A stretch of 42,656 bases of DNA from positions 1-42,656 of the IMG/VR virus record IMGVR_UViG_3300030095_001515; one strand, 5' to 3'. This stretch comes from a virus. Its lineage: Duplodnaviria > Caudoviricetes. Shown here in pieces: positions 1 through 42,656 of the stretch (its first letter is position 1; every line of letters starts with the position of its first letter). Position numbers and translations under genes: made by a program. The notes beneath the pieces are model-generated. The model searched no databases, was not told the origin of the DNA, and saw only the letters and a program-made list of their open reading frames with translations.

Positions 1-2
1 GA

Positions 3-188
3 CATTTAAGAACACATGCGAGGAAGAAAAAATTGAAACAAGAAGATATTTGTTATATTCATAAAATAGCCTATACTAAAGTAGAGGTAGAAGAACCAAT
101 TCCTTTTGCAGGCATGGTTAAATTTATAACTTATAAGTGCCCAATGTGCGATTCACCTACGGAGGTTGTTGATGTCACTAACGGATAA
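3..188 (+). CDS. small Cys/His protein (5'-partial, or TTG start at 33)
   Basis: Manual translation ...LKQEDICYIHKIAY...YKCPMCDSP...*; CxxH/CxxC; not in ORF track. Confidence 0.5.
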   Translation, partial: HLRTHARKKKLKQEDICYIHKIAYTKVEVEEPIPFAGMVKFITYKCPMCDSPTEVVDVTNG

Positions 189-309
189 AAGCAAAGCAAA
201 AGTAAAAAAGGTAGCAAAAATGTTAAAAAAAGCGTCTAATGCTCACGCTAAACAATCTAAAGTTTTGTCAAAGTTGGTAAAGAATGGCAAGAAAAAGAAA
301 AGATCCTAA
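172..309 (+). CDS. small Lys-rich protein (45 aa)
   Basis: GGAGG at 161-165; MSLTDKSKAKVKKVAKMLKKASNAHAKQSK...; below ORF-track cutoff. Confidence 0.65.
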   Translation: MSLTDKSKAKVKKVAKMLKKASNAHAKQSKVLSKLVKNGKKKKRS

Positions 310-577
310 GGTTGGGACTGGTAAAAAACCTAAAAAATCTGGTAGGAGGTTATACACCGATGAAAATCCTAAAGACACTGTCAGAATTAAATATGCGACT
401 GTGGCAGATGCTCGAGCAACTGCTGCAAAAGTCAAAAGAATTAATAAACCTTATGCTCGAAAAATTCAAATCCTTACTGTCATGGAACAAAGAGCCAAAG
501 TTGCAGGAAAAAATGAGCAAGCTCGAATCGCAAAGAAAGCAAAACAAACCCTCAAAAATAGGAGAGAAAAAAAATGA
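284..577 (+). CDS. basic phage protein (LYTDENPKDT motif)
   Basis: Very basic 97 aa ORF; ATGA overlap with next gene. Confidence 0.75.
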   Translation: MARKRKDPKVGTGKKPKKSGRRLYTDENPKDTVRIKYATVADARATAAKVKRINKPYARKIQILTVMEQRAKVAGKNEQARIAKKAKQTLKNRREKK

Positions 578-975
578 AAAAAGACCTCGTGGGCGGCCAA
601 AAAAAACTTGATGTAGCACCACCTTTTGGAGAGATCACTGGTGATGACTTTACAAAACTTCGTGGCAAAAGAGAAATGGCAAGTGGTGGAGCAACTAACA
701 TGGAAAACGATCCTCGTTACAAAATGTTAATGGATAAGTTAGACGCTGCTAGAGATAAAGGCGATACTGATGCAATCAGAGAAATAGAGTCCGATTTGGC
801 TAAAGAGTTTGATGTTGGTATGATGGGCGGAGGTTCTGTAGACGATGCCATGAAATACGAAGGCGGTGGTAAGATTATGATCAAGACTGTTGAGATATCA
901 ATGAAAATTCCAGAAAAACAAAAACGAGGAACTGGAGCAGCAATGTCTGGTACAAAGTTTAGCGGCACATTCTAA
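574..975 (+). CDS. hypothetical virion-associated protein with xxGG motifs
   Basis: AGGAG RBS; MASGG, MMGGG and YEGGG motifs. Confidence 0.75.
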   Translation: MKKDLVGGQKKLDVAPPFGEITGDDFTKLRGKREMASGGATNMENDPRYKMLMDKLDAARDKGDTDAIREIESDLAKEFDVGMMGGGSVDDAMKYEGGGKIMIKTVEISMKIPEKQKRGTGAAMSGTKFSGTF

Positions 976-978
976 TAT

Positions 979-1608
979 ATGGCAGAACTTGTATGTAATT
1001 TACCATCTATGAGTGTTTATGTTCGAAGAGAATATTTAAGAGATCATCAAGATGGACATGGAGAATTTGTAAAAGGTGTATGGGTCACTGCTAAATCTAT
1101 ACCAGGGAGAGCCTTTTACTTTGAAACATTTTTACCAGATTATGGTGCATTATATGATAAACTTCCTATTAGTGCATTTTTGTCAAAACCTAAAACTCCA
1201 GAAGTAGATTTAAATCTACCAAATTTACAGTTTTGGAATTGTATGGATTATAATGTTATAGCTTGTCATAAACAATTTATAGGCTCGATGGATTATGAAA
1301 TATTGACTAGGGATCATGGCACTATGCATGGATCTTACATTTGTACACTTGATAATTATCATGGACATGCTGATGTTATAGACTACACGACTAGTGAGGA
1401 ACCTGCAGAACATAAGTCATTTAATTTATTGAAGTTAGATAATGGACAGTTTTGTTTGTACCCCAACAATAGGATGAGAGTATACGATAACAGTTTGACA
1501 CCTAAAAAACCTAAACAACCAGACTTTAAAGTCAGTACAATTGAGTATCAAGTAGAGAATGGCTTTGAATATAGACTAGGTGATCAAGATGAATATTTTT
1601 GGAAATAA
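979..1608 (+). CDS. hypothetical phage protein
   Basis: 209 aa globular ORF tightly packed in operon. Confidence 0.75.
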   Translation: MAELVCNLPSMSVYVRREYLRDHQDGHGEFVKGVWVTAKSIPGRAFYFETFLPDYGALYDKLPISAFLSKPKTPEVDLNLPNLQFWNCMDYNVIACHKQFIGSMDYEILTRDHGTMHGSYICTLDNYHGHADVIDYTTSEEPAEHKSFNLLKLDNGQFCLYPNNRMRVYDNSLTPKKPKQPDFKVSTIEYQVENGFEYRLGDQDEYFWK

Positions 1609-1610
1609 TT

Positions 1611-1823
1611 ATGGATATAGTTGACTTTTCTAAAAAATTGTACAAAAGATTAAAAGAACGTGAAGACGACATCGTCTTGACGCTGACAACTGGTGGTGTT
1701 CAAAACCACGAACACTACAAGCAGCTAGTGGGTGAGTTACAAGGACTCTCATACACTCGAGAAGAAATCAAGTCCTTGCTGGAAGGAAAATTTGAAGATG
1801 CCGAAGACATTATACGTACCTGA
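1611..1823 (+). CDS. small helical protein upstream of GroES
   Basis: ATG at 1611; HYKQLVGELQGL motif; typical position in the head module. Confidence 0.7.
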   Translation: MDIVDFSKKLYKRLKEREDDIVLTLTTGGVQNHEHYKQLVGELQGLSYTREEIKSLLEGKFEDAEDIIRT

Positions 1824-2214
1824 TTATTTAAAAGAACAGTTAAAAAACAACAAACCTCAAACAGACGATCTCAAACTAAAAGAAAGACTACCCCAACCTA
1901 CTGGTTGGAGACTCCTTGTTATGCCTTATAAAGGGCGTGAAACAACTGAAGGTGGAATTCATTTACCAGATGCAGTCCGACAAAGAGAAGCTTTGGCAAC
2001 AGTAGTTGCCTACGTTTTGAAAGTAGGACCTCTTGCTTATAAAGATAAAGATAAATTTGGTGATGGAGAGCCTTGGTGTAAAGAAGGCGAATGGATATGC
2101 ATTGGTCGATATTCTGGCTCAAGATTCAGAATTGAAGGCGGTGAAGTAAGAATTATCAATGATGATGAAGTGATAGCTACCATCGTTGATCCAGAAGACA
2201 TTCAGCATATATAA
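1798..2214 (+). CDS. groES: GroES/Cpn10-like co-chaperonin
   Basis: PTGWRLLV, TEGGIHLPD mobile loop, VLKVGP, RIINDDEVIA; GAAGGA RBS favours ATG 1798. Confidence 0.9.
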   Translation: MPKTLYVPDYLKEQLKNNKPQTDDLKLKERLPQPTGWRLLVMPYKGRETTEGGIHLPDAVRQREALATVVAYVLKVGPLAYKDKDKFGDGEPWCKEGEWICIGRYSGSRFRIEGGEVRIINDDEVIATIVDPEDIQHI

Positions 2215-2223
2215 GGAGAAATC

Positions 2224-3135
2224 ATGTCTACAGTAGAAAAAAATGAAGTTAGAGAAGAAAATGTTTCACGTGAAACAATTGACGATAAACCCGTAGAAGT
2301 CGAACTTCCGCTTGGTCTTGATGAAAAGGATAAGAAATCAGAGCAAGTTACTGAAGTTAAAGAAGAAAAAAAAGAAGATGATGAAGTAACGGAATATAGT
2401 AAAAAGGTTCAAACAAGAATCAACCAGATTACTGATCGTTATAGAAAAGAACAACGTGATAAAGAAGAAGCGGTTCGTTTAGCTAAACAGTTAAAAGATC
2501 AAAACTCAAAGCTTGAGACTCAAATACAAAACTTAGATAAGGGTTACATATCTGAATATGGAACTAGGATTGAGTCCCAACTAGCGTCTGCGTCTGAAGC
2601 TTATAAAAAGGCACTTGAAGTAAATGATACTGATGCAATGGTCAAAGCTTCACAAGCAATTGCTAAAGTTACCATTGAGCAAGAAAGACATAGAATAGCT
2701 AAACAAAGACAAGAGGATCAAGATGTTTCACGTGAAACAATTCAGACTCAACCTCCTGTTCAAACACAAGCACAACCTGCACCAGAGCCAGATCCAAAAG
2801 CTAAAGCGTGGGCAGAAAAGAACATTTGGTTTGGTGAAAACGATGAAATGACGGCACTTGCTTTTGGTGTTGATAAAAAATTACAACAAGAAGGATTTGA
2901 CTTAGGAAGCGATGAGTACTATTCTGAGTTAGATAAACGAATTAGGAAAAGATTTCCCGAGGAGTTTCAAGAAGAAAAAACGAGTAGTGTTAACAGAGTC
3001 GCACCCGCTGATAGCACGGCATCTCGCAGTAACAGTAAGGGACGCAGGACCGTGAAGTTAACACCATCGCAAGTACAGATGGCTAAAAGACTAAATGTTC
3101 CTCTTGAAGAATATGCTAAATATGTGAAAGAGTAG
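2224..3135 (+). CDS. capsid scaffolding protein
   Basis: Acidic coiled coil; C-terminal KLTPSQVQMAKRLNVPLEEYAKY; upstream of capsid genes. Confidence 0.75.
   Translation: MSTVEKNEVREENVSRETIDDKPVEVELPLGLDEKDKKSEQVTEVKEEKKEDDEVTEYSKKVQTRINQITDRYRKEQRDKEEAVRLAKQLKDQNSKLETQIQNLDKGYISEYGTRIESQLASASEAYKKALEVNDTDAMVKASQAIAKVTIEQERHRIAKQRQEDQDVSRETIQTQPPVQTQAQPAPEPDPKAKAWAEKNIWFGENDEMTALAFGVDKKLQQEGFDLGSDEYYSELDKRIRKRFPEEFQEEKTSSVNRVAPADSTASRSNSKGRRTVKLTPSQVQMAKRLNVPLEEYAKYVKE
2262..2277. promoter_or_regulatory. parS: parS site 1 (TGTTTCACGTGAAACA)
   Basis: Perfect 16-bp palindrome identical to the bacterial chromosomal parS consensus. Confidence 0.8.
2724..2739. promoter_or_regulatory. parS: parS site 2 (TGTTTCACGTGAAACA)
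   Basis: Second perfect copy; shares 20-bp ATGTTTCACGTGAAACAATT with site 1. Confidence 0.8.
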
Positions 3136-3143
3136 GAAATATT

Positions 3144-3593
3144 ATGACAGATAGAACAACTCCACGATCAGACAATACACGTGCTAAGACAACACGCAGA
3201 AAACCATGGGCACCACCTAGTAGACTAGACGCTCCGAAGCCAAAAGATGGGTTTAAACATCGTTGGATCAGAACACATTTAAGAGGAGATGACGATCAAA
3301 TGAACGTTCATCAAAGACTTAGAGAAGGTTATGAGCCAGTAAGAGTTGATGAATATCCCGATCAAGACTTTGCTTCAGTTGAAGAAGGAAAACATGAGGG
3401 TGTAATTGGTAATGGTGGGTTAATGCTCGCCAGAATTCCTGAGGAGACAGTTGAAGAGAGAACTGAATATTATCGGGATCAGACCCGCAATCAAATGACT
3501 GCCGTAGACTCAGACTTAATGAAGGAACAACATCCTTCCATGCCTATTGAAAATAATAGGCGGAGTCAAGTAACTTTCGGAGGTAAGAAATAA
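3144..3593 (+). CDS. head-module protein
   Basis: KPWAPPSRL, HRWIR, REGYEPV, GGLMLARIP; lies between scaffold and capsid. Confidence 0.75.
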   Translation: MTDRTTPRSDNTRAKTTRRKPWAPPSRLDAPKPKDGFKHRWIRTHLRGDDDQMNVHQRLREGYEPVRVDEYPDQDFASVEEGKHEGVIGNGGLMLARIPEETVEERTEYYRDQTRNQMTAVDSDLMKEQHPSMPIENNRRSQVTFGGKK

Positions 3594-3626
3594 TCTCTTA
3601 TCTTTTAACTTAATAAGGAGCTATAA

Positions 3627-4253
3627 ATGGCAAATGCAGATTTAAAATTTGGTCTAAAGCCAATTAATGCTATGGGGGGTACAAACCCTGGTGGCACAAA
3701 TCAGTATTTCATTGCTAGTGATGCAGCAGCTATTTTCCAAGGCACTCCTGTTCAAGTCGAGTTAACTGGTGGTACAATCCAAGTACTGGGTGCTGCTACT
3801 GGAGACGCAAGGCAGATCTTAGGAGTTTTTGCTGGGTGTGAATACGTTGACAACACTACAAAGAAATTAAAATTTTCCAACACGTGGCCAGGAGATGGTT
3901 CAGCCGATACTAATTTTGATATTAAAGGCTTTGTATATGACAATCCAATGCAAAGGTATGTCATATGTTCTGATGGTACTAATACTAGCAGAGCTACTGC
4001 AAAAGTTGATATTTTCAAAACTGCTGAGTTAGAGAATGCTACAAGTGGAAACACAACAACTGGTATATCAACCGCACAGATAGACATTTCTACTGCTGAA
4101 GATTCCGATCCATCAAATCCTTTGATGATTCTTGGAATTCAAGAGGACGTAGAAAATCAAGATCATACTGCTGCTGGAATTAAGTATATCGTAAAAATCA
4201 ATAATCACGTCTTCTTCAGTTCAGTTGGAGATGGTGATGCTGCTATATCATAA
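3627..4253 (+). CDS. capsid decoration/minor capsid protein
   Basis: AAGGAG RBS; beta-rich; immediately upstream of the major capsid gene. Confidence 0.65.
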   Translation: MANADLKFGLKPINAMGGTNPGGTNQYFIASDAAAIFQGTPVQVELTGGTIQVLGAATGDARQILGVFAGCEYVDNTTKKLKFSNTWPGDGSADTNFDIKGFVYDNPMQRYVICSDGTNTSRATAKVDIFKTAELENATSGNTTTGISTAQIDISTAEDSDPSNPLMILGIQEDVENQDHTAAGIKYIVKINNHVFFSSVGDGDAAIS

Positions 4254-4265
4254 GGAGGCTTAACT

Positions 4266-5174
4266 ATGGCAATTTCAAGAGCACAACTCGCCAAAGAATT
4301 AGAGCCTGGCTTAAATGCCCTCTTTGGTATGGAATTCGGCAGGTATGAAAATCAACATGCTGAAATTTTTACAACTGAATCTTCAGATAGATCTTTTGAA
4401 GAAGAAGTAATGCTTTCTGGTTTTGGTGCAGCACCAGTGAAACAAGAAGGTTCTGGAGTATCATTTGATGATGCCAACGAATCATTCACTGCTCGCTACA
4501 ATCATGAAACTATTGCTTTAGCTTTCTCAATCACTGAAGAAGCAGTAGAGGACAACTTGTATGACAGATTGTCTTCAAGATATACACGTGCATTAGCAAG
4601 ATCAATGGCACATACAAAGCAAGTTAAGGCAGCTTCTGTTCTTAATAATGCTTTTGATAGTTCAGTTACTGGTGGTGACGGAGTTGAGTTATGTTCAACT
4701 GCACACCCAATTATAACTGGTGGTACTTTTGCTAATGAGCCATCAACAGATGCGGACCTTAACGAAACATCTTTAGAAGATGCTTTGATAAGTATTGCAG
4801 GTTTTGTTGATGAAAGAGGTCTTAAAATTGCATTGACTGGTAGAAAGTTAGTTATACCACGTCAACTACAATTTGTAGCTGAAAGGCTAATGGCATCTAA
4901 TTTGAGAACTGCAACAGCAGACAATGACATTAACGCAATTAGATCAACTGGAATGCTTCCAGAAGGTTACACAGTTAATGACTTTTTGACTGACACAGAT
5001 GCATTTTTCATCTTAACAGATACTCCAAGAGGCTTTATGCATTTTGAGAGAACACCATTAGCTACTCAAATGGAAGCAGATTTTGATACTGGCAATATGA
5101 GATTTAAGGCCAGAGAAAGATACAGTTTTGGATTTTCCGATCCAAGATGTGTCTTTGGATCAAAGGGTGCATAA
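4266..5174 (+). CDS. major capsid protein (Mu gpT-like, HK97 fold)
   Basis: MAISRAQLAKELEPGLNALFG, FSITEEAVEDNLY, DFDTGNMRFKARERYSFG; AGGAGG RBS; terminator follows. Confidence 0.9.
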   Translation: MAISRAQLAKELEPGLNALFGMEFGRYENQHAEIFTTESSDRSFEEEVMLSGFGAAPVKQEGSGVSFDDANESFTARYNHETIALAFSITEEAVEDNLYDRLSSRYTRALARSMAHTKQVKAASVLNNAFDSSVTGGDGVELCSTAHPIITGGTFANEPSTDADLNETSLEDALISIAGFVDERGLKIALTGRKLVIPRQLQFVAERLMASNLRTATADNDINAIRSTGMLPEGYTVNDFLTDTDAFFILTDTPRGFMHFERTPLATQMEADFDTGNMRFKARERYSFGFSDPRCVFGSKGA

Positions 5175-5195
5175 TTAGAAATCCCTCATCGGATG

Positions 5196-5226
5196 AAAAG
5201 AGCGGCTTTACAGTCGCTCTTTTTTT
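5196..5226 (+). terminator. Rho-independent terminator after capsid gene
   Basis: AAAAGAGCGGCT/AGTCGCTCTTTT stem followed by T run. Confidence 0.85.
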
Positions 5227-5236
5227 ATGTTATAGT
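5207..5236 (+). promoter_or_regulatory. sigma70-like promoter overlapping the terminator
   Basis: TTTACA-18-TATAGT with extended -10 TG. Confidence 0.5.
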
Positions 5237-5243
5237 TTTAATA

Positions 5244-5285
5244 CCTTGACGAGGAATCAACCTCGACATTTGCCACGACAAGGAG
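5244..5285 (+). ncRNA. structured leader, candidate Mu-gpT-DE-like RNA motif
   Basis: CCTTG(5244-48)/CAAGG(5279-83) outer stem overlaps the RBS; inner CGAGG/CCTCG hairpin; downstream of gpT-like gene. Confidence 0.5.
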
Positions 5286-5291
5286 ATTTAA

Positions 5292-5921
5292 ATGGCTAAT
5301 ACAACTTTTTCGGGTCCAGTCCGTTCTGAGGGTGGATTTAACGTAATAAATAAAAGTACAACAACTGGTGCAGTTACAGAAACTGGTTTTTCAATAAATT
5401 CAACTGGACAACTTATTTCTTTAGGAACAAGAAAGATTCAAACATTTGCAGTGAGTTTAGCAGGTACAAATGCAGCATCTGTTACTTATGGAGACAATGA
5501 TGTTCTTGTTGAGATTGGAGAACTAAATACTGACCATCCAGATGCTTTAGTAACTGCGAGTAAATTTTTCATTCACAAAATAGTCCTTGGGATAACAACT
5601 CCTGCTGCAAGTGATGCACAATCTTTAGCAAACCTACAGTTAAGTGCTACATCAGGTACTGCAACTAATACTGCTATATCCTCTGGTACAGAGATTGTTG
5701 GTGCGGGTGTAACATCATTTAATCCAAGAATATCAGCAACAGATTCAGTAACAGAAGTTGATATTGATTTAGATGCAAGTGCTGGTACATTTCATGTGTT
5801 TGAACCAAATCTTAATGCAGCGATAGCTAGTAAACATTTATACATGGGTGCTGGTGCTGCTTGTGATGCTGCTTTAACTGCTTTCCGTGGTACACTTGAA
5901 ATAGAATATTCCGTTTATTAA
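5292..5921 (+). CDS. virion structural protein
   Basis: MANTTFSGPVRS N-terminus; Thr/Ala/Ser-rich; AGGAG RBS. Confidence 0.7.
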   Translation: MANTTFSGPVRSEGGFNVINKSTTTGAVTETGFSINSTGQLISLGTRKIQTFAVSLAGTNAASVTYGDNDVLVEIGELNTDHPDALVTASKFFIHKIVLGITTPAASDAQSLANLQLSATSGTATNTAISSGTEIVGAGVTSFNPRISATDSVTEVDIDLDASAGTFHVFEPNLNAAIASKHLYMGAGAACDAALTAFRGTLEIEYSVY

Positions 5922-5933
5922 TAGGAGAGTGAT

Positions 5934-6536
5934 ATGGCAGGTCGTTCAGACGTACGAGCACTCACAGTTAGTGATGAAAATGCAGCAAGCACCACAAGAA
6001 TAGCTGTTGCAGCTAGACCAACGGGAGCTTTCACTTTAGCTAACACTACTCATGCAAGTGGGGCAGGAAGAAATGTTACAGTTACAACGGCAGGAACTGG
6101 CGATAATGCAAAAACAGTTACTGTTGTTGGAACAGATGTTTTTGGAAATGCTCTAACTGAAATCATCACTTCTACTAGTTCTGCTGAAACAGTGGCGGGG
6201 ACTAGTATATTTTTGTCAATAACTTCAGCTACGTGTTCAGCACAATATGCAGCAAACGTTTCTGTTGGTTCTGGATCTTTGTGTGGACAAGCTATTTTTG
6301 GTGGAAGAACAAGACTCAAAGGTTTCTCTGTAACATCTGGAGGAACCGCAGGTGATGTTGAATTTTTTGATGGCTCACCAGAAGATGGAACAGCTTTGTT
6401 TAAATCAAGAACTATAGGCACTGCTAATACTGTGATTGATAGAAATATACCAGATGAAGGTGTACTGTTTGCAAGTGGAATGTCTGTAAAATATACAGTT
6501 GATGTTTCAGATATGATGACTTTCTTCTTTGCATAG
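5934..6536 (+). CDS. virion structural protein
   Basis: Beta-rich; IPDEGVLF motif; AGGAG RBS. Confidence 0.7.
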   Translation: MAGRSDVRALTVSDENAASTTRIAVAARPTGAFTLANTTHASGAGRNVTVTTAGTGDNAKTVTVVGTDVFGNALTEIITSTSSAETVAGTSIFLSITSATCSAQYAANVSVGSGSLCGQAIFGGRTRLKGFSVTSGGTAGDVEFFDGSPEDGTALFKSRTIGTANTVIDRNIPDEGVLFASGMSVKYTVDVSDMMTFFFA

Positions 6537-6544
6537 GAGAAGTA

Positions 6545-6829
6545 ATGTCTAGAAAAAAAGACAAACAACCACCTAAAACTAAAAAGTATTTCCGCCCTAC
6601 TAAAAAAGGGGCGGGAATGACTAAAGAGGGTGTTGCTAAATATAGAAGAGACAACCCTGGTAGTAAGTTAAAAACTGCGGTTACTGGTAAAGTTAAACCT
6701 GGTAGCAAAGCTGCAAAAAGACGTAAATCATTTTGTGCAAGATCCGCAGGTCAAATGAAGAAGTTTCCAAAGGCTGCTAAAAATCCAAACAGTCGATTGA
6801 GACAAGCAAGAAGAAGATGGAAATGTTAA
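6545..6829 (+). CDS. basic protein (DUF6321-like)
   Basis: RRKSFCARSAG...NSRLRQARRRWKC. Confidence 0.75.
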   Translation: MSRKKDKQPPKTKKYFRPTKKGAGMTKEGVAKYRRDNPGSKLKTAVTGKVKPGSKAAKRRKSFCARSAGQMKKFPKAAKNPNSRLRQARRRWKC

Positions 6830-7036
6830 ATGCCTAGAGGAAGACCAAAAAAACTGACCGCAGAACAAGTTATGGCCGAGTTAGCTAGACATGAAAAAGA
6901 ATGCGGTTTTAGATATACCAGATTAGAAGAAAAACTAGAGGATAATAAGGCTAGTCTCAAAGGTCTTGATATGAGACTTTGGGGATTAGGTGTGTTAATA
7001 ATAGGTGCTGCAATAGCTGAGAATTTTGTACAATGA
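6830..7036 (+). CDS. small coiled-coil protein with C-terminal TM helix (possibly holin-like)
   Basis: HEKECGFRY...LWGLGVLIIGAAIA. Confidence 0.6.
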   Translation: MPRGRPKKLTAEQVMAELARHEKECGFRYTRLEEKLEDNKASLKGLDMRLWGLGVLIIGAAIAENFVQ

Positions 7037-7194
7037 CCATGTCTCGTGGTAGTATGAGTAAACAAATTACGAATCCACCTAGAAAGAAAAAATGGAGTGC
7101 CAAGAGGAAGACAAAGATCAATTGCAAACGACCTAAAGGATTTTCTGAGAGAGCACATTGTGCCTCTAAAAAAAGGAGAGGTAATAAAAGGTAG
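7033..7194 (+). CDS. small basic protein (53 aa)
   Basis: ATGA overlap; KWSAKRKTKINCKRPKGFSERAHC; not in ORF track. Confidence 0.65.
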   Translation: MTMSRGSMSKQITNPPRKKKWSAKRKTKINCKRPKGFSERAHCASKKRRGNKR

Positions 7195-7266
7195 TCCAGT
7201 TAAATTATGCCTTGAGTGTGGAAGAAAAAAATGGACTTGTAAGTGCCACAAAATAAGGAGTAAGTA

Positions 7267-7707
7267 ATGCCAAAAGACGCATGTTATCATAAAGTTAAAG
7301 CTCGCTACAAAGTTTTTCCCTCAGCGTATGCCTCAGGAGCTATTGCAAAATGTCGCAAGGTTGGTGCTGCAAACTATGGCACTGGCGGTAAAAAGAAAAA
7401 AACCAAGAAAAAAGCAGAAGGCGGTGCAGTTAAGTTTGGTTCTGGTGGAAGTCCTAAATTTGAAGAGGTAGGCAGTCCAAGGTATAATATGAAAGATTTA
7501 GAAAAAGCAGTAAGAGAACTATATTACGAAAAAAAACTACCTCCAAAACCAAATTTTACTGTTGATTCAAAAGGAAATGCTACAAAAAATTTTAGAAATG
7601 GCGGATCCACTAAACAAAAACGTAAAAGACCATCAAAAAACCCAAACATTGCAAAAGGTTGTGGTGTCGTTATGAATAATAGAAGAAAAGAAACGTTTTA
7701 CGGATAA
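7267..7707 (+). CDS. basic protein (DUF5872-like N-terminus)
   Basis: DACYHKVKARYKVFPSAYASGAIAKCRK; several xxGG motifs. Confidence 0.75.
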   Translation: MPKDACYHKVKARYKVFPSAYASGAIAKCRKVGAANYGTGGKKKKTKKKAEGGAVKFGSGGSPKFEEVGSPRYNMKDLEKAVRELYYEKKLPPKPNFTVDSKGNATKNFRNGGSTKQKRKRPSKNPNIAKGCGVVMNNRRKETFYG

Positions 7708-7985
7708 TGGCAGTTAGAAAAACAAAAGCTGGTCTAGCACTTAAACGATGGTTCAAAGAAGATTGGAAAGATCAAAGAACTGGTAAAAAGTGTGGAAGAC
7801 AAAAGGGTGAAAAAAGAGGTACACCTTATTGTAGACCAACAAAACGTATTTCTAAGAAAACACCAAAAACTGCATCAGAGATGACAGCCACTGAAAAACG
7901 TAGTAGGATAGCACAGAAGAAAAGATTAGGTCAGCCTAAAGGTGCTCCAAGAAGAGTTAAATCGCTTAAAAGAAGGAAAAAATAA
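7707..7985 (+). CDS. basic protein
   Basis: LKRWFKEDWKD...CGR...YCRP; TAATG coupling. Confidence 0.75.
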   Translation: MAVRKTKAGLALKRWFKEDWKDQRTGKKCGRQKGEKRGTPYCRPTKRISKKTPKTASEMTATEKRSRIAQKKRLGQPKGAPRRVKSLKRRKK

Positions 7986-8296
7986 TGCCTGATACAACAA
8001 AACAAACTATGACTAGTCTTAGAAAACAAATAGCTGATAAAATGAAAAATGAAAATATTCTAACTAGAAAAATTTCAAAATTAGAAGATAAAATAATACA
8101 ACTTCAAGGATCAAGTCCCCCTACTGTTAAGAAAAGATTTGGTGGTGCTTTAAATAAAAAAACTGAGTTAAACAAAGCAATCCAAAAGGTAAAAAACAAA
8201 ACAAAGCCAAAAACAAAAGGCAAACTTAATCCTAGTCTTCAAGCCTTCTTGAATAAGAAAAAGAAAAAAATGAACAGTAAAAAGAAAATGGGTTAA
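7985..8296 (+). CDS. Lys-rich protein
   Basis: TAATG coupling; basic composition. Confidence 0.65.
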   Translation: MPDTTKQTMTSLRKQIADKMKNENILTRKISKLEDKIIQLQGSSPPTVKKRFGGALNKKTELNKAIQKVKNKTKPKTKGKLNPSLQAFLNKKKKKMNSKKKMG

Positions 8297-8299
8297 GAT

Positions 8300-8965
8300 A
8301 TGACAACATCCAGTTCAAGAGATTTTAATTTAGATGTAGCAGAAGCTATTGAAGAAGCATATGAGCGTTGTGGTCTAGAGATGAGAACTGGATATGATGC
8401 AAAGACTGCACGTAGATCTTTGAATATTATGTTTTCTGAGTGGGCAAACAGAGGTTTAAATCTTTGGACTGTTGAACAAGCGACACAATCCTTAACATCT
8501 GGGACTGCATCATATCAGTTTACTGCTGATTATACTGATCTGCTCGAGGTAGTTATAAGAAGAAGCAATACTGATTTTTCCTTATCAAGAATGTCTCGAG
8601 GCGATTATTTAAACCTTCCAAACAAGTCTCAGAGCGGAAGACCTAGTCAATACTATTTTGACAGAAAGATAACACCTTCTCTTATTCTTTGGCCAACTCC
8701 AGATTCTAGTTCAGACAGTTTGGTTTATTACTATGTCCGTAGAATACAAGATGCAGATACTTTACAAAACACTAGCGATATTCCTTTTCGTTTTTTACCT
8801 TGTTTAGTTGCAGGACTTGCTTACTATATATCTATGAAAAGAGCACCCGATAGAATACAGATATTAAAGAGTGTTTATGAAGAAGAATTTCAAAGAGCAA
8901 GTGATGAAGATGAAGATAGAGTACCACTTAAACTTACACCAGATATTAAATACTTGAGGGTCTGA
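8300..8965 (+). CDS. head-tail adaptor / tail tubular protein
   Basis: IEEAYERCG, ARRSLNIMFSEWANRGLNLW, GRPSQYYFDR, LWPTPD. Confidence 0.7.
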   Translation: MTTSSSRDFNLDVAEAIEEAYERCGLEMRTGYDAKTARRSLNIMFSEWANRGLNLWTVEQATQSLTSGTASYQFTADYTDLLEVVIRRSNTDFSLSRMSRGDYLNLPNKSQSGRPSQYYFDRKITPSLILWPTPDSSSDSLVYYYVRRIQDADTLQNTSDIPFRFLPCLVAGLAYYISMKRAPDRIQILKSVYEEEFQRASDEDEDRVPLKLTPDIKYLRV

Positions 8966-9276
8966 TGGCTAGATTCGCTAGTAACAAAAATGCATTTGGA
9001 TATTCAGAACGTTCTGGGTTTCGTTATAAACTTAAAGATATGAGAAAAGAATGGAATGGTTTAACTGTTGGCTATGATGAGTATGACTCTAAACATCCTC
9101 AACTTGATCCTATCCGTGTAGGTCCCGATCCACAAGCTTTGAGAAATCCTAAACCTAGAGTAGAGTTTATTAATGAAAAAATAGAAATACCAATATTTGA
9201 TTTAAATACATTGGTTTTTAATGCTACTCCAAGAGCAAAAGGTGAAGTAGGCACTGTAACAGTGAGTGTATCATGA
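8965..9276 (+). CDS. tail-module protein
   Basis: SERSGFRY, KHPQL, DPQALRNPKP; coupled to neighbours. Confidence 0.7.
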   Translation: MARFASNKNAFGYSERSGFRYKLKDMRKEWNGLTVGYDEYDSKHPQLDPIRVGPDPQALRNPKPRVEFINEKIEIPIFDLNTLVFNATPRAKGEVGTVTVSVS

Positions 9277-9920
9277 GTTTTACTTTAACAACATTAACTG
9301 CATCTATTCAAGAATGGACTCAAAATGATGAGTCAACGTTTGTTGCTGAAATACCTTTTTTTATAACAAATGCAGAGGAAAGAATATTTAAATCAGTTGA
9401 TTTAGATTATTTCAGAAAAAATGTAACTGGAACATTAACTAGTGGTAATAAGTTTTTGGAAAAACCATCTGATTATTTGGCAACTCATTCTTTATCTTAT
9501 GTTGACTCAAGCAGTAATAACGTCTTTCTTTTACAAAAAGATGTTAACTTTTTACAAGAATATTCACCGAATCCTTCTACAACTGGCTTACCTATTTACT
9601 ATGCACAGTTTGATGTTGATACTTTTATTGTAGCTCCTACACCAAGCAGTAGTTTTTCGGTTGAATTACATTATTTTTATAGGCCAGCATCTTTAACTAC
9701 TGATAATTCTGGCACAACTTGGATAAGTACAAATGCATCTGATGCTTTGTTGTACGCTTCATTAGTTGAGGCGTATACGTTTATGAAAGGGGAAAACGAC
9801 TTGATCCAACTTTATACATCTAGATATGTAGAATGTCTTGCACGATTGAAAAATTATGCAGAGGGTAGAAATTACTCAGATAGTTATAGAGATGGGTTAG
9901 TTAGACAACCAAGATCTTAA
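9273..9920 (+). CDS. second adaptor/tail tubular-like protein
   Basis: FITNAEERI, PIYYA, VAPTP, LLYASLVEAYTFMKG. Confidence 0.7.
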   Translation: MSFTLTTLTASIQEWTQNDESTFVAEIPFFITNAEERIFKSVDLDYFRKNVTGTLTSGNKFLEKPSDYLATHSLSYVDSSSNNVFLLQKDVNFLQEYSPNPSTTGLPIYYAQFDVDTFIVAPTPSSSFSVELHYFYRPASLTTDNSGTTWISTNASDALLYASLVEAYTFMKGENDLIQLYTSRYVECLARLKNYAEGRNYSDSYRDGLVRQPRS

Positions 9921-10645
9921 TGAAATTAAAAAACAAAAATATAGCTATTGTTGGACTTGGCAATAGTTTTTCAGAATATATATTAGCTAAAATTAGAAGC
10001 GAAAAATTTGACGAAGTTTGGGCGATAAACTCTATGTCTGGAGTCATTTATCACGATAAATGTTTTATGATGGACCCACCTTCAAGATTTCTTGACACGC
10101 CTAATGCTGGAAAGCAGACTAATATAATGGCAGATAGATTAAAAACAAAAATCAACGTTCCAATTTTTTCATGTGTTTTAGACAAAAGATGTCCAGATGT
10201 TGTAGAATATCCATTACAAAATGTTTTACAGAAAACTAAATATGCTTATTTAAACAATACTGTTGCTTATGCACTTGCTTATGCAATAGCAGAAGAAGTA
10301 TCGGATTTGCATTTGTATGGTATAGATTTTACACACAAAGCAATCAATTTTGCAGAAGCGGGTAGAGCGTGTTGTGAGTTTTGGTTAGCTATAGCGGTGT
10401 CTAAAGGAATAAAACTTCACATAGCAAACAGTTCTTCCTTGTTAGATACTAATGTTTCAGAAGATCAAAAACTTTATGGTTATCATAGATTGGATGATCC
10501 TTTGGTTTCTACAACTACACAAGGTGAAATGTTAATTACTAAAAAATCAAAACTAGAACCTCCAGAACCTTTAGATGCAACGCCTAATTTAATTGGTAGA
10601 GAGGATATACCTGGAGTAACTTACGAGGAGAAAAAAAATGTTTGA
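9920..10645 (+). CDS. GT29/Maf(MptE)-like Rossmann-fold protein, putative glycosyltransferase
   Basis: IAIVGLGNS, VWAINS, NNTVAYALAYA, LHLYGIDF. Confidence 0.5.
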   Translation: MKLKNKNIAIVGLGNSFSEYILAKIRSEKFDEVWAINSMSGVIYHDKCFMMDPPSRFLDTPNAGKQTNIMADRLKTKINVPIFSCVLDKRCPDVVEYPLQNVLQKTKYAYLNNTVAYALAYAIAEEVSDLHLYGIDFTHKAINFAEAGRACCEFWLAIAVSKGIKLHIANSSSLLDTNVSEDQKLYGYHRLDDPLVSTTTQGEMLITKKSKLEPPEPLDATPNLIGREDIPGVTYEEKKNV

Positions 10646-10925
10646 TTTAGGTTCAGGGACAGTAGGAAGTGTAAATGTTCATACCTCACATCAAGGAGGA
10701 TTAACAAATGAACAAATAGCAGATTTAGCAGTAGATAAGATAGCTAGTATTTCAGATCAAGCTCCTCCTCATGTCCGACAACAAGCCAAAATATTTAAGG
10801 AACATTTAAAAAATGTGTTGTATCATTATATATTATTGGCAAGAAGAGAAGAGCGTGGTACTATCATTCAAGCCTTACGATCAAATGGTCAAAAGGACAC
10901 GGCTGAATATATAAGGAGACTCTAA
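10638..10925 (+). CDS. hypothetical protein
   Basis: GAGGAG RBS; in operon. Confidence 0.7.
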   Translation: MFDLGSGTVGSVNVHTSHQGGLTNEQIADLAVDKIASISDQAPPHVRQQAKIFKEHLKNVLYHYILLARREERGTIIQALRSNGQKDTAEYIRRL

Positions 10926-10926
10926 T

Positions 10927-11382
10927 ATGGCTATAGCACAAGCAATGTGTACTTCCTTCAAAAAAGAGTTATTAGAAGGTGTACACAATTTTAAAAACTC
11001 AGGTGGTAATGATTTTAAATTAGCACTTTTTGCAGAAGGCACTGGTGCAAAATCAAGTACAACTGCAACATTAGGAGCTACAACAACTGCATTGGTTACA
11101 ACTGGTGAAGTTACTTCTAGTGGCACATATGTAACTGGAGGTTTGGTTTTAACAAGAGTAGACCCAACTACATCAAGTACAACTGCATTTACGGATTTTA
11201 ATGATTTAAGTTTCACAACTGCATCAATTACTGCAATGGGAGCTTTAATTTATAATAGTTCTGCTTCTAACAAAGCAGTATGTGTTTTAGATTTTACATC
11301 TAATAAGACATCTACGTCTGGAACTTTTACAATTCAGTTTCCAACTGCTGATGCAAGTAATGCGATTATAAGGATAGCCTAA
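10927..11382 (+). CDS. virion structural protein
   Basis: MCTSFKKELL, FKLALF, GALIYN, FTIQFP, AIIRIA. Confidence 0.75.
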   Translation: MAIAQAMCTSFKKELLEGVHNFKNSGGNDFKLALFAEGTGAKSSTTATLGATTTALVTTGEVTSSGTYVTGGLVLTRVDPTTSSTTAFTDFNDLSFTTASITAMGALIYNSSASNKAVCVLDFTSNKTSTSGTFTIQFPTADASNAIIRIA

Positions 11383-11383
11383 A

Positions 11384-12244
11384 TTGTCAAATACTACCTT
11401 ACAAGGTTGGGGTAGAGGTACATGGGGTCAAGGTCCTTGGAATGAACATATCAATGTTATAATTGATAGCACTAGTCCTGTACAAATACTTGGAACAACT
11501 GCTTTAGGGACTCCTGATGGCATACCTGGTGTAAACGTAGCAGTAACAGGTTTATCTGCAACTACTGCTATAAGTCAAACTGGTGCAAGTACAGTTACAT
11601 ATACTGTTACTGTTGTTTCTGGCAATCCCTCAAATCATCCATATTATAATCAAGGATCTACTAACAAGTACGCTATTGGTGGATCAACAGCATCAGCAGA
11701 TGTTAACTTAACTTTGTATGAGGGCAACACTTATAGGTTTGATCAAAGTGATAGTAGTAATGATGGTCATCCACTTAGAATTTATCAAACGGCAGACAAA
11801 AGCCTAGGTGAGTACACCACTGGAGTGACCACTAATGGTACGCCAGGACAAGCGGGAGCTTACACAGAAATTACTGTGGCAGATGGTGCACCTAGATTGT
11901 TTTACCAATGTAGTAATCATGCTTTCATGGGTGCGACAATAACCACTCATGGAATACCGAACATAGATGCTGCAACTGGAGCACCTGTTTCTGCTAACAC
12001 TCCAGTAAGCATTGCAATGACAACTGCTTTAGGTAATGAAACTATTGTTACTGCAATTGAAATTGCACCTCCTGATTACAATAATAGGTTGTCCGCTTTA
12101 CAATCATCAATTAATGATGTTGTCATAATACCTCAATGTGTGGTATCGTTAACGGGTGTTAGTGCTACTGGTAGCACGGGAGAAGAATTAGTATATAGTT
12201 TAATAGTACCAAATCAAACAGCTAACTGGCAAGAGGTGGCATAA
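11384..12244 (+). CDS. tail protein with cupredoxin-like domain
   Basis: TTG start; WGxGxWG N-terminus; GHPL...YQCSNHAFMG. Confidence 0.7.
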   Translation: MSNTTLQGWGRGTWGQGPWNEHINVIIDSTSPVQILGTTALGTPDGIPGVNVAVTGLSATTAISQTGASTVTYTVTVVSGNPSNHPYYNQGSTNKYAIGGSTASADVNLTLYEGNTYRFDQSDSSNDGHPLRIYQTADKSLGEYTTGVTTNGTPGQAGAYTEITVADGAPRLFYQCSNHAFMGATITTHGIPNIDAATGAPVSANTPVSIAMTTALGNETIVTAIEIAPPDYNNRLSALQSSINDVVIIPQCVVSLTGVSATGSTGEELVYSLIVPNQTANWQEVA

Positions 12245-13611
12245 TGGCAAGTACATTTGTAAATAATTTAAGACTCGAAGAAATGAATACTGGCGAGCAG
12301 TCAGGACAATGGGGTACTAAAACTAACACAAACTTAGAACTTATAGGTGAGGCATTAGGGTTTGGCACGGAAGCCATAACAACAAACGCAGATACTCATG
12401 CAACCACTGTTGCAGACGCTACTAGTGATGCTGGTAGAGCAATATATATAATATACACTGGAACATTAGATTCTTCTTGTACTATTACTATTGGTCCAGA
12501 CAATTTAAAAAGAGTTCATATAATAAAAAATGGCACAAGTGGATCACAAGACATACTTATAAAACAAGGATCTGGTGGTGGTGCAGCAGTTACTATACCA
12601 AATGGAGACACAAAAGTTGTTTCTTTAGATGGAAATGGATCTGGAGCGATAGTCACAGATGTATTTGCATCTCTACAAGTAGGAAACTTAAAAGCTACTG
12701 GTGCTATTACTTCTACAGGAAGAATAGTTTCAGATGATACGACTGCGGCAACAAGCACAACTGATGGTTCATTACAAACCGATGGTGGTTTAAGTGTAGC
12801 GGCAGATGCTATAATTGGAGATGATTTAAAATTACTATCAGACTCTGCTGTTCTTTCATTAGGTTTGGGTAGTGATGCTACTCTCACACATGATGGAACA
12901 ACTGGTTTAACAATAGCAGCAACACCAATATCAGTTGATTCCACTGGAGAATTACATTTAAATTCCACAACTGGTGATATTAAATTACAAGATGGTGGAG
13001 TTGACCAAATAGCATTTGATTTAGATGGCACTGCTGGAGAGGTAATAATGAAACCAGCAGTTAACTCTGATGATTTAGTTATATCACAGTTTGATGGTAC
13101 AGAGGTTGTTCGCATAGAAGATGATGCAAGTTTAGGATTAGTTGGCAACAAACTTAACATAGCAAACTCATCTAGTGATGTCGTTATCAAACCTCTTACA
13201 GATGCTAAAGATATAATATTTCAACAGTTTGATGGCACAGCAGTTATGACTGTAGAGGATAATGTTTCTCTTGCAATCAATAATGACATAACAGTAGCTG
13301 GAAGAGCATCAGGTCATGTTGTAGATAATAGCAACAGTTTTACATTTGATTTATCTACTGGCAATGATTTTAAAACAACATCAAATACTGGATCTACTAT
13401 TACATTTTCTAATGTCACTGCTGGTCAATCTGGAAACATCATGTTAGTAAATGGTGGTAATCATGCTATTGTTGGACATGATGCAGTAGCAATAAATGCA
13501 AGTGTTTTAACTACAATAAGTGCAACAGGCACTTATCACTTAGCTTATTTTGTAACTGCCGCAAGTGGTGATAATACAATATTAGTTTCAGCATCGGCAA
13601 TATTAACATAA
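12244..13611 (+). CDS. tail fibre protein
   Basis: GEQSGQWGTKTNTNL anchor; Gly/Thr/Asp-rich; internal repeat SDDLVISQFDGT/AKDIIFQQFDGT. Confidence 0.75.
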   Translation: MASTFVNNLRLEEMNTGEQSGQWGTKTNTNLELIGEALGFGTEAITTNADTHATTVADATSDAGRAIYIIYTGTLDSSCTITIGPDNLKRVHIIKNGTSGSQDILIKQGSGGGAAVTIPNGDTKVVSLDGNGSGAIVTDVFASLQVGNLKATGAITSTGRIVSDDTTAATSTTDGSLQTDGGLSVAADAIIGDDLKLLSDSAVLSLGLGSDATLTHDGTTGLTIAATPISVDSTGELHLNSTTGDIKLQDGGVDQIAFDLDGTAGEVIMKPAVNSDDLVISQFDGTEVVRIEDDASLGLVGNKLNIANSSSDVVIKPLTDAKDIIFQQFDGTAVMTVEDNVSLAINNDITVAGRASGHVVDNSNSFTFDLSTGNDFKTTSNTGSTITFSNVTAGQSGNIMLVNGGNHAIVGHDAVAINASVLTTISATGTYHLAYFVTAASGDNTILVSASAILT

Positions 13612-13620
13612 GGTCTATTT

Positions 13621-16194
13621 ATGAGTATAATAAAGGCAAATGGTGCAGGAGATCAAAGTACAGGATTTTATAATAATGTTGGAATGAGATCACTAAGAGG
13701 TGGACCAGTTAATGGAAGTTCATTTCTATCTCAAACATTTAGTGCTGGAACTTCAACTGGTAGTGGTGATACTTGTACTCTTTCATGTTGGGTGAAAAGA
13801 GTTGATGTGCCTAATACTGGTTATAATCAATATATTTTTACTGCAGGAGCAGCAAGTGATGCTTTTACATTATGGTTTTCAGCAGCAAGTGACCAATTAA
13901 TATTTCGTAGAAATAATGGTGCAGTTACCATAACCACCTCAAGATACTTTCGTGATCCTACTGCTTGGTTTAATATTGTTCTTAGAATAAAAACATCAGA
14001 ATCATCAGATGATGACAAATATCAAATATGGATAAATGGTCTTCGTGAAACTGTCACTCGTTCAGGAACTCCTGTTACTACATTTTTAGGTGTGAATAGT
14101 CAAATTCATAATGTGCTTAAATACCCAAATGGATCATCATATGGAAATATGTATTTATCAGATATGAACTTTGTTGATGGCTTGGCTTTAGATGCAAGTT
14201 ATTTTGGTGAATTTAAAAAAGATATTTGGATAGCTAAAAATCCAAATGTAAGTAATTATGGTACAAATGGATTTAGATTTAAGTTTGATAAAACTGGACT
14301 TGGCACAGGTTCAGCTTCAACAATTGGTGCAGATAGTAGTGGAAAAAATAATCATTTTGATTCTAGTGGTATAGTCGCATCTGATTGTGCCATGATTGAT
14401 ACTCCAGAAAATAATTTTTGCACGATGAACCCTCTTGAGAAAGGCTCTAACTCTTCATTTTTTTCATCTAAAGGCAGTCTTAGAATGAAACAAACTGCTG
14501 ATGATGTAACTTGTAGTACATTTGCTTTTGATATAGCAACAAGTAAATTGTATGCAGAGTTTCTTATAGTTACTAGTCCTGGTGCATCAACAGGATTCGG
14601 CATTACTGTAGCGAATGTAGCATCATCTATAAGTGATGTATCAGGAGCAAATGCAGGAAACTACCATTTTAATGCTTATGGACAACATAGGCATACTAGC
14701 TATTCATCAGGCTATGGTGCTTCAGTTACTACAGGAGATGTTGTTGGCATAAGAATTGATGAAGGTTCAGTATATTTTTATAAAAATGGTACAATACTTA
14801 ATTCTTCAGCAGCTTTTAGTAGTTTAACTGGAGAGTTCTTTTTTTCTATTGCTGAATACTCTGGTACAAATGTTGAAGTTCATGCAAATTTTGGACAAGA
14901 CTTTACATTTAGTGGCTACATGGATAGTAGCACAACAGCGAAAACTCCATCTAATTCAGGCAATGGAACTTTAGATGACAATAATGTAGGTAGGTTTTTT
15001 AACGCACCTCCTTCAGGTCATGTAGCACTTTGTGCAGAAAATTTACCAGAACCAGTTATAGGCCCAAACTCAGATACTAAAGCATCAGATCATTTTGATG
15101 TTCTTCTTTGGGATGGAAATGGTAGTAATAAAACTGTAACTGGTGCAGCTTTTAAAGGGGACTGGTTATGGTCTAAAGATTTAACTGGAACTGAAAATCA
15201 TGTTTGGATAGATACAAGTAGAGGTTTAACAAAACGACTAACCACAAATTCTAGTGCTGGAGACACAAATGATACTAATGCTACCTTTACATCTTTTAAT
15301 GCACCATCTTCAAGTGGAGCAACAGATGGAGGCTTTACTTTAACTCAATATCACGATCAAAACGTAAGTAGTTCTAGTAATGTTGGTTGGCTATGGAAAG
15401 CAAATGGTGGAACAACATCTACAAATGATGCAAGTTCAACAGGTGTGGGAGCTACAGATAGCGTAATACAAGCAAATACAATTGCTGGGTTTAGTATAGT
15501 TACATATACTGGCACTGGCTCAACAACAACTATAAAACATGGTTTACAGGTTAATGGTGTAGCAGCAGTACCAGAAGTTATGATTATTAAAAACAGAGAT
15601 GCCAGTCATAGTTGGGCAGGGTTTTATCATCATTTAATGGCTGGTTCGGCAGCAGCATCTGCTACTGATTATTTAAGTTTGGATGGTGCAAGTAATCTAG
15701 TTGATGATGCAACAATGTGGGCTGATACCCCACCTACAGATACAGTTTTTACTGTAGGGAGTGCAAGTAATACTGGGTCATCTGATGCTTTCGTTGGTTA
15801 TTTCTTTAAAGGTATAGATGGTTATAGTAAGTTTGGTACTTATGTGGCTGATGCTTCAATAGGACCCTTTGTTTTTTTAGGATTTCGCCCGTCTTTCATA
15901 ATTATAAAAAACACAAGTAACGGCAACAATTGGACTATATTGGATGACACTAGGTTTGGTGTAGGCACAACACAAAGACCAAATCCAATACTTTCACATT
16001 TAGCTGTTAATACGACAAGTGCTGAATTTGATAGTGACAGTTATCCACTATGTGATTTTACAGCAGGTGGATTTAGAATTAGGTTAGGTGGCACAGGTTC
16101 AACTTTAGCACAAAATGTAAATAGAGCTAATGGAGATATATATATTTATTTGGCATTTGCCCATTCACCTTTTAAATACTCAAACGCCTTTTAG
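13621..16194 (+). CDS. receptor-binding/tail fibre protein with ConA-like (LamG) and SPRY-like domains
   Basis: TLSCWVKR, FRDPTAWFNIV, DTPENNFCTMNPL, GFSIVTYTG, GFRPSFIIIK, YIYLAFA. Confidence 0.8.
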   Translation: MSIIKANGAGDQSTGFYNNVGMRSLRGGPVNGSSFLSQTFSAGTSTGSGDTCTLSCWVKRVDVPNTGYNQYIFTAGAASDAFTLWFSAASDQLIFRRNNGAVTITTSRYFRDPTAWFNIVLRIKTSESSDDDKYQIWINGLRETVTRSGTPVTTFLGVNSQIHNVLKYPNGSSYGNMYLSDMNFVDGLALDASYFGEFKKDIWIAKNPNVSNYGTNGFRFKFDKTGLGTGSASTIGADSSGKNNHFDSSGIVASDCAMIDTPENNFCTMNPLEKGSNSSFFSSKGSLRMKQTADDVTCSTFAFDIATSKLYAEFLIVTSPGASTGFGITVANVASSISDVSGANAGNYHFNAYGQHRHTSYSSGYGASVTTGDVVGIRIDEGSVYFYKNGTILNSSAAFSSLTGEFFFSIAEYSGTNVEVHANFGQDFTFSGYMDSSTTAKTPSNSGNGTLDDNNVGRFFNAPPSGHVALCAENLPEPVIGPNSDTKASDHFDVLLWDGNGSNKTVTGAAFKGDWLWSKDLTGTENHVWIDTSRGLTKRLTTNSSAGDTNDTNATFTSFNAPSSSGATDGGFTLTQYHDQNVSSSSNVGWLWKANGGTTSTNDASSTGVGATDSVIQANTIAGFSIVTYTGTGSTTTIKHGLQVNGVAAVPEVMIIKNRDASHSWAGFYHHLMAGSAAASATDYLSLDGASNLVDDATMWADTPPTDTVFTVGSASNTGSSDAFVGYFFKGIDGYSKFGTYVADASIGPFVFLGFRPSFIIIKNTSNGNNWTILDDTRFGVGTTQRPNPILSHLAVNTTSAEFDSDSYPLCDFTAGGFRIRLGGTGSTLAQNVNRANGDIYIYLAFAHSPFKYSNAF

Positions 16195-16205
16195 GAGAAA
16201 ATATT

Positions 16206-17021
16206 ATGCCCTGGAAACACAATGGTAGAACCATAGAAATAGGAAAAGCATGGATTAGTGATGATAACTATAAATATCCTAATCAATGGAATACATTAAC
16301 AGATGAACAAAAAAAATCTGCTGGTTTAGTTTGGGAAGATGATCCAACACCACAACCATACTTTGACTCTTTTTATTATTATGGGTGGAACTCTGATGGA
16401 GATGCTTTATTACCAAAGCCACTTGCTGATTTAAAGATATTAAAAATAGATGAAGCTAAAAAAACATCTGCAAGTCTACTTCAAGATACAGATTGGTATG
16501 TAACTCGTAAATCAGAAACAGATGTTGCTATACCAAGTGGAATAAGTGCATACAGAACAGCAGTAAGAACTGTTTATACTGCACTTAAAACTGCTATTAA
16601 CAATGCCTCTGATATTGATTCTTTAATAGCTTGTTATGGATCAATAGCAGGTGCATCAATAACAGATAAAACAATAGATGCTACTTCATCAAGTGTTGTA
16701 AGTACGTCAGATAATACTATTACAAGTAATGGTCATGGTTTTGTAAATGATGAGCAAGTTAATTACAATGCTGGATTAAACTCAAGTGATGCAGAAGCAG
16801 CGGTTATAGGTGGATTAGTAAATAACACAACATATTATGTAATATCAACTGCCACAAACACATTTAAATTATCAGAAAGTCATAGTAATTGTGGTGATGC
16901 GGCAGTTGTTTCACTTACAGGATTATCTAGTGATGGCACAAAACAGACATTTACATCACAAGGTAAACCCAATGTAGGACAAACATTTCCTAATTTTAAT
17001 ATGCCTAAATATTCTGCGTAA
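16206..17021 (+). CDS. tail fibre assembly-like protein with extra beta domain
   Basis: LLQDTDWYVTR..E, YRTAVR; C-terminal HGF...TYYVI module. Confidence 0.6.
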   Translation: MPWKHNGRTIEIGKAWISDDNYKYPNQWNTLTDEQKKSAGLVWEDDPTPQPYFDSFYYYGWNSDGDALLPKPLADLKILKIDEAKKTSASLLQDTDWYVTRKSETDVAIPSGISAYRTAVRTVYTALKTAINNASDIDSLIACYGSIAGASITDKTIDATSSSVVSTSDNTITSNGHGFVNDEQVNYNAGLNSSDAEAAVIGGLVNNTTYYVISTATNTFKLSESHSNCGDAAVVSLTGLSSDGTKQTFTSQGKPNVGQTFPNFNMPKYSA

Positions 17022-17030
17022 AGGTGTTAA

Positions 17031-17654
17031 ATGCCTATAACAAAATTACAATTCAGACCTGGCATAAATAAGGAAACAACTTCTTATTCAAATAAAGGTG
17101 GTTGGAATGATTGTGATCTTGTTCGATTTCGTTTTGGATACCCAGAAAAATTAGGTGGTTGGGAAAAGTATTCTATAAATACTTTTTTAGGTTCTTCCAG
17201 ATCCCTTCACGCTTGGGCAAATTTACAAGGCAACAAATACTTAGGAATAGGAACTGAAATAAAGTTTTATATAGAAGAGTCACAAGGTTACACCGATATA
17301 ACTCCTCTTAGACGTAAAGTTGTAAGTGGAGTCACTGTATTTGATATAAATGGTTTAGAAGTAACTTCCTTAGTTTCTGGTGTAGCAGGAACCACGGGTA
17401 TTGGTGCTCCAGAGACGGATGATGCCGGTAATCCTACATTCATATCTGCCTCTGGAGGTTCTGATGTAAGTGCACAATATCCTGTAAAGTCAATTAATCC
17501 AGAAAATAATTTAAGAATATTAGGAACAACTTCTGTTGGAACAGTTACAGTAGAAACAGTACAAAGACCAGTACAGGCAAACATTTTTGCTACAGGTCAA
17601 GTTGGTACAGTAACAGTAGAAGACACTAGGAATGAAACAATTCAAGTAGGTTAA
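17031..17654 (+). CDS. tail nozzle/stabilization protein, N-terminal part
   Basis: KLQFRPGINKE, VRFRFGYPEKLGGW, DITPLR. Confidence 0.65.
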   Translation: MPITKLQFRPGINKETTSYSNKGGWNDCDLVRFRFGYPEKLGGWEKYSINTFLGSSRSLHAWANLQGNKYLGIGTEIKFYIEESQGYTDITPLRRKVVSGVTVFDINGLEVTSLVSGVAGTTGIGAPETDDAGNPTFISASGGSDVSAQYPVKSINPENNLRILGTTSVGTVTVETVQRPVQANIFATGQVGTVTVEDTRNETIQVG

Positions 17655-17655
17655 A

Positions 17656-19221
17656 ATGGCAATAACTTTTACATCTGCAACTGATAGCAATAGTGTTACT
17701 GTTAATGACACTGACCACGGATCTTTAGTAGGAGATTTTGTAACATTTACTAATGTAAGTACGGGTAATTCTTCTTTGAATACTCAACTAAATAATGAGT
17801 TTTCTATAACATCTATAACTAATGACAATAGTTATGTCATAACTATTCCAAATGATTCTGACGGAGCCACTGTAAATGCTGCTGCTGCTTTGTCCAGTGC
17901 AGGTTCGGCTGATGCAGAATATCAACTTAACGTAGGTATTAACACAGTTGTGCCAGGAGATGGATGGGGTGCTGGAACTTGGGGTGCAGATGGATGGGGT
18001 TCTGCGTCAGCGGAAGATTTTGCTGGTGGTGGCAGTATGCGTCTATGGTCACAAGATAATTTTGGTGAAGATTTAATATTTAATCAAAAAGATGCTTTCG
18101 TTTTTTACTGGGACAAAACTTTAGGAACAAGTGTAAGGGCAAAAAATTTAATCGAATTAGCTGATGCTGCACCAATAAGATCTCGTAAAGTTATTGTTTC
18201 AGAAAGAGATCGTCATGTAATTTGTTTTGGTGCAAATCCAATAGGTGAAACAGTGCAAGACAGATTACTTATTCGTTTTAGTTCACAAGAAAACCCTTTT
18301 TTGTGGACACCTTCTGCTAGAAATACTGCGGGCGATTTAAGAATTGGTTCTGGTTCTGAAATTGTTACTGCCGTAAAAACAAGACGAGAGATGATTGTTT
18401 TAACGGATTCTTCTGTACATAGTATGCAGTTTATAGGACCTCCATTTACATTTGGTATTTCACAACTTGCAAGTGCCATAACTGTTAGAGGATTTAATAG
18501 TGCTGTTGCAATTGGTGATGCTGTTATGTGGATGGGATATGATCGTTTTTACATCTATGATGGTCGTGTTCAAGTAATTCCTTGTTCCGTCAGAGATCAT
18601 GTATTTAGAGATTTTAACGAAACACAATCAGATAAAGTTTACGCTGGAATAAATTCAGCTTTTGGTGAGGTGTTTTGGTTTTATCCATCTGCAACTAATT
18701 CTGGTGCAAATGGTGGAACTGATGAAAATGATAGATATGTTGTATACAATTACGATCAAAAGATTTGGTATGTTGGATCGTTAGCAAGAACATCATGGGT
18801 AGATAGGGGTGTATATCAATATCCAATGGCTACAGATTCTAATCTCGTATATAATCATGAAAAAGGCAATGATAATGATGGCACTGCGTTTACATCATTT
18901 ATTGAATCAAGTCCTATTGATATACAAGATGGCGATCAATTTGTTTTTATTAGAAGAATGATACCTGACGTAAGTTTTGATAATAGCGATGCTACTATTA
19001 GCAATGATAATAAACAAGCAGTGTTTTCATTAAAAGCACAAAGAAGTCCCGCTGGAGGTTTTATCAAAACATCAACAAACGCAGTATCATCCACCACAGA
19101 ACTTAATCACTTGCGATTACGTGGAAGGTCTTTTGGTCTTAGAGTAGAAAGCACAACACAAGGTGTGAACTGGAGGTTTGGCACACCAAGAGTCGATATA
19201 AGATTGGATGGAGATAGATGA
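17656..19221 (+). CDS. tail nozzle/stabilization protein (P22 gp10-like), main part
   Basis: WSQDNFGEDL, IRFSSQE, FIGPPFTFG, EVFWFYPS, RLRGR. Confidence 0.7.
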   Translation: MAITFTSATDSNSVTVNDTDHGSLVGDFVTFTNVSTGNSSLNTQLNNEFSITSITNDNSYVITIPNDSDGATVNAAAALSSAGSADAEYQLNVGINTVVPGDGWGAGTWGADGWGSASAEDFAGGGSMRLWSQDNFGEDLIFNQKDAFVFYWDKTLGTSVRAKNLIELADAAPIRSRKVIVSERDRHVICFGANPIGETVQDRLLIRFSSQENPFLWTPSARNTAGDLRIGSGSEIVTAVKTRREMIVLTDSSVHSMQFIGPPFTFGISQLASAITVRGFNSAVAIGDAVMWMGYDRFYIYDGRVQVIPCSVRDHVFRDFNETQSDKVYAGINSAFGEVFWFYPSATNSGANGGTDENDRYVVYNYDQKIWYVGSLARTSWVDRGVYQYPMATDSNLVYNHEKGNDNDGTAFTSFIESSPIDIQDGDQFVFIRRMIPDVSFDNSDATISNDNKQAVFSLKAQRSPAGGFIKTSTNAVSSTTELNHLRLRGRSFGLRVESTTQGVNWRFGTPRVDIRLDGDR

Positions 19222-19445
19222 GTAGACAATTAGTACCACCAAATTTTTCATTACCACCAGATGAATATGATGTTCAATATTTTAATGAAATGGTAAGAAG
19301 TTTAAGTCAACTTGTGGTACAATTACAAAACCCTGGAGAACTTCGTGGCACTAAGATTACTTTGACGGATTTGCCTACAAGTGATACAGATTTAGAGGTG
19401 GGTGCTTTGTTTAATGATAATGGAACTATAAAAGTTAAAACATGA
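19218..19445 (+). CDS. small tail-associated protein
   Basis: ATGA coupling; LPTSD.DLEVGALFNDNGTIKV. Confidence 0.65.
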   Translation: MSRQLVPPNFSLPPDEYDVQYFNEMVRSLSQLVVQLQNPGELRGTKITLTDLPTSDTDLEVGALFNDNGTIKVKT

Positions 19446-19816
19446 TGCAAGCTGGTATAAGTAGTTTATTAAATTTTAATGATCCCAATACGGGTATGGG
19501 TTATAGTTCAATAGAAGAACTAGAAAATGCAATCATGGCCAAAAAGAATCCACCAACAAATAGTGGTGGTATTCGAGCGTTGATGGCGGGTGGATCTCCA
19601 GAATTTGGAGGTGTATTAAAGGGTCCTGGAACTGGGACCTCGGACAGTATACCAGGGATGATATATCAAGATGGTAAGCCAGTGCAACGTGCAGCGTTGT
19701 CAAACAATGAATTTGTTTTTACAGAAAGAGCTGTAAAGGGTGCGGGTAATGGAAATATAGACAAAGGTATAGCAACCATGTATGATTTAATGGACAAGTT
19801 TGAAGGAATGGCATAA
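19442..19816 (+). CDS. internal virion protein
   Basis: GPGTGTSDSIP...LSNNEFVFT..AV. Confidence 0.65.
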   Translation: MMQAGISSLLNFNDPNTGMGYSSIEELENAIMAKKNPPTNSGGIRALMAGGSPEFGGVLKGPGTGTSDSIPGMIYQDGKPVQRAALSNNEFVFTERAVKGAGNGNIDKGIATMYDLMDKFEGMA

Positions 19817-20694
19817 TGGCAGTATCAACAGTTAGAAACGAAACCATATTACCAGAAAATCAACAAAAATTCATTGATGATTTATTAGCTGATACACGTA
19901 CTGTAGCAACACAACCCGTTGAGTTTCCAGAAATACAAATTGCGGGTATGACTCCTTTACAAAGAGCAGCTATTCAACGTGGTGCTGCGGGTATAGGTAA
20001 TTTTCAAAACTTATTGCAAAGTGGAGCCGATGCCGTGGGCATGGGTCTTTCGGCCTTAACACCTCAAGGAAGTCAAGCTTATATGAATCCTTTCGTTGAT
20101 CAAGTAATTGATCAAAATTTGGCAGATATACAAAGACAAGGCGATATTGAAAGACAAAGAATAGGTGGTTCTGCAATTAAAAGTGGTGCATTTGGTGGAT
20201 CAAGACAAGCTATTGCAGAACAAGAATTACAAAGAAATTTATCTGATACATTTGCAAGACAATCTGCGGGTTTACGAGCACAAGCTTTTGAGTCAGCACA
20301 AGACAGAGCACAGAAAGCATCTGAGTTATTTACAAAAGCGGGTATAGCAACTGCGGGTCTTGGTGAAGCACAACAAGGGGCACAAATGAGAGATGTTCAG
20401 TTACTATCATCGTTGGGCGGACAAGAACAAGCACAACAACAAAGTGAATTAGATGCTTTGAGAGCTACATCTACACAAAGACAGTTTGAGCCATATCAAA
20501 GATTGTCATTTATGTCAGATATATTTAGAGGTGTGCCATCAACTGCGACTACATTATCTTCAACCACGGCCCCCGATCCAAGTAGAGTCTCACAAATAGC
20601 GGGTATTGGTGGTGGAATTGCTAGTCTTCTTGGTGCCTTTGGTGGTGGAGGCGGTGGAGGCCTCGGTAGTATTCTAGGTGGTTTATTTAAATGA
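19816..20694 (+). CDS. DNA ejection/transfer protein
   Basis: Gln/Ala-rich; YMNPFVDQV, GAFGGSRQ; Gly-rich hydrophobic C-terminus. Confidence 0.7.
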   Translation: MAVSTVRNETILPENQQKFIDDLLADTRTVATQPVEFPEIQIAGMTPLQRAAIQRGAAGIGNFQNLLQSGADAVGMGLSALTPQGSQAYMNPFVDQVIDQNLADIQRQGDIERQRIGGSAIKSGAFGGSRQAIAEQELQRNLSDTFARQSAGLRAQAFESAQDRAQKASELFTKAGIATAGLGEAQQGAQMRDVQLLSSLGGQEQAQQQSELDALRATSTQRQFEPYQRLSFMSDIFRGVPSTATTLSSTTAPDPSRVSQIAGIGGGIASLLGAFGGGGGGGLGSILGGLFK

Positions 20695-22865
20695 GTTTTA
20701 TGAATCGTAAAATGTTTAATCGTAATGCTCGTAATAAGCTTAACACTATGGGTGGTATTGCTAGTTTTCAAATGGGTGGCCCTACTCCTACTAGAAATCC
20801 AAATTTATACAGTAGAAGTTTTTATATAAATCCAAAAGATACTAGTGCTGATATACAAAGTTCAAATATGAACTATCTACAAAAAATAGCTGCTCAAGCA
20901 AAAAATCAAGGTATGGGATCTCTTAGTGCTATTGATAAAATTAATTTAAACATGGCCATGGGGCAGTATGCTGGTAGTCAAACATTACCTGGATTAAAAC
21001 AAAATTTAAAAGGTAGTATGTTAGAACCTTTTGTCAATGCTGCGACAGAAAGTGTGGGTGCCTTTGGCCCTGGTACATTAGGTGGTATAAGTAGTATTTT
21101 ATTTTCTGGCGACCCTAAAACAAAGGGTTTTTCTGGTAGAGTTGCAAGAATCCAACCTAATCAAGAGTTTTTAAAAAGTATTGGTCTTGAATCATTACCA
21201 ACTTCATCAGAGGCTTTAGATGAAGAAATGGCAATGACGGGAACTCCTCCTGGTCAAATTATAACAAACAAACCACCAATAGCAGGTGGACCTACTTATC
21301 AAGATCCAACGTTAGTAGATCCTAGTGATCCCGCAGTAATTGACAGAATACAGTCAGGCATTGATGTAAGAGACATGAGTAAAAATTTACAAGATGGACA
21401 AGGTGTAAGATTCAATGAAAAGACTCGCAAATATGAGGCTGACCCTAGATTTGTTGATCCTTCAGTTGCTGAAGAAGAAAAAGGCATAGCAGGCGAGTTA
21501 GCAAAAGGAGATATAACTGAAAAGAAAGATTTATCTCCTGGTAGATTGCAAGCTGAGTTTGGATCACCACTTGGTAAAAAACAAATTATTAAACCAGATC
21601 CTAAGGTGGTTGCTCCAACTACTGAAGATAAAGAGGACAAAAAAGATACTGATAAAAAAGATGATATTGTTGAACCAAAAGCTACTACAAAAGAAGATGT
21701 TGAAAAGTTAATTAACTCAGGTAGTCCAGAAGAACAACAGTCTGAACTTAAACAGTTGATGTCAGAATTTAAACAAAATGCACCTAAATATGAAGGTATG
21801 GACAAAAGTTTAGCCTTAGCAAAAGTGTTTTTCTCTATTGCAGCGGGTAAAAGTCCAGATGCAATTACTAATATCGCATCTGGTTTAGAAAAAGGTGCAG
21901 ACATGTTTATAAAAGATAAAAAAGAAAAAGATGCTTTTACAAGACAAGTTGATTTGGCTGCATTAAAACATGGTTTGGTTGAAAGATCAAAAGACAGAAA
22001 ACAAAAATATTTTATAGCTTCTGAAAACGTAACTGTTGATGGTAAGAAATATGAAAAAGGTAGTGTTGTAAATTTAACAGAGGGCTTTATTAGAAAGAAT
22101 GGAATACCATCTGGTTTATCTACAGAAACATTAACTAAAGCAGCAATAGATAAAGCAGCGATTATTCAAAAAGCCTTAAACAAAAGTGCTAAAGATAAAA
22201 TTATTGGTAATAAGGATTTTATAGCTTTAGGTAAACAAGTGACCGAATCAACAGACACTTTTACAAAATCTAGAAATTTACAGACACTTATACAAGGACA
22301 AATATTTCAAGTTGCTAATGGAAACGTTACTGGTTTAGCACCTGCTGCTAATGACATTGTTAATAAAGCAGCTAACTCCGTTGGTATTAGGTTGGATACT
22401 AAGTATGAAAGTCTTGAACGATACAACACTGACATGAGAAAAGTCGCTAATAAATTAATTAAAGACCTTCTTGGTGAGGGTTCAAAAAATATTTCAAATG
22501 TTGATAGACAATTAGCATCAGAAATTGTTGGACTTTTTACAACAGGCAGTGGTGGAATATTAGGCGGTTATGTATTTAGGGATGATGATGTTTTATTAAG
22601 TAGATTACAAGGTGTTCATAAAACTATGCAGAGAACTCAACAAAAATCTTTAGCTCAAATGGAAAATATTTTATTAGCAACACAAGGACAAACTTTTCAA
22701 AGTGGTGCACCCGTGCAATTTGCTGAGATAAGAAATTTAGGTATTGTAGGTCCTGGTGCAAGAGCAAGTTCTCAAGGACAAGGACAGAAGACAATAAAAC
22801 TTAGTGACTTTTTTCAAGGTGGTAAGTTTGATAAAGATAAATTAAATAAACTTTTGGTTGGTTAA
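20691..22865 (+). CDS. internal virion (ejection) protein
   Basis: 724 aa; MNRKMF...FQMGG N-terminus; position between ejection genes. Confidence 0.65.
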   Translation: MSFMNRKMFNRNARNKLNTMGGIASFQMGGPTPTRNPNLYSRSFYINPKDTSADIQSSNMNYLQKIAAQAKNQGMGSLSAIDKINLNMAMGQYAGSQTLPGLKQNLKGSMLEPFVNAATESVGAFGPGTLGGISSILFSGDPKTKGFSGRVARIQPNQEFLKSIGLESLPTSSEALDEEMAMTGTPPGQIITNKPPIAGGPTYQDPTLVDPSDPAVIDRIQSGIDVRDMSKNLQDGQGVRFNEKTRKYEADPRFVDPSVAEEEKGIAGELAKGDITEKKDLSPGRLQAEFGSPLGKKQIIKPDPKVVAPTTEDKEDKKDTDKKDDIVEPKATTKEDVEKLINSGSPEEQQSELKQLMSEFKQNAPKYEGMDKSLALAKVFFSIAAGKSPDAITNIASGLEKGADMFIKDKKEKDAFTRQVDLAALKHGLVERSKDRKQKYFIASENVTVDGKKYEKGSVVNLTEGFIRKNGIPSGLSTETLTKAAIDKAAIIQKALNKSAKDKIIGNKDFIALGKQVTESTDTFTKSRNLQTLIQGQIFQVANGNVTGLAPAANDIVNKAANSVGIRLDTKYESLERYNTDMRKVANKLIKDLLGEGSKNISNVDRQLASEIVGLFTTGSGGILGGYVFRDDDVLLSRLQGVHKTMQRTQQKSLAQMENILLATQGQTFQSGAPVQFAEIRNLGIVGPGARASSQGQGQKTIKLSDFFQGGKFDKDKLNKLLVG

Positions 22866-22866
22866 A

Positions 22867-25800
22867 ATGGCTTTAATTGAATTACCAAGTGGTGTGACAA
22901 TAGACACCGAGGGACTTGGAGCAGATGATGTTGAGTCAGTTATCAAGGAGATGCAAACTGCACGACCAGAACTGTTTGAAGCACAACCCGTACAGCCTAG
23001 TATAGATTTAGCCACTGCCTCAAAAGAAGAAATATTAGACTATGACAGACAATTAAGACTTGCGGGTGTCGATCCTATTACCATGAAACCTGCTAAAGCG
23101 GGTGAACTTAAAGATTTGAAACTACCTGGTGTTGACTATGAAACGGGTGTCGATGGTTTTAGTTTTAGAGCAGGTTTAAATGCAAGAGAAACTGATGAAG
23201 AGAAAAAAGCCTTTCTTAATGATAAGATAGGAGAGGGATCTTATCTTCAAGACCCTGGTGGAAGATTTATACTTAATCAAAAAGGTCGTGATGTTTTAGG
23301 TTTAGGTGAAGGCCGAGATATTGCTATAGATGAAGAAGGCTTTTCTACATCAGATTTTTCTGATTTCTTGGGACAAGCAGGAGTTCCTTTAGGTGTTGGT
23401 TTAAGTGCGGGATTAATTATGTCTGGTTCTGCATTTCTACCCGCTGCATTAGTTGTGGGTGGATCAATGGGACTAGCTAAACTGGCTGAAGAAGCATACG
23501 AAACTAATCTTGGTTATCAACGTCAAACACCTACAGAAATACTTAGAGATGCTGCATTTGAAGCGGTTTTAGGTGCAACTGGAGAAGGTATAGGTCGAGC
23601 TATATCAAGTATTTTTGGTAGATTAATTAAAGGTCCCGCTTCGGCCGAAGCAGAGGCAGCGAAATCAAGTGGTAGAGAATTATTAGAAAAAGGTTTTCAG
23701 CCAACAATCGAAGGTGCTGCTCCTGGTGTAAGACCCGTTCTTAATAGACTACAAGCCATTTATGAAGGTATATTTCCAAACGAAAAAGCCGCAACTAATA
23801 ACTTAAAAATAGTTATGCAAGAGTTAAGAGGACTTAGAGGCACGAACCAAGAAGCTTTATCAACTATGGAAAACGTCATTAAGAATGATATTGGCACCAT
23901 GTTTTCAACGATGGATGATACAGTTAAAAATGCTGAAAAGATATTAGATACACAAATTAAGAATGATATTGATGCTATCATACAACCCTTGAGAAATGGT
24001 GAACGTTTAAGTGGAGACTTGGTAAAAAGATTATTAACATCTAAAGCAATATTTGATGAACAAGCAGATGCTTTATTTACAAAAGCCTCAAAGACACTAG
24101 GTAGAAATAATAAAATTATACCAGTAGCAGAAATAAAACGAGCCATTGACAAGATAGAAGGCACTGGAGTTGCAAACGTAGCTCCATTTAAAAGAGATAT
24201 TGATCAAGCAATTCAACAAACTATTTCACGTGCAAGTAACATGGGTCAAACGCTTACAAAACAAGAAGCAATAAGATATACATATATCTCTCCCGAAATT
24301 GCACAAAAATTAAGAAGAACGTTACTTGATATGAAATATGACGATGCATTTAAAGTGTCTACCGCTGCTGGTAACTTTCAGATGTTAAAAAAATCTGTTG
24401 ACGATGCTTTTGATCAAGGTGAATTAAATTTAGCTACAATTTTAAACGATTTTAGAGGTAGGGGTGGAAGTCCTTTGAGTCCTTCAGATCAATCAAGATT
24501 AAGTCAGAAGCTAGGTAAATCTGGAATGCAGTTCGATATTGGTGAAGAACCTACTAGTGCTATACTAGAAACTTTTAGAGCGGGATTAAATAATTTACAA
24601 AGATCTCGACAGTATTACGCAAATGGTATGAAACGATTTGATGATCCTATAGCAGAAAAAATTTATGCAGAATCTAAAAGAGGAACACTTAAATTTGATC
24701 CATCTAAGTATCTTGATGACATGGTTAAACCTAATGAGCCACAACGTTTAAGAAGATTATTGAAAGTTATTAGAGGATCACCTGGTATTGAGGGTTTAGA
24801 GTTAGGTGAACGCACAATACAAAAAATTAGTATTATTGCTCCTGGTGGAAGGAGATTTAACACAATTAATGAAGCTGAAGAATTTTTAGGAACTATGGCA
24901 GAAGATAGTACTAAAAGAAGATTTAGAAAACTTCTTAATCAAAAAAAAGATGAACTTTCTAAGATTAGAGAAGGCCGTAAATTAGGTGTTACAACGGCAG
25001 ACATTACAAGACAACAGTTTGCTAGAGAATGGTTTAAAAGGGAGTTAAATGATCCAAATAATTATTCTATTCGTAATGGCGTAGAACAAGTAGATGGAAT
25101 AAAACTAGCTCGTAAGATAGATGAATTAGGAACTACAAAAAATGTTTTGTTTAGCGGAGAAGAGTTAGGACAAATAGGTAAGTTGTCTACTTTATTAAAA
25201 CAAACTGGAGCACAATTTGATAAACGTGTTTTAGAACAATTTCCCGATGCAACATTAGCTAACGTTATAAAACTTAGAAATTCTGAATTATCTAATTTAA
25301 AAGCCTTTGATTCCAATAAGTTTATTCAATCATTACAAAATAATGATGCTGAAGGTATGGTAAGTTATTTATTTTCTAGAGGTAATGTAAATAGAATTAA
25401 AGCTTTTCAAAATGGATCATTAAAAGTTGGTGACAGAACAGTCAGAGAACTTGGTGGTTTTGATGATTTCACAGTAGAGACTGTGAAAGATGCAGCCATG
25501 GCTAGAATTCTTAAATCTCTTGGTGATGCAGAGTCTCCCGCTTTTAGAGAGGCTTTTGTATCTGGTAGACTAGGATCAAATCTACAAAGCAGTTTAAATG
25601 GTTATGGACGTGAGACTATTGAGGCTATGTTTGGCAAACAACAATCGGATGATTTATTTAAATTAGCAGACAATATGGTTGCTGTTTCTAATGCCTCTCT
25701 TCAAGGTAAAGGTGGACTTGCTGCTCCAACAATCGCACTAGGATTAGGTTTCTACGGAATGTTAACCGCTCCACTTGCAACAATTCCCGCTGCCGCTTTC

Positions 25801-26154
25801 TATATGACAATGAGTAAAGCTTTAAGAAACCCTGGTGTTATGAAAGTTTTATTGGCTAGTCGTGAACCAGGTGGTGATGCTTTTGGACAAGCCTTACAGT
25901 TTATGCAAACATCTGCTCAACAAGTTCTTGGTCAAATGGGTGTAACTCCTGCATCTTCTGTTGTGCCTGTTAAGTCAGAAGGTCCCTTTAAAATATCTCC
26001 AGAGGCAAGACAAGTTAGGGATAGAGCAATAACAAATATTAAAAATATCAATATTCCAAATGTTACGCCTCCTGCATCAACAGGATCAGCAGCAAATATC
26101 AGTCCTATAATAGTGCCTAATCAAGCAACAAGAACTGCGGTAGGAAGTCAATGA
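22867..26154 (+). CDS. large internal virion (ejection) protein
   Basis: ~1095 aa helical protein with hydrophobic segments; last structural gene; ATG 22867 follows previous stop. Confidence 0.7.
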   Translation: MALIELPSGVTIDTEGLGADDVESVIKEMQTARPELFEAQPVQPSIDLATASKEEILDYDRQLRLAGVDPITMKPAKAGELKDLKLPGVDYETGVDGFSFRAGLNARETDEEKKAFLNDKIGEGSYLQDPGGRFILNQKGRDVLGLGEGRDIAIDEEGFSTSDFSDFLGQAGVPLGVGLSAGLIMSGSAFLPAALVVGGSMGLAKLAEEAYETNLGYQRQTPTEILRDAAFEAVLGATGEGIGRAISSIFGRLIKGPASAEAEAAKSSGRELLEKGFQPTIEGAAPGVRPVLNRLQAIYEGIFPNEKAATNNLKIVMQELRGLRGTNQEALSTMENVIKNDIGTMFSTMDDTVKNAEKILDTQIKNDIDAIIQPLRNGERLSGDLVKRLLTSKAIFDEQADALFTKASKTLGRNNKIIPVAEIKRAIDKIEGTGVANVAPFKRDIDQAIQQTISRASNMGQTLTKQEAIRYTYISPEIAQKLRRTLLDMKYDDAFKVSTAAGNFQMLKKSVDDAFDQGELNLATILNDFRGRGGSPLSPSDQSRLSQKLGKSGMQFDIGEEPTSAILETFRAGLNNLQRSRQYYANGMKRFDDPIAEKIYAESKRGTLKFDPSKYLDDMVKPNEPQRLRRLLKVIRGSPGIEGLELGERTIQKISIIAPGGRRFNTINEAEEFLGTMAEDSTKRRFRKLLNQKKDELSKIREGRKLGVTTADITRQQFAREWFKRELNDPNNYSIRNGVEQVDGIKLARKIDELGTTKNVLFSGEELGQIGKLSTLLKQTGAQFDKRVLEQFPDATLANVIKLRNSELSNLKAFDSNKFIQSLQNNDAEGMVSYLFSRGNVNRIKAFQNGSLKVGDRTVRELGGFDDFTVETVKDAAMARILKSLGDAESPAFREAFVSGRLGSNLQSSLNGYGRETIEAMFGKQQSDDLFKLADNMVAVSNASLQGKGGLAAPTIALGLGFYGMLTAPLATIPAAAFYMTMSKALRNPGVMKVLLASREPGGDAFGQALQFMQTSAQQVLGQMGVTPASSVVPVKSEGPFKISPEARQVRDRAITNIKNINIPNVTPPASTGSAANISPIIVPNQATRTAVGSQ

Positions 26155-26597
26155 ACATAGAACAACTCAGAGATGAGATAAAAAGAGATGAGGGTTGCGT
26201 GTATTCCGTGTATCTTGATCACTTAAATTTACCCACGACAGGGATTGGCCATTTGGTTACAGAGTGGGACGAAGAGTATGGTAAACCCGTTGGGACAAAA
26301 GTATCAGAAGATCGTGTTAATGAATTGTTTGCCAAAGACATACAAGTGACAATAGATGAATGTAAGTTGTTGTATAGTGACTTTGACGACATGCCAGAAG
26401 AACTACAACATATCTTAGCCAACATGATGTTTAATATGGGTCGGCCTCGTTTAAGTCGTTTTCACAAAATGAAAAAAGCGGTAGATGAAAAGAACTACTC
26501 TGAAGCTGCCGCCCAAATGAAAGATTCCCGTTGGTATAATCAGGTAACAAAACGTGCAGAGAGGTTAATAGATCGTATGGAAAACCTATCCACCTAA
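26151..26597 (+). CDS. endolysin, T4-type lysozyme (GH24)
   Basis: DEG...YLD...TTGIGH catalytic E/D/T pattern; MFNMG, DSRWYNQV..RA. Confidence 0.9.
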   Translation: MNIEQLRDEIKRDEGCVYSVYLDHLNLPTTGIGHLVTEWDEEYGKPVGTKVSEDRVNELFAKDIQVTIDECKLLYSDFDDMPEELQHILANMMFNMGRPRLSRFHKMKKAVDEKNYSEAAAQMKDSRWYNQVTKRAERLIDRMENLST

Positions 26598-26759
26598 TCA
26601 ACTTAGGCACAGTTTTTTAGAATACTGCATCACTATTTTATATACACGGCTACGGGATAGATCATACTGCTTACACAAGTCTTTGAGTCTTTCCCCTGCC
26701 ATACGTCTATAATATATTTCTGCATTACGTTCAGTTTTTTCTTCTGCTTTTTTACCCAT
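26598..26759 (-). CDS. small HTH protein (Mor-like), 53 aa
   Basis: MGKKAEEKTERNAEIYYRRMAGERLKDLCKQYDLSRSRVYKIV...; TAATG coupled to polA; not in ORF track. Confidence 0.7.
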   Translation of the reverse strand: MGKKAEEKTERNAEIYYRRMAGERLKDLCKQYDLSRSRVYKIVMQYSKKLCLS

Positions 26760-28648
26760 TAACCTACCTCGCCCCAATCCTTACCTAACTCTTGATCTAC
26801 TTTACTTGGTACGTTAAGTTGTAGTCCTTGCTCCATGATTTCTGTAATCTTATCTGCTTGTTTTTGTGACTCAATACTAAAGCAAAGTTCGTCATGAACT
26901 GTAAGCAGTGGTACTAAACCCTCGTTGTAACAATCAACCATGGCTTTCTTTGTCTGATCTGCCGCACTACCTTGTATCAATCTATTCAATGCTTTATATG
27001 TAAAAGCTCGTCTGATACCTGGACCATATTTCTTTTCGGCCTCTTCTAGTTTGTATGGCTGATTATATCCAAATGTCTTTGGCTCCCACATATCAAACCT
27101 ACAAGATCTGCCTAATACAGTTCTTACCCTACCCATTTTTTGTGCTCTTGCCATAACTTGATCAGCAAGTTGTTTAACAAAAGGGACTTTGCGATGATAT
27201 GTATCAAGTAATAGATTTGCATCTTCTAATTTTATATCTAATGTATTAGCTAATTTTTGTTTACCCATGCCATACATAATACCAAGATTGACTGTCTTAG
27301 CCTCTTTTCTTGATATACTTGCCATGTCTGCAACCATTTGATGAAAGTCTACATCGTCACTTTGATACTGATCAATCATGTTACTGACCAAGGGATTTTC
27401 TTTGTTAACGACTCCACAATAATGAACCAATAACCTTGGCTCTTGACTACTATAATCAAAGCTACCCCACTGTTCTCCATCCTCGGGTATAAATAAACCT
27501 CGAATCATTTTCTTAATCTCTGGATCTCTTGCCGGTATCTGCTGAAGATTTGGATTAGACGAACTAAATCTACCCGTTACAGTGCCACCATCATCGTTAC
27601 GTAGTTGATGCAATTCACAATGTATTCTGCCTTTGTAACTATGTTTAAGTATACTGTCGATAAATGTATTATGTGCTTTATCTAATTCACGAAGTCTCAA
27701 GACCTTTGCTGCAATGGGATGTGGACAGTTTTGTAACCAAGCTTTTGTAAAAGATGCTTGTTTACTTACACTCGTTTCTGAGTAATGAATTTTATGATAA
27801 TCAAATACTTTTGCTACACTTGTTGCTACCCATGGTTCTACATCTATGTTGGTATCATCCTTGATTTCTTTTAGTATTGTCTTTTTCATAGCTAACAATT
27901 TATCTTTAGTTTGCTCGGCCTTATCTAAATCAACTCGTACACCTTTACTTCTCATTTCAAACACACAAGGTATAAGGTTTGTTTCTAATTCAAATATACT
28001 TGATAGTTCTTCTTTATTTATTATGGGTTCAAAATGATTCCATAATCTTAAAGTCAAAGCCGCATCTTGTTCTGCATAGGTCCCTACAAACTGTGATGGT
28101 AATTTCCATAATTCTTTCTTAGGATCTAATCCAAAATCTTTAGCCGCTGACTTTAAAACTTTCTCATCTTTACGTTCGCCCAAGTAATCACGACCTAATG
28201 AATTTAAGGCATAACTAAATCTGTTTTCATTAATAAGCGGAGCAGCAATCATCGTATCTATGATCTTGCCCTTTACGTCCACGTTTGCCCACTTTAACCA
28301 TCCTGCATCATACATAGCATTGTGCATAATCTTGGGTATATGAGGTGTATCCATTTGTTTTCTAAGCCATGAAAATACTTTTTCTTCTGGTATATTCCCA
28401 CCACCTTGGTGCCGAAAGGGATAATATCCCACGAAATCCCCCGCTGCTATAGCTACTCCCACAATAAACCCATCATTACGTGTCCATCCTGGGCCAAGTT
28501 CCAATAAGTTTGGATCACATGTCTCCAAGTCTATAGCTATGTATTTGGAATTAGTGAGGTCTGGAAAAGATTGTGGGACTGTCCACTCCTTTTCTAAAGT
28601 ATTCATCTCCATACGTTCTATAAAACTAATTGTTTTTTTATCTTTCAT
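26759..28648 (-). CDS. polA: DNA polymerase family A with 3'-5' exonuclease
   Basis: IDLET, HNAMYD, YAEQDA; motif A DYSSQEPR, motif B RKEAKTVNLGIMYG, motif C VHDEL; TAATG-coupled start. Confidence 0.95.
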   Translation of the reverse strand: MKDKKTISFIERMEMNTLEKEWTVPQSFPDLTNSKYIAIDLETCDPNLLELGPGWTRNDGFIVGVAIAAGDFVGYYPFRHQGGGNIPEEKVFSWLRKQMDTPHIPKIMHNAMYDAGWLKWANVDVKGKIIDTMIAAPLINENRFSYALNSLGRDYLGERKDEKVLKSAAKDFGLDPKKELWKLPSQFVGTYAEQDAALTLRLWNHFEPIINKEELSSIFELETNLIPCVFEMRSKGVRVDLDKAEQTKDKLLAMKKTILKEIKDDTNIDVEPWVATSVAKVFDYHKIHYSETSVSKQASFTKAWLQNCPHPIAAKVLRLRELDKAHNTFIDSILKHSYKGRIHCELHQLRNDDGGTVTGRFSSSNPNLQQIPARDPEIKKMIRGLFIPEDGEQWGSFDYSSQEPRLLVHYCGVVNKENPLVSNMIDQYQSDDVDFHQMVADMASISRKEAKTVNLGIMYGMGKQKLANTLDIKLEDANLLLDTYHRKVPFVKQLADQVMARAQKMGRVRTVLGRSCRFDMWEPKTFGYNQPYKLEEAEKKYGPGIRRAFTYKALNRLIQGSAADQTKKAMVDCYNEGLVPLLTVHDELCFSIESQKQADKITEIMEQGLQLNVPSKVDQELGKDWGEVG

Positions 28649-29481
28649 TACATACCACACATACCATCACACTCATCTAAGAATGATAGCTGCCCTTTCT
28701 CTTCTGCTGTTTGTAGGTCGGCTTGATCTAAGGGCACTAATGATCTGTGAACAAATTGCTCTCTTTGTTTATCTGTACCTGTAGTTCTTATTTTTTTATC
28801 CACGGCCACCGCATCTTCCCAACCTTGTGGATCGTTATCTCTTAGGTGTCGCCATTCATTATTGTTTTTGTACGGACAGAATGTACAAGCAGATCGTGGT
28901 AAGTACTTCTCGGGATAGTGTTTAGAAAACCAATTCTGACAATCATATCGTTTCATGCCAAGTTCTAATAGTGGCCATCTATTATACAACCATTTATCTC
29001 TAGATTCTTTAACACGTTGTAGTTCATCTTGACTGATACCAATCCATTGCTCAAGTATAACACCTTGTTTTACTTTGTGGTTTTTCTTAACACCAAGTAG
29101 TTCTCTAAACTTTTTCTGTATGGGTTCGATCTTAAACTGTGTAGTGCATTGTCTACGTCCAAAACCATCTTTGACATGGAAGGGGACAACACAATAATTT
29201 TTGTTTGTGCCTCTGATGTTAATGCCTTCAGTAATACTTTTACGTAAATCACCCGCAGTCGTTTGATATATTGGATAAGATAGTTGTGTAGATAGCCACT
29301 CAAGATGTGTATAAACCTCCTCGGGTTCTGATTGTGTGTCAGCAAATACTGCACAATCTGGCTTGGGTGTAATCTCACCTCGTTCAGCCATCAAAGCCAT
29401 AACGGATGATTGTACACCTGCACCTAAACTTATAACCCTCATTGTTGGATTAGGATGTGGTTTAAATAAACTACTTATCAT
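28648..29481 (-). CDS. PAPS reductase-like / adenine nucleotide alpha-hydrolase protein
   Basis: SLGAGVQS PP-loop variant, FADT, RQCT..FKI, RSACTFCPY, ECDGMC. Confidence 0.7.
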   Translation of the reverse strand: MISSLFKPHPNPTMRVISLGAGVQSSVMALMAERGEITPKPDCAVFADTQSEPEEVYTHLEWLSTQLSYPIYQTTAGDLRKSITEGINIRGTNKNYCVVPFHVKDGFGRRQCTTQFKIEPIQKKFRELLGVKKNHKVKQGVILEQWIGISQDELQRVKESRDKWLYNRWPLLELGMKRYDCQNWFSKHYPEKYLPRSACTFCPYKNNNEWRHLRDNDPQGWEDAVAVDKKIRTTGTDKQREQFVHRSLVPLDQADLQTAEEKGQLSFLDECDGMCGM

Positions 29482-29743
29482 CTTTTTCTATTGTCTCTCC
29501 AAGTAATGCCGCATATCCTGGTATATCTATCATACTGTCTAAATGTTTGGGAGAATTGATTAATCTTGCAACCTTGACCAATATTAAACACAAGTAAACT
29601 TGCCACACTAGTACTTTAAACCCAAACACCACAGACCACAAGTCTGCTATCCTTTGGTGGTTTTCGTGTGCATCCCCGTAATCTTTAGAACGTTTACCAT
29701 TTATTAACTTCATGGCATTCTTTAAAATATCATCTCTTTTCAT
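29471..29743 (-). CDS. DUF6378-like protein
   Basis: R.KDYGD..EN..RIA.LWS...KVAR...DS..D..GYA. Confidence 0.75.
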   Translation of the reverse strand: MKRDDILKNAMKLINGKRSKDYGDAHENHQRIADLWSVVFGFKVLVWQVYLCLILVKVARLINSPKHLDSMIDIPGYAALLGETIEKDDK

Positions 29744-29930
29744 CTTTACCTCCGTAATCCCATCCTTTAAATCTATAACCTTGATCGTGTAGACAATTTA
29801 TACAAGCCATGCTAATACCTTTTCTTCCATCTAAATTGTTAACAGGCATTATAAAATCTTTTTGTCTTCCTAACTTTGAACACTTCTTACAATAGAACAT
29901 TATGTATGGTGGTTTTTTTTCTTCACTCAT
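29730..29930 (-). CDS. small Zn-finger protein
   Basis: CKKC...CINC; ATGA coupling. Confidence 0.6.
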   Translation of the reverse strand: MSEEKKPPYIMFYCKKCSKLGRQKDFIMPVNNLDGRKGISMACINCLHDQGYRFKGWDYGGKDEKR

Positions 29931-31444
29931 ATCATATACCTAAACTTTCCGAATGATTCTATTATGTGTAAATTATGTTTTGCTCTTGTTATACCCGTAT
30001 AAAAAACCCTATGCTCATCATCTTGATTAGGTGCACTAACCGCAGGCCAACACGACTCCGATGATAGTATTACATTGTCATCCTCTCCGCCTTTCATCTG
30101 ATGTATTGTCGATAGTTTAATACGTGGGTTTTGTAAGTCTTCTCCTCGTCTTAATATTGCTGCCATATAGTCTTGATCGTCCTTAGACATGTTGACTACG
30201 TTCACAGACTTCATATCCTTGGGTGCAACCATACCATGATTAGTAACAAGTTCATCATATGTCATTGTGCTTTGCGGATCTAAATACTCTAAGGACTTTG
30301 CCGATCCTCTTTTGACAACTTGATTTTTACCTTGCTTTGGTACGAAGTCATAGAGTTGTTTGATAGAATCTAAAGCTATCGCCTTATCTTTTTGTAAGTC
30401 TTCCCATATTTTCATATACTGAATAAACTCACCATCAAGTGATGTTCTACCAAACCTCTCGTATAGATATCCATTGTCACGTAGATTGGTTTCTATCTTA
30501 CTGACTATCTTGTTTGTCCGTGCCATGATTGTCCATGACCCCTCGTCTATATCTACATCATACCAATTCATATGATAATCTACTGATCCTTCACGTGTTG
30601 TCGGATTCCAATCTTTGTGTTGTCTTACATCAATTCTATTTACAATCTTATTTGCTAGTTTATGAACAGATGTTGGCACCCTAAAACTCTGATCTAATAT
30701 CCTAATATTCTCACAAGAATTCATAAAATTTGTCACATCTACACCATTCCATGCATGTATTGCCTGGTCATCATCCCCCGCATACCATATTCGTTCAGCC
30801 GATTGTTTAAGGACCTCGATCATTGACCATTGAAGCTTAGTTAAATCTTGTGCTTCATCGACAATCAATACATCTAGTTTTGGAGCAGTGCCTTGGTTTA
30901 CAAAATCAGAGATCATATCAGTAAAGTCTCGCTTGTCATACTCACGTTTATAGTCTTTATAAACTTGATCAACCTTATTTAAAAAAGAATAGTTAAGCTG
31001 ATAATCTCCATTGTCATTATATTCTTCTTCAAGACTTACTTCCCTCATGGTAGCTCGTCCTATTAGTTCTAGATATTGATTGCCTTTATTAAAGGATTGC
31101 AGAAGCACACCATCACTGTTGGACTTGGCCGTATAACCATCAAAGATAACTCCAAGTTCTTTTCCTAAGTCATTGAAATCATTACGAGTCATCATGTTAG
31201 AATCATTTAGGCCAAGCCAGTTATAGCCTGTTGAATGAAGGGTCTTGAACCATGGAACATCTTTGAGTGATAGTTTAGTTTGTGCCGATATACGATCTTT
31301 AGCCTCTTCTATAGATTTCTTAGAAAAAGATACAAATCCTATCCTATCGGGCGGTGTGCCTCTGCCTAGTTCTTCCTTAACTATATCAATCAAAGTATAT
31401 GTCTTACCACATCCTGGTGGTCCGAATATTAGTTCCTCACCCAT
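29927..31444 (-). CDS. UvrD/Rep-like SF1 helicase
   Basis: GPPGCGKT, VDEAQD, GDDDQAI, STIHQMKGGE, YTGITRAK. Confidence 0.92.
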   Translation of the reverse strand: MGEELIFGPPGCGKTYTLIDIVKEELGRGTPPDRIGFVSFSKKSIEEAKDRISAQTKLSLKDVPWFKTLHSTGYNWLGLNDSNMMTRNDFNDLGKELGVIFDGYTAKSNSDGVLLQSFNKGNQYLELIGRATMREVSLEEEYNDNGDYQLNYSFLNKVDQVYKDYKREYDKRDFTDMISDFVNQGTAPKLDVLIVDEAQDLTKLQWSMIEVLKQSAERIWYAGDDDQAIHAWNGVDVTNFMNSCENIRILDQSFRVPTSVHKLANKIVNRIDVRQHKDWNPTTREGSVDYHMNWYDVDIDEGSWTIMARTNKIVSKIETNLRDNGYLYERFGRTSLDGEFIQYMKIWEDLQKDKAIALDSIKQLYDFVPKQGKNQVVKRGSAKSLEYLDPQSTMTYDELVTNHGMVAPKDMKSVNVVNMSKDDQDYMAAILRRGEDLQNPRIKLSTIHQMKGGEDDNVILSSESCWPAVSAPNQDDEHRVFYTGITRAKHNLHIIESFGKFRYMI

Positions 31445-31679
31445 CAGTCTTTTCTCTTGGTCTGTTATCTAGCCACTCTTGAATTTCACTCTCTATCCAT
31501 CTAGATGTTCCATTCTTCTCGGGCAAACCAAGTATTTTAGGTTTAGGAAATATTCCTCTTTGAACCCATAGGTACAACGTAGACTTAGATATTTTAAGCC
31601 ATGCACATACTTCGGGTCCCGTAAGGAATGTAGTACTCCTTTCCGTTTGTGTTTCTTTAAAATGGGATTTCGTCATCAT
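31437..31679 (-). CDS. AlpA-family HTH regulator / excisionase-like protein
   Basis: EVCAWLKISKSTLYLWVQRGIFPKP...RWIESEIQEWL. Confidence 0.85.
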   Translation of the reverse strand: MMTKSHFKETQTERSTTFLTGPEVCAWLKISKSTLYLWVQRGIFPKPKILGLPEKNGTSRWIESEIQEWLDNRPREKTDG

Positions 31680-33192
31680 ATGTCTCCTTTTTTACAGATA
31701 AATCCACTTCAGTAGTTTCAAATTTAGGAACCCACCACACCCTTAAATTAACCCAATTTCCACCATCCATTTTTATTTTTTTAAAACCATTACATTTAGA
31801 ATCATGATTCAAATCTTTTAATCTTTGTTGGATCTGTGGTCTATTAAAGGTAGTAAATCCCCTTTGTTTCAAAAACTCCTGCAACCCTTTCATGGTAAAG
31901 TATGTTAAGTCTTCTTCTGTCCATGGTTTACCCATGGTCATTTCCTCGGGAGACTTTGCCCGAATTCGGCTAGTGCAGTAGGTTTCTACGAGTTCTTTAA
32001 ATTGACCCGTTAAGGTCAACTCTTCAGAAGCTTCGATTGACGTTGCAGAAGACAACAAGTTATTTACCAAAACTTGCCAATCCCCTGGTTTAAACAACGG
32101 AGGCATGAAATCAATCTGTTCGATACATGCACGTTGAAACTGTATAGGCATTTGTAATTGTTCTGTGGATAACTCTAATCTCTTACCATCCACATCTAAA
32201 AAGAATAATCTTGGCTCTGACTTCAAGATTGTTAGTCCGCTAATCTCGGGCAACGTATCATGATTGCCTATTCCATACTTAGCTTGTTTACATGCCTTCT
32301 TATCACAATGACTTTGCATAGGCTCATCCCTACACAAATATTCATAATCTTTTTTCTCATGTTGTTGTTGAATTGTTACTATCTCAGATGCGGGTAGTGG
32401 TGGTGAGCAATATCTTTGATTCCATGTTTCAAGCATTTGTTTCCAACTTTCTGGAAACTTTTTGATTGCATACTTACCCGCATGAAACATAACCTTGTTC
32501 CTTTGACCCTCGGGTATACCAAGATTAAAGAATATACGTAAACACCATGGTGCATCATCAAATTCTTTTTTGTTATTACCTAAATTTAATTTTGCCAGAT
32601 CATCCAGAGTTACAGTTTTTTTCTCAACAAAATCTAAAAATGACTCAAGCTTTAACTCCTTGCCCTTTTCATCGACTGCATATCTTAAAGTATTCTCCGT
32701 ATCAAAGTATGGTAGGTTTATAAAGTTGCCCACATCACCACGATCCACGAGTATTTGATCTTGCTTTGGAAATATCTCACAACTTGAATGGCCAAGTGCT
32801 GCTGCCATCTCACCTAAATAGTCTCTAACATCGACTGCCGGATAGTGTTCTTTTAAGAATAAAAATAAATGTGCTCCACCCGATTTACTTCTGCATACAA
32901 CAAAAGGCAGTTTCATAGTCTTACATCTCTTTGCTATTTCTGCATGATCGATTGGATATGTGTCTATATCTAACACACCAAACTTGCATGTGTTATTATG
33001 TGTAATAGGAATTGAGCCTACACCTCTTGTTCCACTAAGATGCTCTTGTACTAAATCAATAGTCAAAGGCTCCTTAACGATGAAACTACGTGCATCGGTC
33101 TTACCATTTTTCCTAACATTACCAATAGTGGTTTGTCCATGTGCGGTGCTTGATCCCTCAAACACCGCCATGAATCTTTGATTTAGGTCCAT
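31657..33192 (-). CDS. AEP-superfamily primase with PriCT-like domain
   Basis: LDID, RSKSGGAH, GNFINLPY; EGQRN...WN..YC.PPL..E. Confidence 0.75.
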   Translation of the reverse strand: MDLNQRFMAVFEGSSTAHGQTTIGNVRKNGKTDARSFIVKEPLTIDLVQEHLSGTRGVGSIPITHNNTCKFGVLDIDTYPIDHAEIAKRCKTMKLPFVVCRSKSGGAHLFLFLKEHYPAVDVRDYLGEMAAALGHSSCEIFPKQDQILVDRGDVGNFINLPYFDTENTLRYAVDEKGKELKLESFLDFVEKKTVTLDDLAKLNLGNNKKEFDDAPWCLRIFFNLGIPEGQRNKVMFHAGKYAIKKFPESWKQMLETWNQRYCSPPLPASEIVTIQQQHEKKDYEYLCRDEPMQSHCDKKACKQAKYGIGNHDTLPEISGLTILKSEPRLFFLDVDGKRLELSTEQLQMPIQFQRACIEQIDFMPPLFKPGDWQVLVNNLLSSATSIEASEELTLTGQFKELVETYCTSRIRAKSPEEMTMGKPWTEEDLTYFTMKGLQEFLKQRGFTTFNRPQIQQRLKDLNHDSKCNGFKKIKMDGGNWVNLRVWWVPKFETTEVDLSVKKETYDDEIPF

Positions 33193-33980
33193 TAAAATGG
33201 GATTTCGTCATCTACTTTTGCTGACGCAGAAGGCTGATCAACGATATCTTCGGCTCTTGCTTTAGCCTCACCCTTCATAACGGATTCCCTAAACTTCTTG
33301 GCCTCATCAAACAAGGCTCTGTCTTGGACAAAACCGACACGTTCAAAATTCCAATTGAAGAATGTACCTTGATCATTACTTTCCTCGACTGATTTGAACT
33401 TCCACATGTTTGCATAAACTGCGGGAACACGTAACTGTCCGCTCTTGTCTTTGACCTTTTGCATTGCAATTTGAGTCTTCCATCTTCGACTAACTTTAAG
33501 CTGAGATACTTTCATATCCATAATAGCTAGTGTTGGGATGTCACCATCAAGTATGATGCAATAGTGCTGATCCGATTTAACAAGTTCGTTACCATTTGGG
33601 AGCATCTCCTTATTGCCCTCACGTTTGGCTTGTTTGATGATTGGATCAGTAGGAGCTATCTCACCTACAAAACCACCACCCGAATCACGTGGCACAAATT
33701 GCAAATACTTAGTCTCCTGGTAACAAGGTATTACTGTTATACCTTCTTCACCATCCCAATACTGATTTGTTACAGTATTGAACATGTCTCCTTGAGTACA
33801 CCCATTGATAAACTTTGGGTCAGTTTTCTTTAACTGTGGGGACATGGCTTGTATGAGACGTAAAAATGGAATTTGTAATTCCGATGTATCATAGTCAATG
33901 CCTTCACCAGCGGTCTCAAAAATTTGATCTTCTATTGCAGAGGGAAGATTGTCCTCTTTTTTTGCTACTGCTTTGCTCAT
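33192..33980 (-). CDS. putative single-stranded DNA-binding protein
   Basis: IPFLRLIQAMSPQ; acidic DDEIPF tail; replication operon. Confidence 0.6.
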   Translation of the reverse strand: MSKAVAKKEDNLPSAIEDQIFETAGEGIDYDTSELQIPFLRLIQAMSPQLKKTDPKFINGCTQGDMFNTVTNQYWDGEEGITVIPCYQETKYLQFVPRDSGGGFVGEIAPTDPIIKQAKREGNKEMLPNGNELVKSDQHYCIILDGDIPTLAIMDMKVSQLKVSRRWKTQIAMQKVKDKSGQLRVPAVYANMWKFKSVEESNDQGTFFNWNFERVGFVQDRALFDEAKKFRESVMKGEAKARAEDIVDQPSASAKVDDEIPF

Positions 33981-33982
33981 TA

Positions 33983-34540
33983 TTAACTCCTTTTAATATC
34001 GGCAGTTCTTGCTACAAAGGCACCAAACATATCTAAATCGATTGGTAACCCCTTCTCTACACGTTCCCTAATGAATGCTTTAAGTGTCATTGAGTGAATG
34101 TGTGTCTTCTTTTCGGGATGCATACCACGTTGTTCGAGTTCATACATAATGTCACCCGCCATGTTATCCTCTCCCTTTCCAAATGACATGATGACATCAT
34201 TCTTTATAATATCATCAAGGCCATTATCTCTTAACCACTGATAAGCCTCTTCTCGTCTTGTCTGTGGTATACTTGCATTAATCAAAGGTTTTAATGTAAC
34301 ACTTAAATTTTCTACATCTAATCGTTGGACACCCATCTCATCCATCATGGATGGTATTTGCTCCGTAGACATTTTATGCTTTTGAAGTTTAAGTGCTTTA
34401 AGTTCTTCTTCCTTTTCATTAATATTGAGTGTAATCTGATTCAAGTCTTTAACAAGAGAAGAAAGATTTTTCATGTCCCCTTCTTGCACCTTGTCTAGAG
34501 TTGTATCATCAAACATCTCTTCAAAAATTTCTTCAGTCAT
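33983..34540 (-). CDS. replication-module protein
   Basis: AYQWLRDNG..DIIKN, IHSMTLKAFIRE; GAGGAG RBS. Confidence 0.7.
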   Translation of the reverse strand: MTEEIFEEMFDDTTLDKVQEGDMKNLSSLVKDLNQITLNINEKEEELKALKLQKHKMSTEQIPSMMDEMGVQRLDVENLSVTLKPLINASIPQTRREEAYQWLRDNGLDDIIKNDVIMSFGKGEDNMAGDIMYELEQRGMHPEKKTHIHSMTLKAFIRERVEKGLPIDLDMFGAFVARTADIKRS

Positions 34541-34566
34541 ATAAGTATCTCCTCTTCAGGTTTGGG

Positions 34567-34626
34567 TTGAAATTATTTTATTAATGTATATATTGGATAA
34601 TATAGGAGGATTTACATGAATGTCAA
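34567..34626. promoter_or_regulatory. overlapping divergent sigma70-like promoters
   Basis: Minus: TTGACA(34626-21)-18-TATTAT(34602-597); plus: TTGAAA(34567-72)-16-TATATT(34589-94). Confidence 0.55.
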
Positions 34627-36097
34627 CCACATAATGAAAACAAAACCATATAATCATCAAATAGATGCATTGGACAAAGCAAAAGACATGGGACTCTTTG
34701 GGTTTTTTATGGAAATGGGTACGGGTAAGTCTAAGGTATTAATTGATAACATTGCCTATTTACGTCACAACAAAAAGATAAATTTTGCTTTGATATTGGC
34801 TCCTAAGGGTGTGTATCGCAATTGGGTGCAGAAAGAAATACCTACACATTTATCTGATGACATAGAATATAAGTTATTATTCTGGCAATCCAATACAAAT
34901 AAAATGTATGAAAATAAATTAAATGATTTTTTTAAAACATCTACAACTGCTCTTAGAATATTTGTTATGAATGTTGAGGCATTTTCTAGTGCACGAGGAA
35001 TCAAGGCGGGTAATTGGATGGCTAAGAAGTTCGGGAGTCGGGGTCTTATTGCCATAGATGAATCAACAACTATTAAGAATCACAAAGCTAAACGAACTAA
35101 ATCCTTGATAAAGATAGGTCGGGAGTTTGCTTATAAACGTTTACTTACGGGATCGCCCGTAACCAAATCGCCTTTGGATCTATGGTCTCAGTTCGAGTTC
35201 CTTGACCCAGGGATCTTGAACTTCAAAAGTTATTATTCTTTTCTTAATCGTCATGCTAACATTTTAAAAAGGAGTCTTGGATCACATACCTTTCAACAAA
35301 TTGTTGGCTACAAAAGATTAAATGAACTGCTTGGTAAGATTGATCCAAATATATTTAGAGTGTTAAAAGTGAATTGTCTTGATTTGCCCGATAAAATTTA
35401 CACAACACGTTTCATTGAACTAACCGATGAACAAAAGAAGATGTATGACAAGATACAAAGAGAGGCTATTTTGTTACTTGACGTTGCTGCAACTGTTACT
35501 GCACCCATGATCATTACTCAAATGTTACGACTGCAACAAATATTATCGGGACATTTAAAGACAGATGAAGGAACCATAATTGATTTTAAAACCAATAGGT
35601 TAACAGAACTACTTAATATATGTGATGAAGTATCGGGTAAGATCCTAATATATTCTAGATTTAGATATGATATCCTTACGATAAAGAATAAACTTGAATC
35701 TTTATATGGCAAAGATTCTGTTGGGACATACTTTGGAGATACAACTCAAGAAGAAAGAGTTCGGGTTATTGAGGCTTTTGAAGATAAAGATAATCCTATG
35801 AGATTCTTTGTCGGGAATCCATCGACTGCGGGTTATGGTATAACTTTGAATCAAGCGAATACAGTTGTATATTATGCAAACGATTTTAATTTAGAAACAA
35901 GAATGCAATCAGAAGATAGATGTCATCGTATTGGCCAGACCAACAAAGTGACATACATAGATTTAATTGCAGAGAATACAATCGATGAAAAGATTGTGAA
36001 AGCTCTTAGAGATAAGATAGATATTGGTGCTAAAGTATTAGGAGAGGAGGCAAGACAATGGCTGAAGATAGACCCAAAGCAGAAAACAATGTTATAG
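34616..36097 (+). CDS. SNF2-family (SF2) helicase
   Basis: MEMGTGKS, DEST, LTGSP, GYGITL, QSEDRCHRIGQ. Confidence 0.92.
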   Translation: MNVNHIMKTKPYNHQIDALDKAKDMGLFGFFMEMGTGKSKVLIDNIAYLRHNKKINFALILAPKGVYRNWVQKEIPTHLSDDIEYKLLFWQSNTNKMYENKLNDFFKTSTTALRIFVMNVEAFSSARGIKAGNWMAKKFGSRGLIAIDESTTIKNHKAKRTKSLIKIGREFAYKRLLTGSPVTKSPLDLWSQFEFLDPGILNFKSYYSFLNRHANILKRSLGSHTFQQIVGYKRLNELLGKIDPNIFRVLKVNCLDLPDKIYTTRFIELTDEQKKMYDKIQREAILLLDVAATVTAPMIITQMLRLQQILSGHLKTDEGTIIDFKTNRLTELLNICDEVSGKILIYSRFRYDILTIKNKLESLYGKDSVGTYFGDTTQEERVRVIEAFEDKDNPMRFFVGNPSTAGYGITLNQANTVVYYANDFNLETRMQSEDRCHRIGQTNKVTYIDLIAENTIDEKIVKALRDKIDIGAKVLGEEARQWLKIDPKQKTML

Positions 36098-36219
36098 ATT
36101 TTAACCAGGCTAAACAAAAACTCAAAAACGTTAAATCATCTACAACTGTTCTTGAAGATTTAATAGAAGATGATCAAGAAGAATATTACTTTGAATTTAC
36201 ATTTGACAACGATGATTAA
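36058..36219 (+). CDS. small acidic protein (53 aa)
   Basis: GGAGG RBS; MAEDRPKAENNVIDF...YYFEFTFDNDD; not in ORF track. Confidence 0.55.
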   Translation: MAEDRPKAENNVIDFNQAKQKLKNVKSSTTVLEDLIEDDQEEYYFEFTFDNDD

Positions 36220-36275
36220 ATCAATATAATCAATTTTGTTTAGGACATCATATAATAATATGTTGAAATGAAATT

Positions 36276-36304
36276 GAGGTGGTTTTGTATCACCTCTTTT
36301 TTTT
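36276..36304 (+). terminator. Rho-independent terminator
   Basis: GAGGTG/CACCTC stem followed by T8. Confidence 0.75.
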
Positions 36305-36367
36305 GGCTTGATTTAAGAGCCATAGAGAGGGGGTAAATATACCCCCATGTATGATTGTACCTAGAAA

Positions 36368-36568
36368 TTATGACTTTTTGACTCGAATACAATCATCTAA
36401 AATTATCTTTTGATTCTTTGGTAAATTGTAAATTCTATAATTAATCAATCTTAATTCACATTGCTGCCGAGATTCAAACTCCCACTTAAACATGTGTGTT
36501 AAACATTCTTGTTTAGGTTTACCATCAACAAGCCAAACTGTACATATTAATGCCATTGCTTTAAACAT
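36368..36568 (-). CDS. small hypothetical protein
   Basis: MFKAMALIC...FESRQQC..; GGAG RBS. Confidence 0.6.
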   Translation of the reverse strand: MFKAMALICTVWLVDGKPKQECLTHMFKWEFESRQQCELRLINYRIYNLPKNQKIILDDCIRVKKS

Positions 36569-36797
36569 GCCACCAACTCCTCGAACCTTTGCCCTTGATT
36601 GGTTGTGTTTGTTTTAACTTTTTTAAATCCTCTTCAAATTCTTTTATTGATTCGTCAAGGTCCATAACCATATCAAGTCCTAACATAACTCCTTTATATT
36701 CTGCCTCAGATATTTTGTCTCTTGGTGGTTCTACAATTTTTGTGTGTTGTTCATATAAACATCTTAAATGTTCAATTCTCTTTTGTGTAAATGTCAT
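36561..36797 (-). CDS. hypothetical protein
   Basis: AAGGAGG RBS; overlaps neighbours. Confidence 0.65.
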   Translation of the reverse strand: MTFTQKRIEHLRCLYEQHTKIVEPPRDKISEAEYKGVMLGLDMVMDLDESIKEFEEDLKKLKQTQPIKGKGSRSWWHV

Positions 36798-37797
36798 TCA
36801 TTGCCTCCTTTATTGATAATCCTATTTGCATTGCTATTTGTGGTACTATTGCATTACCTAATCCTTTAAGTCTGTCCACCCTTGAGGGTATCCCATAAGC
36901 CACTCGACCCACATTGGGTTCAACGTCCCACCAACTTCTTGCTCGTTCTTCCGCTGATCCGTCTGTACTGCGGTTATCAGATTGACCATGTGATTCTTCT
37001 CTTGCAAGTTCTTCTCGGATCGAGGTCCTCGATTCCCGTCCCAAGCATTTGGTGTTGGCCACATTCTTGTCTCCGCTATCTTTTGTCCCAATGTCGGTGA
37101 TCTCGTCCCGTTCTGAACTGATGGAGGAACCACATTTATCGAATCCTTGTAATCCCTCGCCCTCGGAGTCGGCCATAATGCCATTGTCTTTTCGTCCACT
37201 TGTTCTCGAAGATTGCTCGGTTTTGTTCTGCCCTTGCGATGACCCTCTCGAATCTTTTTTGTCCCCTCCTCCGATCTTGGAGGTAAGTGATCCATCGTGT
37301 TCGGTGTTGCCCACAATCCAGAGTCGATCACGCTTGTGGGGTGCATTAATGCCACAAGCCGGAACAATAAACGTTTGTGTGGCGTAGCCTTCCAATGCCA
37401 TTTCGTGTAACACTTGGTCGAGACCCATGGTAACGTGACCATAAACGTTTTCGAAAACACACCAAGTCGGGCGTTTCCTTTTAACAATCTCATACACGTA
37501 AGGCCAGATGTTTCTCTCATCTTCCTCGCCTCTTCGTTGTCCCGCAACGCTGAATGGCTGACATGGGTATCCAGATGTAAGGATGTCATGGTCGGGAATA
37601 GTTCGGGTTGATTCGGGTCGGGCATTAACTAACTCCTTTACGTCATTAAAGATCGGGATGTTCGGGAAATTCTTCGCCAGGACTCTCTGACAATACGGGT
37701 CTATCTCACAAAAAGCAACGGGATTTGAGAGTGCTGCCCAACGAAAACCGAGGGAAAATCCCCCGATCCCCGAACAGACATCAAAGTGCCTAAGCAC
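36772..37797 (-). CDS. C5 cytosine DNA methyltransferase, alpha chain
   Basis: Motif I DVCSGIGG, IV GYPCQPFS, VI FENV, VIII HKRDRLW, X LGNAIVP; motif IX absent in this frame. Confidence 0.9.
   Translation of the reverse strand: MLRHFDVCSGIGGFSLGFRWAALSNPVAFCEIDPYCQRVLAKNFPNIPIFNDVKELVNARPESTRTIPDHDILTSGYPCQPFSVAGQRRGEEDERNIWPYVYEIVKRKRPTWCVFENVYGHVTMGLDQVLHEMALEGYATQTFIVPACGINAPHKRDRLWIVGNTEHDGSLTSKIGGGDKKDSRGSSQGQNKTEQSSRTSGRKDNGIMADSEGEGLQGFDKCGSSISSERDEITDIGTKDSGDKNVANTKCLGRESRTSIREELAREESHGQSDNRSTDGSAEERARSWWDVEPNVGRVAYGIPSRVDRLKGLGNAIVPQIAMQIGLSIKEAMNDIYTKEN
36858..37625 (-). CDS. nested alternative-frame MTase beta chain (TRD-like repeats plus motif IX)
   Basis: Own AAGGAG RBS 7 nt upstream; three W(A/P)TP repeats; LNPMWVEWLMGYPQGWT. 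Confidence 0.8.
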   Translation of the reverse strand: MPDPNQPELFPTMTSLHLDTHVSHSALRDNEEARKMRETSGLTCMRLLKGNARLGVFSKTFMVTLPWVSTKCYTKWHWKATPHKRLLFRLVALMHPTSVIDSGLWATPNTMDHLPPRSEEGTKKIREGHRKGRTKPSNLREQVDEKTMALWPTPRARDYKDSINVVPPSVQNGTRSPTLGQKIAETRMWPTPNAWDGNRGPRSEKNLQEKNHMVNLITAVQTDQRKNEQEVGGTLNPMWVEWLMGYPQGWTDLKD

Positions 37798-38297
37798 TAT
37801 ACTCCCCTTTGAATCTTAGACCATGCAATATTTAATCGGTCATAATTAAATGGAACGTTGCGACTCTTCATCATTAGCATTGCTTTTTCCATTGTTACAA
37901 TTGCCTCATGAAATGTCATCTGCTCATCTAACTTTGTGAGTTTGTAAACTCGATCCATGACCCTTGGATCATGACCACCCACATGCCACTCAATTGGATC
38001 AGTCCAAACACTACTCTTTTCATAGTTAACTTTCCAATCGTAAATGGTTGCAAGTAATCCATCCTCAAATTCAATTAGCCATTGATATCGGGTGTCCTTG
38101 TTCTCAGTTTCATCAGACCAAGGTAAATATTCATTCTTGATCGGTGTGCCAAATAACTCTGTTAGTTGAGTAAATGATAATCCTTTAAATGATCCGAAAA
38201 AATGTGTGCCGACCATTTTGTTTAATACAATATCCCGACTTAAAGATTGTTGGAGTGGGACATAATTAAACGATTGTAATTCTATAATTTGATTCAT
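37797..38297 (-). CDS. hypothetical phage protein
   Basis: W.IEF.DG..ATIYDWK...WHVGG; GGAGG RBS. Confidence 0.7.
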   Translation of the reverse strand: MNQIIELQSFNYVPLQQSLSRDIVLNKMVGTHFFGSFKGLSFTQLTELFGTPIKNEYLPWSDETENKDTRYQWLIEFEDGLLATIYDWKVNYEKSSVWTDPIEWHVGGHDPRVMDRVYKLTKLDEQMTFHEAIVTMEKAMLMMKSRNVPFNYDRLNIAWSKIQRGV

Positions 38298-38481
38298 TTA
38301 TACCTCCATTGTCATTATAAAAAATTGATCCATTGCCATTGCAAGTTTTACAGTTCAATAAGTTATGTTGTGTGGGAGTATAACCATGACCCCCACACTC
38401 ATAACATCGAACTTCGATGTAAGGCTCTTTTCCACTAGGGATCACGAACCTTGCATCTTCAGTTTCAAATATTACTTTCAT
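38266..38481 (-). CDS. small Zn-finger protein (DnaJ-type CxxCxGxG)
   Basis: CYECGGHG, CKTCNGNG. Confidence 0.65.
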   Translation of the reverse strand: MKVIFETEDARFVIPSGKEPYIEVRCYECGGHGYTPTQHNLLNCKTCNGNGSIFYNDNGGINESNYRITIV

Positions 38482-38487
38482 GATAAC

Positions 38488-38928
38488 TTACCACGATGCT
38501 TGATAATAGACATATCTAGGATGCATAAATAAATTACACTCCTTGATCATCTTCTCGCCCTCTTGCAAAAAAGTCTTTGCTCTTTCAAAAGTTGAAATGG
38601 CATTAGCCTTTTCTTCTTTTCCGTAATATCCAAACTCCGTGGAATTACCGAAGAAAAAACCCGAATGATCTTTGACTAATTTATCTTCACGAATTGCCAT
38701 GATAATCTTATCTAAATCATCTTCAGATAATTCTATCTTCTGACATTCATCAATACCCTTAGCAAAAGTATTAACAATATAACCATGCAAATCTGCATGT
38801 TTTCTCCAATAACCAAGATCAACGTTCATTGATTCGATATCATATTTATCGTCTAATTTTGGTCTCGGGACATCATCCTTATAAGCAGTATTATAATGAT
38901 GACCTATTAAGTTCATATCTAAACCCAT
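38488..38928 (-). CDS. early phage protein
   Basis: MGLDM...YWRKH...GFFFG...YYQASW; GGAGGT RBS. Confidence 0.75.
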   Translation of the reverse strand: MGLDMNLIGHHYNTAYKDDVPRPKLDDKYDIESMNVDLGYWRKHADLHGYIVNTFAKGIDECQKIELSEDDLDKIIMAIREDKLVKDHSGFFFGNSTEFGYYGKEEKANAISTFERAKTFLQEGEKMIKECNLFMHPRYVYYQASW

Positions 38929-39011
38929 AATTTACCTCCATTGGTTAGGTTAGTTAGTTTGTCATATGTAGTATTATATAATATGTAAATGGAAAAGTAC
39001 AACACTAAAAT

Positions 39012-39046
39012 AAAAAAAGAGCCAGAAAATTAATTCTAGCTCTTTT
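39012..39046 (-). terminator. Rho-independent terminator (possibly bidirectional)
   Basis: GAGCUAGAA/UUCUGGCUC stem plus U7 on minus strand. Confidence 0.8.
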
Positions 39047-39099
39047 CCTAACCAAAACTGCATAAGTGTATTTGACAATTACATGGAGGTTATGCAGAT
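39012..39099 (-). ncRNA. candidate c4/CI-like antisense sRNA
   Basis: Upstream promoter; CUGCAUAA/UUAUGCAG stem with bulged CCUCC; UUGGUUAGG linker; terminator. Confidence 0.55.
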
Positions 39100-39105
39100 G
39101 GTATC

Positions 39106-39134
39106 TTTTTATCTTCTTCAAGATTGTTGGTCAA
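39106..39134 (-). promoter_or_regulatory. sigma70-like promoter for the candidate sRNA
   Basis: TTGACC-17-TAAAAA. Confidence 0.5.
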
Positions 39135-39343
39135 GTCCGTGTCTGTAAATAGTAGGTTTGATTTTCTTCCTCATCCCCCACATAAATTTCTTTAAAATTT
39201 AAAGACAGTCCAAAATCATATCCTTGTTTATAGTAGGCAGATGATTTTCTTATATCATCCATCTGCCCATGTATTAAAGCATCGTAAACTCCATCCTTAA
39301 AGTAAGCTAAATAACCTTGTCTTCTTTTTTCACTAGGATGCAT
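39131..39343 (-). CDS. hypothetical early protein
   Basis: Start MHPSEK; YFKDGVYDA...YYKQGYDFG. Confidence 0.6.
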   Translation of the reverse strand: MHPSEKRRQGYLAYFKDGVYDALIHGQMDDIRKSSAYYKQGYDFGLSLNFKEIYVGDEEENQTYYLQTRT

Positions 39344-39542
39344 TATCTTTTCTCCATTCCTCTTCCGATTCAAATATAAAACCATCGCCAATGGTGGCAT
39401 AATCAAACCACCCATGACCCTCACTAACTCCATCTAAAAAAGCATTTAGTTCGTTTTCAGTTTTAAATCGATAAGTTCTTAATGGATTATCATTTTGATA
39501 ATTTCTTTCGCCCCATGCTATTGTTACTGAATGTTTCAACAT
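39333..39542 (-). CDS. hypothetical early protein
   Basis: YRFKTENELNAFLDGV.E..GW. Confidence 0.65.
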   Translation of the reverse strand: MLKHSVTIAWGERNYQNDNPLRTYRFKTENELNAFLDGVSEGHGWFDYATIGDGFIFESEEEWRKDNAS

Positions 39543-39937
39543 AATTCTGCATCGAAGTGGCATTGACCTCGCTCCTTGATACAATCATGAATTTTATTTC
39601 CAAGGTCTAATCTTGCATACCATTCAAGATAAAACATGACACCCTTTTCAGTATAACTTTTTTTGGTTTTCTTATTTAAAAAGTCGGCTAACATTTGTTC
39701 GTTGTATCCTTTTTCTCCATCGGTATTAAAGAAATCATCTAAATGTTTTTTATAATCGCCTAAACAATTTTCACAGTTCTTAATACCCTCTTTGACTTTT
39801 GGTAAATCTCCATCGTCAAAATAATATTCTAGCGTCTCGGGTCTTTGTCCCTCGACACCAAAATAATCGGCATCGTCACTCGATTGAACTGCAAACCAAA
39901 ATTTGCCCTCAATGTCTCCATTGTAATATCTACCCAT
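39536..39937 (-). CDS. hypothetical early protein
   Basis: MGRYYNGDIEGKFWFAVQSSDDA. Confidence 0.7.
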   Translation of the reverse strand: MGRYYNGDIEGKFWFAVQSSDDADYFGVEGQRPETLEYYFDDGDLPKVKEGIKNCENCLGDYKKHLDDFFNTDGEKGYNEQMLADFLNKKTKKSYTEKGVMFYLEWYARLDLGNKIHDCIKERGQCHFDAELC

Positions 39938-40040
39938 TTTTTTCTTCCTCTCTACATTCATAACAAATTTCTCGACCATCATAAGGTGGTTCGTCTAAAT
40001 GGAATTTTTTATCGCAATCCCAACATTCATACTCGCCCAT
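39930..40040 (-). CDS. small Zn-ribbon protein
   Basis: CWDC...CYEC; GAGGAG RBS. Confidence 0.6.
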   Translation of the reverse strand: MGEYECWDCDKKFHLDEPPYDGREICYECREEEKNG

Positions 40041-40257
40041 TTCTATTCTCCTCAGCATAATTAGATTGATGTTCATTCCATGCATCAAATAATTCGGAAT
40101 AAATTTCTTGATCACTCATCGGTCGCATTAAATGAAAATGCTCAGTCATTTTAGATACGAACTCAATTCGCCTTTCACATTGAAAGATGGTCGATAATGC
40201 TATGTCCCAAAATCTTTCTTCTTGATCCATGATCATTTGTTTTACTTTACCCATCAT
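40027..40257 (-). CDS. hypothetical early protein
   Basis: GGAGG RBS; MMGKVKQM. Confidence 0.6.
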   Translation of the reverse strand: MMGKVKQMIMDQEERFWDIALSTIFQCERRIEFVSKMTEHFHLMRPMSDQEIYSELFDAWNEHQSNYAEENRNGRV

Positions 40258-40492
40258 TATCCTCCAATAAAAATTCATGCTTGAGTTTCCAAAAACTAGT
40301 TTCTAAATTTCTTATGTCTGATAAATAAAGATCATCTATTTCTTTGATGTTTTGTAAAACCTCGCCAATAATTTTATGTGTGTTTTGAATTGTTATTAAC
40401 TGATCTTGTGTAAGAGAATTCATCGCTCTCATTTTTTTTTGCATAGCAATAGATGCTTTTTTCAAAGCAATTTCTTTATCTTTTTTAGACAT
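40247..40492 (-). CDS. hypothetical early protein
   Basis: GGGAG RBS; start MSKKDK. Confidence 0.6.
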   Translation of the reverse strand: MSKKDKEIALKKASIAMQKKMRAMNSLTQDQLITIQNTHKIIGEVLQNIKEIDDLYLSDIRNLETSFWKLKHEFLLEDNDG

Positions 40493-40646
40493 TATTTGAC
40501 TCCCATGTTTGTTTAATATCTTGTTTAAAATTTTGTTGAGTATATGACCCATTGGCTAACTCAGTTAATATTTCTATCATCTCAGTTTGTGCCATATCCG
40601 ATCCTAGCCAAAACTTAACTTGCTCCATGGTTAATTGTTCAGACAT
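40485..40646 (-). CDS. hypothetical early protein (53 aa)
   Basis: AGGAG RBS; MSEQLTMEQVKFWLGSD...; fills gap; not in ORF track. Confidence 0.6.
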   Translation of the reverse strand: MSEQLTMEQVKFWLGSDMAQTEMIEILTELANGSYTQQNFKQDIKQTWESNNV

Positions 40647-40836
40647 TTTTTTCTCCTAATATTTCATTACCTTTACATAAAAAATTAACGCAACATTCTC
40701 CAAAAAGTTTATGTGCTTTGATCTCGTTCATTTCTCCCTCATCATAGAGTTCGAAAATTTCGTTAACTCTTCCATAAAGATCGTCAATGCTCATAACCAT
40801 TTTAGTTCTTTGTGATTTTGAAATTGTCTTAGACAT
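40639..40836 (-). CDS. hypothetical early protein
   Basis: GAGGGAG RBS; overlapping gene chain. Confidence 0.6.
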   Translation of the reverse strand: MSKTISKSQRTKMVMSIDDLYGRVNEIFELYDEGEMNEIKAHKLFGECCVNFLCKGNEILGEKNV

Positions 40837-41032
40837 CTTTTGACTCCCTCAATAAATGTTGTGCATAAAAAGTTCTGATGTCATTAATCTTATTATAAAG
40901 ACTAAAAACATATTCATACTCTTTTGTATTTCGATTAACTTTGGAAACTCGGCCATCTAACCAAGTTTCCATATCGCCAAGTTTCATGTCCTCTGCTTTT
41001 TGAGAACATTTTAATAATAAATCTTCAGACAT
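40829..41032 (-). CDS. hypothetical early protein
   Basis: Overlapping gene chain. Confidence 0.6.
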   Translation of the reverse strand: MSEDLLLKCSQKAEDMKLGDMETWLDGRVSKVNRNTKEYEYVFSLYNKINDIRTFYAQHLLRESKDV

Positions 41033-41402
41033 AATAAATTTTACCCCCTATTAATTTCTCACATAAAACTTTCATCTGTTTATATGTAATGTCATCATTG
41101 CAAGTAAATCCATGCTCCTCGGAAAAATATTCGTTAAATGATCGCTTGTCATTTACAAGATGCTCATTCCATAATTCCATGATCTTTGTCTCATCGGGTT
41201 TACTCTTCTCATATTCATGATCCTCGGCACGATTCCAAACTCGACTAAATCGTTTAAGCCATTTTATTTGATTGTTGGAAATCTTTTTTCTGCCACAACG
41301 ACCATCGAATATTAAATCATCGGCACTAGGTAATGGAGAGATGCCATGAGCATCCCCCCACTTGTTATAAATCTCAACTAATTGATCTATCCTACTCATC
41401 AT
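41025..41402 (-). CDS. hypothetical early protein
   Basis: AAGGAG RBS; ATGA coupling. Confidence 0.65.
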   Translation of the reverse strand: MMSRIDQLVEIYNKWGDAHGISPLPSADDLIFDGRCGRKKISNNQIKWLKRFSRVWNRAEDHEYEKSKPDETKIMELWNEHLVNDKRSFNEYFSEEHGFTCNDDITYKQMKVLCEKLIGGKIYYV

Positions 41403-41890
41403 GCATACTCCTTATATAATTTAAGAGCATCTTCAAAAGGCATGAAGTTCAAACACTTTGCTTTTGGATGTCTATTTCTTAAAACTGATTTAAACTCATC
41501 TTCGTCATACCCTCTAGGCTTTTTGTAGGCAAAAAGTTCCTTATCTTCTTGGCATAAAAACTTAGTAGTTAAATCTTTTTTAAGAGTTTTACTATCAAGC
41601 CAATCATATAATTTGTCATGACAAAAAGACTCAAGATCATAATCATAGTAATGTGTTTCTCCACCACTTTGAAATGATCCCTTTGGAAAATTGTCCTTGA
41701 TCCATGAATTAACTTTATCAACTTCTTTCCAAGAATAATCTCCATAACTATTTTGACGATCACTACCACCATGACCATCATTGCCCACATCAATCATTTT
41801 CTTACCATCAACATAAACAATTGCATTATAACAAGGTGTCTCTTGTGATCCTTGTTTGTAGTAAGTTATATTTTTAAGTTCTAATTTCAT
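41399..41890 (-). CDS. hypothetical early protein
   Basis: Start MKLELKNI; SQETPCY.A..Y.DGK...NDGHGG. Confidence 0.7.
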   Translation of the reverse strand: MKLELKNITYYKQGSQETPCYNAIVYVDGKKMIDVGNDGHGGSDRQNSYGDYSWKEVDKVNSWIKDNFPKGSFQSGGETHYYDYDLESFCHDKLYDWLDSKTLKKDLTTKFLCQEDKELFAYKKPRGYDEDEFKSVLRNRHPKAKCLNFMPFEDALKLYKEYA

Positions 41891-41891
41891 T

Positions 41892-42059
41892 TTACACATC
41901 TCCCTTTGCATATATTTTTTCTGCATCTTGATAGTTTTCCATTTTTTCAATTGATAAAACATCTTTGTATCCTTTTTTCTCTAGGATTTTTTTCATGGAA
42001 AGAGCCTCGTTATAAGTCTCATAATATCCATAAACTCCGTAACAAAATAAAACGTACAT
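41892..42059 (-). CDS. hypothetical early protein (55 aa)
   Basis: GGAGGT RBS; TAATG coupling; MYVLFCYGVYGYYETYNEALSMKK...; not in ORF track. Confidence 0.6.
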   Translation of the reverse strand: MYVLFCYGVYGYYETYNEALSMKKILEKKGYKDVLSIEKMENYQDAEKIYAKGDV

Positions 42060-42373
42060 TATTTACCTCCATAGTTTTTTACAAAATTTAGAATTTCATT
42101 CCAATCATTACTGTTAAAAAGGTCGTTACCCTCTCCATATTCTTCTGCAATAATGATTGCATATTTATTTTCAAATCCCTCAAGTTTCTTTGTCTCTTCA
42201 TCCATTACAAAAATTTGTAATCCATTAGGACTTGCGAAACTCGGACAAACATCATTTTTATAAGAACAAGTATCCCATTCATGAGGAATGGAAACATCAA
42301 TCTTAATGCTTGGATGTGTGACCTTTGGATCAGTATAATAGTTTTCTGAAAAGTCTTTGTTTTTTAAAGTCAT
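42059..42373 (-). CDS. hypothetical early protein
   Basis: W...SYKNDVCPSF; GGAG RBS favours ATG 42373. Confidence 0.65.
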   Translation of the reverse strand: MTLKNKDFSENYYTDPKVTHPSIKIDVSIPHEWDTCSYKNDVCPSFASPNGLQIFVMDEETKKLEGFENKYAIIIAEEYGEGNDLFNSNDWNEILNFVKNYGGK

Positions 42374-42443
42374 AATTTTCTCCATGTAATTAACTTTAAT
42401 TAACCCTACCATAATACTACATAGGACACAAGCCTTAATGTTG

Positions 42444-42605
42444 TGTCACACTTATAACAGTATTTTGAAAGAAATTACTTTTATAAAAAAAGTTTCAAAT
42501 ATAGTGTGACAAGTGTGACAAGTGTGACTAACCACATTGTAACCTATGTATAGAGTCAAAAAACCATGTCACACTTCTCTTCAAATTTGTCACACTTGTC
42601 ACACT
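42444..42605. repeat. direct and inverted 9-bp repeats AGTGTGACA/TGTCACACT (7 copies)
   Basis: Forward x3 tandem at 42503-42529 (third copy ends in T); reverse at 42444-52, 42567-75, 42588-96, 42597-605; AT-rich non-coding context. Confidence 0.85.
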
Positions 42606-42656
42606 TCAATCTGACGCATTGACGTTTTTTCTTTTTTTGTTTTACTTATCTTTAGA

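Follow-up and report, generated by a model that had tools for sequence, protein, structure and literature searches.

A candidate trans-acting small RNA with an anti-Shine-Dalgarno seed in the putative early region of a podovirus-like phage

What does a short non-coding unit with a predicted promoter and terminator of its own do directly ahead of a putatively early phage gene whose ribosome binding site (RBS) it could cover? This question is raised by the minus strand of a linear virus record (IMG/VR IMGVR_UViG_3300030095_001515; Caudoviricetes; CheckV completeness 73%), the whole of which, 42,656 nucleotides, is referred to here as the window. An earlier note, made from the letters of the DNA, had proposed that this unit encodes an RNA of about 88 nt, related to the c4 RNA of P1 and the CI RNA of P4, which regulates early genes by two-part pairing and which might serve as an immunity switch or as a type I antitoxin-like RNA. 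The riboregulator itself, with an anti-Shine-Dalgarno (SD) segment and a second segment, has gained support from conservation, predicted accessibility, additional targets, and one covariation event. The family relationship and the two suggested roles have fared less well (see below). We regard a trans-acting shut-off of early translation as the probable function of the RNA.

Because the DNA polymerase is 46 to 54% identical to the polymerases of 023Pt_psg01, DSL-LC04, HTVC023P, and HTVC027P, and because primase, two helicases, and capsid and tail genes are also encoded, the window appears to be a podovirus-like phage, kin of the HTVC023P type. The element sits within a run of short uncharacterized genes (36368-42373), a block that would be early, judging from its position, the type of its genes, and its repeated sigma70-type promoters. 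Features of the element and of its predicted pairing sites are collected in Table 1.

Table 1. Positions of the element, its parts, and its predicted pairing sites in the window
Feature	Position	Strand	Remarks
Promoter-hairpin-tail-terminator unit	39134-39012	minus	non-coding
P1, -35 hexamer TTGACC	39129..39134	minus	predicted sRNA promoter; invariant in 14/14 carriers among the matches listed
P1, -10 hexamer TAAAAA	39106..39111	minus	17 nt after -35; TATAAC in the diverged clade
Predicted 88-nt small RNA	39012..39099	minus	putative start, 7 nt after -10
5' hairpin	39058..39097	minus	outer stem 39097-90 with 39065-58, plus inner stem and loop
Seed 1, anti-SD segment ACCUCCAU	39083..39090	minus	CCUCCA predicted unpaired; C to U in type C
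Seed 2, GUAAUUGUC	39074..39082	minus	lengthens predicted pairing at T2, T4, and T5 (T5 in relatives)
Seed 3, single-stranded tail	39047..39059	minus	UUGGUUAGG (39055-47) pairs T1, AGUUUU pairs T3
Intrinsic terminator hairpin and U-tract	39012..39046	minus	listed by terminator scan
P2, candidate promoter of downstream operon	38973..39002	minus	putative; TTGTAC 39002-38997, 18 nt, TATAAT 38978-73
P4, candidate promoter of first early operon	42403..42431	minus	putative; TTGTGT, 17 nt, TAGGGT
T1, 16-nt site over SD of 146-aa gene	38934..38949	minus	rank 1 of 66 start regions
T1 gene, 146 aa	38488..38928	minus	first gene of second early operon
T2, 13-nt site over SD of 166-aa gene (37797-38297)	38302..38314	minus	seeds 1 and 2
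T3, 14-nt site over SD, first early operon gene 2 (41892-42059)	42065..42078	minus	seeds 1 and 3
T4, 12-nt perfect site over SD, first early gene (42059-42373)	42380..42391	minus	seeds 1 and 2

The outline of the unit given in the earlier note holds: both promoter hexamers and their spacing are found where it had placed them, and the terminator was listed independently by the scan. It had overlooked P2, a second candidate promoter between the terminator and the leader of the next gene. Neither P1 nor P2 reaches the threshold of the consensus promoter scan, and it is conservation that argues for P1 as a promoter. The 88-mer has a predicted folding energy of -26.0 kcal/mol (z -4.6; none of 200 shuffles as low), with much of this z coming from the terminator; the 5' hairpin alone gives z -1.9, a value reached by 9 of 200 shuffles, while the type C form of the element (see below) gives z -3.05 (2/200 shuffles). 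Within the predicted fold, CCUCCA (39089-84) and the first eight bases of the tail have unpaired probabilities of 0.93 to 0.99. The bulged anti-SD and the single-stranded tail segment of the earlier note lie at its coordinates, with predicted unpaired parts that are shorter than it supposed. The A and the U that flank CCUCCA are predicted within stems, and the last three tail bases are partly bound to the U-tract (predicted unpaired 0.53, 0.20, and 0.03).

The element is kept in at least 14 contigs of uncultured marine phages, the window and at least 13 others, despite turnover of the genes upstream. The carriers were collected by protein and pattern scans and by profile searches of loci; besides the window, which is of type A, at least three carry type A, at least seven type B, and at least three type C, a count that omits duplicate contigs and L231, identical to the window across the element. 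Conservation begins at the -35 hexamer, beyond which the upstream genes differ. Among the matches listed, the 17-nt length of the promoter spacer is shared by 14 of 14 carriers, and the -10 hexamer reads TAAAAA in 10, TAAAAG in 1, and TATAAC in 3. In six pairs of carriers of different type, the sequence of this spacer is 35 to 59% identical and that of the RNA 88 to 94%, with 66 to 75% identity at third codon positions of the next gene. T never occurs at the last -10 position of P1. Because T is present there in the other early promoters, P1 would be weaker than these. Many alphaproteobacterial promoters are likewise described as being without this T, in the pertinent part of PMC7703639.

In types B and C, an A is missing from one arm of the stem and a T from the other; apart from this, the 5' stem, modelled with 11 pairs, is invariant. 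Seed 2 shows no change across the 10 aligned rows, and the last G of the tail is an A in 2 of 14 carriers among the matches listed, with the loss of one pair. In the terminator, 13 pairs are 100% paired in nine distinct rows and three pairs vary, never being broken. Structural covariation was not above the shuffle control (259 of 500 shuffles), and the 5' stem has no covarying base substitutions.

In this analysis the element is confined to one clade, and the cultured pelagiphages checked gave no match. It is absent upstream of more distant homologues of the T1 gene (L003-L008, L237, and L240-L249). An RNA model recovered the window and L393, and found nothing above 27 bits beyond the known carriers in 44 sources, which include about 45 to 47 kb each of the cultured pelagiphages HTVC023P, HTVC027P, and 023Pt_psg01; with five related records, in a run that had no positive control, it gave 0/5 matches. 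The GenBank phage collection holds no similar DNA. Loose pattern scans, which picked out at least 120 and at least 59 loci, gave mostly chance matches, with profile fits restricted to the known carriers. When G010 and the first 30 kb of HTVC023P, HTVC027P, and 023Pt_psg01 were searched for RNAs of an analogous kind, only antisense or U-rich stretches came up. As an aside, the leader of a distant phage gene family (L012, L023, and L026) has the 16-nt core of T1 behind a strong promoter; a copy of the RNA was not found in these records.

The leader of the T1 gene, at 38949-34, is complementary to both RNA segments in the correct order, as the earlier note had claimed; one leader A is common to both segments, and the site therefore spans 16 nt rather than 17. 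By complementarity the segments are 7 + 9 nt at T1, 6 + 7 at T2, and 8 + 6 at T3, and a complementarity of 16 to 17 nt at T1 is retained in types B and C. The copies of the 8-mer at the RBSs at 38302-09 and 42065-72, also listed in that note, are confirmed; a fourth copy, at 18438, is antisense within a gene. T4 and the second seeds at T2 and T3 had been overlooked. A further site, T5, lies in relatives at the very start of a leader, the gene of which is past the end of the window, and its 11 nt are identical in the 8 of 8 carriers that reach this far, ahead of two different genes. Two antisense matches to the RNA inside late genes are as long as or longer than the 12 nt of T4.

The T1 gene has 421 homologues and belongs to a widespread phage family; most of the homologues at 70 to 85% are in ENA assemblies. 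Searches of Pfam, PHROG, Atlas, and PDB folds gave no name for its function; its structure model is confident, with no PDB match at E<=0.001 and with six BFVD matches at that threshold, none having a named function. In G004 (L009:4001-4425) the T1 gene is broken after about 56 to 60 codons, which may be an assembly error.

To what extent do these sites exceed chance? Targets were scored as Watson-Crick pairing between two RNA segments and a single contiguous site, computed for every called start region, a score chosen post hoc. In the window, the first four of 66 start regions are T1 (16 nt), T3 (14), T2 (13), and T4 (12). In the related contig G001, 8 of 92 start regions reach at least 12 nt, and 8/8 are within the early region, on both strands. 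The hypergeometric probability of this early-region enrichment is 0.003 for the window and 3e-5 for G001, values that ignore the shared ancestry of the leaders: because the early leaders share one cassette, the targets are not independent. Shuffled RNAs that retained the anti-SD core and were free to take their best sites anywhere matched the best single score in 5/300 (window), 3/200 (G001), and 1/300 (G002) cases, and reached the top-4 sum in 1/300, 0/200, and 0/300, respectively. Predicted RNAduplex energies on the fixed targets were better than those of 150/150 shuffles; the control in which shuffles could bind best anywhere was not beaten (67, 22, and 45 of 150 shuffles). When real sequence of both strands was scanned, the element took first place in G001, G002, and G004, for each of which a 20-kb piece of the early region was used. 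In the window it tied for fourth to sixth place, with three stretches scoring higher and two equal, and it is the sole fully non-coding stretch among the window's top six.

The cassette in question, an early promoter/leader motif (ACTACATA.GAC core), follows P2. It occurs on both strands, with 2 to 5 copies per contig, in the window (38960-38977 and 42411-42428) and in G001-G009. A promoter of the P4 type, with TAnnnT 17 nt from TTGTGT, is present in 9 of 9 sequences compared. Two opposed promoters overlap at 42403-42431; the divergent one, at 42411, has the cassette motif, and its gene, which in G001 is that of the terminase small subunit, is not among the sites of at least 12 nt.

Comparison of the RNA types provides a further view of the pairing. 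The type C RNA has AUCUCC in place of ACCUCC, a C to U change in the anti-SD. The SD of T1 is GGAGG in 11/11 of types A and B and GGAGA in 3/3 of type C; GGAGG is found at T2 in 6/8 versus 0/2 and at T3 in 7/8 versus 0/3, respectively. For T2, and for T3 in G003, the difference is a single base within an otherwise matching site. The SD of T4 is GGAGA in 10 of 10, and therefore the altered RNA gains a pair there. In type C, 16 nt are still paired at T1 with a shifted junction (5 + 11), and T4 changes from seeds 1 and 2 to seeds 1 and 3 with 14 to 15 nt retained. Cross-folding at T1 gave -13.2 for the type C leader with its cognate RNA versus -10.0 and -10.8, and for the A and B leaders -8.4 to -12.1 with the cognate RNA versus -6.5 and -8.3. 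The cognate RNA is preferred at T3 as well, and no cognate preference is seen at T2.

In a tree of the T1 protein (18 rows; G004, with its frameshifted T1, is left out), type C is one clade with support 98/96, and therefore the covariation counts as one event. Two mosaic genomes break it. G004 has a type B RNA yet GGAGA at T2 and T3; it is likely a recombinant, since it shares 96% identity with G002 in the T2 protein. In L233, T2 and two pairs at T1 are gone. Among the other carriers, G008 has lost one T1 pair, and T3 of G002 and G009 is reduced to 6 and 9 nt. Moreover, GGAGG is used at 1/22, 0/17, and 0/6 sites overall in the type C contigs, relative to 13/41, 8/20, and 6/14 in the contigs compared and 9/33 in the window. 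Given so few GGAGG sites overall, drift has to be reckoned with as an alternative source of the SD changes in type C. One non-target orthologue retains GGAGG and four more non-target GGAG sites retain the fifth base, in what is a small sample. The covariation that the earlier note had suggested looking for in related phages is hence present as one clade-level event, with two contradicting genomes and a T2 site without preference.

How would such an RNA act? P1 would be one source of it. The first early operon, whose transcript from P4 would terminate at the sRNA terminator, may be another, with the RNA forming the 3' end of that transcript. An exposed seed, either the anti-SD bulge or the tail, would nucleate pairing, upon which the weak 5' hairpin would open; the geometry suggests that full two-segment pairing needs this opening. 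The anti-SD together with one of the two specificity seeds would cover 12 to 17 nt across the SD. As the RNA accumulates after entry, ribosome loading on the lead cistrons of early operons would be blocked. Because the targets are mostly first cistrons behind early promoters, the outcome would be a delayed negative feedback that damps early protein synthesis and ends the early phase. The same pairing would silence T1 in cis in transcripts that read through the terminator. The P2 leader is predicted to be bound with a net energy of -10 to -13 kcal/mol. For types A and B, the T1 SD has a predicted unpaired probability of 0.0 both in trans and in the read-through transcript; in the type C model, the tail is paired beside the T1 SD, which is left partly open. 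T3-T5 are located 1 to 5 kb upstream and further sites are on the opposite strand, positions that are hard to reconcile with cis hairpins and that point to action in trans.

With its predicted promoter and terminator and its short predicted RBS pairing with several mRNAs, the element fits the general class of trans-encoded base-pairing sRNAs. A wider model, for which we put the chances somewhat below even, is that the RNA is a modular master switch that ends the early phase of a lytic-type marine podovirus. It would combine a common anti-SD seed with two interchangeable specificity seeds, act on first cistrons in most early operons on both strands, with leaders that co-evolve and swap seeds, and would have originated when the phage's early promoter/leader cassette was copied in inverted orientation.

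A role in cis alone would also suit T1, the top-ranking site, which is 100 nt downstream. The first early operon would then have the element as its 3' end, read-through RNA would sequester the T1 SD (buried fully according to the predictions for types A and B), transcripts from P2 would be translated, and the remaining matches would be by-products of similar leaders. Phage T4 provides a precedent: long transcripts of genes e, soc, 49, and I-TevI bury the SD and transcripts from nearer promoters do not, according to the part of PMC3014915 on these genes. The T4 leader hairpins resemble read-through into T1; they are, however, purely cis, with one gene each and no terminator between the arms. 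Here, a strong terminator separates the two halves, P1 is conserved independently, and seed 2 is invariant although unused by T1. The T2-T5 matches and the co-change would go unexplained, and we consider this cis-only role unlikely. A DNA-level explanation dispenses with RNA pairing altogether. The reverse complement of the element resembles the cassette ahead of several early genes, and other early leaders, taken antisense, score almost equally against the same targets; the element might accordingly be an inverted cassette copy, a protein-binding site or a leftover by the terminator. This is improbable in view of the antisense-direction promoter, the paired stem indel, and the 88 to 94% identity, and in view of the T1, T2, and T3 segments, which are contiguous in the target and 4 to 27 nt apart in the element, an arrangement that suits RNA pairing. 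The inverted cassette copy is likely the origin of the element rather than its function.

Shut-off of early translation in trans, which we prefer, has to be set against other uses of the same pairing. A type I toxin-antitoxin system is directed at a single small hydrophobic toxic peptide. The small RNA adjoins a gene whose SD it covers, and it might in this respect be an antitoxin against the 146-aa protein; the T1-T4 products, however, are 55 to 166 aa without a hydrophobic segment (maximum KD19 0.20-0.67), the targets are several, and T1 homologues exist without the RNA (e.g., L237), so that such an antitoxin is very improbable. Alternatively, the RNA could persist in a carrier state and silence incoming or resident early genes, serving immunity, superinfection exclusion, or a lysis/dormancy switch as c4 and CI do. 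The pairing mode, an anti-SD and a specificity segment, resembles that of c4 (as outlined in the c4 section of PMC5320573), silencing of first early cistrons would block kin phage, and the T1 operon of G001 has an inserted HTH transcription regulator gene (L372:11426-11812) that is absent from the window. On the other hand, tyrosine or serine integrase and resolvase domains (PF00589, PF00239) had no matches in 5/5 incomplete records, including one at 92% completeness, the scanned proteins contain neither an antirepressor nor an icd-like gene product, the element had 0 matches in bacterial genome contigs, and the nearest cultured relatives are described as lytic in the relevant part of PMC12753301. 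We rate this role as a minor prospect. The two roles raised in the earlier note are thus both weak: the integrase searches were negative, and the predicted targets do not encode hydrophobic peptides. Lastly, GGAGG is followed by ATG on the plus strand, and the conserved bases could be the SD and start codon of a small ORF there. This is scarcely credible: by carrier the length is 16, 4, 0-2, or 32-36 codons, and the consensus scan lists no plus-strand promoter here. With such inconsistent lengths and no conserved peptide, the ORF was rejected.

Is the element a member of the c4/CI family, as the earlier note had it? No Rfam family reached its gathering level in the window. At E<=10, region 38700-39400 had 12 matches, none of them to c4; the best, STnc430, scored 27.4 bits against a cut-off of 47 and covered mostly the terminator. 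With no Rfam match, no three-stem fold, and a terminator of its own, the element falls outside the family; its mode of action is c4-like, yet it is not a c4/CI member. The P4 CI RNA is a short phage RNA with two-part pairing with nearby sequences. It is processed from the transcript that it controls and brings about premature termination for immunity, its targets being in the leader of its own transcript, whereas the sites of the element are the SDs of separate operons. The P4 CI RNA is taken up in the RNase P passage of PMC5499578.

In c4 of P1 and P7, one segment covers the RBS and a second, just upstream, confers specificity; the RNA has three stem-loops, is cut by RNase P from a longer transcript, and controls icd-ant, lysogeny, and immunity (see the sections on c4 in PMC5320573, PMC12197685, and PMC8198154). 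The element resembles it in being about 80 to 90 nt long, phage-encoded, and upstream of its target, and in its predicted two-segment complementarity, one over the RBS and the other just upstream. Unlike c4, with its three stem-loops and seeds in loops, the element is modelled as one bulged hairpin followed by a single-stranded tail and its own terminator. It has three seeds used in differing pairs and no fewer than four predicted targets, spread over two or more operons, and in contrast to icd-ant in a temperate phage, no antirepressor or integrase was found among the proteins and records scanned. This anatomy suggests that the RNA is a primary transcript, unlike the RNase P-processed c4.

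An anti-SD seed aimed at several mRNAs is shared with the alphaproteobacterial ar14/cuckoo RNAs (NfeR1), which silence in trans over the RBS through an exposed seed and which are chromosomal, with repeated hairpins carrying an identical CCUCCUCCC loop (as described for these RNAs in PMC10746234). The element differs from them in its single CCUCCA bulge and distinct helper seeds, in that the phage's own genes are targeted, and in having no Rfam match. SviR of the phage satellite PLE is also similar by description: it belongs to a mobile element, acts in trans, and has distinct seed regions and several targets, its own operons among them (the portion on SviR in bioRxiv 10.1101/2022.04.08.487710). 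SviR, however, is satellite-encoded and partly aimed at another phage.

Phage RNAs that regulate the phage's own genes mostly act on one gene and are mostly from temperate phages, according to the overview part of PMC12197685. A description of such an RNA from these phages did not come up in the literature consulted, which was mostly open and included most of the main text of PMC12197685; a word search of PMC12753301 gave 0 matches for sRNA, noncoding, and antisense. The natural allele pairs (types A and B versus C), the named seeds, and four sites in the window constitute an exact and cheap test system. The element would also mark co-regulated genes among uncharacterized ones, and an inverted leader copy suggests a simple route for the origin of such RNAs.

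Several other features of these phages were observed. A DNA methyltransferase gene (36772-37797; 341 aa; PHROG 363) is overlapped, in another frame of the same strand, by a 255-aa ORF with its own SD (36858-37625), and both are present in G001 and G006 too. PHROG matches at 28648-29481 and 979-1608 are to phosphoadenosine phosphosulfate reductase and ferredoxin-labelled families. In G001, a gene of the HlyC acyltransferase family (L370:616-1023) is located ahead of the terminase large subunit region. Past the end of the window lies the gene for the terminase small subunit, named in G001; its long leader has inverted arrays of a 9-nt unit (42444-42605). This unit varies among relatives, and both arms co-vary in the window, G001, G002/G003, G004, and G005/G009; the arrays are a candidate packaging or replication site or a long RNA hairpin.
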